Below are positions 1 through 64,000 of a stretch of 64,000 nt of DNA, one piece after another (within the stretch, counting starts at the first letter, position 1; each line of letters starts with the position of its first letter). A program made the position numbers and the translations under genes. Location of the stretch: NCBI GenBank assembly GCA_041946735.1, contig JBHGAY010000002.1, positions 96,001 to 160,000 of the forward strand, given 5' to 3'. The notes under the pieces were generated by a model. It had not been told where the DNA came from and did no database searches. It saw nothing but the letters and a program-made list of their open reading frames with translations. This DNA is from Candidatus Eiseniibacteriota bacterium (GTDB lineage: Bacteria > Eisenbacteria > RBG-16-71-46 > CAIMUX01 > VGJL01).

Positions 1-692
1 GACTCGTCCACGGCGTCCTTCGCGCGGTAGGAGAACATCCCGCGCAGATCCAGGCCGGGAAGGATCGGGCGAATCAGCTCCGCCTGGGCGCGCAGCATGC
101 GGTAGTCGAAGATCTGCTCCAGGCTGTCCCCTCGAGTCTTGGAGAAGTCGGCTCCGAGGCGTAGCGAAGAGCGGAGCCTCCAGGGCAGGCGACGATCCCA
201 GGCGGCGAGGAGCGAATGGAGCGAGCCGGCCGCCGGATCGTCCTCTCCGCCCTGCGCATCGAACTGATCCTCGAAGCGGAACCGATCGCTTCGCGTGCGC
301 AGCCCCGCCTCCAGGTGCAGATCGGCGCGACGCCGCTCGCGCCCGAGCCTGCCGACCCCGCGCAGGTCGAGCCACTTGCGCTCCGTGTCGCCGATCGTTC
401 CGTGAAGGTCGAGAAGGCCGAGGAGCGCCGTCGAGCGCGAGCGCACCGGCCGCTGCTCGAGCACGTCCTCGATCGATCCTCCGATCCGGACCCGGTCATC
501 GAAGATCCCGTAGGACTGATAGGACTCCTCGAGCCCGTCGACCTCGAAGCCGACGCGCCCGCCGAAGTCCGCCGCCGGCGCTCTCGCGAACCACGCGAGA
601 AGGAGATGGAGGAGGGTCGAGGCGAGGAACGCGGGAGGGATCGAACGGCCCCGCCCGGATCCGTGAGCCCGCCGCCCCTTCCTGCGGGTCAT
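1..692 (-). CDS. Exported, probably outer-membrane beta-barrel hypothetical protein (3' end truncated by window edge)
   Basis: Read manually: ATG at 692 gives MTRRKGRRAHGSGRGRSIPPAFLASTLLHLLLAWFARAPAADFGGRVGFEVDGLEESY..., a signal-peptide-like N-terminus followed by alternating beta-strand-like sequence. Absent from the ORF track because the stop lies outside the window. Confidence 0.6.
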   Translation of the reverse strand, partial: MTRRKGRRAHGSGRGRSIPPAFLASTLLHLLLAWFARAPAADFGGRVGFEVDGLEESYQSYGIFDDRVRIGGSIEDVLEQRPVRSRSTALLGLLDLHGTIGDTERKWLDLRGVGRLGRERRRADLHLEAGLRTRSDRFRFEDQFDAQGGEDDPAAGSLHSLLAAWDRRLPWRLRSSLRLGADFSKTRGDSLEQIFDYRMLRAQAELIRPILPGLDLRGMFSYRAKDAVDE

Positions 693-707
693 CGGGGAGA
701 ATGGTAC

Positions 708-1859
708 CTAACGAATGCCCGCCGCTTCGACAGCCCGTCTCAAGAGCGCCTCGGCGATCCGGGCCGACTCGATCGCCTGGGACGTCTTGCCGGCGGCGAG
801 CTGCTCGGCCGCCTCGGAGCGGCGCTCCCGCGCGGAATCCAGGAGCGTCACCGCTTCCCTCGATCCGGAGGCGCGGATCTCGGGGCTCACGTCGTCGATC
901 AGCTCCTCGACGACGACGAGGGCTCGCTCGACCTCGTCGGGCGCGGGATCGCGGGCGAGAAGGAACAACGCCTGCAGCCCCAGGTCGCGGGCACGAGCGC
1001 TGAGCCGCACCGCTTGCGGCCGCCGGCCTTCCCGCGCCATCTGCCGCGCCTTCTCCTGCAGATCCCTCGCCTGGCCGTATAGGGCCGCCGCCTTGTTATC
1101 CGAGCGCTCCCGCAAGGCGAGGGCGACCTCTTCGAGGAGGGCATCCGTGCGCTCGAGCGCGATGCCGGGATCTGCGCCTGCCGCCGCGCGGTCCGTGGAT
1201 CGCTGGAGCGAGCGTTGCACAAGATCGCGCGCGATCGCCGCCAGGCGAATCGCCATCCGGTACTCGCCGCTGCGGTAGGCGTCCTGCGCGCGGCCGAGCT
1301 GCCAGACGCCGCTCTCCAAGAGACGGGTCGCCTCGGGATCGCCGCGCTCCCGCACCGCCGGCGTCGCCTCGTCGATCAGATCGCGCGTCGACTCGATCAG
1401 CTCCCGGATGCTCTCGTGCGCCTTCGCCTCGATGTCGGCCGACTCGATCGCCTTCCTCGCGAGATCGAGGGCCTGCTGCGTGAGGGAGAGGGCCGCCTTT
1501 CGGGAGTTCGGGCTCCCCGCCCGGAACGATTCCCACGCCCTCCTCTGCAGCTCGATCGCTTGCCCGAGCAGCATGCCGGGCCGCGAGCTGACCGAGGCCG
1601 AAACCTGCTCGCGCGCCCGCTCGAGCACCCGATCGGTCCGCTCCAGGATGTCCCGGACGCTGTCGAGCTGCGGCTGGGCATGGACGGTCGAGCTCGCGAG
1701 CGGCACGAGCGCCAGAGCCCAGAGGAGAGCGAGGAGGAGACGGACCCCGGTCCATCCCCGCCGGCCGCCCAGGCCGTGCCGGCCGCCCAGGCCGCGGGGC
1801 CAATGCCGATCCTCGAACGGGCGGTCGAAGAAGCGATGGGACATGGCGATCAACCGCAT
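708..1859 (-). CDS. Exported alpha-helical repeat protein of unknown function
   Basis: Signal peptide (LLLALLWALALVPLASSTVHA) then repeated helical units of the type A..LL..A..LQ.RA....R.G....A..L...A.DL; start may be the Met at ~1844. Confidence 0.7.
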   Translation of the reverse strand: MRLIAMSHRFFDRPFEDRHWPRGLGGRHGLGGRRGWTGVRLLLALLWALALVPLASSTVHAQPQLDSVRDILERTDRVLERAREQVSASVSSRPGMLLGQAIELQRRAWESFRAGSPNSRKAALSLTQQALDLARKAIESADIEAKAHESIRELIESTRDLIDEATPAVRERGDPEATRLLESGVWQLGRAQDAYRSGEYRMAIRLAAIARDLVQRSLQRSTDRAAAGADPGIALERTDALLEEVALALRERSDNKAAALYGQARDLQEKARQMAREGRRPQAVRLSARARDLGLQALFLLARDPAPDEVERALVVVEELIDDVSPEIRASGSREAVTLLDSARERRSEAAEQLAAGKTSQAIESARIAEALLRRAVEAAGIR

Positions 1860-1928
1860 GGCGGGCGATGGACCGGATGGGACAGACGGCGCCGGGCCTG
1901 CACCGGCAGGGACAACCGCGGCTCGCCG

Positions 1929-3323
1929 TCAGGTACGAATCCCATGTCGCTCCATCCTCGAGTAGAGGGTCCTTCGGGTCATCCCGAGCAGGGCAGCCGC
2001 CCGGCTCTTGTTCCCCCCCGCCTTCTCGATCGCGGCGAGTATGTAGCGCCGCTCCAGGTCCTCCATCGAGACCCCCTCGTCCGGAATCTCCGGCAGATTC
2101 GAGGGTTGGGACGTCACGGCCGGCCGGAGGGAGGGAAAATGCTCCGGCCCGAGCGGTTCGTCCTCCGCCAGGATCAGAGCCCTCTCGATCAGGTTTTCGA
2201 GCTCCCGGACGTTCCCCGGGAAGGGGTGCGTCGCGAGGAGTCGGAGGGCTTCCGGCCTGAAGCGTCCCGGGTCTACCCCTCTCTTTATCAAGAAGTGTTC
2301 CACCAACAGCGGCAGATCCTCCGGCCTCTCGTGCAACGACGGGAGGGTCAGAGGGAAGACGTTGACCCGGTAGTAGAGGTCTTCCCGGAAGGCTCCCTCC
2401 TGAACGGCGCGATCGAGATCCCGGTGCGTCGCGGCCAGGATCCGGACGTCGGAGGTGATCGGCCGGGTCCCGCCGACGCGAAGGAAACACTTCTCCTCGA
2501 TCGCCGAGAGGAGCTTCACCTGCATCGCCAGCGGGAGGTCTCCGATCTCGTCGAGAAAGAGCGTCCCTCCTTCGGCGACCTCGAACAGCCCTTCCTTGCG
2601 GCGGATCGCGCCGGTGAACGCGCCCTGCTCGTGGCCGAACAGCTCGCTCTCGAGCAGGTTCTCCGGGATCGCGCCGCTGTTGACCTTCACGAACGGCGCT
2701 CCCGCCCGCTTGCTGTAGTTGTGAATCGCCGCGGCGAGGACCGATTTGCCGGTGCCGCTCTCGCCGCGGATCAGGATCACGGCGTCTGAGCGGGCCGCCT
2801 TGCGAGCGAGCGAGAAGACCTCGAGCAGCTTCGCGCTCCTGCCGACCAGGTTCTCGAATCGTCCCTCCTCGAGATCCTCTCCTCCGGAACGGGCCGCCCA
2901 GCGCCGCAGCCGCTCGCGCTCGGCGAGCAGGTCCCATCGCTCGCGCACGCGCTCGACCTTGACGGAAAGGTCGAAGGAGCTGACCGGCTTCGAGAGATAG
3001 TCGAAGGCTCCGTCGCGGATCGCTTCCCGCGCGCTCTTCGGGTCCTCCAGTAGCTCGGCCTGCCCGGTCAGGATCAGCACCTCGACGAGCGGGCGCTCGC
3101 GCTTCACCCAGCGCAGCAGCTCGAGCCCGTCGGGCGGCGGCATGCGGACATCGGTGATGAGGAGGTGGAACTCCTCCGCCTCGAGCCGCTCGAGAGCCTC
3201 GCGTCCCGACGGGACGGCGACGACGTCGTAGCCCTGCCGCCGCAGCGACGCCTGCATGTCCTCGCGGAACGCCGGCTCGTCCTCAGCGAGCAGGATCCGG
3301 AACGATCCGAGCTTCCCCGGCAT
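1929..3323 (-). CDS. Sigma54-dependent response regulator (NtrC/AtoC/ZraR family)
   Basis: Receiver (LLAEDE...ITDVRMP), AAA+ with [23 protein letters not shown] and [19 protein letters not shown]-terminal Fis HTH ([18 protein letters not shown]). Confidence 0.95.
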
Positions 3324-4701
3324 CTCCCTCGTCGTCTCCCTTCTCGTCGACCGGGAGCCAGAGCGTAAAGACGCTTCCCTTGCCCGGCTCCGACTGCACC
3401 TCGATCCGGCCTCCGTTCCTGCGGAGGATCGAATCTACCACCGCGAGCCCCAGCCCCGAACCGGAGCGGCGGGTCGTGAAAAACGGCTCGAAGACGCGAT
3501 CGCGCACCGCACGGTCGATCCCGACGCCGGTGTCGCGGACGGCGAGCCGCACCCACCCGTCGCGCCGCTCGATCCCGATCGACAGCTCCCCGCCTTCGGG
3601 CATCGCCTCCCGCGCGTTCAGGCAGAGATTCAGCAGCGCCTGGCGCAGCGGTCCCGGCCCGATCCGCGCGCGGAGCCCGGCCGGGCCCGGATCGACGGCG
3701 ATCCGGATGCGGCTACGCGCCATCTCCTTCTCGAGCAGCTCGACCGTCTCCTCGACGACGCGCGCGACGCCGGAGGAGGCTGATTCCTCGCGGACACGCG
3801 CGAGCGAGAGGTAGTTCGTCAGGATCCGGTCGAGACGGCGCACCTCGCTCGGGATCGTGTCGAGCAGCCGCTGGATCTCCGCGCGGTCGGTCCCCGCCTG
3901 CAGCTCCTCCTGCACCCGTTCGGCGCGCGATTGCAGCACCTGAAGCGGATTGCGGATCTCGTGCGCGACCGCCGCGGCAAGCTGCCCGGCGCTCGCGAGA
4001 GCCGTCGCGCCCCGCAGTCCCTCTTCATAGCGGGCGAGCGCGCGCAGCACGCCGATCAGGAGGATCGCGAGGACGACGGCGATCATCGCGGAGCCGATGC
4101 CGGTGACGAGCCAGATGCGACGCAGCGAGGAGAGGATCGCGAAGAAGCCGCTCCCTCCTTCCACCGCGACGACCCCGTGGATCGTCCCGGAGCTGTCCTC
4201 GATCGGGACGAAGCCGGTCTTGAAGAAGACCTCCGGCACCCCTTCCGCCTCGTAGGTCGGCGTCGCGGCGGGGATGCCGGCGAGCGCCGCGGCGAGCTCC
4301 GGCTGCGCGCCGAGCAGCGGGTCGCGCGTTCCGAAGGGAACGTCCGGAGCGGAGCCGGCCAGCGTGCGGCGCTTCGTGTCGAGGATCTCGATGCGGCCCA
4401 GCCGGCTCTCCTCCGCGATCCGCCTCAGGTCGCGGCCGAGCGGAGCGAGCACCCGCGCAGAATCGGAGGAATCGGCCGCGGCGGCCGCGAGGAGCGGTTG
4501 CGAGGAGACGGTCTGCGCGATCGTGCCGCCGATCGAGAGCAGCCGCGTCTCCAGCTCCTGCTCGACCTGTTCGCGAACGTGGCGGTACGTCCAGAAGGTC
4601 GTGCCGACGACCAGGGCGAGGAGTCCCGCAAGGAGCAGCGCGACGGCGGTGAGATAGAAGCGCCGGGGCGATCGCCCCGCTTTCGTCCGAAGCCAAGACA
4701 T
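3283..4701 (-). CDS. Membrane sensor histidine kinase
   Basis: Two TM segments flanking a periplasmic domain, H-box AHEIRNPL, N-box NLCLNAREAM, DTGVGI, FEPFFTT, GSGLGL; overlaps the regulator start. Confidence 0.95.
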   Translation of the reverse strand: MSWLRTKAGRSPRRFYLTAVALLLAGLLALVVGTTFWTYRHVREQVEQELETRLLSIGGTIAQTVSSQPLLAAAAADSSDSARVLAPLGRDLRRIAEESRLGRIEILDTKRRTLAGSAPDVPFGTRDPLLGAQPELAAALAGIPAATPTYEAEGVPEVFFKTGFVPIEDSSGTIHGVVAVEGGSGFFAILSSLRRIWLVTGIGSAMIAVVLAILLIGVLRALARYEEGLRGATALASAGQLAAAVAHEIRNPLQVLQSRAERVQEELQAGTDRAEIQRLLDTIPSEVRRLDRILTNYLSLARVREESASSGVARVVEETVELLEKEMARSRIRIAVDPGPAGLRARIGPGPLRQALLNLCLNAREAMPEGGELSIGIERRDGWVRLAVRDTGVGIDRAVRDRVFEPFFTTRRSGSGLGLAVVDSILRRNGGRIEVQSEPGKGSVFTLWLPVDEKGDDEGDAGEARIVPDPAR

Positions 4702-4741
4702 TCGATCTCCGGCTTCCGGGCGGAACGGCCCCGTTCGAGGA

Positions 4742-5557
4742 CTACGAGACGGGGTCGGGCACCTCCCCGAACTCGAAGCCGATCTGCCTCAGGTGCTCGA
4801 CCGAAGGCTCCCACGCCTCCTCCTCGACCTCAAGCGCGATCGGGCAGGAGAGATCGGCGGACTTCAGGGCGTCGAAGACCATGTCGTATCCGACCACGCC
4901 CTGGCCGCAAGGCAGGTGCAGATCGTCCTGCCCGTCGTTGTCGTGGAAGTGGAGCATCGCGATCCGGTCCTTGAACCCCTCGATCCACTCCTCCGGAGCC
5001 ATGCGCGAGTAGCAGGCGGTGTGGCCGAGATCGATGCAGGCGCGGAGGTAGGGCGAGTTCACGCTCTCGAGGATCGAGCGGAGCATCTCGCCGTCCGGCT
5101 CGAAGGTGTTCTCGATCGCGAGGACGATGTCCTCCTCCTCGGCGTTGCGCAGGATCTCCTGGATCCCTTCCAGGAAGCGTTCCCGCCAGGCGGCCTGGCG
5201 CGAGGGCCGGATCTGGTTGCTGAAGCCGGCATGCAGGACGGCGATCCGGCACTTCAGCACGCCCGCCATCTCGAGCCCCTCGAGCAGGCAGTCGCGCGCG
5301 TAGTCGTGCACGCTCGCGTCCTCGCTGCCCAGGTGCAGGTCGCGATAGGGAAGGTGGCAGGTGAGCGCGATCCCCTCCTCGTGGAGGTAGCGGCGCAGGT
5401 TCTCCAGGTCGGCGAGCGAGACGTCCCGGTTGAACGCCGTGTCGGAGAGGGCGAGGTCGAGGCCGACTCCCTCCGCACGGAGCGCCGGGAGCATCTCCTT
5501 CAGCCCGGGAACCGCTGCCGCGTCGAGCCTCTTCTGCCTGTGCAACCGATACTTCAA
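4742..5557 (-). CDS. Sugar phosphate isomerase/epimerase (xylose isomerase-like TIM barrel, AP endonuclease 2 family)
   Basis: Metal-binding motifs LAIEN, CIDLGH, HFHDNDGQDDLHLPCGQG, ALE. Confidence 0.85.
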   Translation of the reverse strand: MKYRLHRQKRLDAAAVPGLKEMLPALRAEGVGLDLALSDTAFNRDVSLADLENLRRYLHEEGIALTCHLPYRDLHLGSEDASVHDYARDCLLEGLEMAGVLKCRIAVLHAGFSNQIRPSRQAAWRERFLEGIQEILRNAEEEDIVLAIENTFEPDGEMLRSILESVNSPYLRACIDLGHTACYSRMAPEEWIEGFKDRIAMLHFHDNDGQDDLHLPCGQGVVGYDMVFDALKSADLSCPIALEVEEEAWEPSVEHLRQIGFEFGEVPDPVS

Positions 5558-5612
5558 GGTTTCCTCCCCGCTCGGCGGTCCCTGCGCGGGGGCCGGGCTC
5601 TGTCTCTCATTC

Positions 5613-6101
5613 CTACCGGGACCCCTTGCGGAGTCCCGCCAGCCGCCGTTCGCGGCGCTCGATCGCCTGCGCGTTGCGACGGCGGTCCTCGTCGGTCTCG
5701 AGCACGAGCGGCGGCACCGGAACCGGCTGCCCGTAGTCGTTCACGGCGACGAACGTCGCGTACGCCGAGGCGGTGTGCAGGGTCTCGCCGGTCCTCGGAT
5801 CCTCCGACAGGACCTTGACCCCCACCTCCAGCGAGGTCTTCCCCGTATAGTTCACCGAGGCTCGCAGGATGACGAGCTCCCCCAAGTGCACCGGATGGAG
5901 GAAGTCGATCCGGTCCATCGACGCGGTGACGACGCGGCGCCGGCAATGGCGCAGCGCGGCGATCGCCGCGGCGATATCAATCAAGTGCATGATCTTTCCG
6001 CCGCTCGCCGTGCCCAGCGGATTCGTGTCGTTCGGCTGGATCATCTCCACCATCTCGACTCGAGAGGCGGAAACCGGTTTCGGCGTCAGTTCGGCCGTCA
6101 T
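5613..6101 (-). CDS. Acyl-CoA thioesterase (hotdog fold, YciA-like)
   Basis: PNDTNPLGTASGG, VVTASMDRIDF, GKTSLEVGV motifs. Confidence 0.9.
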   Translation of the reverse strand: MTAELTPKPVSASRVEMVEMIQPNDTNPLGTASGGKIMHLIDIAAAIAALRHCRRRVVTASMDRIDFLHPVHLGELVILRASVNYTGKTSLEVGVKVLSEDPRTGETLHTASAYATFVAVNDYGQPVPVPPLVLETDEDRRRNAQAIERRERRLAGLRKGSR

Positions 6102-6105
6102 CGGC

Positions 6106-7092
6106 TCAGGAGGACCTCATCTTCCTTGCCTCCTCGGTGAAGATCGGGAGGATCTCGAAGAGGTCGCCGACGATCCCGTAGTCGGCAGCCTTGAAGATCG
6201 GAGCGTCCGGATCCTTGTTGATCGCGACGATGCAGCCGGACGTCCGCATTCCGGCCAGGTGCTGGATCGCTCCGCTGATGCCGCAGGCGACGTAGAGCTT
6301 GGGCGCCACCGTCACTCCGGTCTGCCCCACCTGGTGCTGGTGATCGATCCAACCGGCGTCGACGACCGCGCGGCTCGCGCCGACCGCGCCGCCGAGCGCC
6401 TCGGCGAGATCGCGGACGAGCGCGAAGTTCTCGGGCGACTTCAAGCCACGGCCTCCGGAGACGATCACCTCCGCCTCGGTGAGATCGACCGCCTGCCCCT
6501 CGGAGGCGACGACGTCGACGACGCGCACGCGCGAGGCGAGCGGATCGGCGGGGGCGGGAATCGCGTTCGTCGCCCCGGCGCGACCCGGCTCGCTCGGCGC
6601 GGCGGTCACCGCGCCCGGCCGGACCGTCACGACGTAGGGCGGCTGCCCCTTCGTCTCCTGGTTCGCGAAGAGCTTGCCGCCGTAGACCGACTTGCGCGCG
6701 CGCACCCGGCCGTCGGCCGTCGCCGCCACCTCGATCGCTTCGGCGATCCAAGGGCGGCCGATGCGGGCCGCGAAGCGCGGGGCGAGGTCGCGTCCCATCG
6801 CGGTTGCGGGAAGGAGGACCAGCGAGGCGCCGGACGCTTCGAGCGCCGCCTTCAGCGCCGCCGGATAGCCGGTCGGGTGGTAGCGGCGGTAGCTGGGATC
6901 CTCGACGACATGGACCGTGTCGGCGCCGGCCGCGAAGAGATCGCCGGCGAGGCTGGCGACGCCGTCGCCGAGGAGCGCCGCATGCACCTTCCCGCCGCCG
7001 GCGAGCTGGCGGGCGAGAGTCAGGCACTCGAAAGCGCTCCTCTTGAAGGCTCCCTCGCGCTGCTCGGCGAAGACCAGGACGTCGAAACCCAT
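6106..7092 (-). CDS. etfA: Electron transfer flavoprotein alpha subunit
   Basis: [36 protein letters not shown]; start reassigned to MGFDVLV at 7092. Confidence 0.95.
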
Positions 7093-7112
7093 CCGCTGCC
7101 TCCCTGCCTGCC

Positions 7113-7904
7113 CTACAGCAGCTTGCGCTCCTCGCGGAGCGCCTTGAGCACCGCGAGGACCGACTCGCGTGCGTCCCCCTGCAGCTTCTTCCCTTCGGCG
7201 CGCGGCGGAATCGGCTCGAGCGCGACGGTCTCGAGCTGCGCGCCCGACGGTCCCAGCGCGTCGGCTCCCTGGCCGAGAGAGGCGGGATCGACCGCCTCGA
7301 TCGGCTTCTTCTTCGCCTTCATGATGCCGGGCAGGGAGGGATAGCGAGGCTCGTTGAGCCCCTTGTTCGCGGTCAGCACGGCGGGAAGCTCGACCTCGAC
7401 GAGCTCCGCCGCGTTCTCGATCTCGCGGCGCGCGCGGAGGCGCTTCTCGTCGGTCCACACGATCTCGGTGACCGCCGAGACGTGGGGCATCCCCAGCTCT
7501 TCAGCGAGGGCGACGGCGACTCCGTGGTTCTCGACGTCGATCGAGACCTTGCCGGCGAGGACGAGATCGGCCTGGAGCGGCCGGATCACGCCGGCCAGGA
7601 TGCGGGCGGTCTGCAGGTCGTCGCCCCCGAGGAGCGAGTCGTCCTTGACGATCAGCGCCCGGTCGGCGCCGAGGGCGAGGCAGGTGCGCAGCGCCTCCTC
7701 CGCCTTGGCCGGACCAATCGAGAGGACGGTGATCGTCGATCCCGCGAAACGGTCCCGGATCCGCAGCGCCTCCTCGATCGCGTACTCGTCGTAGGGGTTG
7801 ACGACCATCTCCGCGCTGGCGCGGTCGATCGACTTGCCGTCCGGAGCGATCTGCACGCGGGCCTCCGAGCTGGGGACCTGCTTCACGCAGACCACGATGT
7901 TCAT
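7113..7904 (-). CDS. etfB: Electron transfer flavoprotein beta subunit
   Basis: MNIVVCVKQVP, NPYDEYAIEEA, NEPRYPSLPGIMKAKKK. Confidence 0.95.
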   Translation of the reverse strand: MNIVVCVKQVPSSEARVQIAPDGKSIDRASAEMVVNPYDEYAIEEALRIRDRFAGSTITVLSIGPAKAEEALRTCLALGADRALIVKDDSLLGGDDLQTARILAGVIRPLQADLVLAGKVSIDVENHGVAVALAEELGMPHVSAVTEIVWTDEKRLRARREIENAAELVEVELPAVLTANKGLNEPRYPSLPGIMKAKKKPIEAVDPASLGQGADALGPSGAQLETVALEPIPPRAEGKKLQGDARESVLAVLKALREERKLL

Positions 7905-8125
7905 CGAGCCTCCCGGTCGCTACCCGGACCGAACCGATCCGGCTCCCAATGGATCTCCCTCCCCGGAACGACGAAAAACGCCTCCCGGTCCCCGAAGCCT
8001 GCTGGAAATCGGAACGGGGAATGGATCGAGTGGACGGTATCAGAGCATTTCACGGAGGGGCAAGACGAAATGGCCCGCCGGGAAGGGGGCGGCCGGACGC
8101 CCACGCGGGCCTGGAACAAGGGAAA

Positions 8126-9082
8126 CTACCGCCCTTCGGCCCCCTCCTGGAGGATCCGGACCAGCTCCCGGTCGGTCAGGCGGCGGAAGCTCGCCGGTTT
8201 GGGCAAGCGGAAACGCCCCGGATCGGTCCCCGGGTCGGGGCCGGCGGCGGTGAGCCTCGCGTCTACGCGGAGCGAGGGGCGCATCGCCTCGATCCGCAGC
8301 GACCGGGGCAGGTCGATCCCGTTCGTGGAGCGGAAGGCGGCTCTCTCGATCCGGATCGCGACGCCGCCGTCCCGGTCCGGGATCTCGATCGTGTCGATCC
8401 GCTCCCCCTGGCCGGTCAGGACGAGGCGCGGCGCGGGGGCCCCCGCGGCCCCGTCCTCCGCCATGGCCCCGGCCCCGGGGCCCGCCCCGGCCCCGGCCCC
8501 CGCCGGGCCCCAGGCTGCGGAGAGCTTCCAGGGGTCGCCGGCCTTCTCGAGCACCGGGTCGCGAAGTTGCGCGACCAGCGGGGAGGGGCAGAGCAGCCAG
8601 AGCAGAGCGGCCGAAGCGATCGAGACGTCCTCGCCCCCCGGGCTGCCGCCCGGGCTGCCACCCGCCCGGCCGCCGGCCGACCAGTACGCCTTCTTTTGCG
8701 GCAGGCTCACGAAGGCCGAATCTCCGCGCAGGACGATCGAAGCCAGCGGCACGAAGGCGCCGAAGCGCAACTGCAGCCGGGCCTGGTCCGGCCAGGCGGC
8801 GCGGAGCGCCCCGTCCAGGCGCACCGGGCTTCCCTCCGCCGGGACGATCCGCAGGTCGAGGTTGGCGGCGAGGTCCGCCGGACAGGGGCGCGCGGCCAGG
8901 ATCTCGGCGAGCCGCCGTCCCCCTTCCGCGCCCGTCTCGAGTTGCGGCAGGCGCGGCGCCCGCGCGGCGCAGCCCGCCAGGACCGCGGCCGTGGCGAAGA
9001 GGATCGCGAAGCGGATCGACGTCGACGACTTCGAGCGGATCGGCCTCCGCGACTGCAAGCGGATCGACGTCGACGACTTCAA
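8126..9082 (-). CDS. Putative lipoprotein (LolB/DUF4292-like)
   Basis: Lipobox VLAGC after a hydrophobic stretch; TTG start at 9082 overlaps the upstream stop; beta-rich body. Confidence 0.55.
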   Translation of the reverse strand: MKSSTSIRLQSRRPIRSKSSTSIRFAILFATAAVLAGCAARAPRLPQLETGAEGGRRLAEILAARPCPADLAANLDLRIVPAEGSPVRLDGALRAAWPDQARLQLRFGAFVPLASIVLRGDSAFVSLPQKKAYWSAGGRAGGSPGGSPGGEDVSIASAALLWLLCPSPLVAQLRDPVLEKAGDPWKLSAAWGPAGAGAGAGPGAGAMAEDGAAGAPAPRLVLTGQGERIDTIEIPDRDGGVAIRIERAAFRSTNGIDLPRSLRIEAMRPSLRVDARLTAAGPDPGTDPGRFRLPKPASFRRLTDRELVRILQEGAEGR

Positions 9083-9468
9083 GCGGACGGGAACTCCGAA
9101 GGGCTGCGGCCGATCGCCACGATCGAGCACGCCTCGATCGGGTTCATCCCGAGCGACTCGATCTTGGCGATCAGCTCGGGGCTTCCGGCTCCCGGGTTCA
9201 CGTAGACGTCCCGCACCCCCTTCGCCGGTGCCTGCTCGACGACCGAGAGGCCGTTCTTCGGCGGGACGTAGAGGCTCATCCAGGCGGCGCGACCGGGGAC
9301 ATCGGCCACGGTGGGCGAGCAGGGAAGCCCCTCGACCTCCCGGTCGATCGGATGGACCGGGTAGACGATCCAGCCCAGCTCCTTGTAGGCGCGGACCGCC
9401 TTGTTCGCGAAGCGGTCGCGCTTGTGCGACGCCCCGACGATGATGATGCTCCTCTCCTCCAGATCCAT
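9079..9468 (-). CDS. CoA-binding protein (YccU-like)
   Basis: IVGASHKRDRFAN, VYPVHP, NPGAGS...EACSIV pattern; RBS GGAGG upstream of ATG 9468. Confidence 0.85.
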   Translation of the reverse strand: MDLEERSIIIVGASHKRDRFANKAVRAYKELGWIVYPVHPIDREVEGLPCSPTVADVPGRAAWMSLYVPPKNGLSVVEQAPAKGVRDVYVNPGAGSPELIAKIESLGMNPIEACSIVAIGRSPSEFPSA

Positions 9469-9691
9469 CGCATCCTCCCGTGCGGCCGGCCGGGCCGCCG
9501 CCCCTTGCGCGTTCGCGCCGTGCTCGCCCACACTGGCGGTTCGCGCCGTGCTCGCCCGCGCTGCCCGCACATGGGCGCCGGGCGGTCCAAGCCGCGCAGG
9601 GCGGCGTCCCCACCTCGTCCGAGCCTAGACGAGACGGGAGGGTCTGTCACCTCGGGCGGATTCCGGCGGCGAAGGAGGAGAACCGGCAACG

Positions 9692-10381
9692 ATGCGGCTG
9701 CGCGACTGGCAAGCGGCGGCGACCCTCGAGGAGCTGCAAGCGCTCCTTCTCGACGGGCCCTCTCTCTTCCCGCCGGATCGTCCCGCGCTCGACGCTCCCT
9801 TCGATGCCGTGCCGTTCTGCTTCTTCGACGTCGAGACGACGGGACTCGACCCCGAGCGCGGCGACCGGATCGTCGAGATCGCGGCTGTTCGGATCGATCC
9901 CGGCGGCCGCGAGCGGCGCCACGTCGAGATCCTCGATCCGCGCCGCGACATCCCCGACGAGGTGCGCGCGATCCATGCGATCCGCCCCGAGCAGGTGCGG
10001 TCGTGCCGGCGCTTCGCCGCGGGGCGCGACGAGATCCTCTCGCTCTTCGACGGCGCCGTGGCGGTCGGACACAACGTCGGCTTCGATCTTCGCTTCCTGA
10101 GGTGGGAGCTGCGCCGCGCCGGCGCGGATCTCCCGCCGCTGCGGGTGCTCGACACGTGGTGCCTCGCGCGCCGCTGGTGCCACTTGCGCAGCTACTCGCT
10201 CGAATCGGTCGCGCGGCATCTGGAGATCTCCCCGCGCGATCTGCACAAGGCTCTGGACGACGTCCTGACGACGCGCGCGGTTCTCGAGCGGCTCGCGCCG
10301 CGCATCGAGCCGCCCGCCGCGCGGCTCGTCGATCTTCTGAATGCGATGCTGGCGCCGCTTCCCGAGAGCGTGAAGGAGTGA
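9692..10381 (+). CDS. DEDDh 3'-5' exonuclease (DnaQ-like)
   Basis: FDVETTG, GHNVGFDLRFL, HKALDDV motifs. Confidence 0.9.
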   Translation: MRLRDWQAAATLEELQALLLDGPSLFPPDRPALDAPFDAVPFCFFDVETTGLDPERGDRIVEIAAVRIDPGGRERRHVEILDPRRDIPDEVRAIHAIRPEQVRSCRRFAAGRDEILSLFDGAVAVGHNVGFDLRFLRWELRRAGADLPPLRVLDTWCLARRWCHLRSYSLESVARHLEISPRDLHKALDDVLTTRAVLERLAPRIEPPAARLVDLLNAMLAPLPESVKE

Positions 10382-10453
10382 CCCGGACGGGGAGGGGACG
10401 GAGTGATGGCGGTGGCGGAGTGACGGCGGTGAAGAAGTGACGAGGGGGAAGGA

Positions 10454-11608
10454 GTGACGGTGGATCCGCGGATCGGATGGACGAGCTGGGTCGAAGTGGA
10501 AGAGAAGGCGATCGTCGCGAATCTTGCGTCGTTCCGCCACCGCCTCGCGCCCGGCGCCGCGCTGATGGCGGTCGTGAAGAGCAACGGCTACGGCCACGGG
10601 ATGGAAGAGGTCGCGCGGATCGCGGCGGCTCACGGAGCCGACGCGTTCGGCGTGCACACGGTCGCCGAGGCGGAGAGGCTCGGGCGGCTCGGACTCGGCA
10701 AGCCGGTCATCATCCTCGGATACACGGCGCGGGCGGAGGCGGAGCGACTCGTCGCGAGCGGCGCGGAGGCCACCGTCTACAACGTCGAGACGCTCGAGGC
10801 GCTGTCGGCGGCCGCGAGCGCGCGCGGCGCGGTCGTCCGCTGCCACGTCAAGGTCGAGACGGGCGTGCAGCGCCAGGGGATCTTCCTCGAGGATCTCGAG
10901 CCGTTCCTCGCGCGCCTCGCCTCGCTGCCGGGGCTCGCGCTCGCCGGAGTCTCCACGCACTTCGCCAACATCGAGGACACGACCGACCACTCCTACGCGC
11001 GCCGCCAGCTCGCGATCTTCCGCGAAGCGGCTGAGCGCGTGCGTGCGCGCGCGCCCGAGGCGCTCCGTCACTGCGCCTGCTCGGCGGCGGTGCTGACGAT
11101 GCGCGAGACGCTCTTCGACATGGTGCGCGTCGGGATCGGCCTCTACGGCATCTGGCCGTCGCGCGAGACGCTGCTGTCGTGCCGGATGGCGGGAGAGGAC
11201 GAGATGCCGCTGCGCCCCGCCCTGTCGTGGAAGGCGCGGCTCGCCCAGGTGAAGCTCGTGCCGGGGGGGGCGTACGTCGGGTACGGCTGCACCCACCGCA
11301 CGACCCGGCCGACGCGGGTCGGCGTGATTCCGATCGGCTACGCGGACGGCTACGACCGCGGCCTTTCCGGGATCGCGCACGTGCTCGTGCGCGGCCGGCG
11401 CGCGCCGGTCCTCGGCCGCATCTGCATGAACCTCTTCATGGTCGACGTGACCGACATCGAGGGCGTCGGGCTCGAGGAGGAGGTGGTCCTGATCGGACGG
11501 CAGGACGGGGAGCAGGTGACCGCGGCCGACCTGGCCTCGCTGTGCAACACGATCGCCTACGAGATCGTGGCCCGCATCGGACCGCATCTGCCTCGGATCG
11601 TCGTGTAA
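10454..11608 (+). CDS. alr: Alanine racemase
   Basis: AVVKSNGYGHG PLP lysine motif, HVKVETG, GYADGY, GRICMN, TIAYEIV. Confidence 0.95.
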   Translation: MTVDPRIGWTSWVEVEEKAIVANLASFRHRLAPGAALMAVVKSNGYGHGMEEVARIAAAHGADAFGVHTVAEAERLGRLGLGKPVIILGYTARAEAERLVASGAEATVYNVETLEALSAAASARGAVVRCHVKVETGVQRQGIFLEDLEPFLARLASLPGLALAGVSTHFANIEDTTDHSYARRQLAIFREAAERVRARAPEALRHCACSAAVLTMRETLFDMVRVGIGLYGIWPSRETLLSCRMAGEDEMPLRPALSWKARLAQVKLVPGGAYVGYGCTHRTTRPTRVGVIPIGYADGYDRGLSGIAHVLVRGRRAPVLGRICMNLFMVDVTDIEGVGLEEEVVLIGRQDGEQVTAADLASLCNTIAYEIVARIGPHLPRIVV

Positions 11609-11658
11609 CGACGCGTAGCGTCGCCGTTCCGGTCCGGTCGGCTCCCCCGCGCCGTCGA

Positions 11659-11932
11659 ATGCGGCATCGAGCTTCCCGAACGGCGTTCGACCGGCGAGGC
11701 ACGTGGCATCGACCTTCCCGCTTCGCTTTCGACCGCGGTCGGATGCAACGCCCACGTTCCCCGGCCGCGTTCGACCGGCGCCGCACGTCGCATCGACGTT
11801 TCCGGTACGCTCTCGCCCGCGGTCGGATGCGGCGCCCACGTTCCCCGGCCGCATTCGACCGCAGGAGAACGTCGAGGCGACCTTTCGGATCTGCATTTTC
11901 CGGGCAGAAAACGTCGAGGCGAGCCTTGCCGG
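11659..11932. repeat. Degenerate 42-bp tandem repeat array (~6.5 units)
   Basis: Units start at 11659, 11701, 11743, 11785, 11827, 11869 and 11911; units 2/4 and 3/5 are pairwise most similar. Confidence 0.85.
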
Positions 11933-12155
11933 TCCGAAGCTCCGCCGGGAGGAAGCGCGGGCGAGAGCCCGGACCGGCACGCTTCAGGCAGAAACTGCGG
12001 GACTGCCCGCGCCCCCTGCTGGTATCCTCATTTCGCCGAAATGAGAGAGGGACTCGGTCCGGCCGCGACCGTATCCCGGTCCTCGATCGGAGCGCGGAGA
12101 CCTGCTCCGCCTCCCGGCCGCTCAGGCCCCGCTCCCCGGCAGACGGAGGTCGCCT

Positions 12156-14798
12156 ATGTCTTGCGCGCGCCACGGTGCGATCGTCGCGTTCCCCGTCCTC
12201 GCCTTGCTGCTCCTCGTCTTCGCCGCTCTGGCCGATCCTCCCCCGATCTCGCAGGAAACAGGCCTCGACCACGGCTTCCGGTACTCCTACGACGCGACCA
12301 TGGCGATGGCGGCGTCGGCCGCCCTCAGCGACTCCTCCGTCCTCTTCTGCTGGAGCGAGGACTCCCACGTGATGGCGATCCCGTTCGGCAGGAGCGGGGA
12401 ATCGATTGGAGGCAACCGCACGGTCCTGTTCGAGGGATCCTATCCGGACCTCTCGTCGCCGGATGCGAGCGGCTGGAAGATCGCGGCGCGCGGCGGGGGC
12501 ACTCTCCACGTCCGCAACCTCGATCCCGCCTCGCTCGCGACGACGATCGACCGCACGATCGGGACGACGCCGGGCGCGGCGATCGAGAACCCGGAGATCG
12601 CGAAGATCGGCGACGCGCACGTCGTCGCCTGGCAGGAAGCGGCGGGCTCGACGTACGCGTTGCGTATGCAGCGCTTCGACTCGCTCCTCGAGCCTCTCGA
12701 TCCCGAGCCGATCGACCTCGGTCCGTGCAGCGAGCGGACCTGCGATCTCGCGTCGACGGACAGCGGCGGAATCCTGATCTACGTCGATGGTGCCGGGGAG
12801 GCGGCGGTTCGGCTCCTCGGAGCGGACGGCCTCCCAGCCGGCGATCCGCGCCCGCTCGACGCTACAGAGACGTACGATCCCGAAGTGGCGGCGTGCCCCT
12901 GCGGGGATGGATGGTTCGTCGCCTGGAGCCGCACGTCCGGGATCGGCGCCGCTTTCCTCGCGGCGGACGGCTCCCTCCTGGCTCCGGGGATCCTCGGCCT
13001 CTCTCCGTACCCGGACTACGGCATGTCCGCATCCGAGGATGCGGAAGGCGGCGTGCTCCTCGCGTATCGCGAGGACGGCTACGCCATCTGGGCGCAACGT
13101 CTGCGGGCGGGAGTGGGAGCGGTCGGAAACCCGCTCATCCTCTCCGGCGACGCGCCGTACCTGGCGTTCGGCTTTCCAATGGATCTCCGGGAAGTGGCGT
13201 GCGCGTGGACAGGCGAATGCTTCGCCGTCGCGTGGACCAGCTATCACGACCCGCCCGTCGGCGGCGATCGTCGCGAGGGCGGTGGCGCGCGGGATCGCAA
13301 CTGGTTCGGCGCCTTCCCGGTCTACTCCCAGTGGGTAGCGCCGGACGGCGGGTTGCTGTACGGCAATCCGTTCCCGATCAACGTGCTGAGCTCGCCGGCC
13401 GAGGCGACCGTCGTTCGTCACCGGGACACGTCCCTCGCGATCGTACGGGACGGGATGCGGGGCGAATGGCTGCACACGCTCGTCCTCGGCCCCGAGGGCG
13501 GCGTCATCGAGACCCCCGCGCGTTACCGCACCGCCGCGGAGCCGGACGACTGCGAGCTGTGGGATTGTGAAACGTGGAGTATCGATCAATTGGCCGCAGC
13601 TCGAGACGGGACGGGCGCGGCGGTCGGCTACCGGCTGCGCACTCACTTTTCGAACGAGTACTACGAGATGGACGCGGCCTATCTCGTGATCGATCGCCTT
13701 GCGGCGGACGGCTCGTTCCTCGATCGCGCTTCGAGCTCCCTCTACATCGGAAACAGCGAGCTTACGTCCTTCGCGATCGTCCCGATCAACGAGACGCGCA
13801 TCCTCGGGGCGTACACGGCCGACGATTGGGGCGGCCGCGCACCCGAGAGCGGCTACGTGCAGCTCCTCGACTGGAGCACCGGCGAGCCGATGGCGAGCTG
13901 GCGCCTTCATCGGGAGGACAACTTGACTCCGGTGACGGGAATCACCGCAGCGCCCCTTCCCGGCGGCACGCGGTTCCTGATCGCCTGGAACGAGGGCGGC
14001 GCGCTGCGCGCGGGCGTTCTCGACCTCGACGATCCTCCGGACGAGATCGTCGGCGCCGTCGTGCCTCCATCTGCGCCTCTCGCCGGCCGCCCGCGGCTGA
14101 TCGCCGGTGAGAGTCAGGTTCTCTGCGCGTATCCGGCCGAGCGGGCCGATGGGTCGGACATCGAGGCGGTACGCTTCGACGCGCAGGGCGAGCCGATCGA
14201 CGCGACGCCGATCGTCCTCTGCGGGATCGCCGGATCCCAAGGGAACGTGGACGGCACGTGGGACGGGGACCGCTGGCTCGTCACCTGGTCGACCACGGGC
14301 TACGGCGTCCCCCACGAGCTGCGTGGCAACCGCGTCGATCCGGCCGGGGTCGCTCTCGATGGCGACGGCTTCGCGATTGCGCCGGACATCCGGGTCCCCG
14401 CGAGCGTCTCCTCGGACGGCGGCGGCCTCGTTTCGCTCGTCCACAGCGCGCGGCGCTTCCTCTGGATCGACGATACGGAGGGATCGTCCGCCGTGGAGGA
14501 GCAGGCGACGGCTGCGCTCTCGCTCTCGGGCGTGCGCCTGGGCCCGAGCCCGACGACCGGGACGGTGCGCCTCGCCGCGCCGCTCGCCAGCGGCACGCGC
14601 GCGAAGGTCACGATCGTCGACGCGGGCGGGCGTGTCGTGGCGGTGCGCGCCCTCGACGGCTCGGGCGGCCTCGATGCACGCCTGCTCTGGGACGGCCGGC
14701 GTGACGACGGCACACGCGCTCCCGCCGGGCTGTACCTGGTCCGGATCGAGTCGCCGGAAGGCGCGGCGACGGCGCGGAAGATCTTGCTCGTCCGCTAA
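12156..14798 (+). CDS. Large secreted beta-rich repeat protein with C-terminal FlgD-Ig/T9SS-like sorting domain
   Basis: Signal peptide; repeated 'F.VAW' strands; C-terminus PSPT...VTIVDAGGRVV...WDGRRDDG.RAPAGLYLVRI. Confidence 0.8.
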   Translation: MSCARHGAIVAFPVLALLLLVFAALADPPPISQETGLDHGFRYSYDATMAMAASAALSDSSVLFCWSEDSHVMAIPFGRSGESIGGNRTVLFEGSYPDLSSPDASGWKIAARGGGTLHVRNLDPASLATTIDRTIGTTPGAAIENPEIAKIGDAHVVAWQEAAGSTYALRMQRFDSLLEPLDPEPIDLGPCSERTCDLASTDSGGILIYVDGAGEAAVRLLGADGLPAGDPRPLDATETYDPEVAACPCGDGWFVAWSRTSGIGAAFLAADGSLLAPGILGLSPYPDYGMSASEDAEGGVLLAYREDGYAIWAQRLRAGVGAVGNPLILSGDAPYLAFGFPMDLREVACAWTGECFAVAWTSYHDPPVGGDRREGGGARDRNWFGAFPVYSQWVAPDGGLLYGNPFPINVLSSPAEATVVRHRDTSLAIVRDGMRGEWLHTLVLGPEGGVIETPARYRTAAEPDDCELWDCETWSIDQLAAARDGTGAAVGYRLRTHFSNEYYEMDAAYLVIDRLAADGSFLDRASSSLYIGNSELTSFAIVPINETRILGAYTADDWGGRAPESGYVQLLDWSTGEPMASWRLHREDNLTPVTGITAAPLPGGTRFLIAWNEGGALRAGVLDLDDPPDEIVGAVVPPSAPLAGRPRLIAGESQVLCAYPAERADGSDIEAVRFDAQGEPIDATPIVLCGIAGSQGNVDGTWDGDRWLVTWSTTGYGVPHELRGNRVDPAGVALDGDGFAIAPDIRVPASVSSDGGGLVSLVHSARRFLWIDDTEGSSAVEEQATAALSLSGVRLGPSPTTGTVRLAAPLASGTRAKVTIVDAGGRVVAVRALDGSGGLDARLLWDGRRDDGTRAPAGLYLVRIESPEGAATARKILLVR

Positions 14799-14882
14799 CA
14801 GGACGATCCGCCTCGCCGCGCCGCTTGCGGCGGAGACGGCGGCGGTCGGCTCGCGTGGCCGGCCGCCGCCGTCTTGCTGCGA

Positions 14883-15317
14883 TCAGTGGATCGCGGAGCC
14901 GGGCGGCACCTCGCGAAGCGGCGTCAGGATCGAGACGGTGCCGGCGCCGCTCGCCGCGAGCAGCATCCCTTGCGACCACTCGCCGCGCAGCTTCGCCGGC
15001 TTCAGGTTCGCGACGACGACGATCGACTTCCCTTCCAGCTCCTCCGGCTGATACCAGGGCGCGATTCCCGCGACGATCTGACGCTCGCCGCCCCCCTCGG
15101 GCCCGAGGTCGATCGCGATCTTCAAAAGCTTCTCGGCGTTCGGGTGCCGCTCGACGCGCACGACCCGCGCCACGCGCAGGTCGAGCTTGCCGAACTCCTC
15201 GATGTCGATCTCGGGCTTGCCTTCCGCCGGGCGGGTCTCGCCGGCCCCCTGCGGAGCGCCGGTTCCCTGCGGAGCGCCGGTCGCGGGCGGACGGGCCTCC
15301 TCGTTCTCGCTGCTCAT
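14883..15317 (-). CDS. Stand-alone tRNA-binding OB-fold protein (Trbp111/CsaA/MetRS C-terminal-like)
   Basis: IDIEEFGKLDLRVA, HPNAEKLL, RQIVAGI, VANLKPAKLRGEWSQGMLLAA. Confidence 0.9.
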   Translation of the reverse strand: MSSENEEARPPATGAPQGTGAPQGAGETRPAEGKPEIDIEEFGKLDLRVARVVRVERHPNAEKLLKIAIDLGPEGGGERQIVAGIAPWYQPEELEGKSIVVVANLKPAKLRGEWSQGMLLAASGAGTVSILTPLREVPPGSAIH

Positions 15318-16243
15318 GTTTCCTCCGGGGACTCCGTCCCCTCGCTCGCGATCCCCTTCTTCTCGCGCGCTCCCCGCTTCTCGGCCTCGAGGAGCGCCGT
15401 GTACTTCATCCCGGCGTAGAGGGCGTCCATGACGGCGACGACGAGCCCCGTCCTGCCGTCACGGAATCCTCCGCGGACCAGGTAGCCTTTCACGAAGCGC
15501 AGCGGCGGACGGAAGAGCAGATCGAGGGCCGTCGTTCTGCGGCCTTCCGCGCGCGCCTGTTCGGCCCACAGCCGCGACCACTCGCCGATCTTCTCGAAGT
15601 GATGCGCGACGTCGCGATAGCTCTCGTGCCAAAGGATGCCGCGCAGGCGCGCGGTCGGGCCGTCCACCCGCACCTGCTCGTGCACGGAACGGTCGTCGAT
15701 GCGGGCGCGCTCGCGATCGAAAAGACGCAGCACCGAGTCGCTTCCCCAGTTTCCGTGACGGATCTCCCGGCCAAGATACCGGCTCCGCCGCCGCATCCAG
15801 AACCCCGCCTTCCCGCGCGGCTCGGCGGTGGCGGCCGCGCAGGCGGCGGCGAGGTCCGGATCGATCCGTTCGTCGGCATCGAGCCAGAGGATCCAGCGGT
15901 GACGCGCGCGCGCGATCGCGAAGCGCTTGGAGCCGGCGAACCCTTCCCACGGACGGACGATCACCTCGGTCGCGAGCGGCCGCGCAAGCTCGGCGGTGCG
16001 GTCGCGCGTCGTCTCGTCGACGACGACGATGCGCTCCGCCGCCCAGGCCGCGGAGCGGAGGCAGGCCTCGATCCGGTCCTCCTCGTCCTTCGCGACGACG
16101 ACGACCGAGACCGGCGCGGGGCGCGCGGCGGAGGGATCGGGCGGCGCCGGCGTTGCCGGCGCCGTTGCCGGCGGCGCCGTTGCCGGTGCCGGCGGCCGCG
16201 GCCGCGGCCGCGGCGGCTCAGCGGCGTGCGCCACGGGGGCCAT
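15314..16243 (-). CDS. Glycosyltransferase family 2 (WaaE/KdtX-like)
   Basis: SVVVVAKDEE, WEGFAGSKRFA, WILWLDADE, VHEQV, GGFRDGRTG. Confidence 0.9.
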   Translation of the reverse strand: MAPVAHAAEPPRPRPRPPAPATAPPATAPATPAPPDPSAARPAPVSVVVVAKDEEDRIEACLRSAAWAAERIVVVDETTRDRTAELARPLATEVIVRPWEGFAGSKRFAIARARHRWILWLDADERIDPDLAAACAAATAEPRGKAGFWMRRRSRYLGREIRHGNWGSDSVLRLFDRERARIDDRSVHEQVRVDGPTARLRGILWHESYRDVAHHFEKIGEWSRLWAEQARAEGRRTTALDLLFRPPLRFVKGYLVRGGFRDGRTGLVVAVMDALYAGMKYTALLEAEKRGAREKKGIASEGTESPEET

Positions 16244-17411
16244 GCGACCTCCTCCTCTCCCGCTCCTCCGCGGCGGCCTCGACGATCTCGAGGGCGCGGC
16301 GCGACGTGCGCGCGATGTCGAAGCGCTCGCGAACCCGGCGGCGTCCCCGCTCGGCGAGCGAGCGAGCGCGCGCCGGCTCATCGAGGAGCGAGGCGATCGC
16401 GCCGGCCAGCGCGCCGGGATGCGCGGGCGGGACGAGCACACCCGCGTCGCCGACCGTCTCGGGAATCACGTGAACCTCGGTCGCGACGAGCGGAACGCCG
16501 AGCGCCATGTACTCGAGCGCGGAGCGGCAGACCGCCTCGCTGCCGGTCGAGGCGATCACCGCGGCGTCGAGCCCCGCGGCGAGCGCGAGCGGATCGTCCA
16601 CGGCCGGCAGGACGGCGAAGCGGTCCGCGATTCCCGCCTCTCGCGCCATCGTCTCCACCGCCTCCCGGCCGAGCTGCCCCTCCGGTCCTGCGCAGACGAA
16701 CCGCAGCCTTTCGGCGAGCGCCCCGCGCGCCGGATCGAGCAACGACCGCGCCGCGGCGACGAGGTCGGCGTGCCCCTTGACCGGGCTGTAGCGCGCGAGC
16801 ATCCCGGCCACGACGGCGCCCTCCGGCCACCCCCGCTCCTCGCGCAGGCGCCGGCGCGCGCACTCGCGATCGATCGTCCCACCGGTCTCCGGATCGATCC
16901 CCGCCGGGAGCACCTCGATCCGCTCCGCCGGGACGGCGAGACGCTCGAAATATCCGGGGATCATGAAGCGTCCGGACGGAAGGACGCGGTCGCTCCCCTC
17001 CACGTAGAGCCAGCGCGCCGCCGGGCCCGCGGCCGGCCGGCGTATGTCGGCGCGGAACCGGAGAAGCGGGCTCCTCGTCGCCCGCAGCGCGGCGGCGGCC
17101 GCGAAATGCCCGGAGCCGGTGTGCACGAAGACGGCAGCGAGGCGCCCCGACACGGCCGCTTCCCGGAGGTCGCGGAATGCGCGGAGCCACCGATCCGGGC
17201 GGCGCGACGCGAGATCCCGCCAGCGCGAGCCGTCCATTCCGGCGCTCGCCGCGCGGTCGGCGAGAGGGCTCGACGGAGGCGCGACGATGCGCGAGGCGAA
17301 CCCATGGCGGCGCACCCCCTCGGCCAGGGAGAAGGCATGGTAGGCAAGGGCGCTCCACCATCGCACCCAGGCGAGATGCAAGACGTATCTCTCGGACTCC
17401 GGCTCTTCCAC
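16218..17411 (-). CDS. Glycosyltransferase family 4 (GT-B)
   Basis: ARYSPVKGH, SEAVCRSALEYMALGVPLVAT, IPETVG; GTG start at 17411 inferred. Confidence 0.85.
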   Translation of the reverse strand: MEEPESERYVLHLAWVRWWSALAYHAFSLAEGVRRHGFASRIVAPPSSPLADRAASAGMDGSRWRDLASRRPDRWLRAFRDLREAAVSGRLAAVFVHTGSGHFAAAAALRATRSPLLRFRADIRRPAAGPAARWLYVEGSDRVLPSGRFMIPGYFERLAVPAERIEVLPAGIDPETGGTIDRECARRRLREERGWPEGAVVAGMLARYSPVKGHADLVAAARSLLDPARGALAERLRFVCAGPEGQLGREAVETMAREAGIADRFAVLPAVDDPLALAAGLDAAVIASTGSEAVCRSALEYMALGVPLVATEVHVIPETVGDAGVLVPPAHPGALAGAIASLLDEPARARSLAERGRRRVRERFDIARTSRRALEIVEAAAEERERRRSHGPRGARR

Positions 17412-17603
17412 TCGGACGGTGAGGCTAGCATGCGGGACGGAGGGCCTCAATCGGGGCGGCGACTCGACCAGCGGCGCCGCCCTTCGCGACTCCGGCCCGC
17501 GCGGCCGGTTTCGCGTGGACTTCCCGTCGCCGGCGACCCTACAGTGGACCGCGATCCTGCCCGGCGTCCCGGGCGCTCGATGCTTGGCGATGAGGCTCTG
17601 CCG

Positions 17604-19631
17604 ATGCCGTTTCGAAGGACCGGATCCGTCTTCCTCCTGCTTCTCCTGCTGTGGGCCGCGACCGCCGCTTCCCCGGCATTTGGGCCGCCGGCTTCCGGGC
17701 CGCTCGCTTCCGAGCGGCTCGCCTCCGAGCGGCTCGCCTCGGTGCCGCTCCCGAAGGGACAGGCGTTCGTGGATCCGCCGGGAGGCGCGATCGGTCCGCT
17801 CCAGACGATCCGGATCGTTTCGCGATGGGACTCGGCGGGCTACGCGATCGCCCCCGACTTCTCGGAGCTGGAAGGCGGAGAAGCGGGCGACTTCGCCGTC
17901 GCGGACAGCGGCAACGGCTCCTACCTGATCGTGTATACGACCGGCCCGATGGCGGGGCTCTCGAGCGCCGCGGGCCTGACGATCCCGATCCAGGCGACGA
18001 ACTCGATCCAGGGGAGCTTCACCGATCGCACCCTCCGCGCATGCCGCAATCTCGGCCGCCGGCCTGAGCACATCGCGACCGAGATCGTTCGCCCGCTCGA
18101 GGTCTACCATCCCGGCGACTCCCTCGTCGTCCGCACGCGCTGGCAGCAGGGCGACGCCTCGGGGATGACCGTCACCGCGGATTACGCATCGCTCGCTAAG
18201 CCGGGCTCCGGCGTGCCGGCGCAGACCGTCGCGATCGTCGACACGCTCCTGCAGATCAAGGAGTACACCTTCTCGTGGAAGATCCCGGGGGTCGGGCAGC
18301 TTCTCCAGGAGGGCAACGACCTGCCGCTCACCTTCGTCGGCCGCGATGCGCTGTGCAGCGAGGTGCGGGTCTCCCCGGTGACGATCGACCTCCGCCTGAG
18401 CGGCGCCCCCGCGCTCCTCTCGCACCGGGTCCTCGAGCCGGCCGGCCGCGGCGTTCGTGCCGGGGACACGCTGATCCTCTCCTGCGTCTGGGACCGGCCG
18501 GGCTACGACCTGCGGCCGGACTTCTCGGCGCTAGATGGCACGAGCGGCGACGGCAGCTTCGCGGTCGTCGACCTGGGAGGCGGCAGCTACGAGATCCGCC
18601 ACACGGTCGCCCCGCTCGGCGATCTTCCCGACGCGCTCGTGCCGGTGCCGGTCACGGCGACCGATCCGTTCGGGGATCGTTTCACCGACAACTCGATCTC
18701 GATCAGCCGCAACCGGTCCACGCCGGGGCCGGTGCATCTGGGAACCGACACGCGGCGCTCGCGCCGCGTCTACAAGGGCAACGACTCGCTCGTCGTCGTC
18801 AGCCGCTGGACGCACCCGGCCGGCCTCGGCATCCAGATGCGCCCGCTGTTCACCGGGCTCGTTCCCACGTTCGCCGACACCGAGGCGGTCGTGACGCGGC
18901 GCGGCGTCCCTTCCTCGGTCGACACCTTCTTCGTCGCCTACCGGCTCCCGCAGAAGGAATCGGGGCTCCTCGCTCCCGACGGAGAGCGGATCCGCATCGG
19001 CGTCGTCGCTCGCGACTCGCTCTGGACCGAGGTCGTCTACGACTCGATCCTCGTCGATCTCGACACGAAGGCGCCGCCGGCCTCGCCCACGCTCGACCCT
19101 TTGCCGGCGAGCACCGACGTAAGTCATATCCTGGTGACCGGCATCGCGCCGGAGGCCTACGCCGTCGCCTTCATCCGCAACGACGTGCTGCGCTTCCGCT
19201 CGCCGGTCGACAGCTTGACCGGACGGTTCGAGGCGGAGATGGATCTCGTTCCCGGCTCGAACAAGATCACCGCTTGGGGGGAGGACTTCGCCGGCAACAA
19301 GACCCCGCTCGGGAACAACGTCTTCACGAACTACATCACCGGCAGGGTCACGAGCTACCCGACGCCGTTCCGCCCGGAGGACGAGATCTCCGTCGGCGAT
19401 CCGGAGGGAATGCAAGAGGCGCTTGTGCAGATCTACAACCTGGAAGGGGACGTCGTTCGCGAGTTCCGCCAGGAGGGAGGAAGCTTCTTCGAGGCTCGTT
19501 TCGAATGGGACGGGAAGGACGTCGACGGGAGGATGGCGCAGCCGGGCTACTACCTGGTTCGCATCCACCGGACGTCCACGAGCGGGAAGACGCGCAACGA
19601 GGTGAGCTCGATGCTCTTCCGGACCAACTGA
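17604..19631 (+). CDS. Secreted multi-Ig-like domain protein with C-terminal FlgD-Ig/T9SS-like domain
   Basis: Signal peptide MPFRRTGSVFLLLLLLWAATAA; internal duplicated domains; C-terminus YPTPFRP...IYNLEGDVVR...WDGKDVDG...PGYYLVRI. Confidence 0.8.
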   Translation: MPFRRTGSVFLLLLLLWAATAASPAFGPPASGPLASERLASERLASVPLPKGQAFVDPPGGAIGPLQTIRIVSRWDSAGYAIAPDFSELEGGEAGDFAVADSGNGSYLIVYTTGPMAGLSSAAGLTIPIQATNSIQGSFTDRTLRACRNLGRRPEHIATEIVRPLEVYHPGDSLVVRTRWQQGDASGMTVTADYASLAKPGSGVPAQTVAIVDTLLQIKEYTFSWKIPGVGQLLQEGNDLPLTFVGRDALCSEVRVSPVTIDLRLSGAPALLSHRVLEPAGRGVRAGDTLILSCVWDRPGYDLRPDFSALDGTSGDGSFAVVDLGGGSYEIRHTVAPLGDLPDALVPVPVTATDPFGDRFTDNSISISRNRSTPGPVHLGTDTRRSRRVYKGNDSLVVVSRWTHPAGLGIQMRPLFTGLVPTFADTEAVVTRRGVPSSVDTFFVAYRLPQKESGLLAPDGERIRIGVVARDSLWTEVVYDSILVDLDTKAPPASPTLDPLPASTDVSHILVTGIAPEAYAVAFIRNDVLRFRSPVDSLTGRFEAEMDLVPGSNKITAWGEDFAGNKTPLGNNVFTNYITGRVTSYPTPFRPEDEISVGDPEGMQEALVQIYNLEGDVVREFRQEGGSFFEARFEWDGKDVDGRMAQPGYYLVRIHRTSTSGKTRNEVSSMLFRTN

Positions 19632-19661
19632 GCGCTGGATGAAGGACGGGACGGAGCAAGG

Positions 19662-20681
19662 ATGATCGATCGCCGCGACCCGGCAGCCGCCCGCGGGCAG
19701 GCGCCCACGATCTCGACCTCCCTCTCTCGCCGCGTGCGCGGCCCGCTGTCGCTCGCTCTTCTCGCGGCCTCGCTCGTCGCGATTCTCGCCTGCGCGGCGC
19801 CCGCGCGCGCGCAGGTGGCCGGAGCGTTCCCGCATCTCGAGCCGTGGCCGGCCGCCCTCGCCCTCGGAGGCGCCGAGGAGGGGCTCGGGCGCGGAACGGA
19901 GGCGACGCTCGAGAATCCCGCCGGGATGCTGGCCGTCCCGGGCAAAGGTTTCGCCTTCTCGCACGCCTCGCTGTTCGAGGGCGGGCTCGTGCACCACCAG
20001 GCGGCGGCGATCTCCTGGGCGCGTTCGGCGAAGCGGATGCGCTGGCAAGGCTCGAACATCGTCACGGAGGCCGGCGAGGTGCGATCGGCGTGGGGCCTCG
20101 CGTTGACGAACCTCTCCGGCGATCTCCCGGGGAGCGACACCTACGGCGAGCTGCAAGTCGGCGTCGCCTACGCGCGCCGCCTTCCGCTCGCGATCGACGG
20201 CGGAATTCGCGTCCGCTTCCTGCAGGCGCGGAGCACCGTCGACGGCTCCGATGGAGGGGGCTACGCGCTCGACCTCGGCCTGTCCGGCGAGATCGCCGGC
20301 TTCCGCCTCGGAGGCGTCGCGCGCTCCTTCTTCTCCGACACGCGTTGGGACCGCTCGCTGGACGAGCCGCTCCCGGCCGGCTTCGACCTCGCGCTCGAGC
20401 GCCCGCTCGCCGGCGGCGTCTCGTCCCGCTTCGGCGCGACGATCCGCGAGAACGGGGAGCCGCAGCGGGTGACCGGCGGGGCGTCGTGGGACGTCCCGGG
20501 AATGCCGCTCGCCCTGCTCGGGGCCGCCTCGCTGCGCGATACGCGCGCCGAGAACCGCGTGGAGCCGTCGGCCGGCGCCACGTTCCGCGTCGGGATCTTC
20601 GCCGCCGCCTACGCGGTCCGCTTCGGTCCGGCCGGACTCGGCGAAATCCATCGCTTCAGCCTCCGCGTCGCAGTTCCCTGA
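19662..20681 (+). CDS. PorV/PorQ-like outer-membrane beta-barrel protein
   Basis: Signal peptide; ALALGGA...ENPAG N-terminal motif, GYALDLG, terminal HRFSL strand typical of PorV/UPF0164-like barrels. Confidence 0.65.
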   Translation: MIDRRDPAAARGQAPTISTSLSRRVRGPLSLALLAASLVAILACAAPARAQVAGAFPHLEPWPAALALGGAEEGLGRGTEATLENPAGMLAVPGKGFAFSHASLFEGGLVHHQAAAISWARSAKRMRWQGSNIVTEAGEVRSAWGLALTNLSGDLPGSDTYGELQVGVAYARRLPLAIDGGIRVRFLQARSTVDGSDGGGYALDLGLSGEIAGFRLGGVARSFFSDTRWDRSLDEPLPAGFDLALERPLAGGVSSRFGATIRENGEPQRVTGGASWDVPGMPLALLGAASLRDTRAENRVEPSAGATFRVGIFAAAYAVRFGPAGLGEIHRFSLRVAVP

Positions 20682-20683
20682 TC

Positions 20684-20761
20684 GCTCGGCCGGAGAGCTC
20701 GGCTGGAGAGCTCGGCTGGAGAGCTCGGCCGGAGCGCTCGGCCGGAGCGCTCGGCCGGAGC
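20684..20761. repeat. 13-bp tandem repeat GCTCGGCYGGAGM x6
   Basis: Direct reading; six consecutive units beginning 20684. Confidence 0.9.
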
Positions 20762-20989
20762 GCGGCGGGCCTCGGCCGCTCGGAGGCCGCAGGCCGGCGA
20801 CGCCGGCCGTTCGGCGTTGGCGGGGCGGCGCAATCCGGAAGCCGCGAGCCGGCGGAGTCGATCGATTGCCCCGCCGGAAGCGTGGTGATAGTGTGAGGAC
20901 CCTTGCGGCCGACGAGCGGGCGTCTCGGGGTTCCGATTGCCCGTCGGCTCTGAACCGTTCACCCTACCTCCCTCGGAGAAAACGCCCTG

Positions 20990-22951
20990 ATGGATGCGAC
21001 GTATCGGATTTCGATCCCCGTTCTCTATGGCATCGAGAACTGGGGCAGCGGTTACTTCGACGTCAACGCGGCCGGCCACCTGATGGTGAAGCCGTTCCGC
21101 TCGGGCCCCGGCGTCGACCTCTTCCAGGTCGTCGAGGAGCTGCGCAAACGCCGCTGTCCGACGCCCGTCCTGCTGCGCTTCCCTCAGGTGCTGGAGACGC
21201 AGATCCGTCATCTCCACCAGGCGTTCCAGAGCGCGATCACCGAGTTCCAGTACGGAGCCCGCTACCAGGGCGTGTTCCCGATGAAGGTCAACCACCGGCG
21301 AGACGTCGTGGAGGAGCTTCTTCGCGTCGGCAGCCGCTATGACTTCGGCATCGAGGTCGGCTCGAAGGCGGAGCTGTACATCGCCCTTTCGATCCCCCAG
21401 CCGGAGGACAGCCTGCTGATCTGCAACGGCTTCAAGGACGACTCGTTCATCGAGATGGCGTTCTGGGGACTGAAGACCGGCAAGCGCGTCGTGATCGTGA
21501 TCGAGCAGGTGCGTGAGATGTACGCCATCTTGAAGCGGATCGAGGAGACCGGGCTGGTCCCGACGCTCGGCCTGCGCGGGCGCCTCTACACGCGGGGCAG
21601 CGGCAAGTGGGAGGAGTCGGGAGGAGAGACGTCGAAGTTCGGGCTCTCGACCGTCGAGATGATCGACTGCCTGCGGATCCTCCAGGGGCGGGGACTCGAA
21701 GGGGCCCTCAAGATGCTCCACTTCCACATCGGCAGCCAGATCACCGACATCCGGAGGATCAAGGCGGCGGTGAAGGAGGCGAGCCGCGTCTACTCGAAGA
21801 TCCGGAAGATGAAGGTCCCGGTCGAGTACCTGAACGTCGGAGGCGGCCTCGGGGTCGACTACGACGGGTCGAAGACGCCCTCCGACTCGAGCGCGAACTA
21901 CACGGTGCAGGAGTTCGCGAACGACGTCGTCTACACGATCCGCGAGATCTGCGACGCGGAGGACGTGCCGGTGCCGACGATCGTCTCGGAGAGCGGGCGC
22001 GCGGTCACGGTCTATCACTCGATGCTGATCGTTTCCGCCGAGAACCGCTCGGACGCGAGCACGCTCACGCGCAACGAGATGATCAGCGCCGAGTCGGACA
22101 ACCAGGTTTTGCGTGAGCTGTTCGAAATCGCCCGCGACATCAGCGTGAAGAACTTCCGCGAGTACTACCACGACGCGCTGCAGCAGCGGGAGGAGCTGTT
22201 CACCCTCTTCGATCTCGGCTACATCGACCTGCTCGAGCGCGGGCGCGGCGAGGCTCTCTTCGAGGAGATCTGCACACGCGCGCTACGCTTCGCGAAGCAA
22301 ACGAACTACGTGAGCGACGAGTTCGACCTGCTCGAGAAGGCGCTCCGGAAGAAGTACGTCGCCAACTTCTCCGTCTTCCAGTCGGTCCCCGACTCGTGGA
22401 GCATCGGGCAGCTCTTTCCGGTCCTCCCGATCCACCGCCTGAACGAGTTCCCGACCGAGAACGGCATCCTGGTCGACCTCACCTGCGATTCCGACGGACA
22501 GATCGACAGTTTCGTCGACGTGAAGGACATCAAGGAGATCCTGGAGCTGCACCCGACGGTCAACGGCGGCCCGTACTACATCGCGATCACGCTTCTCGGC
22601 GCCTATCAGGACGTGATGGGGGACTTCCACAACCTGTTCGGATCGGTCAACGAGGCGCACGTCGTCGTCGACGAAAACGGGCGCCATCACATCAGGAAGA
22701 TCCTTCGGGGGAACTCGATCGAGGAGATGGCGCGGATCGCGGGCTTCGAGATCGAGGATCTGCAGAAGGAGTTCTCGTTCCGGATCGCGACCGGCGTGCG
22801 TCAGGGCCGCATGAGCGAAGCCGAGGGGGCGAGCCTGCTCGAGGCCTACCGGACGCGCGCCAGGGAATCGACCTATCTGAGCCCGTATCCACCAGCGGCC
22901 GAACAGCCGGCGGCCCCTTCGAACGGGAACTTCCGGCAGGCTGAGGCGTAG
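20990..22951 (+). CDS. speA: Biosynthetic arginine decarboxylase
   Basis: YGIENWGSGYF, GVFPMKVN, EVGSKAEL, HFHIGSQI, NVGGGLGVDYDG, DLTCDSDG, GAYQDVMGDFHNLFG. Confidence 0.95.
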   Translation: MDATYRISIPVLYGIENWGSGYFDVNAAGHLMVKPFRSGPGVDLFQVVEELRKRRCPTPVLLRFPQVLETQIRHLHQAFQSAITEFQYGARYQGVFPMKVNHRRDVVEELLRVGSRYDFGIEVGSKAELYIALSIPQPEDSLLICNGFKDDSFIEMAFWGLKTGKRVVIVIEQVREMYAILKRIEETGLVPTLGLRGRLYTRGSGKWEESGGETSKFGLSTVEMIDCLRILQGRGLEGALKMLHFHIGSQITDIRRIKAAVKEASRVYSKIRKMKVPVEYLNVGGGLGVDYDGSKTPSDSSANYTVQEFANDVVYTIREICDAEDVPVPTIVSESGRAVTVYHSMLIVSAENRSDASTLTRNEMISAESDNQVLRELFEIARDISVKNFREYYHDALQQREELFTLFDLGYIDLLERGRGEALFEEICTRALRFAKQTNYVSDEFDLLEKALRKKYVANFSVFQSVPDSWSIGQLFPVLPIHRLNEFPTENGILVDLTCDSDGQIDSFVDVKDIKEILELHPTVNGGPYYIAITLLGAYQDVMGDFHNLFGSVNEAHVVVDENGRHHIRKILRGNSIEEMARIAGFEIEDLQKEFSFRIATGVRQGRMSEAEGASLLEAYRTRARESTYLSPYPPAAEQPAAPSNGNFRQAEA

Positions 22952-22980
22952 AGGGAGCGTATCGACCTCTCGCTGCAGGG

Positions 22981-23020
22981 GCGGGGCGCTGCTTCCACCA
23001 GAGCGGCGCCCCGCTCTTTT
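22981..23020 (+). terminator. Intrinsic terminator of speA
   Basis: GCGGGGCGCTGCT-loop-AGCGGCGCCCCGC followed by TCTTTT. Confidence 0.75.
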
Positions 23021-23045
23021 CGTCTCCGGCCTGAGTCAGACCTGG

Positions 23046-23450
23046 TCAGAGGATCTGGCGCTCCGCCCAGCGGCCGAGATACGGGATCCGGTACCAGCGT
23101 CCCTGATGGGCTTGCCAGAGCAGGTAGATCCAGAGGACGAACAATCCCACCCGGAAGACGTAGAGGAGAGTCCCGTAGAGGAATCCCACGAACGGGAAGA
23201 AGGTGAGCAGCCACAGCGCGAACCAGACGAGGATCGCGACCGCCGTGGCGGCGATCGACTGGAGGCAGTGGAACTGCACGAACCGGTCCTCGCGCTTCCA
23301 GACGAGAAGGACCACGCCCGAAAATCCGGCGAGGGCATAGGCGAGCGCTGCATGCAGCCGCGAGGAGGGCAGCAGATCGAGCGAGGCGCCTCGCCCGCGC
23401 TCCCCCCCTTCCAGAACGTTCAGAGGATCCGCTCCCCGATCCGGTCCCAT
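23046..23450 (-). CDS. DUF4870-like small membrane protein
   Basis: AALAYAL, EDRFVQFHCLQSI, three TM segments, YRIPYLG; start uncertain. Confidence 0.8.
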   Translation of the reverse strand: MGPDRGADPLNVLEGGERGRGASLDLLPSSRLHAALAYALAGFSGVVLLVWKREDRFVQFHCLQSIAATAVAILVWFALWLLTFFPFVGFLYGTLLYVFRVGLFVLWIYLLWQAHQGRWYRIPYLGRWAERQIL

Positions 23451-24121
23451 CGTATCCGCCTCCAGACCGACTTGGCGTCGTTCGGCTCGAGCGACCAGTA
23501 GACCGCCATCGCCTTCCCTATCACGAGGCGGCGGTCGAGGAAACCCCAGACGCGCGAGTCGGAGCTGTTGTCGCGGTTGTCCCCGAGCATGAACAGGTGG
23601 TTCGCGGGGACCCGCACCGGACCGTAGTCGTCGAACGCCGCGGCGTGGCGCGCCGGGTCGATCTTACCCCCCGGCGGCAGGCTCACCCGCTTCCCGTCCA
23701 CGTAGAGGACCTTGTCGCGGATCGTCACCATCTGCCCGCCCACCGCTACGCAGCGCTTGATGAAGGTGGCTCCGTCCTCGTTCGGCGAGCGGAAGATCAG
23801 AATCTCGCCCGCGCGCGGCTCGCGAAGCGCCGGAGTACGGAGCCCGATCAGCGGCAACCGCGTGCCGTAGAGGAACTTGTTCGCGACGACGCGATCCCCG
23901 GGAAGGATCGTCTCCTCCATCGAGCCCGATGGGATCTTGAACGCCTCGACGACCGAGACGCGGATGAGCAGCGCCAAACCGACGGCCAGCAGGACGGTCC
24001 GGACGTACGGGAGGGCGAGGTGGTTCGCGGAGCGCCGGATCGGACGGGGGAGGAGGTTAGGATCCGAAGCAGGGTCTTCAGCTGGGAACGAAGCGGGAAA
24101 GAGTGGTGAACGACTCGACAT
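23420..24121 (-). CDS. lepB: Signal peptidase I
   Basis: IPSGSMEETILPGD (Ser), FIKRCVA (Lys), MLGDNRDNSSDSRVWG. Confidence 0.95.
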   Translation of the reverse strand: MSSRSPLFPASFPAEDPASDPNLLPRPIRRSANHLALPYVRTVLLAVGLALLIRVSVVEAFKIPSGSMEETILPGDRVVANKFLYGTRLPLIGLRTPALREPRAGEILIFRSPNEDGATFIKRCVAVGGQMVTIRDKVLYVDGKRVSLPPGGKIDPARHAAAFDDYGPVRVPANHLFMLGDNRDNSSDSRVWGFLDRRLVIGKAMAVYWSLEPNDAKSVWRRIRWDRIGERIL

Positions 24122-24127
24122 GACACC

Positions 24128-24136
24128 AAGTTAGCA
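24128..24136 (-). promoter_or_regulatory. Extended -10 promoter (TGcTAACTT) for a probably leaderless lepB mRNA
   Basis: TGnTAnnnT lies 6 nt before the lepB ATG; no SD sequence present. Confidence 0.45.
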
Positions 24137-24158
24137 TGAACCGGACGAAGCAAGGGGG

Positions 24159-24464
24159 AGATCGTTCGGGACTGCTGCGCCGGCCACGGGGCGAACAGGA
24201 AGAGAGCCGCCGGAATCACTCCAGCGACTCTCTTCGGAGGTTCGGCCGCTTGCCCCAGGTTCGGTCTCCGGAACCCATCTAGCCACGCCGTGGGTCAACG
24301 ATGAATTCCGGCGACCGAAGCATCTGCAGGTTCGCAGCCAGAATCGGGGATCGGGGGCCCGCCGGTCACGGAAGCAACCTTCGGTTCCGGCATTCGCCGG
24401 CATCCGGATTGCGCTTCTGCCGGGGTTGGGAAACAGTCCGTACCCAGCGAGCGTCCCGATCTGC
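24159..24464 (-). ncRNA. Candidate structured non-coding RNA (~305 nt), family unknown
   Basis: Long terminal stem (24438-24459 with 24166-24189), internal 16-bp and ~20-bp hairpins with G-U pairs valid only on the minus strand, no credible ORF, 5' end at the predicted sigma54 +1. Confidence 0.6.
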
Positions 24465-24474
24465 CGCTCCTATG

Positions 24475-24490
24475 AGCAGCCGGCATGCCA
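24475..24490 (-). promoter_or_regulatory. Sigma54 (-24/-12) promoter TGGCATGCCGGCTGCT
   Basis: GG and GC dinucleotides at the canonical spacing; close match to TGGCACG-N4-TTGCW. Confidence 0.6.
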
Positions 24491-24670
24491 GAACGGGTTG
24501 AACTCCCCGAAGGTTGTTAACTCTATTGCGGATCAAGAGGATAGGAGGTCGTCGCCGCCGCTCGAGCGCGCGAAGGTCGAGGAGGGCTCGCGATGTCGGA
24601 GGCTGGCGCGGTTCCCGGCGGGCGACGCCGCGCGCCCTCCGCCTGTAAACGGTTGTCCTGACAAGGCTTG

Positions 24671-24695
24671 GTGGTGGTTCCACCGGTACCACCAC
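24671..24695. promoter_or_regulatory. Palindrome GTGGTGGT-N9-ACCACCAC, putative enhancer-binding-protein site
   Basis: Perfect 8-bp inverted repeat ~210-230 bp upstream of the sigma54 start. Confidence 0.4.
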
Positions 24696-24762
24696 TTCGG
24701 CACCGGTGGTCGCAACTTCACTCACTCCCTTTCAGGAAAGAGGAACGCGATTCGCGTGGCGC

Positions 24763-24791
24763 AAAGAAAAGCCCCCGGACGACCGGGGGCT
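24763..24791 (-). terminator. Intrinsic terminator downstream of the outer-membrane protein gene
   Basis: Stem AGCCCCCGG/CCGGGGGCT followed on the minus strand by TTTTCTTT. Confidence 0.8.
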
Positions 24792-24858
24792 CGTTCGAGC
24801 GCGGATTGCCGGACCCGCGGGCGTCGCGAGCGGACCCGCGGCGACCCGGCGGCGCCTG

Positions 24859-26334
24859 TCAGAGGCTCAGACCGGCGGTCAGCCTCAGCATTGCCACGCG
24901 GCGGTCGACATCGACGACCGTGGACTGCGGGTTGATGAAGGGATCGCCGGGCGACTCGTAATAGAACTTCCTCAGCTTGTAGTCGACGATCTCGTAGGCC
25001 ACGTCATAGCGAAGATTGCCCGTCTCGAATCCGAGACCGAACGTGAAGGAGTCGGTGTCGATGTCGCCTCCCGCCCACTGGTCCGGATCCGGGCCGCCGT
25101 TGAGCTTCGCGACGGACAACGGTCCTCTGTGATATCCGATCCGCAGGGGAAGGTCGATTTGCTTGAACCGCAGCCAACGTCCCTCGGCTCCAATGTGGAA
25201 GCTCGTGACGTCGCGAAGCGGAAGCGACGGGTTCGATTCCATCCCCAGGAAATCCTCCCGGTACTCGATCTTCGTCTCCGACCAGTTCTGGCGGTTCACC
25301 TCGACCGCCACCCGCACCTGTGGGATAGGCTGGAACCAGCCGCCGATCGACAGGAGCGCCGGGACGTCCATGTCGTAGCCCGCGATCCTCCCGAAGATGC
25401 GCTGCTGCGGAGCGCCGGGAGCACTGAGAACGAGGTAGTCCAGCCGGCCGCCGGTCACCTCCACCGTGTAGCCGGGCGTGAACCGCACGCCGATCCCGCC
25501 GAAGTTCGGGCGCCGCGCCTGGATGCCCAGGTCGGCCGAGATGCCTCGATAGCGATAGCGCGTCTTCAGGTATCCGCCCGCCGAGTTCGCGCCTCCGGTC
25601 GCGACGATCGACTCGATCTTCGAGCTGAGGCGGCCGGTCAGGTAGTTCAAGTTCGCCCCGACCGACACCACATCGGGGATCAACTGCGCGGCGGCGGAGG
25701 CGGAGGCCGCGTCGACGCCTCCCTCTTCCTTGCCATCGACCGCGAGAGTCACCGGGAAGGCGAGCCCTTCGCCGAAGACAAGATCCGAGACGATCTCCTC
25801 CGGATAGGACGTGTCGAGGTAGCGGCGGAAGCTGATCGCGCCGGCGACCGGACGCCCGAGCAGCTCGCCCGAGATCCCCGCGCCGAGCATGTTGCCCCGG
25901 AGGTTCGACTTCAGATTGACGTCGTACCGCTGCACGGCGAGCAGCGGCGAGTTGGGAATATTGAACGTGTCGGGATATCCCGAGGTCGAGCCCGAGGATC
26001 GGATCCAGCGAAGGTCGCCGGTCACGTTCGGGCGCTGGAGCCATCCCAGCCCGGCCGGGTTCCACGAGATCGCCTGCAGATCGGTGGCCTCGCCGACGTA
26101 GGCGCCACCCATTCCATGACCCACCGCGCTCGCGCGCACTCCGGTCATGTCGAGCGGCCGGAAGACGAGCGACGGCTGGAGCGTCTCCAGCGTGGCGATC
26201 CCGATCGTGCCGAGGTCGGTCTCGACCAACTGTGCGGAGACCGGCGAGGGCATGAGAGCCGCGGCGCAGGCGACGAGAGCGAGCGCGAAGATGGCCGGGG
26301 CTGCGAGACGACGAACGACACCCACTCCTCTCAT
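24859..26334 (-). CDS. FadL/OmpP1-like outer-membrane beta-barrel
   Basis: Signal peptide; GVRASAVGHGMGGAYVG...AISWNPAGL N-terminal motif; amphipathic strands; start MRGVGVV at 26334. Confidence 0.75.
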   Translation of the reverse strand: MRGVGVVRRLAAPAIFALALVACAAALMPSPVSAQLVETDLGTIGIATLETLQPSLVFRPLDMTGVRASAVGHGMGGAYVGEATDLQAISWNPAGLGWLQRPNVTGDLRWIRSSGSTSGYPDTFNIPNSPLLAVQRYDVNLKSNLRGNMLGAGISGELLGRPVAGAISFRRYLDTSYPEEIVSDLVFGEGLAFPVTLAVDGKEEGGVDAASASAAAQLIPDVVSVGANLNYLTGRLSSKIESIVATGGANSAGGYLKTRYRYRGISADLGIQARRPNFGGIGVRFTPGYTVEVTGGRLDYLVLSAPGAPQQRIFGRIAGYDMDVPALLSIGGWFQPIPQVRVAVEVNRQNWSETKIEYREDFLGMESNPSLPLRDVTSFHIGAEGRWLRFKQIDLPLRIGYHRGPLSVAKLNGGPDPDQWAGGDIDTDSFTFGLGFETGNLRYDVAYEIVDYKLRKFYYESPGDPFINPQSTVVDVDRRVAMLRLTAGLSL

Positions 26335-26798
26335 GACCTCTCCCCCAGGAGCAGCGTCACGATGACGGCCCCTGTCGTCCAGAAGCTCGCCGAGCGAGCG
26401 GTCCGCGCGATGTCGAAACGCACCTGGTCCACGTTGGTGATGTCGCTCTTCAGCAGCATCTTGTCGGGAGCGGGAGGCTCGAGCGAGACGCGGGCGTTCT
26501 CGAGACGCGAGACCTGCTTCTCGACCCCGTCCGCGTCGCGGATCGGGACGAGTCCGGTGAGGACGATCTTCTGGTCGTCGACCTCCTTCACCTTGCCTTC
26601 CGAGACGACCCGGGGCTCGCGGAGCACGACGTTCTGGCCCGGAGCGATCCGGCCCTCGATCTGCTCTCCGGTCCTGAAGGTCAACACGACGCGCTGATGC
26701 TCGTCGTACGTCAGATCCTCGACCGGAACGCGCTTCGCGCAGCCGAGCGCAAGCAGGAAACATCCGATCATGGCCAAGAGCCACGGGACTCGTTTCAT
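26331..26798 (-). CDS. Lipoprotein of unknown function
   Basis: MKRVPWLLAMIGCFLLALGC lipobox; stop overlaps the barrel start (ATGA). Confidence 0.75.
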   Translation of the reverse strand: MKRVPWLLAMIGCFLLALGCAKRVPVEDLTYDEHQRVVLTFRTGEQIEGRIAPGQNVVLREPRVVSEGKVKEVDDQKIVLTGLVPIRDADGVEKQVSRLENARVSLEPPAPDKMLLKSDITNVDQVRFDIARTARSASFWTTGAVIVTLLLGERS

Positions 26799-26940
26799 TG
26801 CGTCTCTCCGAGGTCGGCAGGTGACGTCCGGGAAACGAGGGGGGTCTGACGACCTTGCAGCATCCCCAACAGCCACGCCTCCAACCACACCTTGTGCCCG
26901 GATCCCCCGGCGGATCCGAAGCCGGTCATCCAACGCCGCG

Positions 26941-26969
26941 ACTCTAGGAGAACGGGGGGCGAACGTCAA
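26941..26969 (-). promoter_or_regulatory. Sigma70-type promoter TTGACG-N17-TAGAGT
   Basis: Near-consensus hexamers at 17-bp spacing, upstream of the lipoprotein-barrel operon. Confidence 0.6.
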
Positions 26970-26993
26970 GGGGGAGGCCCGGCGGCCTCCCCC
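26970..26993 (-). terminator. Hairpin downstream of glnA (GGGGGAGGCC-N4-GGCCTCCCCC)
   Basis: Perfect 10-bp stem, short U tract only. Confidence 0.5.
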
Positions 26994-27148
26994 GCAAGCT
27001 CAAATCCCGAAAGGCACCTACGGCGCTGCGGCTGCTTCCCTCCGGCTCCCCTGTCTGGCCTCCGGCCGCCGATCCTCCGGCCGCCGATCCGCGGCGCCTG
27101 GATCCGCAGCGCCTGCTGGATCCGCAGCGCCTGCTGGCCCCGCAGTCC

Positions 27149-28498
27149 CTAGAGGAGGGGCAGGTACCGCTCGATCTCGTATCCGGTCACCTGCACGCGA
27201 TAGCGGTCCCACTCGATCTTCTTGTTCTCGAGGAACTTCGTGAAGACGTGCTCCCCCAGCGCCTCCGCGAGCAGCTCGCTCTCCTCGGCGATCTGGATGG
27301 CGGCGAGGAGCGATCCCGGGAGCGTGTCGATCCCCCGGGAAAGCTTCTCGGAGGCGGTCATGTGGAAGATGTCCTCCTCGACGGGCGGCGCAAGATCGTA
27401 GCCCTCCTGGATCCCCTTCAGTCCCGCCGCGAGCATCACCGAGAAGGCGAGGTACGGGTTGCAGGCGGGATCGGGGCAGCGGTACTCGATCCGCGTCGCC
27501 TTCTCCTTGCCGGGCTTGTACATCGGCACCCGCACGAGGGCCGAGCGGTTGCGTTGGCCCCAGGCGACGTAGACGGGAGCTTCGAAGCCGGGAACGAGGC
27601 GCTTGTAGGAGTTGATCCACTGATTGGTGACCACGCACATCTCGCGGGCGTGCCGCATCAACCCCGCCATGAATGCGCGACCCACCTTCGAGAGGTGGTG
27701 CGGATCGGAGGCATCGAAGAACGCGTTCTGCTCCCCCCGGAAGAGCGACTGGTGCACATGCATGCCGCTGCCGTTCTCGCCGAAGAGCGGCTTCGGCATG
27801 AACGTCGCGTAGGTGCCGTTCGCACGCGCGATCCACTTGACCACGTAGCGGTAGGTGATCGTCGCATCCGCCATGAGCATCGCTTCCTGGTACTTCAGGT
27901 CGATCTCGTGCTGGCTTGGCGCGACCTCGTGATGCCCCACCTCGACGCCGATCCCCATCGCCTGCAGCGCCTGGATCGTCTTGTGGCGCAGCTCGGTCCC
28001 GAGGTCGTCCGGCGTCTGGTCGAAGTAGCCGGCGATGTCCATGGTCACCGGCTCGCTGGGACTCTTCAGGTAGAAGTACTCCAGCTCGGGACCGACGTTG
28101 AAGCTGTAGCCGAGGTCGCGGGCGCGCTGCAGGTTCCTCCGGAGGACGTGACGCGGATCGCCGACGTAGGGCTGCCCGTTGGGATTCAGGATGTCGCACA
28201 TCATCCGCGCGTGCAGCTCGCCGTCGATGCGCCAGGGCAGCAACTGGAAGGTGGAGAGATCGGGGACGGCGATCAGGTCCGACTCGTAGATCCTCGCGAA
28301 CCCCTCGACCGAGGAGCCGTCGAATCCGAGCCCTTCGTCGAGCGCCTCCTCGAGCTGCATGGGGGTGATGCCGAACGACTTCAGCATCCCGAGGATGTCC
28401 ACGAACCAGAGATTGATGATCTTGATGCCGCGCTCCTCGATGAAGCGCATCACGTTCTGGCGGGTGAGGTTGGTGGGGTTCACGCTTTCCTGGGCCAT
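27149..28498 (-). CDS. glnA: Glutamine synthetase type I (alpha-like)
   Basis: FDGSSVEGF, GPELEYF, HHEVAPSQHEI, ATFMPKPLFGENGSGMHVHQSL, NSYKRLVPGFEAP, RIEYRCPDPACNPYLA. Confidence 0.97.
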   Translation of the reverse strand: MAQESVNPTNLTRQNVMRFIEERGIKIINLWFVDILGMLKSFGITPMQLEEALDEGLGFDGSSVEGFARIYESDLIAVPDLSTFQLLPWRIDGELHARMMCDILNPNGQPYVGDPRHVLRRNLQRARDLGYSFNVGPELEYFYLKSPSEPVTMDIAGYFDQTPDDLGTELRHKTIQALQAMGIGVEVGHHEVAPSQHEIDLKYQEAMLMADATITYRYVVKWIARANGTYATFMPKPLFGENGSGMHVHQSLFRGEQNAFFDASDPHHLSKVGRAFMAGLMRHAREMCVVTNQWINSYKRLVPGFEAPVYVAWGQRNRSALVRVPMYKPGKEKATRIEYRCPDPACNPYLAFSVMLAAGLKGIQEGYDLAPPVEEDIFHMTASEKLSRGIDTLPGSLLAAIQIAEESELLAEALGEHVFTKFLENKKIEWDRYRVQVTGYEIERYLPLL

Positions 28499-29241
28499 CC
28501 GGGTCCCTCCTGGTCGGTCGGGTCGCGTTCGACGAGCGCGGCCCGCTCGTGGGGGGAAAGGGGATGGATACCGCCCAGGAGCCGGGCCGTCAAGAGCGCA
28601 GAAGCGACCTGTTCGAGCCGCTCCATGCGCCGTTCCGCATCTTCCGGGTCGCGGCCGAGGGCGACCGCCCCGTGGTTGGCGAGGAGGAAGGCCCAGTGGC
28701 GCCGGGCGAACGGCTCCGCCGCCGCCACCGCCTCCTCCGTCCCCGGCCGGGCATAGGGAACGACCGGCACAGGACCGAGCGCGGCGGCCGCCTCGACGAG
28801 CGCATCGTCACGGATCGGGCGATGGGCGATCGCGTAGCCGGTGGCGACGGGCGGGTGGGCGTGGAGGATCGCTCCGATCTCCGGTCGCCAGCGATAGACG
28901 GCGAGATGGAGGGGCATCTCCGACGAGGGGCGGGCGCCGAACCCGGCATCCTCCACGATGCGACCGCCCGCATCGACGCGCACCAGGTCGGCGCGTGTGA
29001 GCTCGTCCTGCCGGCAGCCGGAGGCGGTGATCCAGATCGTCCCGTCGGGACAGCGGGCGCTCAGATTTCCGTCGTCTGCGGCGAGGAGTCCGCGCGCGCC
29101 GAGACGGCGGCCGACCCGGCGCAGCTCCTCCGCGAGGCGTTCGATCTCCTCGGCCTCGGATCGATCCGCTTCTCCGGCTCGATCCCCGGCCCCGGCTCGA
29201 TCCCCGGCTCCGGACCGGTCAATCGGCGGTATCGATCCCAT
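28480..29241 (-). CDS. Class II aldolase/adducin family protein
   Basis: GNLSAR, PSSEMPLHLAVY, HAHP, LLANHGAV; start uncertain. Confidence 0.9.
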   Translation of the reverse strand: MGSIPPIDRSGAGDRAGAGDRAGEADRSEAEEIERLAEELRRVGRRLGARGLLAADDGNLSARCPDGTIWITASGCRQDELTRADLVRVDAGGRIVEDAGFGARPSSEMPLHLAVYRWRPEIGAILHAHPPVATGYAIAHRPIRDDALVEAAAALGPVPVVPYARPGTEEAVAAAEPFARRHWAFLLANHGAVALGRDPEDAERRMERLEQVASALLTARLLGGIHPLSPHERAALVERDPTDQEGPGWPRKA

Positions 29242-30838
29242 TCCAGACGTCCGCGAGATGATCCGGCACTTCCCCGGGAAGCGCTCCGCGCTCGCCTGCC
29301 CGCGCGACCGCGAAGTCGGCCGCCGCGCCGTGCGCATACACCGCGCACGCGGCCGCCTCGAAGGGAGAGAGACCCTGCGCGAGCAGCGCCCCGAGAATGC
29401 CGGAGAGGACGTCGCCCGACCCTCCGGTCGCCATTCCCGGATTGCCGCTCGTGTTGACGAGGACCCGGCCATCGGGGGAAGCGACGATCGCCGGCACGGT
29501 CTTCAGAACCACGATCACGCGCGCCTCGGCGGCGAGCCTCGACGCGGCCGCGATCGGGTCGGAGAGAATCTCCGGGATCGAGGCGCCGGTCAGCCTCTCC
29601 ATCTCGCCGGGATGCGGAGTGAAGACCGGCGTGACCCGATCGGCCGCCCGAAGCGCAGGACGGAGAGGATCGAGACCGGCGGAGGCGATCGCGTTCAGAC
29701 CGTCGGCATCGACGACGATCGGTCCGAGCCATCCGGCGAGAAGCTCGACCACGAGCGCGTCGGTGTCCGCGTGGCGAGCGAGGCCGGGACCGAGGACCAG
29801 CGCGTCCCATCGATCCCGAAGCGAGATGAGAAACAGCAGATTCGAGGAGGCGAGAGTTCCGGTGTCGGTCTCCTGCAGCGGGAAGGTCATCGCCTCGGTC
29901 AACTTCGCCTCGAGGATCGGGTTCAGCGAGCGCGGGACGCCGGCGCGCACCAGCCCGGCGCCGGCGCGCAGCGCTCCGATCGCCGCGAGGGATGGCGCGC
30001 CGGTCAACCCCGGAGAGCCGCCGGCGATCAGGACGCGCCCGCGCGTCCCCTTGTGCGCCTGAGGCTCGAAGCGAGCGATCCGACCGCGAAGATAACCGGC
30101 CGCCAGCAGTCGCACGCGGCACCCGGCGGCCTCCTCCGCCTCGCGGGGAATCCCGATGTCGGCGACGTCCCAGAGACCGACGTGGGAACGGGCCGGCCAG
30201 AAGAGGAACGAACGCTTCGGGTAGGCCATCGTGATCGTGCGCTCCGCCCGGAACGCCTCCCCGTCGACGGCGCCCGAGTCGGCGGAGAGTCCGCTGGGAA
30301 TGTCGACGGCGATTCGCCGCGCCGGCGAGCGGTTCATCGCGGCGATCGCCTCGGCCTTCGGGCCTTCCAGCCGGCCGCGGAATCCGGTGCCGAGGACAGC
30401 GTCGAGGAGGAGATCGCCCGGCTCGAGACGCTCGATCGCGGCGAGGCGCTCGGGCGTCAGGGGCTCGAGCGCGACGCGGCGGGCGAGGAGCGGCGGCACC
30501 TGGAGCGCCGCGTCGCCGGCGATCGACGCGACCGGATCGGTGAGGAGCACGCGCGGGTTCGCGCCGGAATCGTGCAGCAGCCTCGCGACGACGAGGCCAT
30601 CGCCTCCGTTGTTCCCGCGGCCGCAGACGATCCAGACGCGCCGGCGCGCGAGGCGCGGGTAGTGCCGCCGCAGGGCGCGCACGATCCCGATCCCCGCGCG
30701 CTCCATCAGCGTGGGACCGGGGACGCCGGCGCGCTCGATCGCGAAGCGGTCGCAGGCCCGCATCTCCTCCGCCGTCACGAGCGGCGGCGGGAGCGGAGGC
30801 GAGACGGAGATGGGGTCAGGAGGTGGCGGCGTTTCCAT
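29219..30838 (-). CDS. nnr: Bifunctional NAD(P)H-hydrate epimerase/dehydratase
   Basis: GRGNNGGDG, DAVLGTG, AVDIPSG, HKGTRG, VVDADGL, TPHPGEM, GGSGDVLSG. Confidence 0.95.
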   Translation of the reverse strand: METPPPPDPISVSPPLPPPLVTAEEMRACDRFAIERAGVPGPTLMERAGIGIVRALRRHYPRLARRRVWIVCGRGNNGGDGLVVARLLHDSGANPRVLLTDPVASIAGDAALQVPPLLARRVALEPLTPERLAAIERLEPGDLLLDAVLGTGFRGRLEGPKAEAIAAMNRSPARRIAVDIPSGLSADSGAVDGEAFRAERTITMAYPKRSFLFWPARSHVGLWDVADIGIPREAEEAAGCRVRLLAAGYLRGRIARFEPQAHKGTRGRVLIAGGSPGLTGAPSLAAIGALRAGAGLVRAGVPRSLNPILEAKLTEAMTFPLQETDTGTLASSNLLFLISLRDRWDALVLGPGLARHADTDALVVELLAGWLGPIVVDADGLNAIASAGLDPLRPALRAADRVTPVFTPHPGEMERLTGASIPEILSDPIAAASRLAAEARVIVVLKTVPAIVASPDGRVLVNTSGNPGMATGGSGDVLSGILGALLAQGLSPFEAAACAVYAHGAAADFAVARAGERGALPGEVPDHLADVWNGIDTAD

Positions 30839-31511
30839 TGAGACGGTCCACGATCGCGAGGAGATCCTGGATGTCGTCGATCTCGTAGTCGGCCCCGGAC
30901 TGGGCGACCCCTTTGGTGTCTCCGTAGCGCGCGAAGACGGTGGGAATGCCGAGACGGGAGGCGCCGACCATGTCGCGGTCCGGCCAATCCCCCACCATCA
31001 ACACCTCGGAGGGACTCATCTGCAGCAGCTCGAGCGCGCGCCGGAAGCCGATCGGGCTGGGCTTGCGCTCCTGGGTGTCGTCGAAGGTGATGACGAACTC
31101 GAAGATGTGGTGCAGGGCGAGGTGGTGCAGGCGCATCCACGCCTGGAGCGCCGGCGCGTCGGACAGGACAGCCAGCCGGATGCCGCGACGGAGCAGCTCC
31201 GTCAGCGTGAGCCGCACGTGGGGATAGAGGACGAGGTAGGAGTCGCGCACGCGCCGGTACGCCGTGATGGCGGCCGCGAGCACGCTCGGCGACACCTTGT
31301 CGAACTGCTCCTTCAGGAACTGATCGAAGACGTTCTGATACTCGATCCCCTGCCTGTCGTAGATTTCGAAGATGCGGGCGCGCGCCTCCTCACGGCTCAG
31401 CGGGAGGCCCATGTCGATCATCCCCTCGACCGCGGCGAGGATCGACGCCTCCTTCATCTTCATGAAATCGGTCAGTGTGTTGTCGAGATCGAAGAGGATC
31501 GCTCGGATCAT
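30816..31511 (-). CDS. HAD-superfamily hydrolase
   Basis: FDLDNTL, KPSP, MVGDWPDRDM. Confidence 0.9.
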   Translation of the reverse strand: MIRAILFDLDNTLTDFMKMKEASILAAVEGMIDMGLPLSREEARARIFEIYDRQGIEYQNVFDQFLKEQFDKVSPSVLAAAITAYRRVRDSYLVLYPHVRLTLTELLRRGIRLAVLSDAPALQAWMRLHHLALHHIFEFVITFDDTQERKPSPIGFRRALELLQMSPSEVLMVGDWPDRDMVGASRLGIPTVFARYGDTKGVAQSGADYEIDDIQDLLAIVDRLNGNAATS

Positions 31512-31550
31512 CGCGACATGCGCCTCCGAAACGGCTCCTCGACGGCGACG

Positions 31551-31748
31551 CTACTTCGAGGAGTGAATGATCGATCTCCCGTAGCTGATCTCGCCGTTGT
31601 CGATGCGGATGTTGAAGCCGCATTCGGGATTGGAGCAGACCCAAGCCTTGAAGTTGATCGGAGCACCTTCGCGACCATAGTCGGAGAGCGGGATCAGTAC
31701 GCCGTCGTGGCACTTCTTGCAGTCCGGGTACGGCTGTCCCACGTCCAT
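31551..31748 (-). CDS. Small zinc-ribbon-like protein (65 aa)
   Basis: CKKC...CSNPEC; strong RBS GGAGG before ATG 31748. Confidence 0.8.
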   Translation of the reverse strand: MDVGQPYPDCKKCHDGVLIPLSDYGREGAPINFKAWVCSNPECGFNIRIDNGEISYGRSIIHSSK

Positions 31749-31886
31749 GGTCTTTCCTCCCCTCATCACACTCATCTTCTCCCCAACCTCACTGCCCTAC
31801 CCGGCCTCCCAAAACCCATCCGGGGCGGACGATGGATCGCCCCGGCGACGTCGGACCCGTCCTTTGCCGGACGGCTCAGGTTTTAG

Positions 31887-31915
31887 AGCATCGCCATCGA
31901 CGCCCCGGTTGTCAA
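31887..31915 (-). promoter_or_regulatory. Sigma70-type promoter TTGACA-N17-GATGCT
   Basis: Perfect -35 at canonical spacing upstream of the zinc-ribbon operon. Confidence 0.45.
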
Positions 31916-31929
31916 GAGGAACGACGGCA

Positions 31930-33309
31930 TCAGGTTTTCCGCTCCTGCTTCTTCGCGGCCGGGAAGAGGATGTTGTTCAGGATGAGACGGTACCCGGGCG
32001 AATTCGGATGCAGCTCCAGCTCGGTCGGCGGATCGCCCACCTGGTGCTGGTAGTCCTCCGGATCGTGGCCGCCGTAGAACGTGAACGTCCCCTTGCCGTA
32101 GTTGCCATGGATGTACTTCACCTCGTCGGCGCCGGGCACCTCCGCCAGCAGGATGACCGACTTCTTGAGCAGCGACTTGCGGAAGCTGGTGGTCTGCCCC
32201 ATGAAGCCCCGGATCATGTTCTGGTGGCACTGGGTCAGCATCGTCGGGACCGGGTCTTCCTTGGCGGAAAAATCAAAGAGCTGGAAGTAGTCGCTCTCCT
32301 GCCCGCGAAGCGACGCTTCGCGCGTCATGTCGATGTCGGAGAACTCGTAGACGAGCGGGTTCATCTCCAACCGGAAGTCGGTGAAAGCGAGGCAACGACG
32401 GTAGTCGATCTTCTGCGCCGCGCCCGCTTCGGGAGGATCGCCGTCGTAAGGAGTGTCGACGATGTCGACTCCCTGGGCCGCGAGGGAGATGTCGAAGCTG
32501 TCGGTCGCCGAGCACATTGCGAAGACGAACCCGCCCTGCGCAATGTACTCGCGAATCCGCTGCGAGACCGCCTGTTTGTGCTGCCACACCTTCTGGAATC
32601 CGGCATCGTGCGCGCGTTGCTCGAACGTGCGCACCTGCTCGATGTACCAGGGCGCCGTGTGGTAGGAGGCGTAGAACTTGCCGTACTGGCCGGTGAAATC
32701 CTCGTGGTGCAGGTGGAGCCAGTCGTACTTCGGCAGATCGCCGGCGAGCACCTCTTCGTCCCAGATGTGATCGAAAGGGATCCCCGCGTAGTCGAGCGCG
32801 AGAACGACCGCATCGTCCCACGGGTCTTTCGTCGGCGGGATGTAGACGGCGACCTTCGGCGCTTTCTCGAGGAGGACGACCTCCATGTTGTTCTTCTCGA
32901 TCTCGTCCAGGATCGACGCCTCGTCGGATGCCCCGATGGTCTCGTACGTGACGCCGCCGAGCGCGCAGTCGCGGCCCGTCTCCGGATCGTCTTCCATCAG
33001 GAACGAGCCGCTCCGGTAGTTCAAAAGCCACTCGACGTTCTCGCCTCGCTGCAGCGCGTGATAGGCGACGCCGTAGGCCTTCAGATGGTTGGCCTGCGAG
33101 AGGTCCATCGGGATCAGGATCTTCGCCCAGGCGGCCGCGGGGACGAGAAGCGCCACGAGGAGCAGCGCCGCGGCGATGGCGGCCGCGACGATGGCGGTGC
33201 CGGTGCCAGGAGCGACGGCGGTGGCGGCTGCGGCGCCGGTGCCGGCGGCAGGGGCGGTGGCGGTGGCAGGGGCGGTGGCAGGGGCCGTCGCGGTCATCCG
33301 TGGGGTCAT
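31930..33309 (-). CDS. Exported conserved protein (FCB-group family often labelled 'asparagine synthetase B'; GATase-like fold)
   Basis: Signal peptide; LIPMD..Q.NHLKAYG, WLLNYRSGSF, PWDDAV, DWLHLHHEDFTGQYGKFY, FAMCSATD, GGHDPEDY, SPGYRLILNNILFPAA. Confidence 0.75.
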   Translation of the reverse strand: MTPRMTATAPATAPATATAPAAGTGAAAATAVAPGTGTAIVAAAIAAALLLVALLVPAAAWAKILIPMDLSQANHLKAYGVAYHALQRGENVEWLLNYRSGSFLMEDDPETGRDCALGGVTYETIGASDEASILDEIEKNNMEVVLLEKAPKVAVYIPPTKDPWDDAVVLALDYAGIPFDHIWDEEVLAGDLPKYDWLHLHHEDFTGQYGKFYASYHTAPWYIEQVRTFEQRAHDAGFQKVWQHKQAVSQRIREYIAQGGFVFAMCSATDSFDISLAAQGVDIVDTPYDGDPPEAGAAQKIDYRRCLAFTDFRLEMNPLVYEFSDIDMTREASLRGQESDYFQLFDFSAKEDPVPTMLTQCHQNMIRGFMGQTTSFRKSLLKKSVILLAEVPGADEVKYIHGNYGKGTFTFYGGHDPEDYQHQVGDPPTELELHPNSPGYRLILNNILFPAAKKQERKT

Positions 33310-35114
33310 CCCTTCTTCTCCTCCGCGCCCCCGGCGTTCCGGCCGGTGCGGCGCAGGTCCTGGAGCAGCGGCCGCACCTCGCTCGCCTCGTGGCTCTTCG
33401 GAAACTTGAGGATCAGGTCCTCGTAGCGGCGCACGACCGCCTCGCTGTCGCCGTACTTCTCGCGCATCTTGTCCGCCACGGCGCGAAGGACGGGGGGAGC
33501 GGCGAAGCCATCGGCATGCCGCGCCGCGAGGGTGTCCGCGCGGGCCGCGGCCTCGTCCAAGCGGCCGAGATCGAGGAGCAGGAGGCTCTCCTCGCGAAGA
33601 AGATCCTCCTCGGCCGGGCACCGGTCGCACTTGCTCGACGCCTCGCGCACAATCTCGAGTCCGCGATCGAAGGAGCCGATGCGGCGCTGGTAGGCGACCT
33701 GCCCCAGCGCCGCGCCGGTGACGTCTCCCGATCCCTCGATCCGCGTCAGCAGGAGAATCCGGTCGAGCGCGTCGTTCACCCGCGTTCCGCCCTCGAACTC
33801 CTTGACGATCCGTTCGTAGAGCGCCTTCGCCTCCTCCGTCTTGCCGGAATAGAAGAGAATCTCCGCCTGCTGGAAGACCGCCTCCTCCTTGCCGGCCGGA
33901 TCGCTCGCCTGCTCCTCGATGCCGTGGAGCGCCTGGCGCGCCTCTTCGTAACGGCCGGCCGCAAGCTGCATCTCGGCGAGCGCGAGACGGGCTTTCGCGA
34001 GGCGCGCGGAAGCATCGGGAGTCCGGGCGTTCTGCAGCAGCGAGACGATTTCCTGATAGGCGGCCGCCGCGCGCTCCGCGTCGTGCTGTTCGTCCGCGAG
34101 CATGCGGGCGCGCTGCTCGAGAGCGGTGAACGCCTGCCGTCCGCGTGGGAAGCTGTCGTACGCCTGGCGGAACGCGGCGTCCGCTTCGGGATAGCGCTGG
34201 AGGCGGCGAAGGGCGGAGGCGCGGTAGATCTGCGCCTGCTGCAGGTCCTCGCCGGAGAGGCCGAGCGAGGCTGCCAGATCGGCCGCGCGGAGGACCGGCT
34301 CCTTCATCTCGCGCTCATCCAGCAGCGCGAGGTGCGAGAGCATCACCTTCCCTTTCGCGCCGCGCACCTCGTCGAGCCGCTTCGCCTCGTCGATCGATTC
34401 GTCGGCGCGGCCCAGGAACAGGAGCGCCGCGACGAGAAGCTCACGCAGCGACGGCTCCTCCGGCCTCTTCTCGATCTCCGCGCGCAGGGGAGGCAGCGCC
34501 TTCTCGCCTAGCGAGTCGGCGCGGATCAGCGACTCCATCTCGTCGCGCACCCAGACGCCGGCGGCGCCGCCGCGGCGGTGGATCTCGAGGCAGACGGAGA
34601 AGGCCTCCTCCGGATGGTGCGCCTCGCGCGCGACGCGCTCCAACTCGACGAGGAGCGGAGTCGGATCGCCTCCGGCCTCGATCCGCTCGTCGGCCGCCTT
34701 GCGGTAGAGCGCGCGCGCCTCGTCGAGACGCCCCATCTTGCGCAGGCAGGTTCCCTCGAGGAGCCGCAGGTCGGGATTGTCGGGGAACTGCTCCTTCAGG
34801 GTCTCGATCAGCCGGTACGCCTGCTCGAACTTCTCCTGCCGCATGAGGACCTGAACGTCCCGCATGCCCCGCTCGACGGTGATGCGAGGGATGGGAGCCT
34901 GCGAGCCGCTCGGGGGCGGCGCGGGCCGGCCCGGCGAAGGGATGGTGACCGCGGGCGGCTGCGGGCGGCGGTCGTCCTGCGGCCGGCCGTCCTGCGGCCG
35001 GCCGTCCTGCGCGAGCGCCGCCGAGAGGGCGAGCGAGAGCGCGAGTGAGAGCGGGAGCGGGAGCAGAAGCAGGATGGAGGCGCGAAGCGCCCGCGGGATC
35101 GCCCGGCGCCTCAC
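33306..35114 (-). CDS. Exported tetratricopeptide repeat protein
   Basis: GTG start overlapping the upstream stop, signal peptide, multiple TPR-like helices, terminal YEDLILKFPKS. Confidence 0.8.
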   Translation of the reverse strand: MRRRAIPRALRASILLLLPLPLSLALSLALSAALAQDGRPQDGRPQDDRRPQPPAVTIPSPGRPAPPPSGSQAPIPRITVERGMRDVQVLMRQEKFEQAYRLIETLKEQFPDNPDLRLLEGTCLRKMGRLDEARALYRKAADERIEAGGDPTPLLVELERVAREAHHPEEAFSVCLEIHRRGGAAGVWVRDEMESLIRADSLGEKALPPLRAEIEKRPEEPSLRELLVAALLFLGRADESIDEAKRLDEVRGAKGKVMLSHLALLDEREMKEPVLRAADLAASLGLSGEDLQQAQIYRASALRRLQRYPEADAAFRQAYDSFPRGRQAFTALEQRARMLADEQHDAERAAAAYQEIVSLLQNARTPDASARLAKARLALAEMQLAAGRYEEARQALHGIEEQASDPAGKEEAVFQQAEILFYSGKTEEAKALYERIVKEFEGGTRVNDALDRILLLTRIEGSGDVTGAALGQVAYQRRIGSFDRGLEIVREASSKCDRCPAEEDLLREESLLLLDLGRLDEAAARADTLAARHADGFAAPPVLRAVADKMREKYGDSEAVVRRYEDLILKFPKSHEASEVRPLLQDLRRTGRNAGGAEEKKG

Positions 35115-38100
35115 TGTCCGCCGCCCTCCTGCAGCGCCCGGAAGTACTCGTCGACGATGCGGCGGAAGTCGCCCGGGATCGGATCCTGCGAGCCTTTCAG
35201 GATCCCGCGACGGAGGCGCTCCGCGGCCGTGAGGGTCGAGGACACGGGGGGAGGCGAGATCGGGTTCTCTGCGTCGATCCCGGTGCGCGAGCGCCGTTGC
35301 TCCTCGAAGTCCTGCCGGCGCACGCTGCGCTGCGCGGTCAGCAGGCGGCTCAGGATCTTCTCCTGCCTGTCGAGGATCCGCGGATCGACGTTCTTCTCGC
35401 GCATCTCCTTGACGACATCCTCCATCTCTTCGCCGAGGTCTCCCAGCCGGCCGAGGACGTCCTTGCGATCCTGCATCGACTGCGCGAGATCCTGCAGCCC
35501 GGCGCGAATCTGCATCTGTCGCGCCGCGAGCTGCTCCATCCGTCCAGAGCCGTCCTGCGGGAGCCTCCCTCCCTGCATCTGGCTCATCGCGTCCTGCGTT
35601 TCCTGATTGAGTCCCTGCTGCTGGCTCGTCAGTCCCTGCATCTGCTGCATCGGATTCGGATTGTTGCAGGAGGAGGACGAGGAGCACATGCTCTGGTTCG
35701 ATTCGAGCAGGCTCGCGACCGCCATGTCGATCGACGTCCCGGTCTGGCGGCCCAGCGTGACACCGCCGGTCCGCTGCCCGGTTTCGAACGCGTTGGTCGC
35801 GTCGCCGAGCTTCTGAAGGATCTCGCCGAGCATCTTCGCCTGTGCCCCGGTGATGAACGGCGTTTGCCGCGCGATCGCGTAGATCTCGGAGACCACGTCG
35901 GAGACGGAGCGCTCGATCCGGTTTTGCTCGACCGCCAGGTCCCGCGTGCTCTTCTGCGCCGCTCCCTCGACCAGCGATTCCTGGCTCTTGGAGAGATCGA
36001 CCAGGTCGCCGGCGAGGGCGAGCAGCTTGCGCGACAGCTCCTCGGTCATCGACTGGTTCATCTGCTGCTGCATCTGGCGCATCTGATCGGCGAACTGCTG
36101 GATCTGGCTCTTCGCCTTCTTCCCGGAGCGCATCGCCCCCCGCCGGTTGTTCTTGCCCATGCACATCTTGCCCGACTGCATCTCTTCGGACGCGGACTGC
36201 AGGGCCTGCTGCGCCTGCTGCCCCTGCGGGCTCTCCAGGTTCTGCTCCATCTGGGGATGGCTCTTCTCGGCGAGCTTCGACAGCTCCTCCATCTGCTTGC
36301 GGAGCTCGGCGAGCTCCTTCTGCAGCGCCTCCTGCTGCTCGGCGAGCTTCTGCGCCTCCTCGGGACTCATCGACGCCGTCGAGTCGGGCTTCGAGGAGTC
36401 CTGCGGCGTGCCGGCCTGCTGATTGAGCTGCTCCTGCTCCTTCGCGAGCTGCTCGGCTCGCCGGATCGCCTCGTCGAGCTTCTCCTCCGCCAGCATCTTC
36501 TCGAGCATCGCGATCGTCCGGTCGAGCCCCTGCTCGATCGCCTGCTGGGTGAGCTTCATCTTCTCGAGCGCCTTCTGCACCTCCTTCGGATCGAGGGAGC
36601 GCATCGCCTCGCGCATCTGCTCGAGCATGTTGTGGAACTCGGGGCTCTGGATCTCGCGCATCATCTCCTGGATCCGCGCGATCTTCTCGACGATCTCCGG
36701 GCTGAAGAGCTGCCCTTGCTGCATCCGGTCCATCTGGCGGTCCATCGCGGTCGCCATCTGGTCCATCTTCTGCAGGATCTCCTCCTGCTTCTGGAGGAAC
36801 TGCTCCATCTCGTTCTTCTGGTCCCAGTCGATCGCCTGGTCGCGCCGCATCTCGCGCGACATGTCCTCGAGCTCCTTGCGGAGGTCGACCTGCTTGTCGA
36901 GCGATTCGCGCAGATCCTCGAGGCCCTCGTGCCGCTCCTGCTCCTGCTGCGCGTACATCTGCTCGAGGGTCGGGAAGCGGATCGAGTACTCCGGCGAGAC
37001 GGTCGTCTTCGGTCCGCTCACCGCGTCGTTGTCGGTCAGCTCCAGGTGGTAGCGGATCTCGTCGCCCGGCGTGAGCGCGATCTCCTCGAGGTTCCACGGG
37101 TAGGCGACGCGCGCTTCGGTCTCGCTCTGCCACCGGGTGAGAGAGATCCGGGAGGATGGTTGATCGTTGCGGTGATAGACGAGGTCGAGCTTGCGGATCC
37201 CGAAGTCGTCCGCGCAGTCCGCCTCGACGACGACTCGCATCTCGGGGGGAAGATCGACCTGCTCGCCCGGACCGACGAGGAAGAGGCTCGGCATCCGGTC
37301 GGGGATCGGATCGATCCGGAACGACTCCGACGTCCACGCGGCGCTTCGCTCTGCGCCGCCATCGCTTCCCGACAGTTCGACGCGGAACTGGTCCGCCTCG
37401 CGCACCGGGACCTTCGCCGACAGCACCCCTTCCTCGCCCGCCTCGAGCGGGATCGTCCGGCCGGAGTCGAACCGCAAGCGTCCGCGCGCGTCGGGACGGC
37501 TCACGGCGACCAGCAGCTGCGCGTCGCTCCCCTTCAGCGCGGCGATCGAGGCATGCGGGGAGAGCTCCTTCTCCGGAGCGAGCCCCGTGTAGTCGGGGAA
37601 GCGGATCCGCTTCTCGTAGCCGGTCGCGCGGTACGGCTCCTGCACCGCGACCCGGTAGGTGCGGGAGCGATGCCGATCGAGGGAAACCATGTACTCCGTC
37701 TCGGCCTGGACATCGGCGAGCGTCGCGAGGAACTCGGTCCCCACGTCCGCCTGCATCGGCAGGCGCGACCAGGCGCTCCCCCCCGTGCGGTAGAAGAGGG
37801 CCGGTGCGCCTTCGAGGCCGACGAGGCGCGCGCGCACCGGCAGCGAGGCGCCGCGCAGGATCGAGGCGTCCCCGGGCGTGACGAGGATCTCGCTGCTGTC
37901 GATCGCCACGGCGCGTCCCGGATGCAGGATCTGCGCCGCCCCGCGCGTGACCGCCTGCGGAGCGAGCGCCGCGAGCAGGAGGATCGCGACGAGCGCGCCG
38001 CCCGCCTGGGCGAGGGGAACCGACAGGGTGCGCGAGCGAGCGAGATCACGGTAACGGATCGAGGCCGCCGCATCCTCGCCGCGGCGCAGGACCTCCGCGG

Positions 38101-38470
38101 CGACGTCGCGCGCCAGCGGATCCTCCAGGCTCGACGCCTTGCGGCCGAGCTGCAGCGCATTGATCAGCTCGTTCTTCGCGAGTCCCGCCCGCCTCTCGAC
38201 CTCCAGGATGAAGGCGCCGAACGGCAGGTGACGCTGCAAGCCGAAGCGCACGGCGCGAACGACACCGCCGGCGATCCCGGCCACCGCGATCGCCGGGACG
38301 ATCCACGAGGCGGCGCGCCCGTTGCCGAGTAGCCATCCGAGCAGCAGCGCGACCAAGAGGGCCGGCAAGACGATCGCGGCGGCCAGCGACGCCGCTTCGA
38401 GAGCCCGCCGCGCGCGGAACGCCGCGTAGCCGCGTCGCAGGGTGCGCAGGAGTCGAACGTGCAGCTCCAT
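35111..38470 (-). CDS. DUF4175-like membrane-anchored coiled-coil protein
   Basis: Three N-terminal TMs, P.YTGL, DDFGI, DNDAVSGPK, long Q/E-rich coiled coil, RQEKILSRLL, VDEYFRAL. Confidence 0.8.
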   Translation of the reverse strand: MELHVRLLRTLRRGYAAFRARRALEAASLAAAIVLPALLVALLLGWLLGNGRAASWIVPAIAVAGIAGGVVRAVRFGLQRHLPFGAFILEVERRAGLAKNELINALQLGRKASSLEDPLARDVAAEVLRRGEDAAASIRYRDLARSRTLSVPLAQAGGALVAILLLAALAPQAVTRGAAQILHPGRAVAIDSSEILVTPGDASILRGASLPVRARLVGLEGAPALFYRTGGSAWSRLPMQADVGTEFLATLADVQAETEYMVSLDRHRSRTYRVAVQEPYRATGYEKRIRFPDYTGLAPEKELSPHASIAALKGSDAQLLVAVSRPDARGRLRFDSGRTIPLEAGEEGVLSAKVPVREADQFRVELSGSDGGAERSAAWTSESFRIDPIPDRMPSLFLVGPGEQVDLPPEMRVVVEADCADDFGIRKLDLVYHRNDQPSSRISLTRWQSETEARVAYPWNLEEIALTPGDEIRYHLELTDNDAVSGPKTTVSPEYSIRFPTLEQMYAQQEQERHEGLEDLRESLDKQVDLRKELEDMSREMRRDQAIDWDQKNEMEQFLQKQEEILQKMDQMATAMDRQMDRMQQGQLFSPEIVEKIARIQEMMREIQSPEFHNMLEQMREAMRSLDPKEVQKALEKMKLTQQAIEQGLDRTIAMLEKMLAEEKLDEAIRRAEQLAKEQEQLNQQAGTPQDSSKPDSTASMSPEEAQKLAEQQEALQKELAELRKQMEELSKLAEKSHPQMEQNLESPQGQQAQQALQSASEEMQSGKMCMGKNNRRGAMRSGKKAKSQIQQFADQMRQMQQQMNQSMTEELSRKLLALAGDLVDLSKSQESLVEGAAQKSTRDLAVEQNRIERSVSDVVSEIYAIARQTPFITGAQAKMLGEILQKLGDATNAFETGQRTGGVTLGRQTGTSIDMAVASLLESNQSMCSSSSSCNNPNPMQQMQGLTSQQQGLNQETQDAMSQMQGGRLPQDGSGRMEQLAARQMQIRAGLQDLAQSMQDRKDVLGRLGDLGEEMEDVVKEMREKNVDPRILDRQEKILSRLLTAQRSVRRQDFEEQRRSRTGIDAENPISPPPVSSTLTAAERLRRGILKGSQDPIPGDFRRIVDEYFRALQEGGGQ

Positions 38471-38504
38471 CAGGGCTTCCTCCTCGTCCGGCCGCCGCCG
38501 TCTG

Positions 38505-39188
38505 TCATCGCGTCAAGGCGTATACGACCACGTTGATCGCCATCCGCATCGCCTGCTCGCGCTTCTCCGGCGGATCGTTGTGCACCTCGGGATCCTCGAT
38601 CCCATCTCCGATATCGGACTGGTAGGTGTAGTAGACCATCAGCCTGTTGCCATCGAAGATCCCGAGCCCCTCGGCCGGTTTCCCGTCGTGTTCGTGGATC
38701 TTCGGGGGACCCTTCGGGAAGTCGTAGAAGGAATGGTAGATCGGGTGGCGGAACGGAACAGGGGTGAGCTTGCGGTCGGGGAAGACGCGGGCGATCTCCC
38801 TCCGGAAGCTCTCGTCCATCCCGTAGTTGTCGTCAGCGAAGAGGAAGCCGCCGTTCTCGAGATAGCGGCGCAGCCGCTCCACCTCGGCGTCGCTCCACCT
38901 CACGTTGCCGTGTCCGTTCATATAAAGGAACGGATGCTGGAAGAGATCCGGGTCGAGGATCGACACCCGGTCCTCATCCATTCGTTCGATCGCCACCGGG
39001 GTGCGGTCACGCAGCGCGCGCGCCAGGTTCGGCAGGCTCGAGGGGTTGCTGTACCAGTCGCCTCCCCCGTCGTACTTCATGCGGGCCAGAACGAAGCCGG
39101 TCGGGGCTTCGGCCGCCGACCGGTCCAGGATCCCGGAGCCCGGGATCCCGACGATGAGCAGGAGAACGAACGAGAGGATTCTGCGCAT
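38505..39188 (-). CDS. DUF4159 domain protein
   Basis: KYDGGGDWYSNPSSLPNL, PFLYMNGHG, GGFLFADDNYG, PKIHEHDG, AINVVVYAL. Confidence 0.9.
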   Translation of the reverse strand: MRRILSFVLLLIVGIPGSGILDRSAAEAPTGFVLARMKYDGGGDWYSNPSSLPNLARALRDRTPVAIERMDEDRVSILDPDLFQHPFLYMNGHGNVRWSDAEVERLRRYLENGGFLFADDNYGMDESFRREIARVFPDRKLTPVPFRHPIYHSFYDFPKGPPKIHEHDGKPAEGLGIFDGNRLMVYYTYQSDIGDGIEDPEVHNDPPEKREQAMRMAINVVVYALTR

Positions 39189-39366
39189 CCACGCCTCGAA
39201 GGGGTAAGAAACCCGGGGTGTCAGCGCAGTTCCTTCCGCCGCCGCGATCCCCGGCTGCAACGGAGTCTAGCAGAGCTTCGGCGGCAAGATCCGAAGGATC
39301 GATCCTTCGCCAGGGCGGCTCCCCCGGTGGCCGGAGCCACCGCGGCGCCCGCCCCGGACGGATCGG

Positions 39367-40314
39367 TCAGGCCTTCAGCTTGGTGGCGCGCGTGTCGGCG
39401 GCCGCCTTGCGGCGCTCCGAGGCGAGGGTCATATCCAGGGCGAGCGCCGACGCCACGAAGACGGAGGAATAGGTGCCGAACCCGACGCCGATCAGCATCG
39501 CGAAGGCGAAGTCGTGGATCACCCGCCCGCCCATGAAGAGCAGCGCCTCGATCGTGAAGATCACCGTCAGCCCCGTGATGATCGTGCGGCCCAGGGTCTG
39601 GTTGATCGCGAGATCGAACAGGGCCGCGTCCGGCGCCCGCCCGCTCCCCTTCAGCCTCTCGCGGATCCGGTCGAAGACGACGATCGTGTCGTTGATCGAA
39701 TATCCGCCGATCGTCAGCAGGGCCGCGATGATCGGGATCGTGATCTCCTTGTTCGTGAAGGAAATGAACGAGAGGATCACGAGCGTGTCGTGGGCGAGCG
39801 CGGCGACGCCCCCGAGCGCAAACTTGAACTCGTAACGGACCCCGACGTAGATCAGGATTCCGGCCAGCGACAGCAAAACCGCCCACAACGCCTTGCCCCG
39901 AAGCTCCTTGCCGACCCGCGGACCGACGACCTCCTCACGAAGCAGATCGCTCTTGATGCCTGGGAAATCGGCCTGGATGGCCTCGGCCATCTTCTCCGAC
40001 GGAGCCTTCTCTCCGGCCTGTCGCTCCTCGCCAGTCGGGATGCGGATCAGGAAGTCCTTGCCTCCCTCGCTCGACTGGATCTCGGCGTCGGACCATCCTG
40101 CATTGGCCAACGACGACCGCAGAGCGTCCGCCTCGAGGGCCCGATCGAAGCGGAACTCGATCAGCGTGCCACCCGCGAAGTCGACCCCCATCCGGAAGCC
40201 ACCGTGCGCGATGACCGAGATCGCTCCCGCGAGGATGATCGCGAGAGAGAAGACGTAGGCGTACTTCCGGTTCTGCATGAACGGGACTCGCGCCCCATGC
40301 AACACCTGCAACAT
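39367..40314 (-). CDS. secF: Protein translocase subunit SecF
   Basis: GVDFAGGT, VGPRVGKEL, HD, GYSINDTIVVFDRIRE, GTYSSVFVAS. Confidence 0.97.
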   Translation of the reverse strand: MLQVLHGARVPFMQNRKYAYVFSLAIILAGAISVIAHGGFRMGVDFAGGTLIEFRFDRALEADALRSSLANAGWSDAEIQSSEGGKDFLIRIPTGEERQAGEKAPSEKMAEAIQADFPGIKSDLLREEVVGPRVGKELRGKALWAVLLSLAGILIYVGVRYEFKFALGGVAALAHDTLVILSFISFTNKEITIPIIAALLTIGGYSINDTIVVFDRIRERLKGSGRAPDAALFDLAINQTLGRTIITGLTVIFTIEALLFMGGRVIHDFAFAMLIGVGFGTYSSVFVASALALDMTLASERRKAAADTRATKLKA

Positions 40315-40350
40315 GATTCCCCTGCCTCTTTCCCCGGGATCCGGGCCCCG

Positions 40351-41940
40351 TCAGATCGAAATGCTCTTGGCCTGGCGCCGCGCGAGGAAGGTCTCGAAGA
40401 TCATCCGCGCAACGAAGACGGCCGTGTACATGTTGGCGATCAGGCCGATTCCGAGCGTGATCGCGAATCCCTTGATCGGCCCGGTCCCGAACCGGAAGAG
40501 GATGAGCGAGCTGATCAACGTGGTCAGGTTCGAGTCGAGGATCGTCCGCCAGGCTCGATCGAATCCGTTCTCCACGGCCAAGCGCGACGATTTCCCCGCA
40601 CGCAGCTCCTCCCGAATTCGTTCGAACACGAGGATGTTCGCGTCGACGGCCATGCCCACCGTCAGCACGATCCCCGCGATGCCGGGCATCGTCAGCGTGC
40701 CGCGCAGCGCGGCCAGCCCGGCGAAGAGGAAGAACATGTTCAGCAGGAGCGTGAGGACGGCGATCATGCCGCTCCCGCGATAGTAGATGAGCATGAACAG
40801 GACGACGATGATCGATCCGACGATCCCGGCACGAACGCCGCTGGCGACCGAGTCCTTCCCAAGCGACGGGCCCACGGTGCGCTCCTCGACGATCCGGACG
40901 GGAGCGGGAAGGGCGCCTGCCCGGAGCACGATTGCCAGGTCCTTCGCCTCGGCGTCGCTGAACCGGCCGGTGATCTGCGCCTGACCGGTCGGAATGCGGT
41001 CCTGGATCACCGGCGCGGAGGCCACCTTGTTGTCGAGGACGATCGCGAGCTGCCGGCCGATGTTCGCGCCGGTCACCTTGCGGAACGTCGAGGCCCCCTT
41101 GTTCGTCATGGTCATCGAGACGCCGGGCGCGTTCGGGTTGCGCGGATCGAGACCGAACTTCATCACCGCGGTCGAGATCGCCTCTCCCGTCATCTCGGGA
41201 CGGCGGTTCATCACGAAGAGGATCCGGCCCGTGCGACCCTGCTCGAACTGCTCGGGATCGGAGCTGAAGCCGATCGAGGCGTCGCGCGGCAGCACCTGAT
41301 CGAGATCGACGTTGGCCAGGAGCGCCTGGACCTTCGGGAAGTCCTCCTCGAGGATCTCCGCTCCGCCTTGCGCGAGGTTGGGGTAGTCCCACAGAAGGTC
41401 GGTCAAGGGGTTCGCGGCCTGCGTCGAGTCGGGGAGCAAGGAGTCGGGCAGGGCATCGGACCGTCCCGCGAGGGACCGGTTCAGGCGCTCGATCGCCTGG
41501 CGGGCCTCGGCCGGCTGCTTGACGAGCTTGAACTCGAGCACGGCGGTCTGGCCGATCAGCTGCACCGCGCGGTCCTTGTCGAGGAGACCGGGGAGCTGCA
41601 CGAGGATGCGGTCTTCCCCTTGCTTCTGGATGATCGGCTCGGCGACGCCGAACTGGTCGATCCGGTTGCGCAGGACTTCCATGGCCCGGTCGACCGCTTC
41701 GGACACCTGGGCTTGCGACGGGAGATTCGTCCGGTCCACCTCGAGCAGCAGGTGCATGCCGCCGACGAGGTCGAGGCCGAGCTTCAGCGCCTTCGAACGG
41801 AGGTTCTTCGCCTCCGGATCCCTGCTCGTATACCGCTCCGAAGCCGGCATGCTGTAGAGCTGGAAGCTCGGAAGCAGCGAGTAGATCGCGAGCCCCAAGA
41901 GCACCGCGAGCAGGACCAACTTCCACGTGTTACTTTTCAT
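40351..41940 (-). CDS. secD: Protein translocase subunit SecD
   Basis: LGLDLVGG, RIDQFGVAEP, LRAGALPAP, VGPSLG, GMAVDANILVFERIREE, GPIKGFA. Confidence 0.97.
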   Translation of the reverse strand: MKSNTWKLVLLAVLLGLAIYSLLPSFQLYSMPASERYTSRDPEAKNLRSKALKLGLDLVGGMHLLLEVDRTNLPSQAQVSEAVDRAMEVLRNRIDQFGVAEPIIQKQGEDRILVQLPGLLDKDRAVQLIGQTAVLEFKLVKQPAEARQAIERLNRSLAGRSDALPDSLLPDSTQAANPLTDLLWDYPNLAQGGAEILEEDFPKVQALLANVDLDQVLPRDASIGFSSDPEQFEQGRTGRILFVMNRRPEMTGEAISTAVMKFGLDPRNPNAPGVSMTMTNKGASTFRKVTGANIGRQLAIVLDNKVASAPVIQDRIPTGQAQITGRFSDAEAKDLAIVLRAGALPAPVRIVEERTVGPSLGKDSVASGVRAGIVGSIIVVLFMLIYYRGSGMIAVLTLLLNMFFLFAGLAALRGTLTMPGIAGIVLTVGMAVDANILVFERIREELRAGKSSRLAVENGFDRAWRTILDSNLTTLISSLILFRFGTGPIKGFAITLGIGLIANMYTAVFVARMIFETFLARRQAKSISI

Positions 41941-41992
41941 CTCTTCTCCCGCCTCTGGGGCGCCCGACGCGTACAAACCACAACAAACAAAG

Positions 41993-42022
41993 AGGCTAGG
42001 CTGTTCCCGCCGAGGGTGTCAA
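41993..42022 (-). promoter_or_regulatory. Sigma70-type promoter of secDF, TTGACA-N18-TAGCCT
   Basis: Consensus -35 and plausible -10 about 50 bp upstream of secD. Confidence 0.55.
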
Positions 42023-42190
42023 TGCAAAACGACGGCGATCGCGGCGCGCTGGCAGCCCCGAAGCGAGGACGGGCACCTCGATGGTGGGCGGACGGCCTGA
42101 ATGCCCCGCGAAGCCGGAATCAATCGGACACCCGGCGCCCTAAGCGCGGCGAGCCGAGGGCGCAGCAACCCAGCGAGGGGAGCAGGCCAA

Positions 42191-42226
42191 GAGAAAAGGG
42201 TGGCCGGTTTGGAGAACCGGCCACCC
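42191..42226 (-). terminator. Intrinsic terminator of the barrel-lipoprotein operon
   Basis: 12-bp stem GGGTGGCCGGTT/AACCGGCCACCC followed by TTTTCTC on the minus strand. Confidence 0.8.
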
Positions 42227-42363
42227 GAGAATGGAGGACACCGCCGTCCGGGGACCGGCGGAGCGCAGAGTCAGGCCAGCGAGGCGGACGGACGCTGGCC
42301 GGTCCCGGCCAGCTGCATCTCTCGCTCGCGCTCAGGCCAGGCCGGGCCAGGCTAGGCCGTCGA

Positions 42364-42996
42364 TCAGGACTGCTGGCGCGCCGCAACGAGACCGATCGGA
42401 CGGTCCACCCAGCGCACGATTTTCCAGATGTTGCCTGTCTTGGCGAAGTAGAGATCTGCCTGGTCGCCGCTGACGAGATACCGGAGGTTCTCGCCGCTCT
42501 GCGACTGCCGTGTGTCGACGTAGAGGTTGACCCCGGTCAGCTGGACCTTCTGCCAACCCGGATTCACGTCGTTGGCCGGCGTCGGCGTCCCGGCGTCGAA
42601 GCTCAGCTCGATGGTCTCGGCGATGTAGCCGTCGTGGTTCGGCTCGGACTTGCTGAACATGTTGCGGGTGGCCACCATTTCGTCGTCGAATCCCCACGAC
42701 GGCGGGATGTTGTCGTCTCCCCCGACGTCGTTGGGATCGAAGATGTACTCGAAATCGTAGGCGTCCCCGCCTTGGGAGTGGCCGAGAAGCTTCTCGTATT
42801 CATCGGGATTCATCTCGACGTACGCCTTCTTCAGGTTCTGAAGCACGTTGGTGATCGTCGTCTGCTCCAGATACCCCGTGTTGCCTCCGTCGTCCGGTTT
42901 CTTGGAGTCGGTGCTCCACGGACAGCCGGACAGGCCGAACAGCACGGGAAGGAACAGGACGATCAGAAGGAACTGAGTTGGACGTCGGATTCTCAT
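42364..42996 (-). CDS. Lipoprotein of unknown function (NTF2-like fold suspected)
   Basis: Lipobox LSGC; VLQNLKKAY, terminal WKIVRWVD. Confidence 0.75.
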   Translation of the reverse strand: MRIRRPTQFLLIVLFLPVLFGLSGCPWSTDSKKPDDGGNTGYLEQTTITNVLQNLKKAYVEMNPDEYEKLLGHSQGGDAYDFEYIFDPNDVGGDDNIPPSWGFDDEMVATRNMFSKSEPNHDGYIAETIELSFDAGTPTPANDVNPGWQKVQLTGVNLYVDTRQSQSGENLRYLVSGDQADLYFAKTGNIWKIVRWVDRPIGLVAARQQS

Positions 42997-43099
42997 CGGT
43001 ATCTCTCCTCGGACGCCAGTGTCACCTGTCGAAACCACTCGATTCTAGCACATGGCCATGTCTGTCTCACGCCCCCGCCGCCGCCCGGATCCACCCGTC

Positions 43100-43720
43100 T
43101 CAACTTCCGAGATTCGGGTTCAAGCGGGCGTATCCCCAGGTGGGCAGATTCGGGTCGTCCCGCTTGTCCGCCCAGCGGGCGATCAGCCAGCTCAGCCCAT
43201 CCTGCTTGAAATACAACGTGCAACGTCCTTGAAAGACGATGCTGTCGGCCGTCGCCGGCCGGTAGACGAGGCGGTACCCCAGGTCCTGGTAGTAGACCAG
43301 ATCACCGGCCACGCCGGAGTCCCGGACCGTCCAGGTTAGCTGGGCCGGCATGTCGTTGCGATACAGCTCGGTCATCGCCTGGATATCGCGGCTCATCGTC
43401 CATAGGGTGTCGTCGCCCGCCGCATCGAAGGTGTCGAAGCGAAAGACGTATCCATCGGCAAGCGACTGCTGGAATCCGCTGATCACTCTCTCTTCGGTCG
43501 CCGCCTTGAGGTTCTGGAGGGCGATCCGGGTATCGGTCGGCGTCTTCCAGCTTCCCGAATCCCCGGTGGGATTCTCCGCGTCCCGCAAGTCGAAGAGGCA
43601 GCCGCTGATGGCCACGCCGGCGGCCACGACGAGCGCGCCGAAGGCGAACCCGCGGGCCATCCGGCGCCGCCGCAACGGCCACCCGCCCCGAACCACAGCG
43701 CCGCCCGTGCTCGTCCGCAT
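43100..43720 (-). CDS. Lipoprotein of unknown function, related to 42364-42996
   Basis: Lipobox ISGC; ALQNLKAA, terminal WLIARWAD. Confidence 0.75.
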   Translation of the reverse strand: MRTSTGGAVVRGGWPLRRRRMARGFAFGALVVAAGVAISGCLFDLRDAENPTGDSGSWKTPTDTRIALQNLKAATEERVISGFQQSLADGYVFRFDTFDAAGDDTLWTMSRDIQAMTELYRNDMPAQLTWTVRDSGVAGDLVYYQDLGYRLVYRPATADSIVFQGRCTLYFKQDGLSWLIARWADKRDDPNLPTWGYARLNPNLGS

Positions 43721-43723
43721 GGC

Positions 43724-45730
43724 CTAGAAGTCCCTCCGGATCTGCGCGGTGATCGTCCAGTAGTCGCGTTCCGTCATCGATTCGGTCTTCGCGAAGGAGC
43801 CGGTCAGATGGAACGTGTCGGAGAAATCGTGAGTCATGTCCGCGCGCACGGAGAACTCGCCGCGATCGGTGGCCGTCAGCCGGTTGCTCGCCAGGGCGCG
43901 CGTCTCACGACGCTCGAACTTCTGGCGCGCCTCGAGGCGTAGGCCCTGCCCGAGCGGGTAGGAGCTGGCGAGCGTCATCGCGTGCCTCGTCTCCCTCGTG
44001 GCCGGCTGATAGTACCGTGCGCCGTTCGGGTCGGAACGCACGTACTTTCCCGAATCGCGGAACTGGTACTCGTGCACGAATTGCATGGCGAGCCGCTCGC
44101 CGAGCCCGCTCACGAAGGTGGTCACGACGCCGTTGGTCCGCACGAGCGTGTTGTTCGACTCCTCGAAGACGTACTCCGTGTAGTCCGCTTGAATCGTGTA
44201 GCGCTGGCTGAGGTTCAGCTTTCCCCGCGTGTATCCCAGCTCGCCGGAGATACGGTAGGTCTCGGTCGTGTTGTTCTGCCCGGCGCGCGCGCCGGGAACG
44301 TTCACGAGCTGGCGCTGGCCGTAGTTGACGTTGAAGATGCCGTTCCACATCGACGACGGGCGATAGTTGAGCGAGGCGTCGGTCACGGTGCGCTTCTCGT
44401 CGCGGTCGTTGGCGCGATCGTCGTAGTAATACTGCAGCAGCGTGATCTCCTCGCTCCCCTGCAGCTGGATCTTGGTGCCGAGGTTCCTCCGGACGACCCC
44501 GCGGAACTTGCGGTTCACCTGCCGGAAGCCGACCGTCTCCTGAAGCCGGTTCTTCGCTTCGTCGGAGGAGAGGGTGGCCTGGAGATCGGTGCCGGCCAGC
44601 AGCTTCACGAACTCCGGGATCTTCCACTTGGCGTCGAGCTGCCCTCTCGTCGTCAGCTTGCGGAAGTCCTTCTCCTGCATCTGATAGTCGCCGGACACCT
44701 CCCCGCGCTCGACCTCCCCCTTGAACTCGGAGCCGGTGTTCGGCTTCCAGCTGAGGCTCATCCGCGCGTTCTTGTCCCGCCCGTCCTTTCCTTCCATCGC
44801 TCCCTGGCTGTTGAACGCCTGGGTGTCCCAGTACTGGGTGAAGTCGTGGACCCAGCGGCCGGTCAGATTGCCGGTCACAGTGCTGCTCGGGGCCCAATCG
44901 ACCGCGGACTCCCAGTGCTGTGAAACGTCGTCGGAGGGGGAGTTGAGCTCGAACCGCCGTTGTCCGCTGGTGACGTCGTACTGCCGCGTGCGCGAATCGC
45001 CCGCCCGGGTCTCGCGGCGCATCGTCGTGCTCGTCCGGAACTTGCTCACGTTGCCGCTGAGAACCATCTCATAGCGGCGGTAGGAGCCGTCCACCTTGAC
45101 CGAGTCGCGGAAGGCCGTGCGCCGGCTCATGTTTCTCTCTCCGTCATAGCCGAAGCTCGCCTTCGTCGTGAGACCGAAGCCGGCCATCGGAGCGAGGAAT
45201 CGGTGCAGCATCTGCTCGGGAAGCTTGGAGGCCACGGCGAGGCCGAGGCTCGTGCGATTGTTGACCTGGTCCTGATACTTGGAGAGCTGCGATTGACGGC
45301 CGAACTGTCCGTCGACCCCGACGGTCAGCCCGCCCAACCCCTTCATCGCGTAGTCGAGCTTGAGATTCATCGTCCCGCGGCGGCCGCGGAGGTCGTTCTG
45401 CGACGTGTCGCGACGATTGTTCAGGCTCCAGTCGTTCGTTAGCGAGAGGCCGGCAACGCGCCGGTAGATGCCGAGCGACTGGTCCCAGGACCGCGAGGAT
45501 CGGTTGACGGTGTAGGTGCTCGAGTAGCTCGGGTGGAAGTCGATCCGGTCGAGGAAACGGTCGCTCGGAGCGGCGGGCCGGGCGGGCGGGGGAGCCGGTT
45601 CGGCGGGAGGCTGGGTCTGGCCGAACACCGGGTCGCCGGCCGCCATCAGGGCGAGAAGCCCCGTGCCGGCGAGGAGGTAGCGGAGTGCGGAGTGGATGGG
45701 TGAAGCCTCCCTCGAGATCCCGTCTGCCAA
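43724..45730 (-). CDS. Large outer-membrane beta-barrel protein of unknown function
   Basis: Signal-peptide-like segment, long run of amphipathic strands, C-terminal Phe (IRRDF); start approximate. Confidence 0.7.
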   Translation of the reverse strand: MADGISREASPIHSALRYLLAGTGLLALMAAGDPVFGQTQPPAEPAPPPARPAAPSDRFLDRIDFHPSYSSTYTVNRSSRSWDQSLGIYRRVAGLSLTNDWSLNNRRDTSQNDLRGRRGTMNLKLDYAMKGLGGLTVGVDGQFGRQSQLSKYQDQVNNRTSLGLAVASKLPEQMLHRFLAPMAGFGLTTKASFGYDGERNMSRRTAFRDSVKVDGSYRRYEMVLSGNVSKFRTSTTMRRETRAGDSRTRQYDVTSGQRRFELNSPSDDVSQHWESAVDWAPSSTVTGNLTGRWVHDFTQYWDTQAFNSQGAMEGKDGRDKNARMSLSWKPNTGSEFKGEVERGEVSGDYQMQEKDFRKLTTRGQLDAKWKIPEFVKLLAGTDLQATLSSDEAKNRLQETVGFRQVNRKFRGVVRRNLGTKIQLQGSEEITLLQYYYDDRANDRDEKRTVTDASLNYRPSSMWNGIFNVNYGQRQLVNVPGARAGQNNTTETYRISGELGYTRGKLNLSQRYTIQADYTEYVFEESNNTLVRTNGVVTTFVSGLGERLAMQFVHEYQFRDSGKYVRSDPNGARYYQPATRETRHAMTLASSYPLGQGLRLEARQKFERRETRALASNRLTATDRGEFSVRADMTHDFSDTFHLTGSFAKTESMTERDYWTITAQIRRDF

Positions 45731-45892
45731 GCCCGCCGTTGCCGGATCGGTCCGATGCCTGCATCCGTTTCTGGCTTCGGCCGGCAAGGCGCGGTGGTTC
45801 ACGTTACGGAGCTTTCCTCTCCCGATCAAGCCACGCTCCTCAAGGAGTTCCGGTCCCCAGCCGATGAACCCTGGGGAGTTCCCGGGGGAGCT

Positions 45893-47383
45893 ATGACACC
45901 AGAGCGAGTCCGTCTGTTCCGTCTCCGTCCCGAAAATCGACGCATTCTCGAGAACGCTCTCGACCGGCTGGGATGGCCGGGCACGTACGAGGAGCCCGGA
46001 GCGGCGGAGCATGAGGACGACGGGGCGCTCTCCTCCCGGCAGGCCGGCGACGCGGGTCGGAGCGGAGGCGGCCGCCTGGCCGATCCCCAGGGAGGCGGCA
46101 TCGAGCTGTGGGTCCGGGAGCCGGGCGGGATCGCTCCTCCCGTGTCGGACTGCCCCACGCTCTGGATCGTCGAGCGCCGCGTCGCCGGCTTCTGGCCGGC
46201 CGGCCCGGGCCCTCATGAGATGGTGCGGATGCCGGCGAGCCAGGAGGAGATCGTCCATCGCCTCCTCGCGCTTCTCCAGACGGTGAGGCGCGAGCGAACG
46301 ATCGCTCGCTACGAGAGGGAGGCCGCCCTCAATCTCGATCGCAAGCTCGGCCTGGTCCGCGCGATCGCCCACGATCTCGTCTCCCCCCTGACCGCCGTCC
46401 TGGAGTACCTGGAGCTTCTTGCGGATGGAACGTGCGGCGAGACGACAGAGCAGCAGCACGGCCTGCTCCTCGAAGCGCGCAGCGCTGCCCGGCGCGTGAT
46501 CGATCGGGTGGACGAGATGGCCGATGCGGCGCAGGCGGAAGCCGGCCGGCTGCTACGCGTGCGCCTGCGGCGGACCGACCTGCAGGAGATCCTCGACGGC
46601 CTGCAGGAATGGTCGGTCCCGCGGCTGCGCGGGAAGCGACAGCAAGTGACGATCCAGATCGAGCGCCAATGCCTGGTGGTCTGCAGCGACGCGGAGAGGG
46701 TGGAGCAGGCATTCCGGCATCTGGTCGAGAACGCCCACCGGTTCTCCCCGCCGGGGACGCGGATCTCCATCGCCGCTGGCGCGGACCCCGAGGCGATCGG
46801 GTACGCGCGGGTCACGGTCGCGGACGAAGGGCCCGGAATTCCGCCGGACCGGCGCGATCGCCTCTTCGATCCCTTCCCGCGTCGCGAGGGCACGGAGGCG
46901 TACGAGAGCGCGCGCGTCGGCGTCGGGCTCGCGATCTCCAGGGCGATCGCGGTCGCCTCCGGAGGGGAGCTGTGGATCGAGAACCCGCCGCTGGGGGGAA
47001 CGCGCGTCGCGATGCGCCTTCCGCTGTGGGGCTCGCGCGCCGCGCGAATCGCGCAAGCGCAAGCGCGCCTCGCCGGCGCGCTGGATCTTCCCGCGAGCGC
47101 CTTGGTCGGCGTCGCTCGCCGTGCGCCCGTCGCGCAGGGACCCGCCTTCGAGGGCTTCCCGTTCCGCTTGAGCCCCGGCGAGCTTCTCGTCGTCGCTCCC
47201 CGCTTCGGCTCGGGCGTCCTCGTGCTCGGGACGGTGCGGGACTTCCGGAAAGCGGGCTCGCTCGAGCGGGTCCTGTCGCCTCGCATCACGATCCACCCGA
47301 TGGAAGCGCCGGAAGCGGAAGCGCCGGAAACGCCCGAAACCCCCGAAACCCCCGAAACGCCCGAGGCGCCGATCACGACGTAA
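45893..47383 (+). CDS. Cytoplasmic sensor histidine kinase
   Basis: AHDLVSPL H-box, LVENAHRFS, DEGPGIP, GVGLAIS; no TM; C-terminal ETP repeats. Confidence 0.85.
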   Translation: MTPERVRLFRLRPENRRILENALDRLGWPGTYEEPGAAEHEDDGALSSRQAGDAGRSGGGRLADPQGGGIELWVREPGGIAPPVSDCPTLWIVERRVAGFWPAGPGPHEMVRMPASQEEIVHRLLALLQTVRRERTIARYEREAALNLDRKLGLVRAIAHDLVSPLTAVLEYLELLADGTCGETTEQQHGLLLEARSAARRVIDRVDEMADAAQAEAGRLLRVRLRRTDLQEILDGLQEWSVPRLRGKRQQVTIQIERQCLVVCSDAERVEQAFRHLVENAHRFSPPGTRISIAAGADPEAIGYARVTVADEGPGIPPDRRDRLFDPFPRREGTEAYESARVGVGLAISRAIAVASGGELWIENPPLGGTRVAMRLPLWGSRAARIAQAQARLAGALDLPASALVGVARRAPVAQGPAFEGFPFRLSPGELLVVAPRFGSGVLVLGTVRDFRKAGSLERVLSPRITIHPMEAPEAEAPETPETPETPETPEAPITT

Positions 47384-47458
47384 TCGCGATCGACGCCTCC
47401 GGATCACCGCGCGTTTCGCGCCTCTCGGCGCGCGGCGCAGGGGGCCGGCGCGAGGCGG

Positions 47459-49978
47459 CTATGGCAGCCGGACGATCCTCTCCGTCCTCGTGACGGCGCC
47501 CGCTGTCACCCGGCAGAAGTAGATCCCCGACGGGGCGCGGCGCCCTGCGTCATCCCGGCCGTCCCAGAGGACCTCATGCATTCCGGCGCCTTGCTCAGAA
47601 CCCTCTCCTAGCGAGCGGACTCTCCTTCCCGAGAGATCGAGCAGATCGACCTGCACCGGCATCGGGCGGGCGATCTCGTAGTGGATCGACGTCGTCGCAT
47701 GGAACGGGTTGGGGCCCGCGGGGAAGAGCTTCAGATCGTCGAACGGGCGGATCGCCGGCTCCCCGACCGCGGTCTGGCCGGGAACGAAGAGCGTCACGTC
47801 GTCGATGTACCATCCCTCCCCCGTCGGCTCCTGCCCGCGCGTGCCGAACCGGAAACGGAAGGAGAGGATCTGCCCCGCGTACGCCTCGAGAGGGACGACG
47901 ACCGGCGTCCAGTCGAAGGATCCCGACCAGAGAGGGGTGCCGGTCACGAACGGGACGACCGTGAAGCGCCGCCAGACGTGGTCGTAGCCGCCTTCGATCG
48001 GTTGCAGCGTGAACCAGCTGGCGCCCGAGTCGGTCGAAGCCTCGAGGATGCCGCCGTCCCCGGCCGTCGAATCGTCGACCGCGTAGGCGTCCATCCAGTG
48101 CCAGAAGATCAGTCGAGACCCGTCGGGGACGCGGACGAGCGGCGATTGCAGGTAGGCGTGGATCCGGGTTCCGTACGGGCCGTCACCGGCGTCCCCGCAC
48201 TTGTACGAGGTCTGCCCGCCGTCCGTATGGTTGCGCTGCTGGCTCAGGTGCCAAGCGTCGGTGTATCCGACGGTCAGGGAATCGTGCCTCCACTCGGCCG
48301 CGCTCGGGCCCTCGAACCCCTCCTCGATCGAGGCGACGAGGTCCGATGCGAGGACGACGGAGCGGTTGGCGTTCACGCGTCCCCATCCGAAGTACATGTC
48401 CCAGCCGGGGGAATCCTCGTTGGGCGGGCCGACCTGATCCTCGGCCCCCTCCTCGAGCATCGCGCGCACCTGATGGGCGTCGAGCGAGGGCGCGGCGCTC
48501 CAGATCAAGGCGCAGATGCCGGCCGTGAGCGGTGTGGCCGACGAGGTGCCGTTGAACGTCGTCGTGTAGTTCGTGCCGCTGTAGCCGGCGACGCCGGTCC
48601 GGTCGGTCGTGGTGATCTTGACTCCCGGCGAGATCACGTCCAACTCGGCGCCGTAGTTGCTGCCCCAGAAGTTCTCGCCGTCGCAGGAGGTGTAGCTCTT
48701 GCGCTGGTCGCACGGGCTGCTCGCGCCGCACGCGATCGTCTCCGGATAGCGAGCGGGATAGTTGACGTCGTTCGCGTTGGAGTTGCCCGAAGCGAAGACC
48801 ATGATGCAGTCGAGCGCGTCGGCGTTGATGACCGCGTCGTGCACCGCGGTGAAGTCCCCCGACGACATCCGCCACGAGCAGGACATGACGAGCCCCGTGA
48901 ACTCCGCGCGCCGGCTGGCCGCATAGTTGATCGCGTCCGCGCGATTCTGGTTCATTCCGGAGCCGAGATCGACGCGCAGCGGCATGATCCGGCAATGCGG
49001 CGCGATGCCGCTGACGCCGAGGGAGTTGTCCTGGACGGCGGCGGCGATTCCCGAGCAGCACGTGCCGTGCGCGTCCTCGTCGTCGGGGCTGCCGTCGGGA
49101 CCGTTCGCGAAGTCCCAGTCCTCGCCGTTGCGGGGGAGGAAGTTGTCGCGAAGGTCCTCATGGTTCAAGTCGGCGCCCGTGTCGATCACGGCGATGATGA
49201 CGTTCGGGTCTCCCTTCGTGATGTCCCAGGCGAGCGGCGCCTCGACGTCCGCCCCTGGCGTTCCGCCTCCTTGTCCCGTGTTGTTCTCGGACCACTGCTG
49301 CGGGAAGAGCGGATCGTTCGGGATGCTCAGCGCATCGTCCCAGAGCAGATAGGACGGTTCGGCGAACAGCACCTCCGGGTCGGCGTAGAGCCCGCGAACC
49401 GCCGCGAAGACGGACAGTCCCGGAGGAAGGACGATCGTGTAATAGCCGGGCGTCCAGTGATCCTCCAGGACCGAGGCGCCGAACGCATGGATCTTCTCGA
49501 TGCACCGCTCCGGGGAGACGCCCGAGCGGTAGCGGACGGTCGCCTCTCCCTCGAGGTAGTACTTCGTGAACCCCTCGGCGTCGATCACGGCCGGGATCGC
49601 CGACGCGACGCCCACCTCGGCGCGGAGACGCGGCGCCAGGTCCGCCGGGGTCGTGGCGCGCGACACGCGATAGACGGCCGCGCGGGTCTCCGGATCGAGA
49701 GGATGGACGGGGACGAGGCCGTAGCGGTTCTCGACGATCTCGCGATCGAGACTGCTCGCCGCGCGGTCGTACCGGACGAGGATCTCCTCGGTCGATTGCC
49801 GCAGATCCCATGGCTTGCCGAAGCGTGTGTCGAACCAGCTCCCGTCGAAGGAGGCGGCGGGCGAGGCGGCCGCCACGCCGGTGAGCAGAGCAGCGACGAG
49901 CAAGGCGCGGCGTAGCGGGACGAGCGAAGACACGGAATTGGTGCGGCGGGAAGGCAGCAGGGCCCCTCGGTCGGACAT
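47459..49978 (-). CDS. Secreted S8 (subtilase) serine peptidase with C-terminal FlgD-Ig/T9SS-like domain
   Basis: Catalytic D (IDTG), H (HGTCCSG), S (GTSSATP); C-terminus GPNPF...WDGRDDAG...SGIYFCR. Confidence 0.92.
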   Translation of the reverse strand: MSDRGALLPSRRTNSVSSLVPLRRALLVAALLTGVAAASPAASFDGSWFDTRFGKPWDLRQSTEEILVRYDRAASSLDREIVENRYGLVPVHPLDPETRAAVYRVSRATTPADLAPRLRAEVGVASAIPAVIDAEGFTKYYLEGEATVRYRSGVSPERCIEKIHAFGASVLEDHWTPGYYTIVLPPGLSVFAAVRGLYADPEVLFAEPSYLLWDDALSIPNDPLFPQQWSENNTGQGGGTPGADVEAPLAWDITKGDPNVIIAVIDTGADLNHEDLRDNFLPRNGEDWDFANGPDGSPDDEDAHGTCCSGIAAAVQDNSLGVSGIAPHCRIMPLRVDLGSGMNQNRADAINYAASRRAEFTGLVMSCSWRMSSGDFTAVHDAVINADALDCIMVFASGNSNANDVNYPARYPETIACGASSPCDQRKSYTSCDGENFWGSNYGAELDVISPGVKITTTDRTGVAGYSGTNYTTTFNGTSSATPLTAGICALIWSAAPSLDAHQVRAMLEEGAEDQVGPPNEDSPGWDMYFGWGRVNANRSVVLASDLVASIEEGFEGPSAAEWRHDSLTVGYTDAWHLSQQRNHTDGGQTSYKCGDAGDGPYGTRIHAYLQSPLVRVPDGSRLIFWHWMDAYAVDDSTAGDGGILEASTDSGASWFTLQPIEGGYDHVWRRFTVVPFVTGTPLWSGSFDWTPVVVPLEAYAGQILSFRFRFGTRGQEPTGEGWYIDDVTLFVPGQTAVGEPAIRPFDDLKLFPAGPNPFHATTSIHYEIARPMPVQVDLLDLSGRRVRSLGEGSEQGAGMHEVLWDGRDDAGRRAPSGIYFCRVTAGAVTRTERIVRLP

Positions 49979-50201
49979 CCATTCCCCCCTTTTGCCGGGT
50001 GCATCGGCGGTTTGCGCTCCCCCAGGCGAAGGAGAGCGCCGGTCAGTCCAGGACGGCCGTGGTTCCGTAGTCGTTCAATTGTAGTGGATCTCGGGACCTC
50101 CGGCAAGGAGGCGGGCCCTCGTGCGAGCCTTCGCGCGGGCCTCGTGCGGGCCTTCGCTCGTCCCACCGCCGATTCCCGGAGGCGCCGTCTCGCTGCTGCG
50201 A

Positions 50202-51773
50202 TCAGCCGAAGAGGTCGAGATCGCCCACCGATCGAGGAATCTTGCGCAGGAAGCGCCGGATCTCGGCCGGTCCCATCGAGACGAGGGCCGCTCCAGCCAG
50301 GCAGAGCAGCCCGCCGATCGCGAGCGCGGCGAGGATCGACACCATCGATCCTCCGTAGACCGGGCGCGTGAACCAGAGAAGGACGAGGGCCGGCGCGCCG
50401 CCGAGAAGCGCCTTCGGGATGGGCAGGAGCAGGTCGGCAAGCCCCGGGATCGTCGCCTCCCGCCTGCCGGCCAGCGGAATCAACAGCAGGTTCTTCAGGA
50501 GCAGCGCGATCGTGTTGCCGAGGGCGAAACCGAGAATGCCGAGCCCGGCGACGAACGCGAGGAGAAGGCTGATCGCGACGTTCGCCACGGCGACCACGAG
50601 ATCCCCGATCGCGATCCACCCGATCCGGCCGCGCCCGACCAGAGCCGCCCAGACGGGGGCGAGCGAGATCGTCAAGGCGGACGGAGCGAGCATCGCGACG
50701 AGGTAGACCGCCGAGCCGCGGTACTCCTCTCCGACCCAGTGCACGAGAAAGAGGTCCCCGAGGATCGACGGCACGAGGCAGCAGGGCACCGCGATCGCCG
50801 CCGCCATCCTCACCGCGCGGCGCACGGCGCCCCGGCTGCGCTCCTCCTCCTCGTGCGCCTCGAGCTGCGTGAAGAGCGGGGCGAGCGCGACGATCGGCGC
50901 CCAAAGGAATCCGCGGATCATCGGCTCCCAGCGCGCGCCGAGGGAGTACGCGGTCACCGACGACGGTCCGAAGAAGCGCCCGATCAGGATGTTGTCGGTC
51001 GTCGTGTAGAGGATCGCCGAGATCTGCGAGAGCAGCGCCACCCCTCCGTAGGCGAGCAGGTCGCGACGAACCTGCGGCGTGCCGGTCTGCGGCCGCGGAA
51101 AGGGAGGGCCGGCGACGCCGGCGCGGGCGGCGAGCAGCCCGAGGGCGAGGAGCACCGGCACCTCAGCGACGGCGAGTGAAGCGCCATAGACCGAGAGCGA
51201 CGGCGAGAGCAGGGAGAAAGCGATCACGAGGACCGCGAGGCGGATCCAGGGATTGAGCGCATTCAGGATCTGCATCCCGCCGAGCCTGCCGGTGGCGTAG
51301 AGCGGCACCTCGAGCGTCGCCGACGTGTTCGCGACCGTCTGCGCGAGGATGACGAGCCAGACCCCGAACGCCGCCCCGCGGGAGACCGCTTCGGACAGCC
51401 CCAGGAAGCGGCAGTACGGATAGGCGAGGAACGCCGCCCCGATCAGGATGGCGAGGTGGGCGGCGTTGCCGAGCCAGAAGCCGACCGCGTAGTGCGCGCG
51501 CGCTTCCTCGCGGCGCCCCGAGTGGACGTGCAGCGTCACGTGGCGGCGCATCGCGGCGCCGATCCCCCCGCGCATCAGGAGCAGGTACTCGAACGCGGAG
51601 CTGGTCGCCACGACCACCCCGTACAGGTCGCTGCCCAGCTTGCGGATCAGGAAGGGGGTGAGCAGGATCCCGACGAGGAGCGCCGAGGCGCGTGCGAAGA
51701 TCGCGGTCGCCGCGTTGCGCGAGGCGAGGGAGACGAGCCCGGCGGGGTTCGCCTTGCCCGCCGCCGCGCTCAC
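50202..51773 (-). CDS. Polysaccharide/oligosaccharide flippase (Wzx/MATE-like)
   Basis: Multiple TM helices, LTPFLIRKLGSDLYG, TDNILIGRFFG; GTG start overlaps the upstream stop. Confidence 0.85.
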   Translation of the reverse strand: MSAAAGKANPAGLVSLASRNAATAIFARASALLVGILLTPFLIRKLGSDLYGVVVATSSAFEYLLLMRGGIGAAMRRHVTLHVHSGRREEARAHYAVGFWLGNAAHLAILIGAAFLAYPYCRFLGLSEAVSRGAAFGVWLVILAQTVANTSATLEVPLYATGRLGGMQILNALNPWIRLAVLVIAFSLLSPSLSVYGASLAVAEVPVLLALGLLAARAGVAGPPFPRPQTGTPQVRRDLLAYGGVALLSQISAILYTTTDNILIGRFFGPSSVTAYSLGARWEPMIRGFLWAPIVALAPLFTQLEAHEEEERSRGAVRRAVRMAAAIAVPCCLVPSILGDLFLVHWVGEEYRGSAVYLVAMLAPSALTISLAPVWAALVGRGRIGWIAIGDLVVAVANVAISLLLAFVAGLGILGFALGNTIALLLKNLLLIPLAGRREATIPGLADLLLPIPKALLGGAPALVLLWFTRPVYGGSMVSILAALAIGGLLCLAGAALVSMGPAEIRRFLRKIPRSVGDLDLFG

Positions 51774-52507
51774 GCCTCCGCCCTGGCTCCGAGCTTGCGC
51801 TCCGCGATGAGCCGGTTCGCGCGGTAGAGGCTCTCGAACGTCCCGGCGTCGGTCCAGAAGCCGCGCAGGAAGTCGAACGACATCATCCCGCGCTCGATGT
51901 AGGCGTTGTTGACGTCGGTGATTTCCAGCTCGCCGCGGGCGGACGGCTCCAGCGTCCCGATGATCTCCCAGACCCAGTCGTCGTAGAAGTAGACGCCGGT
52001 GACCGCATAGCTCGAGCGCGGGCTCGCCGGCTTCTCGACGATCCGCACGACACGGTCTCCCTCCAACTCGGCGACGCCGAACCGCTCGGGGTCGGGAACT
52101 TCCTTGAGAAGAATCTTCGCGCCGGCCTTCTGCTTGCGGAACGATTCGACGTGCGGGGCGATGTCGTCCTCGAGGATGTTGTCGCCGAGGATGACGACGA
52201 TCCGGTCCCCGCGACCGTAGTAGCGGGCGAGACCGAGCGCGTCGGCGATGCCGCCGTTGCCTTCCTGGTAGACGTAGTCGATGTGGGTCAGGCCGAGGTG
52301 CTTGCCGTTGCCGAGGAGGCGGACGAAGTCGCCCGCGTTGTTGTCGCCGGTGACGAGGATCAGGTCCTTCACGCCCGCCCGGACCAGAGTCTCGATCGGG
52401 TAGTAGATCATCGGCTTGTCGTAGATCGGCAGCAGATGCTTGTTCGTCACCTTGGTGAGCGGCGCGAGCCTGGTGCCCAGTCCCCCAGCCAGAACGACCC
52501 CTCGCAT
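51770..52507 (-). CDS. Glucose-1-phosphate thymidylyltransferase-like nucleotidyltransferase (short RmlA/SpsI type)
   Basis: GVVLAGGLGTRLAPLT...NKHLLPIYDKPMIYY, ILGDN, EKP, SARGELEITD, WTDAGT. Confidence 0.9.
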   Translation of the reverse strand: MRGVVLAGGLGTRLAPLTKVTNKHLLPIYDKPMIYYPIETLVRAGVKDLILVTGDNNAGDFVRLLGNGKHLGLTHIDYVYQEGNGGIADALGLARYYGRGDRIVVILGDNILEDDIAPHVESFRKQKAGAKILLKEVPDPERFGVAELEGDRVVRIVEKPASPRSSYAVTGVYFYDDWVWEIIGTLEPSARGELEITDVNNAYIERGMMSFDFLRGFWTDAGTFESLYRANRLIAERKLGARAEA

Positions 52508-52823
52508 CGGTTCTCCTCCTCGCGCGCGAACGCTTGGCGCCGGTACCCCCACGGCCGATCACGGATTCCCACGGCCGGTCACAGATTCCGGGGGACATTA
52601 CCACCGCCGGGGCGGAGGAAGCAGCACCGCGCAGCGGAAAGCGGCACGGGGCAGCGGAGATCGGGGGGCGGACGCCTTCGGGGTCGAGAGTCGGGTCGCC
52701 GGAGACGGGCTTGCGAGGCGCGGATGCCCCGGCGCGCGCGTGAGGCCGGATCGTCCACGCGACGCCCGGGAGCGGATCGAGCGGGATGCTATGGTAGCGG
52801 AAACGGAAGGAAGGGGGTCCCGG

Positions 52824-55325
<2,502 letters not shown>

Positions 55326-55355
55326 CCCGTCCGGCGGCGATCCGCCGATTGCCGG

Positions 55356-56369
55356 TCAGCGAAGCGACGGCCCGGCGGCGCTCGCCAGGGCGCGGGCGAG
55401 CGCGGCGAAGGCCGCGAGATCGAGCGTCTCGGCCCGCCGCGTCGGATCGATCCCCGCCTCGGAGAGCACGCGCGCCGCGAGCGCCCCGTCGCCCAGAGCC
55501 GACCGGAGGGCCGCGCGCAGCATCTTGCGCCGCTGCCCGAACGCGGCCGCCAGCGCCTTCTCCAGATCGCGCGGATCGCCGGCATCGACCGGCGGCTGCG
55601 GATGGAACCGCAACCCGATCAGCGTGGAGTCGACTTCGGGGACCGGCCAGAACGAGCTGGGGCCGACGCTGGCGAGCTTCTCCACCGCGGCATGATAGGA
55701 GACCCACACGGTGAGGCTGCCGTAGGTGCGCCCCCCGGGCGAAGCGAGCAGCCGGGCGGCCACTTCCCGCTGCACCAGGAACGCGGCGCGCGAGAACGAG
55801 GCGCGGTGCTCCAAGGTCCAGAGGAGGATCGGCGTCGTGATCGCGTACGGGAGATTCCCCGCGAGGAAGAGCGGCGAGGATCGAGGCGTCCAGCCGCTGG
55901 CGCCGGCGCCGTCGCCGTCGCTGGCTTCGCCGTCGTGGCCGTCGCTGGCGGCCGCGCGGCCAGGAAGAGCGCACGGATCGAGATCGAGGATGCTCCCCTC
56001 GAGGAGGTGAAGCCGGCCCGCCGTGATCTCCGGCGCGAACCTCTCGCGCAGGAGCGCGGCCAGACGCGCGTCGACCTCGACCGACCAGACGCGCGCAGGG
56101 CGTCCGGACCCGGTCGCTGGCGGATCGAGAAGCGCTCGGGTCAACGATCCCGCGCCCGCCCCGATCTCGAGGACGTCGCTGCCCTCCGCGATCTTCATCG
56201 CGCGCACGAGGCGGCCGGCCGCGGCCGGATGCACGAGGAAGTTCTGGCCGAGCCGTTTGCGCGGCGTCACGCCATGGGCGCGCAGCCAGGCCCGCTCCGA
56301 CGCCGAGCCCTCGCCGCCGCGGCCGCCTTCGATGCCGGCGTCGTCGCCGCCGGCGCCGCCCGGGCTCAT
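55356..56369 (-). CDS. rsmA: 16S rRNA dimethyladenosine transferase
   Basis: KRLGQNFL, LEIGAGAG, GNLPYAITT, FWPVPEVDS, QRRKML, RRAETL. Confidence 0.95.
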   Translation of the reverse strand: MSPGGAGGDDAGIEGGRGGEGSASERAWLRAHGVTPRKRLGQNFLVHPAAAGRLVRAMKIAEGSDVLEIGAGAGSLTRALLDPPATGSGRPARVWSVEVDARLAALLRERFAPEITAGRLHLLEGSILDLDPCALPGRAAASDGHDGEASDGDGAGASGWTPRSSPLFLAGNLPYAITTPILLWTLEHRASFSRAAFLVQREVAARLLASPGGRTYGSLTVWVSYHAAVEKLASVGPSSFWPVPEVDSTLIGLRFHPQPPVDAGDPRDLEKALAAAFGQRRKMLRAALRSALGDGALAARVLSEAGIDPTRRAETLDLAAFAALARALASAAGPSLR

Positions 56370-57148
56370 GCGCGATCGGCGGGGTCGGCGGGGAGGTGGA
56401 AGAGGCGGATCGCGTTGGAGTCGGTCACGCGCTCGACCTCCTCGATCCCGACCTGGAGGGAATCGGCGATGGCGGCGGCGATCTTCGGAATGTTCGCCGG
56501 CTCGTTGCGATCGTTGCGTCTCGGATGGGGCGTGAGGTAGGGGCAGTCGGTCTCGAGCACCATCCTCTCGAGGCCGACGGCGCGCAGCAGCGGTCCGCTC
56601 TTCTTGGGGCTGTAGGTGACGGAGCCGCCGAAGCCCAGGAGAAATCCGAGATCGCCGGCCCTCTTCGCGATCGCCTCGTCCCCGGAGAAGCAGTGCAGCA
56701 CGCCGCGAACCGCTCCGCGCCCCTCCTCCTCGAGGATGCGCAGGACGTCCTCATGGGAAGCGCGGGCATGGACGACGAGCGGCAGCCCCGACTCGCGCGC
56801 GAACTCCACGTGCCGGCGGAAGAACGCCTGCTGCACGTCGTGCGGCGCGTAGTTGCGGTAGTAGTCGAGCCCGGTCTCGCCGATCGCCACGATCTTCGGG
56901 TCGGGGAGCGCGGCGAAGAGGCGTTCGAGATCCGCGAGCGAGGCGGCGCCGCTGTCGTGCGGATGGATTCCGGCCGAGAGGACGATCCGCGGATCGGCGG
57001 CGGCCAGCTCCCTCGCCTTCGGCCAGTCCGCCGCGCTGATGTTCACCTCCAGGAGCGCGCGGCCTCCCGCCTCCCAGTAGCGCCGGAGCACGGCGTCGCG
57101 GTCCTTGTCGAAGGCGGACGCGTGGACGTGCGCGTGCGTGTCGATCAT
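56366..57148 (-). CDS. tatD: TatD family nuclease
   Basis: IDTHAH, GIHPH, IGETGLDY, HCFSG, LETDCPYL. Confidence 0.95.
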   Translation of the reverse strand: MIDTHAHVHASAFDKDRDAVLRRYWEAGGRALLEVNISAADWPKARELAAADPRIVLSAGIHPHDSGAASLADLERLFAALPDPKIVAIGETGLDYYRNYAPHDVQQAFFRRHVEFARESGLPLVVHARASHEDVLRILEEEGRGAVRGVLHCFSGDEAIAKRAGDLGFLLGFGGSVTYSPKKSGPLLRAVGLERMVLETDCPYLTPHPRRNDRNEPANIPKIAAAIADSLQVGIEEVERVTDSNAIRLFHLPADPADRA

Positions 57149-58119
57149 GCCTCGAATCCTTCGGAGCGCGAGGCCGCGCGCTCGCCCGGCGCGCGAGCCG
57201 CTCTACCGGCGGAGCGGCAGCATCCGCCCGCGCCGCAGCCGCCGCGTTCCGGCGTAGGGCCGTCCCGCTCCGGCGTATGGGCACCCCGCGCGACGCCGAC
57301 GCTTGCGTTCCCGCCCTCTTCGCTCTCGCCCTCGCCCTCCCCCTCGCCGTCGTCCTTGAACGCGAGGCAACAGAGAAGGCGCCCACACATCCCGGAGATC
57401 CGCGCGGGGGCGAGCGCGAGGTTCTGGCGCTTCGCCATCTTCAGCGTCACGGGCTCGAAGGCGCCGCTCAGGCGGGTGCAGCAAAGCGGACGGCCGCATG
57501 GTCCGAGACCTCCGAGCCGGCGCGCCGCCTCGCGTTGCGGGATCTGCCGCAGCTCGATCCGGGTGCGGAAGATCTTGGCGAGGTCCCGCACGAGCGCGCG
57601 GAAGTCGATCCGTCCCTCCGCGGTGAAGTAGAAGGTGACGCGGTTGCCGTCGAATTGGTACTCCGCGTCGAGGAAACGCATCGGCAGGTCCAGCGCCTGC
57701 GCCCGCTCCCTGCAGATACGGAGCGCCTCCTCGTCCTCGCTGCGAATCGTCTCGAGATGGCGGATCTCCTCGGGCCCCGCCTCCCGCAGCACGCGCCGCG
57801 GTTCCCGCCGGTCCTCGCTGGCCGCCCCCTCGGCGACGGTGTGGCAGAGCAGGCCGATGTCGATACCGCGGTCGGCCTCGACGATCAGGTAGGCGCCGGG
57901 ATCCGGATCGAGCGAGTCGGGAAGCAGGCACCTCTCGTAGCGATGCCCTTTGAAGCGGACCTGCACGAGCCGGGGCGACGTGCCGCTGCCTGCGCCGCCG
58001 CTGGCGGCGGCGGGGCTGCCGGCGCCGCCGCTGCTGCTGGCGGGACTGTTGCCGGCGGCGGGGCCGTTGCCCGCGGCGCGGCTGCCGGTGCCGGCGGCCG
58101 CGCGATCCTCGGATCCCAT
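57145..58119 (-). CDS. ricT: PSP1-domain protein (RicT/YaaT-like)
   Basis: FYFTAEGRIDFRALV, TRIELRQI, GPCGRPLCC, ISGMCGRLLCCL. Confidence 0.88.
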   Translation of the reverse strand: MGSEDRAAAGTGSRAAGNGPAAGNSPASSSGGAGSPAAASGGAGSGTSPRLVQVRFKGHRYERCLLPDSLDPDPGAYLIVEADRGIDIGLLCHTVAEGAASEDRREPRRVLREAGPEEIRHLETIRSEDEEALRICRERAQALDLPMRFLDAEYQFDGNRVTFYFTAEGRIDFRALVRDLAKIFRTRIELRQIPQREAARRLGGLGPCGRPLCCTRLSGAFEPVTLKMAKRQNLALAPARISGMCGRLLCCLAFKDDGEGEGEGESEEGGNASVGVARGAHTPERDGPTPERGGCGAGGCCRSAGRAARAPGERAASRSEGFEA

Positions 58120-59330
58120 CACCGGGACCTCCCCTGCGGCCCGGCCGTGGTGGAGCGCGTCGCCCCGGGAGCCTCTCCCGCGATCTGCGAAAGCGCCTCG
58201 AAGAGCGAGAGGGCGGGATTCACGTTCCGATCGATCGAGTCGACCATCTCCTCGAGCGCGTCGACCCAGGCGCGCAGCGTCGCGACCGGCATTCGCGCCG
58301 CCTCCTTCTCTAGAAGGTCGAGGCGGTCGGGATTCGCGAGCGAATCGGGCGACTGGCCGAACTTCACCGCGAGCAGGTCGCGGCACCAGAGGAGCAGCAG
58401 CTCGACCGTGCGCCGCGCCGCGTTCGGGTCGAGACTGCGCGACCATTCCCGCGTCTTCTCCTGCGCCCGCTCGGGATCGACGTGCAGGAGGCTGAGCGCG
58501 CGGTCGCGCGTCTCGGGGATCGAGTCTTCGAGGCGAAGCTGGAGCGCGCGGCCGAGGCTCCCTTGCGCGAGAGCGGCGATCAGGCGGGAGGTCTTCGGCG
58601 CGACGCCGAAGCGGGCAGCGAGGATCTCCTCGATCGTCTCGCGGCGGAGCGGGCGGAACCGCACCTGCTGGCAGCGGGACACGATCGTCGGCAGCAGCAT
58701 CGACGGCTCCTCGGCGATCAGGATGAGGTGCGTCCCCGGGGGAGGCTCCTCGATCAGCTTCAGGGCGGATTGCGCGGCGTCCTCGGTCATCCTCGGCGCG
58801 TCGGCCAGGATGTAGACCCGCCGCGGGCCCTCGACGAGCGCCATCCCCGCTTCCGCCTTCAGCTCGCGGACGCGCTCGATCCCGATCGTCGCATTGCGCG
58901 CGAACTCGAGCAGGTGGAACGGCCCGGCGGCGTACTCGTGCAGGCGCCGGGCGATGTCCTCCGGACTCGACTCCTCGTCTCGCGTCGCCGGAAAGAGCAG
59001 CCGCAGGTCGGGATGGATCAGCGCGGCGACCTTGCGGCAGCCGAGGCAGGCGCCGCACGGTCGCCGGTCCGCTTCCGCCCCGCATTCCAGCGCCTGCGCG
59101 AGCCCGAGCGCGGTGCGCGTCTTGCCGACCCCGCGCGGCCCATGGAACAGGTAGGAGTGCGGGACGCGATCCTCGCGCGCCGCGCGCCGGAGTCGCTCGA
59201 CCGCGTCGTCCTGATCGCGAATACCGGAAAGAATCGGCGGAGCCGCCGGCGCGGCGCCTCCGGAGACACCGGCCGCCTCGGGCTCCTCCTCCCTCGCCCG
59301 CCGCCCTCCGCGGCCCCCGCGCGCGGTCAC
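58119..59330 (-). CDS. holB: DNA polymerase III delta' subunit
   Basis: HSYLFHGPRGVGK, CGACLGC..HPD, ALKLIEEPP, PTIVSRCQ. Confidence 0.92.
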   Translation of the reverse strand: MTARGGRGGRRAREEEPEAAGVSGGAAPAAPPILSGIRDQDDAVERLRRAAREDRVPHSYLFHGPRGVGKTRTALGLAQALECGAEADRRPCGACLGCRKVAALIHPDLRLLFPATRDEESSPEDIARRLHEYAAGPFHLLEFARNATIGIERVRELKAEAGMALVEGPRRVYILADAPRMTEDAAQSALKLIEEPPPGTHLILIAEEPSMLLPTIVSRCQQVRFRPLRRETIEEILAARFGVAPKTSRLIAALAQGSLGRALQLRLEDSIPETRDRALSLLHVDPERAQEKTREWSRSLDPNAARRTVELLLLWCRDLLAVKFGQSPDSLANPDRLDLLEKEAARMPVATLRAWVDALEEMVDSIDRNVNPALSLFEALSQIAGEAPGATRSTTAGPQGRSR

Positions 59331-60565
59331 CGCAGCCACTCCTGCGGATCCATCGCCTCCTCGCCCCGCCGGATCTCGAAGTGCAGGCAGGTCCCCTTGA
59401 TCGAGTCGGTGTCGCCGACCTCGGCGATCGTCTCCCCCTCGGCGACCTTCGCCCCCTTGCCGACCAGCACGCGCGAGCAATGGGCGTAGAGGGTGTAGAA
59501 GCCGCCGCCGTGATCGAGGATCACGCAACGCCCGTAGCCGGAGAGCCAGTCGACGAACTCCACCCGTCCCGCGGCGACCGCCGCGACCGGGGTCCCGGCC
59601 GGAGCCGCGATGTCGATGCCGTTGCTCGGCACCTCGGTGCCGAATCGTGGGTTGCGCTCCAGACCGAAACGGCCGACGAGCTTTCCTTCGACAGGCCAGC
59701 GCAGCCCATGGCGCTTGCCGCCCAGGCCCGGGCCGGCCTGCGAGGGAGTCCCCCTCTTCTTCGCTTCCGCCCGCTCCTTCTCCAGCCGCGCGATCAGGCC
59801 TTTGATCTGCGCCTCGCTCTTGGCCAGCTCCTTCTGCCGCTCCTCGAACTTGCCCCGCTCCTTGCGCACGCCGACCATTTCGCGCTGCGCCGCCGCCGCC
59901 TTCTTGTCCAGCCGCTGCTTCTCGCGAAGCTTCTCCTCCTGGAGCTGGTCGAGCCCGCGCTGGCGCGAAAGAAGGAGCGAAGTGGCGAGCGCCAGCTCGT
60001 CCTTCTGCTGCGCCAGCCAGATCAGGTCGGCGCGATCCTTCTGGATCGCCTGCGAGAGGAGCGTCGCCCGCGAGAACAGGTCGGCGAACCCCTTGGAAGA
60101 GAGGAGCAGCTCCGGCGTTCCCGGCTGGCGGTGCCGCTGGAAGGCGCGCAGGCGCCGGCGCAGCGAGGAGCCGACCTCCTCCTGCCGCGCAACCTTCTCG
60201 TCCAGCTCCCCCTGCCGCTGCTCGAGGTCGCCGAGCAGCGCCCGCTCCTGCGCTTCGAGCTGGGCAAGATAGCTCTCGGTCAGCTCGCGGTCGCGCCGGA
60301 TCCGCTCGTCGACCGCCCCGAGGTTCTTCTCCTTGCGCCGCAGCTCCTCGATCTTCTTGCGGTTCTCCTCCATCTGCCGCTTGAGCGTCTGGAGCTGCCG
60401 CTGCCCCTCGATCAGCGGGTCCTCGCTCTTCTGGGACAGGACGGGAAACGCCACGGCGAGCAGCAGCGCGAGAAGCGCGCCACCGGCGATCGCCGCCGTC
60501 CGGCGCGACGGCGAGAGGAGGGCGGAGCGCCGCCCCTTCCCATCAAGAGCTGGTGAGCGCCTCAC
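59327..60565 (-). CDS. envC: Murein hydrolase activator / M23 peptidase with coiled coil (EnvC-like)
   Basis: Signal anchor, long coiled coil, WPVEG, NGIDI, YG..VILDHG..YTLYAH, LHFEIR; follows ftsEX. Confidence 0.85.
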   Translation of the reverse strand: MRRSPALDGKGRRSALLSPSRRTAAIAGGALLALLLAVAFPVLSQKSEDPLIEGQRQLQTLKRQMEENRKKIEELRRKEKNLGAVDERIRRDRELTESYLAQLEAQERALLGDLEQRQGELDEKVARQEEVGSSLRRRLRAFQRHRQPGTPELLLSSKGFADLFSRATLLSQAIQKDRADLIWLAQQKDELALATSLLLSRQRGLDQLQEEKLREKQRLDKKAAAAQREMVGVRKERGKFEERQKELAKSEAQIKGLIARLEKERAEAKKRGTPSQAGPGLGGKRHGLRWPVEGKLVGRFGLERNPRFGTEVPSNGIDIAAPAGTPVAAVAAGRVEFVDWLSGYGRCVILDHGGGFYTLYAHCSRVLVGKGAKVAEGETIAEVGDTDSIKGTCLHFEIRRGEEAMDPQEWLR

Positions 60566-61439
60566 TCCGCCGCTCCAGGTGCCGCAGCGCCGGTCCGACC
60601 GACGCGATCGAGCTTCCCATCCCCAGCAGAATCGACCCACCCAGGAACAGCAGAATCCAGAGGGGCGGGAAGAAGAGCATCCCCGGCATCGTTTGCGAGA
60701 TCGCGAACCGCAGCAGCGCGGCGAGGCCGAGCGCCGCCGCCGAAGCGAACGCCGCGTGCAGCGAGCCGAGGAGGACGTACGGGAAGCGGATGAAGGCGGA
60801 GGTCGCCCCGACGATCTTCAGGATCCGGATCGTCTCGTGGCGGCCGAGGAAGGCGAGCTTGATCGTGTTCCAGAGGACGATCAGGACGGCGAGGCCGGCG
60901 AGAAGCGCGGCGCCCGCCGTCGCGAAGTAGACGTTGCGCAGTCCCCGCTCGAGCGACTGCACGAACCCGGCGCCGTAGACCACTTCGTCCACGCCTTCGT
61001 AGCTGCCGATCTCGCCCGCCAGCTCCTCGAGGACGCCGGGCCGCCGCGCCGCCTGGGGCGTCAAGCGGATCCGGAAGGCGTGCGAGAGCGGATTCTCGCC
61101 GAGCGCGCCGATGACGTCGACGCCGCCCAGATCCTTCTCGACCTCGGCCAGCGCAACGTCGCGCGAGACGAACGTCACCTCCGACACCTCGCCGAAGCCG
61201 CGGAACGTCTGCCCCAGCTCCTCGATCCGCTCCGGTCCGATCCGGTCGGAGAGGAACACCTCGATCCCCTTGCGCGCCTCGAGGGCGTGGGCGAGCGTGC
61301 GGATGTTGTGTCCGGCCAGCAGGACGACGGCGAGCAGGAAGAGGACGGCGACCAGGGCGGTCAGGCTGGCGAGCGCGCCCGCCCGGTCGCGCGAGGCGAT
61401 CTCCCAGGCCTCCGAGAAGAAGAAGCGGAGCCGGCTCAC
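60543..61439 (-). CDS. ftsX: Cell division permease FtsX
   Basis: TM + periplasmic domain (NPL), NTIKL...I.ILKIVGAT..FIRFP. Confidence 0.9.
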   Translation of the reverse strand: MSRLRFFFSEAWEIASRDRAGALASLTALVAVLFLLAVVLLAGHNIRTLAHALEARKGIEVFLSDRIGPERIEELGQTFRGFGEVSEVTFVSRDVALAEVEKDLGGVDVIGALGENPLSHAFRIRLTPQAARRPGVLEELAGEIGSYEGVDEVVYGAGFVQSLERGLRNVYFATAGAALLAGLAVLIVLWNTIKLAFLGRHETIRILKIVGATSAFIRFPYVLLGSLHAAFASAAALGLAALLRFAISQTMPGMLFFPPLWILLFLGGSILLGMGSSIASVGPALRHLERRSEALTSS

Positions 61440-62128
61440 AGCGCCCTCACCCGCCCGCCCGGGACGTCCCGCACGAGCCTGCCATCCTCCAACGTCACGG
61501 TGCGGCTGGCGAACCGGGTCGCCATCGTCTCGTCGTGCGTCGCGACCAGAACGGTTGCGCCGGAACGGTGCACGCGCCGGAAGAGGTCGAGGATCTCGGC
61601 GGCGGAGGAAGCGTCCAGATTCCCTGTCGGCTCATCGGCCAGGAGGATCCGCGGCTCGTGCACGAGCGCCCGGGCGATCGCCGCCCTCTGCTGCTCGCCG
61701 CCGCTCAGCTGATCGGGGAAGGAGTTCCTCTTGTGGTAGAGGCTGACCTGCGTCAGCAGCCGGAGCACGATCCGCTGCAAGGTCGGCGTATCGAGCACCC
61801 CGGTCATCCGAAGGACGTAGGCGATGTTGTCGAAGACGGTCTTGTCGCGGATCAAGCGGAAGTCCTGGTAGACGACGCCGAGCCTGCGGCGGAGGCGCGG
61901 CAAGTCGCGGTCGCGGATCCGGGCGGAGTCGAACTCGAGGACGCGCACGCGCCCTCGGACCGGCAGTTCCTCCATGGTCACAAGCTTCAACAGGCTCGAC
62001 TTCCCCGCTCCGCTCGGGCCGAGGAGGAAGAGCATTTCGCCCGGTTCGATGGAGATCTGGATGTCCTGGAGGGCGTATTCCTGATGCCCGCCCGGATAGC
62101 GAAGCCAGACGTGCTCGAAGCTGATCAT
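61436..62128 (-). CDS. ftsE: Cell division ATP-binding protein FtsE
   Basis: GPSGAGKS, GVVYQDFRLI, LSGGEQQR, ADEPTGNLD. Confidence 0.92.
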   Translation of the reverse strand: MISFEHVWLRYPGGHQEYALQDIQISIEPGEMLFLLGPSGAGKSSLLKLVTMEELPVRGRVRVLEFDSARIRDRDLPRLRRRLGVVYQDFRLIRDKTVFDNIAYVLRMTGVLDTPTLQRIVLRLLTQVSLYHKRNSFPDQLSGGEQQRAAIARALVHEPRILLADEPTGNLDASSAAEILDLFRRVHRSGATVLVATHDETMATRFASRTVTLEDGRLVRDVPGGRVRAL

Positions 62129-62308
62129 CGGCGCGCTCGGCGGCGGGCTCGCCTGTCGATTGGTCGGCTCTGCGGTGGTCGGATCATCGGTCGCTCCCCC
62201 GTCCCGTCGTACTTCCTGAGGCCCGGCCTCCGCAAGCCCCGATCGCGCGGCGCGGGATTTTTCGACTCGCGCGCAGCCGATCGGCCGCGCCGTGCCTCGG
62301 CTCCGCGA

Positions 62309-62587
62309 TCAGATCCAGGGGTCGTCGAGGGCGCGCCGCCCGATCTCGCGGACCATCTCGCGCGCCTGCACGCGCGAGACCTGTCCGGAGGGCACCTCGA
62401 GGATCTCCACCTCCTGCTCGTAGCGACCCAGCGGATCGCGCCATCGTATCCGATCCCCGGCCCGGATCGTACGAGAGGGACGGGCGACCGAGTCGTTGAC
62501 CCAGACCCGTCCCTCGGTGCAGGCCTTCGTGGCCTGGCTGCGCGTCTTGAAGAGGCAGAGGGCGTGAAGCAGGAGATCGAGTCTCAA
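62309..62587 (-). CDS. S4 RNA-binding domain protein (Hsp15-like)
   Basis: RLDLLL...FKTRSQA..AC..GRV.VN...ARPS; TTG start inferred. Confidence 0.85.
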   Translation of the reverse strand: MRLDLLLHALCLFKTRSQATKACTEGRVWVNDSVARPSRTIRAGDRIRWRDPLGRYEQEVEILEVPSGQVSRVQAREMVREIGRRALDDPWI

Positions 62588-62612
62588 CCCACCCCCGGGG
62601 ACGCGCGCCGGA

Positions 62613-64000
62613 TCACGGGTTCCGGCGCACCTCCACGAACGTCTTGTTGCGAAGCTCGGCGATGTACGCCTCGAGCTTCTTCTGTCTCTCGTCGCGCTCC
62701 ACCATCGCCCGAAGCTGGTCGCGGACCTCGTCGAACGTATAGTCGGTCTCCGCCTGCTCCCCGAGGAGCTTGAAGAGGTGGAATCCTCCCTCGACCTTGG
62801 CCGGGCGACTGATCTGGCCGACCCGCAGCGAATCGACCGCCCCCTGCGTGTCGCCGAGGAAGTTGTCGATCGGCAACCAGCCGACATCGCCGCCGGTCTG
62901 GCGCGTCGCCGGGTCGTCGGAGTACTTCCGCACCGCTTCGGCGAAATCGATCGCCCCCGAGACGATCTCCTTGCGGATCTCGTCGACGCGAGCGCGCGTG
63001 CGCGACTCGTCGCTCCGGGTCGGCGTGATCTTCACGAGGATGTGCCGCACCTGCGCCCAGGCCCCCGAGCTGTCCCGGTCCATGACCTGGATCAGGTGGT
63101 AGCCGAGGTTCGTACGGATCGGACGGCTCACTTCGCCGATCGGGAGCGTGAAGGCGCGCGACTCGAAGTTGCGATCTCCGAGATCGCCGGGACCGAAGCG
63201 GCCGAGCAGGCCTCCCTGATCGCGGCTGTTCTCGTCGTCGGAGTAGCGGCGGGCGGCTTCGTCGAACGCGAGGCCCTTCTGGATCTCCTCGTAGATGTCC
63301 TGCGCCTTCTGGCGGTAGGTGCGCTCGATCGTGCTGTCCGGGCTGATCCGCACGAAGAGGTCGAGCACCCGAAGGGCGCGTGGCTTCTTGCCGATGTCCC
63401 CCTTGTGCTCCTCGAACTGCTTCTGCACGTCGGCGTCGCTGACGACGATCTTCGAGAAGATCTCGCGCTGGAGGAGCTGGCGGCGCAGGTAGTCCTTGCG
63501 GGCTTCGTCGGTGTAGCGCTTGCGGAGATCCGCCTCGGTGATCCCTTCCTTCTGGAGCTGCTTGGCGAAGCCGTCGGCGCCGAGCCGCTGGCGGTCCCCC
63601 TGGATCGCCTCGTCGACCGCGCGCTGGATCGCCGCTTCGTCGACCTTGATCCCCTTCGCCGCCGCCTCCTTGTCGAGGAGCAGCTCGCTGATCATGTTGT
63701 CGAGGATCTGGCGGCGCAGCTCGTTCGCCTGGGACGTGTCGTTCGGATCGACCTGGAACTGAGGGGCGAGCATGCCGAACTGCTCTTCCACCTCGGAGCG
63801 GAGGATCGGATGATCTCCCACGACCGCCGCCACACCGTCCGCCACCTTCGCGGGCGCCCCAGCCGTCCCGGCCACACCTGCAGCGCCGGCCGCCGGCGCG
63901 CTCTGGGGCTGATTCCCCGCCTGAGCCTCGCCGTCGGACGGCAGCGACAACAGGAAACCAGCCGCCGCCAGCAAGGCGATCCCGAGGAAACTCCGGGACC
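62613..64000 (-). CDS. surA: SurA-like periplasmic chaperone/peptidyl-prolyl isomerase (true start probably beyond the window edge)
   Basis: DGVAAVVG, SurA N-domain, two parvulin domains (F.EAAR.YSDD, GG.LG, GYHLI, HIL). Confidence 0.88.
   Translation of the reverse strand, partial: SRSFLGIALLAAAGFLLSLPSDGEAQAGNQPQSAPAAGAAGVAGTAGAPAKVADGVAAVVGDHPILRSEVEEQFGMLAPQFQVDPNDTSQANELRRQILDNMISELLLDKEAAAKGIKVDEAAIQRAVDEAIQGDRQRLGADGFAKQLQKEGITEADLRKRYTDEARKDYLRRQLLQREIFSKIVVSDADVQKQFEEHKGDIGKKPRALRVLDLFVRISPDSTIERTYRQKAQDIYEEIQKGLAFDEAARRYSDDENSRDQGGLLGRFGPGDLGDRNFESRAFTLPIGEVSRPIRTNLGYHLIQVMDRDSSGAWAQVRHILVKITPTRSDESRTRARVDEIRKEIVSGAIDFAEAVRKYSDDPATRQTGGDVGWLPIDNFLGDTQGAVDSLRVGQISRPAKVEGGFHLFKLLGEQAETDYTFDEVRDQLRAMVERDERQKKLEAYIAELRNKTFVEVRRNP

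Follow-up and report, generated by a model that had tools for sequence, protein, structure and literature searches.

A new sigma-54-dependent stand-alone RNA gene, predicted by comparison, in Candidatus Eisenbacteria

A locus of about 275 nucleotides on the minus strand of a 64-kb stretch of Candidatus Eisenbacteria DNA (the window, i.e., the whole stretch that was analysed) is, with a probability of roughly 0.9, a real and new sigma-54-dependent stand-alone RNA gene. Comparison with its relatives shows a self-contained unit, in which a putative enhancer palindrome ~200 nt upstream is followed by a predicted sigma-54 promoter; the RNA after it has two domains, behind which stands a terminator-like hairpin. 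Judged by the same comparison, the RNA occurs in a part of the phylum Candidatus Eisenbacteria, which has no cultured member and no described RNAs. The RNA family is new, with ~36 copies, strong covariation and a defined promoter and enhancer, and for a bacterial sRNA the molecule is big and elaborate in its fold, which comprises two closed domains and a junction that does not vary. Genes of this kind are already known from Pxr, NrsZ and CrcZ, and the locus has the features of that class of sigma-54-dependent stand-alone sRNA genes: a conserved promoter, an upstream palindrome and its own terminator without an obligatory downstream gene. The features of the locus are as follows.

24859..26784, minus strand: FadL-type outer-membrane barrel gene, the upstream neighbour (weak Toluene_X/FadL match)
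24792-24769, minus strand: terminator of the barrel gene (terminator scan)
24675..24691, minus strand: palindrome TGGTACCGGTGGAACCA at ~201 nt before the promoter TGG, probably the enhancer (UAS)
24490-24476, minus strand: predicted sigma-54 promoter TGGCATGCCGGCTGC (GG at -24, GC at -12), present at the same place in all copies
24466-24192, minus strand: RNA gene (~275 nt), both ends predicted; folds alone into the consensus architecture
24466-24345, minus strand: 5' domain, in which P1 closes a three-way junction of P2, P3 and P4; the only part alignable in all five families
24466-24444 with 24365-24345, minus strand: long stem P1 (RNAduplex)
24417..24436, minus strand: hairpin P3, CUGUUUCCCAACCCCGGCAG, with an invariant C-rich loop, the proposed effector surface
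24339-24244, minus strand: 3' domain, in which P5 (GGCUGC/GCGGCC) closes P6 and the long hairpin P7 (conservation of pairing)
24235-24199, minus strand: terminator-like 16-bp GC hairpin with a U-poor tail, CUGUUCGCC; relatives have a different hairpin at the same place
24166..24189, minus strand: 3' arm of a closing stem claimed earlier, outside the conserved RNA
23420..24121, minus strand: lepB (signal peptidase I), the downstream neighbour (Peptidase_S26, E 2.6e-43)

Extent and fold of the RNA

Folded on its own, the segment 24466-24192 reaches -147.3 kcal/mol (z -6.28), a value that none of 200 shuffled sequences equals. The 306-nt interval first proposed as a structured RNA reaches -155.1 kcal/mol on the minus strand, far better than its shuffles (-128.3 ± 4.8 kcal/mol, z -5.60, 0 of 100 as good), and z -2.73 on the plus strand. 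The sequence-only reading had put the length of the RNA at ~305 nt, which the present analysis shortens to ~275 nt, from 24466 to about 24192. Its statement that no credible open reading frame covers the RNA was borne out, since none of the reading frames stays open across all 22 full-length homologues in a crude test anchored at the invariant core, and a small protein gene was rejected on the same grounds.

The fold is upheld by comparison. When the 22 full-length sequences were aligned to the model, 93.2% of 1193 cells formed standard pairs, against 31.8-44.0% when the partners were slid by one to three columns; 38 of the 55 pairs change on both sides, and none of 500 shuffles reaches any of five measures. 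The alignment used for these counts was fitted to the model, which favours structure, a bias partly offset by the slid controls and by the single-sequence fold, as an unconstrained fold of the window sequence gives the same architecture as the model. Among the pairs kept through two-sided changes are G-U pairs possible on the minus strand alone, to which the sequence-only reading had drawn attention.

Read from 5' to 3', the RNA consists of the 5' domain, a short linker, the 3' domain, a spacer and the terminator-like hairpin, the two closed multi-helix domains (~120 and ~95 nt) forming a core of ~225 nt. In the 5' domain, P1 forms in each of the 15 sequences tested, with different letters and energies between -25 and -38 kcal/mol (RNAduplex), and all 21 pairs of P1 and P2 change on both sides, as do all seven of the inner hairpin. 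In the 3' domain, helices 5 to 7 are 89-99% paired and 14 of their 23 pairs change on both sides. P3 (CUG...CAG) and P5 (GGCUGC/GCGGCC) hardly vary and are thus uninformative either way. The P3 loop reads UUUCCCAACCCCGG, and all 27 sequences share the stretch CCAACCCCGGCAG unaltered, amid helices that change completely; altogether, 21 columns are invariant in 27 sequences from five families, clustering in the loop of P3 and at the junction of P3 and P4.

The structure drawn earlier from the letters alone stands in part. Its 16-bp hairpin (24235-24199) and its ~20-bp hairpin (24319-24260) are both present in the fold, as the terminator-like hairpin and P7, respectively, whereas conservation is lacking for its closing stem and its multibranch stem. 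In the former (24459-24438 with 24189-24166), the 3' arm falls past the terminator-like hairpin, in unconserved sequence, and the 5' arm has its conserved partner at 24363-24345, within P1. The closing stem can form in the window's own genome, at -39.3 kcal/mol compared with -34.2 kcal/mol for P1, and its pairing falls below z -2 in two of 20 loci, one of 45 control windows here being as good (-41.2 kcal/mol); as a conserved or switching helix it was rejected, standing out in those two loci alone and lying within the chance range of the control windows. The GGGGC.AGCGG/CTGTT.GCCCC stem gives way to the pairing of GCGGCC with GGCUGC (24339-24334), which occurs in 22 of 22 sequences.

Traces of the RNA gene were found among four sequencing runs that were compared, with the reservation that DNA can be present in RNA libraries; stretches that these runs leave uncovered carry no meaning either way. 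A soil metatranscriptome (X9) yielded a 231-nt contig of a relative at a depth of 8.9, 208 nt of which fall on 24244-24449, and a second contig of 156 nt on 24355-24451, and a run labelled as cDNA (X11) yielded a 156-nt contig ending at 24449. All three of these RNA-type contigs stop at 24449-24451, and the two libraries together cover 24244-24451; a DNA-type run (X7) contained a 151-nt piece of the gene. As contigs of relatives, they show neither strand, level nor true ends, so that they give a weak hint of expression.

Distribution, promoter and enhancer

The search for homologues in related genomes, suggested by the sequence-only reading, recovered 27 genomic and nine metagenomic copies. 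The genomic copies lie in 26 Candidatus Eisenbacteria genomes of five families (f1, f2, f4, f8 and f15), one of which (G015) carries two; 23 of the genomes were found with a covariance model, and G001, G027 and G031 were added from BLAST. With a 461-nt query against 41 related genomes, BLAST matched 14 genomes including the window's own, distributed as 5/5 in f1, 8/13 in f2, 0/15 in f3 and 0/1 in each of seven other families, and DNA identity over 24462-24244 is 83-90% in five of five other genera of family f1. Of 151 sampled genomes of the phylum, 23 gave a hit with a covariance model built for the whole RNA, with every searched genome positive in f1 (4/4), f2 (10/10), f4 (1/1), f8 (2/2) and f15 (5/5), and none in f3 (0/12), f11 (0/60), f13 (0/32), f10 (0/7), f14 (0/6), f16 (0/3), f12 (0/2), f18 (0/2) and four further families (0/1 each). 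A model of the 5' domain alone returned the same 23 genomes and two borderline matches, in G081 and G020, which were set aside, having no promoter and resembling coding sequence.

Family f3, in which the models found nothing true in the 12 genomes searched, has a homologue of the barrel gene in five of five genomes checked, with no promoter or core within ~1.4 kb after it. As an exact pattern, the invariant core occurs in only 14 places across one genome each of 185,579 species, and all 14 are assigned to Candidatus Eisenbacteria or to 'uncultured bacterium'. A scan of metagenomes with an 18-letter pattern gave at least 119 matches, among which 80 loci were examined; nine of these are members of the family and the remainder are chance matches to the pattern. 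The identical loci L160 and L173, borderline matches to the 5' domain without a promoter, were rejected.

The consensus of sigma-54 (RpoN) promoters is TGGCAC-N5-TTGCW, as given in PMC4253122. The -24/-12 match TGGCATGCCGGCTGC at 24490-24476 places the predicted transcription start near 24464, in agreement with the start proposed earlier. A short distance before the RNA, a TGGCAY-N5-YTGC promoter is found in 27 of 27 genomic and nine of nine metagenomic copies, the exceptions among the genomic ones being one TGGTAC and one that ends in TGA.

The control by an enhancer, likewise proposed in the sequence-only reading, gains support from a palindrome of the form TGG-N11-CCA, which lies 180-203 nt upstream of the promoter TGG in 20 of the 26 loci with enough upstream DNA, in all five families, and is probably the enhancer (UAS), judging from this conserved position. 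At least one TGG-N11-CCA site falls between -340 and -120 in 23 of 26 loci, against a background of 0.14 per 220 nt elsewhere in the loci; by eye, the three other loci carry near-variants. Among 47 strict sigma-54-like sites in the genome, only one other is preceded by any such palindrome at a distance of up to 400 nt. A further enhancer-like site, at 20875-20891 of contig C27, has no recognisable -24/-12 element nearby and was taken as chance. In f15, four of five genomes contain a single occurrence of the fuller pattern TGGRTA-N4-GTAYCCA, situated at the RNA gene, the contig of the fifth ending just upstream of the promoter, and the reversed control pattern has no occurrence; the pattern was derived from the f15 sites themselves, and the informative part of this result is the absence of further sites.

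Neighbouring genes, known RNAs and alternative identities

The sequence-only reading had implied a link with lepB, and the neighbourhoods of the copies speak against it. In f1, f2 and f4, the RNA is immediately preceded by a barrel-gene homologue in 19 of 20 copies, and what follows varies: lepB in one of the 20, the window's own (and on the metagenome contig L146), a co-oriented DUF4870 gene in 12, and a convergent speA in the locus of 15, directly after the RNA in six. Other neighbours are found in f8, in f15 and at the second copy of G015, those of f8 and of the second G015 copy being unrelated. In family f1, glnA is located two genes upstream of the RNA.

Terminator hairpins differ in sequence among the relatives and mostly have a U-rich tail: judged from the folded tails, 15 of 20 informative loci have a hairpin of 12-19 bp with a U-containing tail, two (f8) show U6 immediately behind the 3' domain, and three are ambiguous. 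The hairpin of the window was missed by the terminator scan because its tail has too few T, and this U-poor tail may allow read-through into lepB here. With variable downstream genes and a terminator-like hairpin of its own in most copies, the RNA is a stand-alone one, as had been proposed.

These observations also bear on the explanation that the RNA is a cis-acting leader, riboswitch-like or an attenuator, of a downstream gene, i.e., lepB or DUF4870 here and the activator gene in f15. The co-oriented DUF4870 gene of 12 of 20 copies, the U-poor terminator tail of the window and the position of the f15 activator gene, on the same strand and downstream in nine of 10 cases, would suit such a leader, which is nevertheless improbable: the downstream gene changes between families and the RNA stays constant, speA follows in the convergent orientation in six of 20 copies, and f8 and the second G015 copy have unrelated neighbours. 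As for lepB itself, this synteny led to the rejection of a leader. Even in f15, the RNA ends in its closing stem and a U run 100-400 nt before the activator gene, which is preceded by its own conserved TTGATT...TACAA block. Very improbable, by comparison, is that the locus contains no RNA gene and is a conserved stretch of DNA, either bound by a protein or encoding a small one, which looks foldable owing to its GC-richness. Chance duplexes are indeed strong in GC-rich DNA, with control windows down to -41 kcal/mol, and the plus strand also stands at z -2.7; against this are the two-sided changes that keep pairing, including the minus-strand-only G-U pairs, the orientation with respect to the sigma-54 promoter, which is fixed in 36 of 36 copies, the absence of a frame open in all homologues and the contigs from RNA libraries that match the gene.

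There is equally little chance that the RNA is a divergent copy of a housekeeping or otherwise catalogued RNA (6S, RNase P, SRP, tmRNA, Y RNA or another Rfam family). At the gathering cut-off, none of the families of Rfam 15 was found in the 64-kb window or in 20 homologous loci, and the novelty claimed earlier stands. What could speak for a catalogued RNA is limited to the sub-threshold matches of a permissive scan of 23900-24900, nine in number and all weak, the best within the element being ncS01 (24.4 bits, cut-off 58) and the Deinococcus Y RNA (Deinococcus_Y_RNA, 17 bits, cut-off 80), the latter spanning 24346-24461. Divergent versions of the four housekeeping RNAs were rejected, each having its own gene elsewhere in the genome (6S with 70.9 bits on contig C25, RNase P with 291.8, SRP with 65.8 and tmRNA with 181.9), in keeping with the earlier remark that the RNA lacks their signatures; moreover, 6S is canonical on C25 and forms a single rod with a central bubble, whereas the RNA here has two separately closed domains. 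A Y RNA was rejected on its low score and on the genome (94.8% complete), in which no TROVE/Ro gene was found by a search whose control was positive in Deinococcus and Bacteroides. A Csr/Rsm-type sponge does not fit on inspection, as the invariant unpaired letters are C-rich (CCAACCCC) and not GGA repeats, and the fold is non-repetitive. Among the literature matches listed for the phylum name, none describes RNAs of Candidatus Eisenbacteria, the motif itself not being searchable as text, and the matches of a literature search on the names of sigma-54 sRNAs include no sRNA of this kind from the phylum. Rfam absence, synteny and the conservation of promoter and palindrome together support the earlier interpretation of an undescribed, stand-alone, enhancer-controlled RNA.

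Activator, possible function and closest known systems

Family f15 keeps the 5' domain, which is followed there by a variable purine-rich linker and by a different, highly conserved domain of ~105 nt; GGCUCCC/GGGGAGCC closes this domain, one of its hairpin loops contains CCUCCC, and a U run follows it. With a different 3' domain in f15, the RNA as a whole does not conserve one rigid tertiary fold. It is also in f15 that a giant activator gene lies next to the RNA, downstream and on the same strand, in four of five genomes and on five of five metagenome contigs. The protein, 1798 aa long in G055, contains Pkinase, AAA_16, TPR, GAF, Sigma54_activat and HTH_8 domains, and this fusion of kinase, STAND-NTPase, TPR, GAF and sigma-54 activator is probably the activator of the RNA in f15. 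An enhancer that occurs once per genome beside a giant STAND-kinase activator makes f15 a clean, testable circuit from sensor to RNA.

Outside f15, i.e., in f1, f2, f4 and f8 and hence in the window, no activator gene adjoins the RNA. The window's own genome has no full-length homologue of the f15 protein: tblastn gave generic AAA+/HTH matches of 35-47%, and the f15 HTH alone had weak, ambiguous best matches. There are ~30 candidate sigma-54 activators in this genome and ~20-40 per genome in Eisenbacteria, and we infer that the window's own family has its activator encoded at another place in the genome. No protein gene is conserved beside the RNA across all five families.

The RNA would be a trans-acting regulator. 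In the mechanism proposed here, a dedicated enhancer-binding protein would bind the palindrome and switch the gene on upon a signal; the exposed invariant C-rich loop (UCCCAACCCC) on the three-way junction would then pair with the G-rich ribosome-binding regions of target mRNAs and block or alter their translation. In many copies, pairing may be assisted by a further stretch, CCUCC-like or CUUCCCC, close to the 3' end, and the P1 stem, the 3' domain and the terminator hairpin would provide stability and shape. Base pairing through the C-rich loop is a tentative proposal, to which we give somewhat less than an even chance. It is favoured by a loop that is invariant in 27 of 27 sequences while the helices diverge, by the CCUCCC loop of f15, by CUUCCC(C)-type tails in six f2 copies and by the fact that GGAGG-type ribosome-binding sites are common in the window's own genome. 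A genome-wide scan for the complement of the loop (GGGGTTGGG) gave 37 sites, none at a convincing translation start, a scan carried out without gene annotation and in a genome where spurious GC-rich open reading frames abound.

An invariant stretch of 13 nt, a junction that is likewise invariant and a conserved fold of ~225 nt exceed what an sRNA that pairs through a seed needs, and an RNA that binds a protein or a ligand fits nearly as well. The RNA would in that case be a protein decoy or scaffold, a binder of a small ligand or a catalyst, its loop and junction forming a tertiary or binding site as in large orphan structured RNAs, a possibility that we regard as somewhat unlikely. The 21 invariant columns set among covarying helices, the two closed multi-helix domains and the target scan that yielded no convincing mRNA all point in this direction, and they have to be weighed against the lack of a protein gene conserved beside the RNA in all five families, the genome without a Ro/TROVE protein, invariant letters that are not GGA repeats of the Csr/Rsm type, and the f15 RNA with its exchanged 3' domain. 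Rather doubtful is the more specific version in which the RNA is the sole output of a giant STAND-type sensor with one enhancer, and in which a tertiary-structured RNA binds a protein or ligand or catalyses; if true, it would be a pathway from a protein sensor to a structured RNA without a described counterpart.

With base pairing as the preferred mechanism, comparison is warranted with the RsaE/RoxS-type RNAs, which are sRNAs of ~100 nt from Firmicutes whose C-rich loops (UCCC, CCCC) pair with ribosome-binding sites. The likeness, by analogy only, lies in exposed C-rich loop motifs such as those proposed here; in contrast, the RsaE/RoxS-type RNAs are not known to be sigma-54-dependent, are shorter and have no known homology to the RNA of Eisenbacteria. 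By gene layout, the RNA comes nearest to sRNA genes that depend on sigma-54 and adjoin the gene of their activator, and GlmY and the Qrr RNAs also belong to this kind as sigma-54-dependent sRNA genes; the layout is shared without homology. Compared with Pxr, NrsZ and CrcZ, the RNA of Eisenbacteria is larger, more intricately folded and mostly not located beside its activator.

CrcZ acts through repeated A-rich motifs. NrsZ and CrcZ of Pseudomonas are intergenic sRNA genes found by the RpoN consensus, and NrsZ adjoins ntrC, is absent in rpoN and ntrC mutants and is processed into repeated short stem-loop units (PMC4253122). They resemble the present RNA as sRNA genes with RpoN promoters, NrsZ lying by ntrC and the RNA of f1 two genes from glnA, and they differ from it in having repeated units or motifs where the RNA of Eisenbacteria has one non-repetitive fold, and no homology exists. 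The Pxr sRNA of Myxococcus xanthus has a stand-alone gene, to which a predicted sigma-54 promoter and an enhancer-binding site belong; this gene adjoins the sigma-54-dependent activator gene nla19, and the RNA folds into several stem-loops (PMC5568312). The f15 RNA likewise adjoins an activator gene, and as far as that source describes Pxr, the likeness extends to the stand-alone state, the promoter and the enhancer site. Pxr, however, has 108 nt and three stem-loops compared with the ~225-nt core in two closed domains here, and shows no likeness in sequence or Rfam model to the RNA of Eisenbacteria, which lies upstream of an activator gene in only one of five families; the activator beside Pxr is a response regulator, whereas that of f15 is the giant kinase/STAND/TPR/GAF fusion.

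As regards the enhancer, the half-sites GCAC and GTGC of locus L041, the clearest copy of the palindrome, stand 5 nt apart, whereas the spacing in NtrC sites is 7 nt.

Gene order, copy number and the probable f15 activator

In Eisenbacteria family f1, which includes the window, the RNA gene lies in a conserved arrangement (window 20990-28498; loci L136 and L203) that runs from glnA through the operon of the FadL-type barrel gene to the RNA, a DUF4870 gene and a convergent speA (arginine decarboxylase). The window and metagenome contig L146 have an insertion in this order, with lepB separating the RNA from DUF4870. The related genome G015 carries two copies of the RNA (loci L046 and L063, on contigs C7 and C8), each accompanied by the promoter and the palindrome, the second being placed after an SPFH/Band_7 gene and not after the barrel gene.

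In family f15, a different type of neighbor is encountered. Locus L094:2116-7512 of genome G055 encodes a protein of 1798 aa that combines Pkinase, AAA_16 (STAND NTPase), TPR, GAF, Sigma54_activat and HTH_8 domains, and homologues of this protein come next after the RNA gene in nine of the ten f15-type loci. The domain combination of this sensor-activator is unusual in its own right.

Resemblances in the P3 loop and at the barrel gene

The invariant C-rich loop of P3 can be read as codons: its f2 form, UAUCCCAACCCC, would translate as Tyr-Pro-Asn-Pro, and the window copy (24417-24436, minus strand) lacks the A. Tail domains of type IX secretion carry YPNP as a motif, and the likeness of the loop codons to it is probably a coincidence. 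A weak false match in L122 consists of coding-like sequence with TATCCCAACCC, and L123 contains the core CCCAACCCC.

Upstream of the RNA, positions 24771-24818 (plus strand) match the Guanidine-II (mini-ykkC) family at 21.8 bits, below the cut-off of 32. This match lies over the barrel gene's terminator hairpin, on the strand opposite to it, and is probably due to chance. In a genome of family f3, the match to the barrel protein (L099; G010:C20:32665-34509) reads through two TGA codons and may represent two separate genes, a disrupted gene or a misassembly.

The palindrome-promoter interval and similar sites elsewhere in the genome

Just downstream of the palindrome, many relatives exhibit an AT-rich stretch amid otherwise GC-rich DNA, which might be a DNA-bending site of the IHF type; its counterpart in the window (~24600-24670) has a lower AT content.

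Outside the window, the second-best match to the enhancer palindrome in the same genome (G000) is found at C27:20875-20891 (TGGCACCATCGGAACCA, minus strand), in an intergenic position ahead of a gene whose product begins with a signal-peptide-like sequence; the surroundings of this site showed no -24/-12 element. On contig C67 of this genome (~137915-140197), two matches to the sigma-54 promoter, at 138435 and 137915 and spaced 520 nt apart, lie downstream of a gene for a GAF-type sigma-54 activator.
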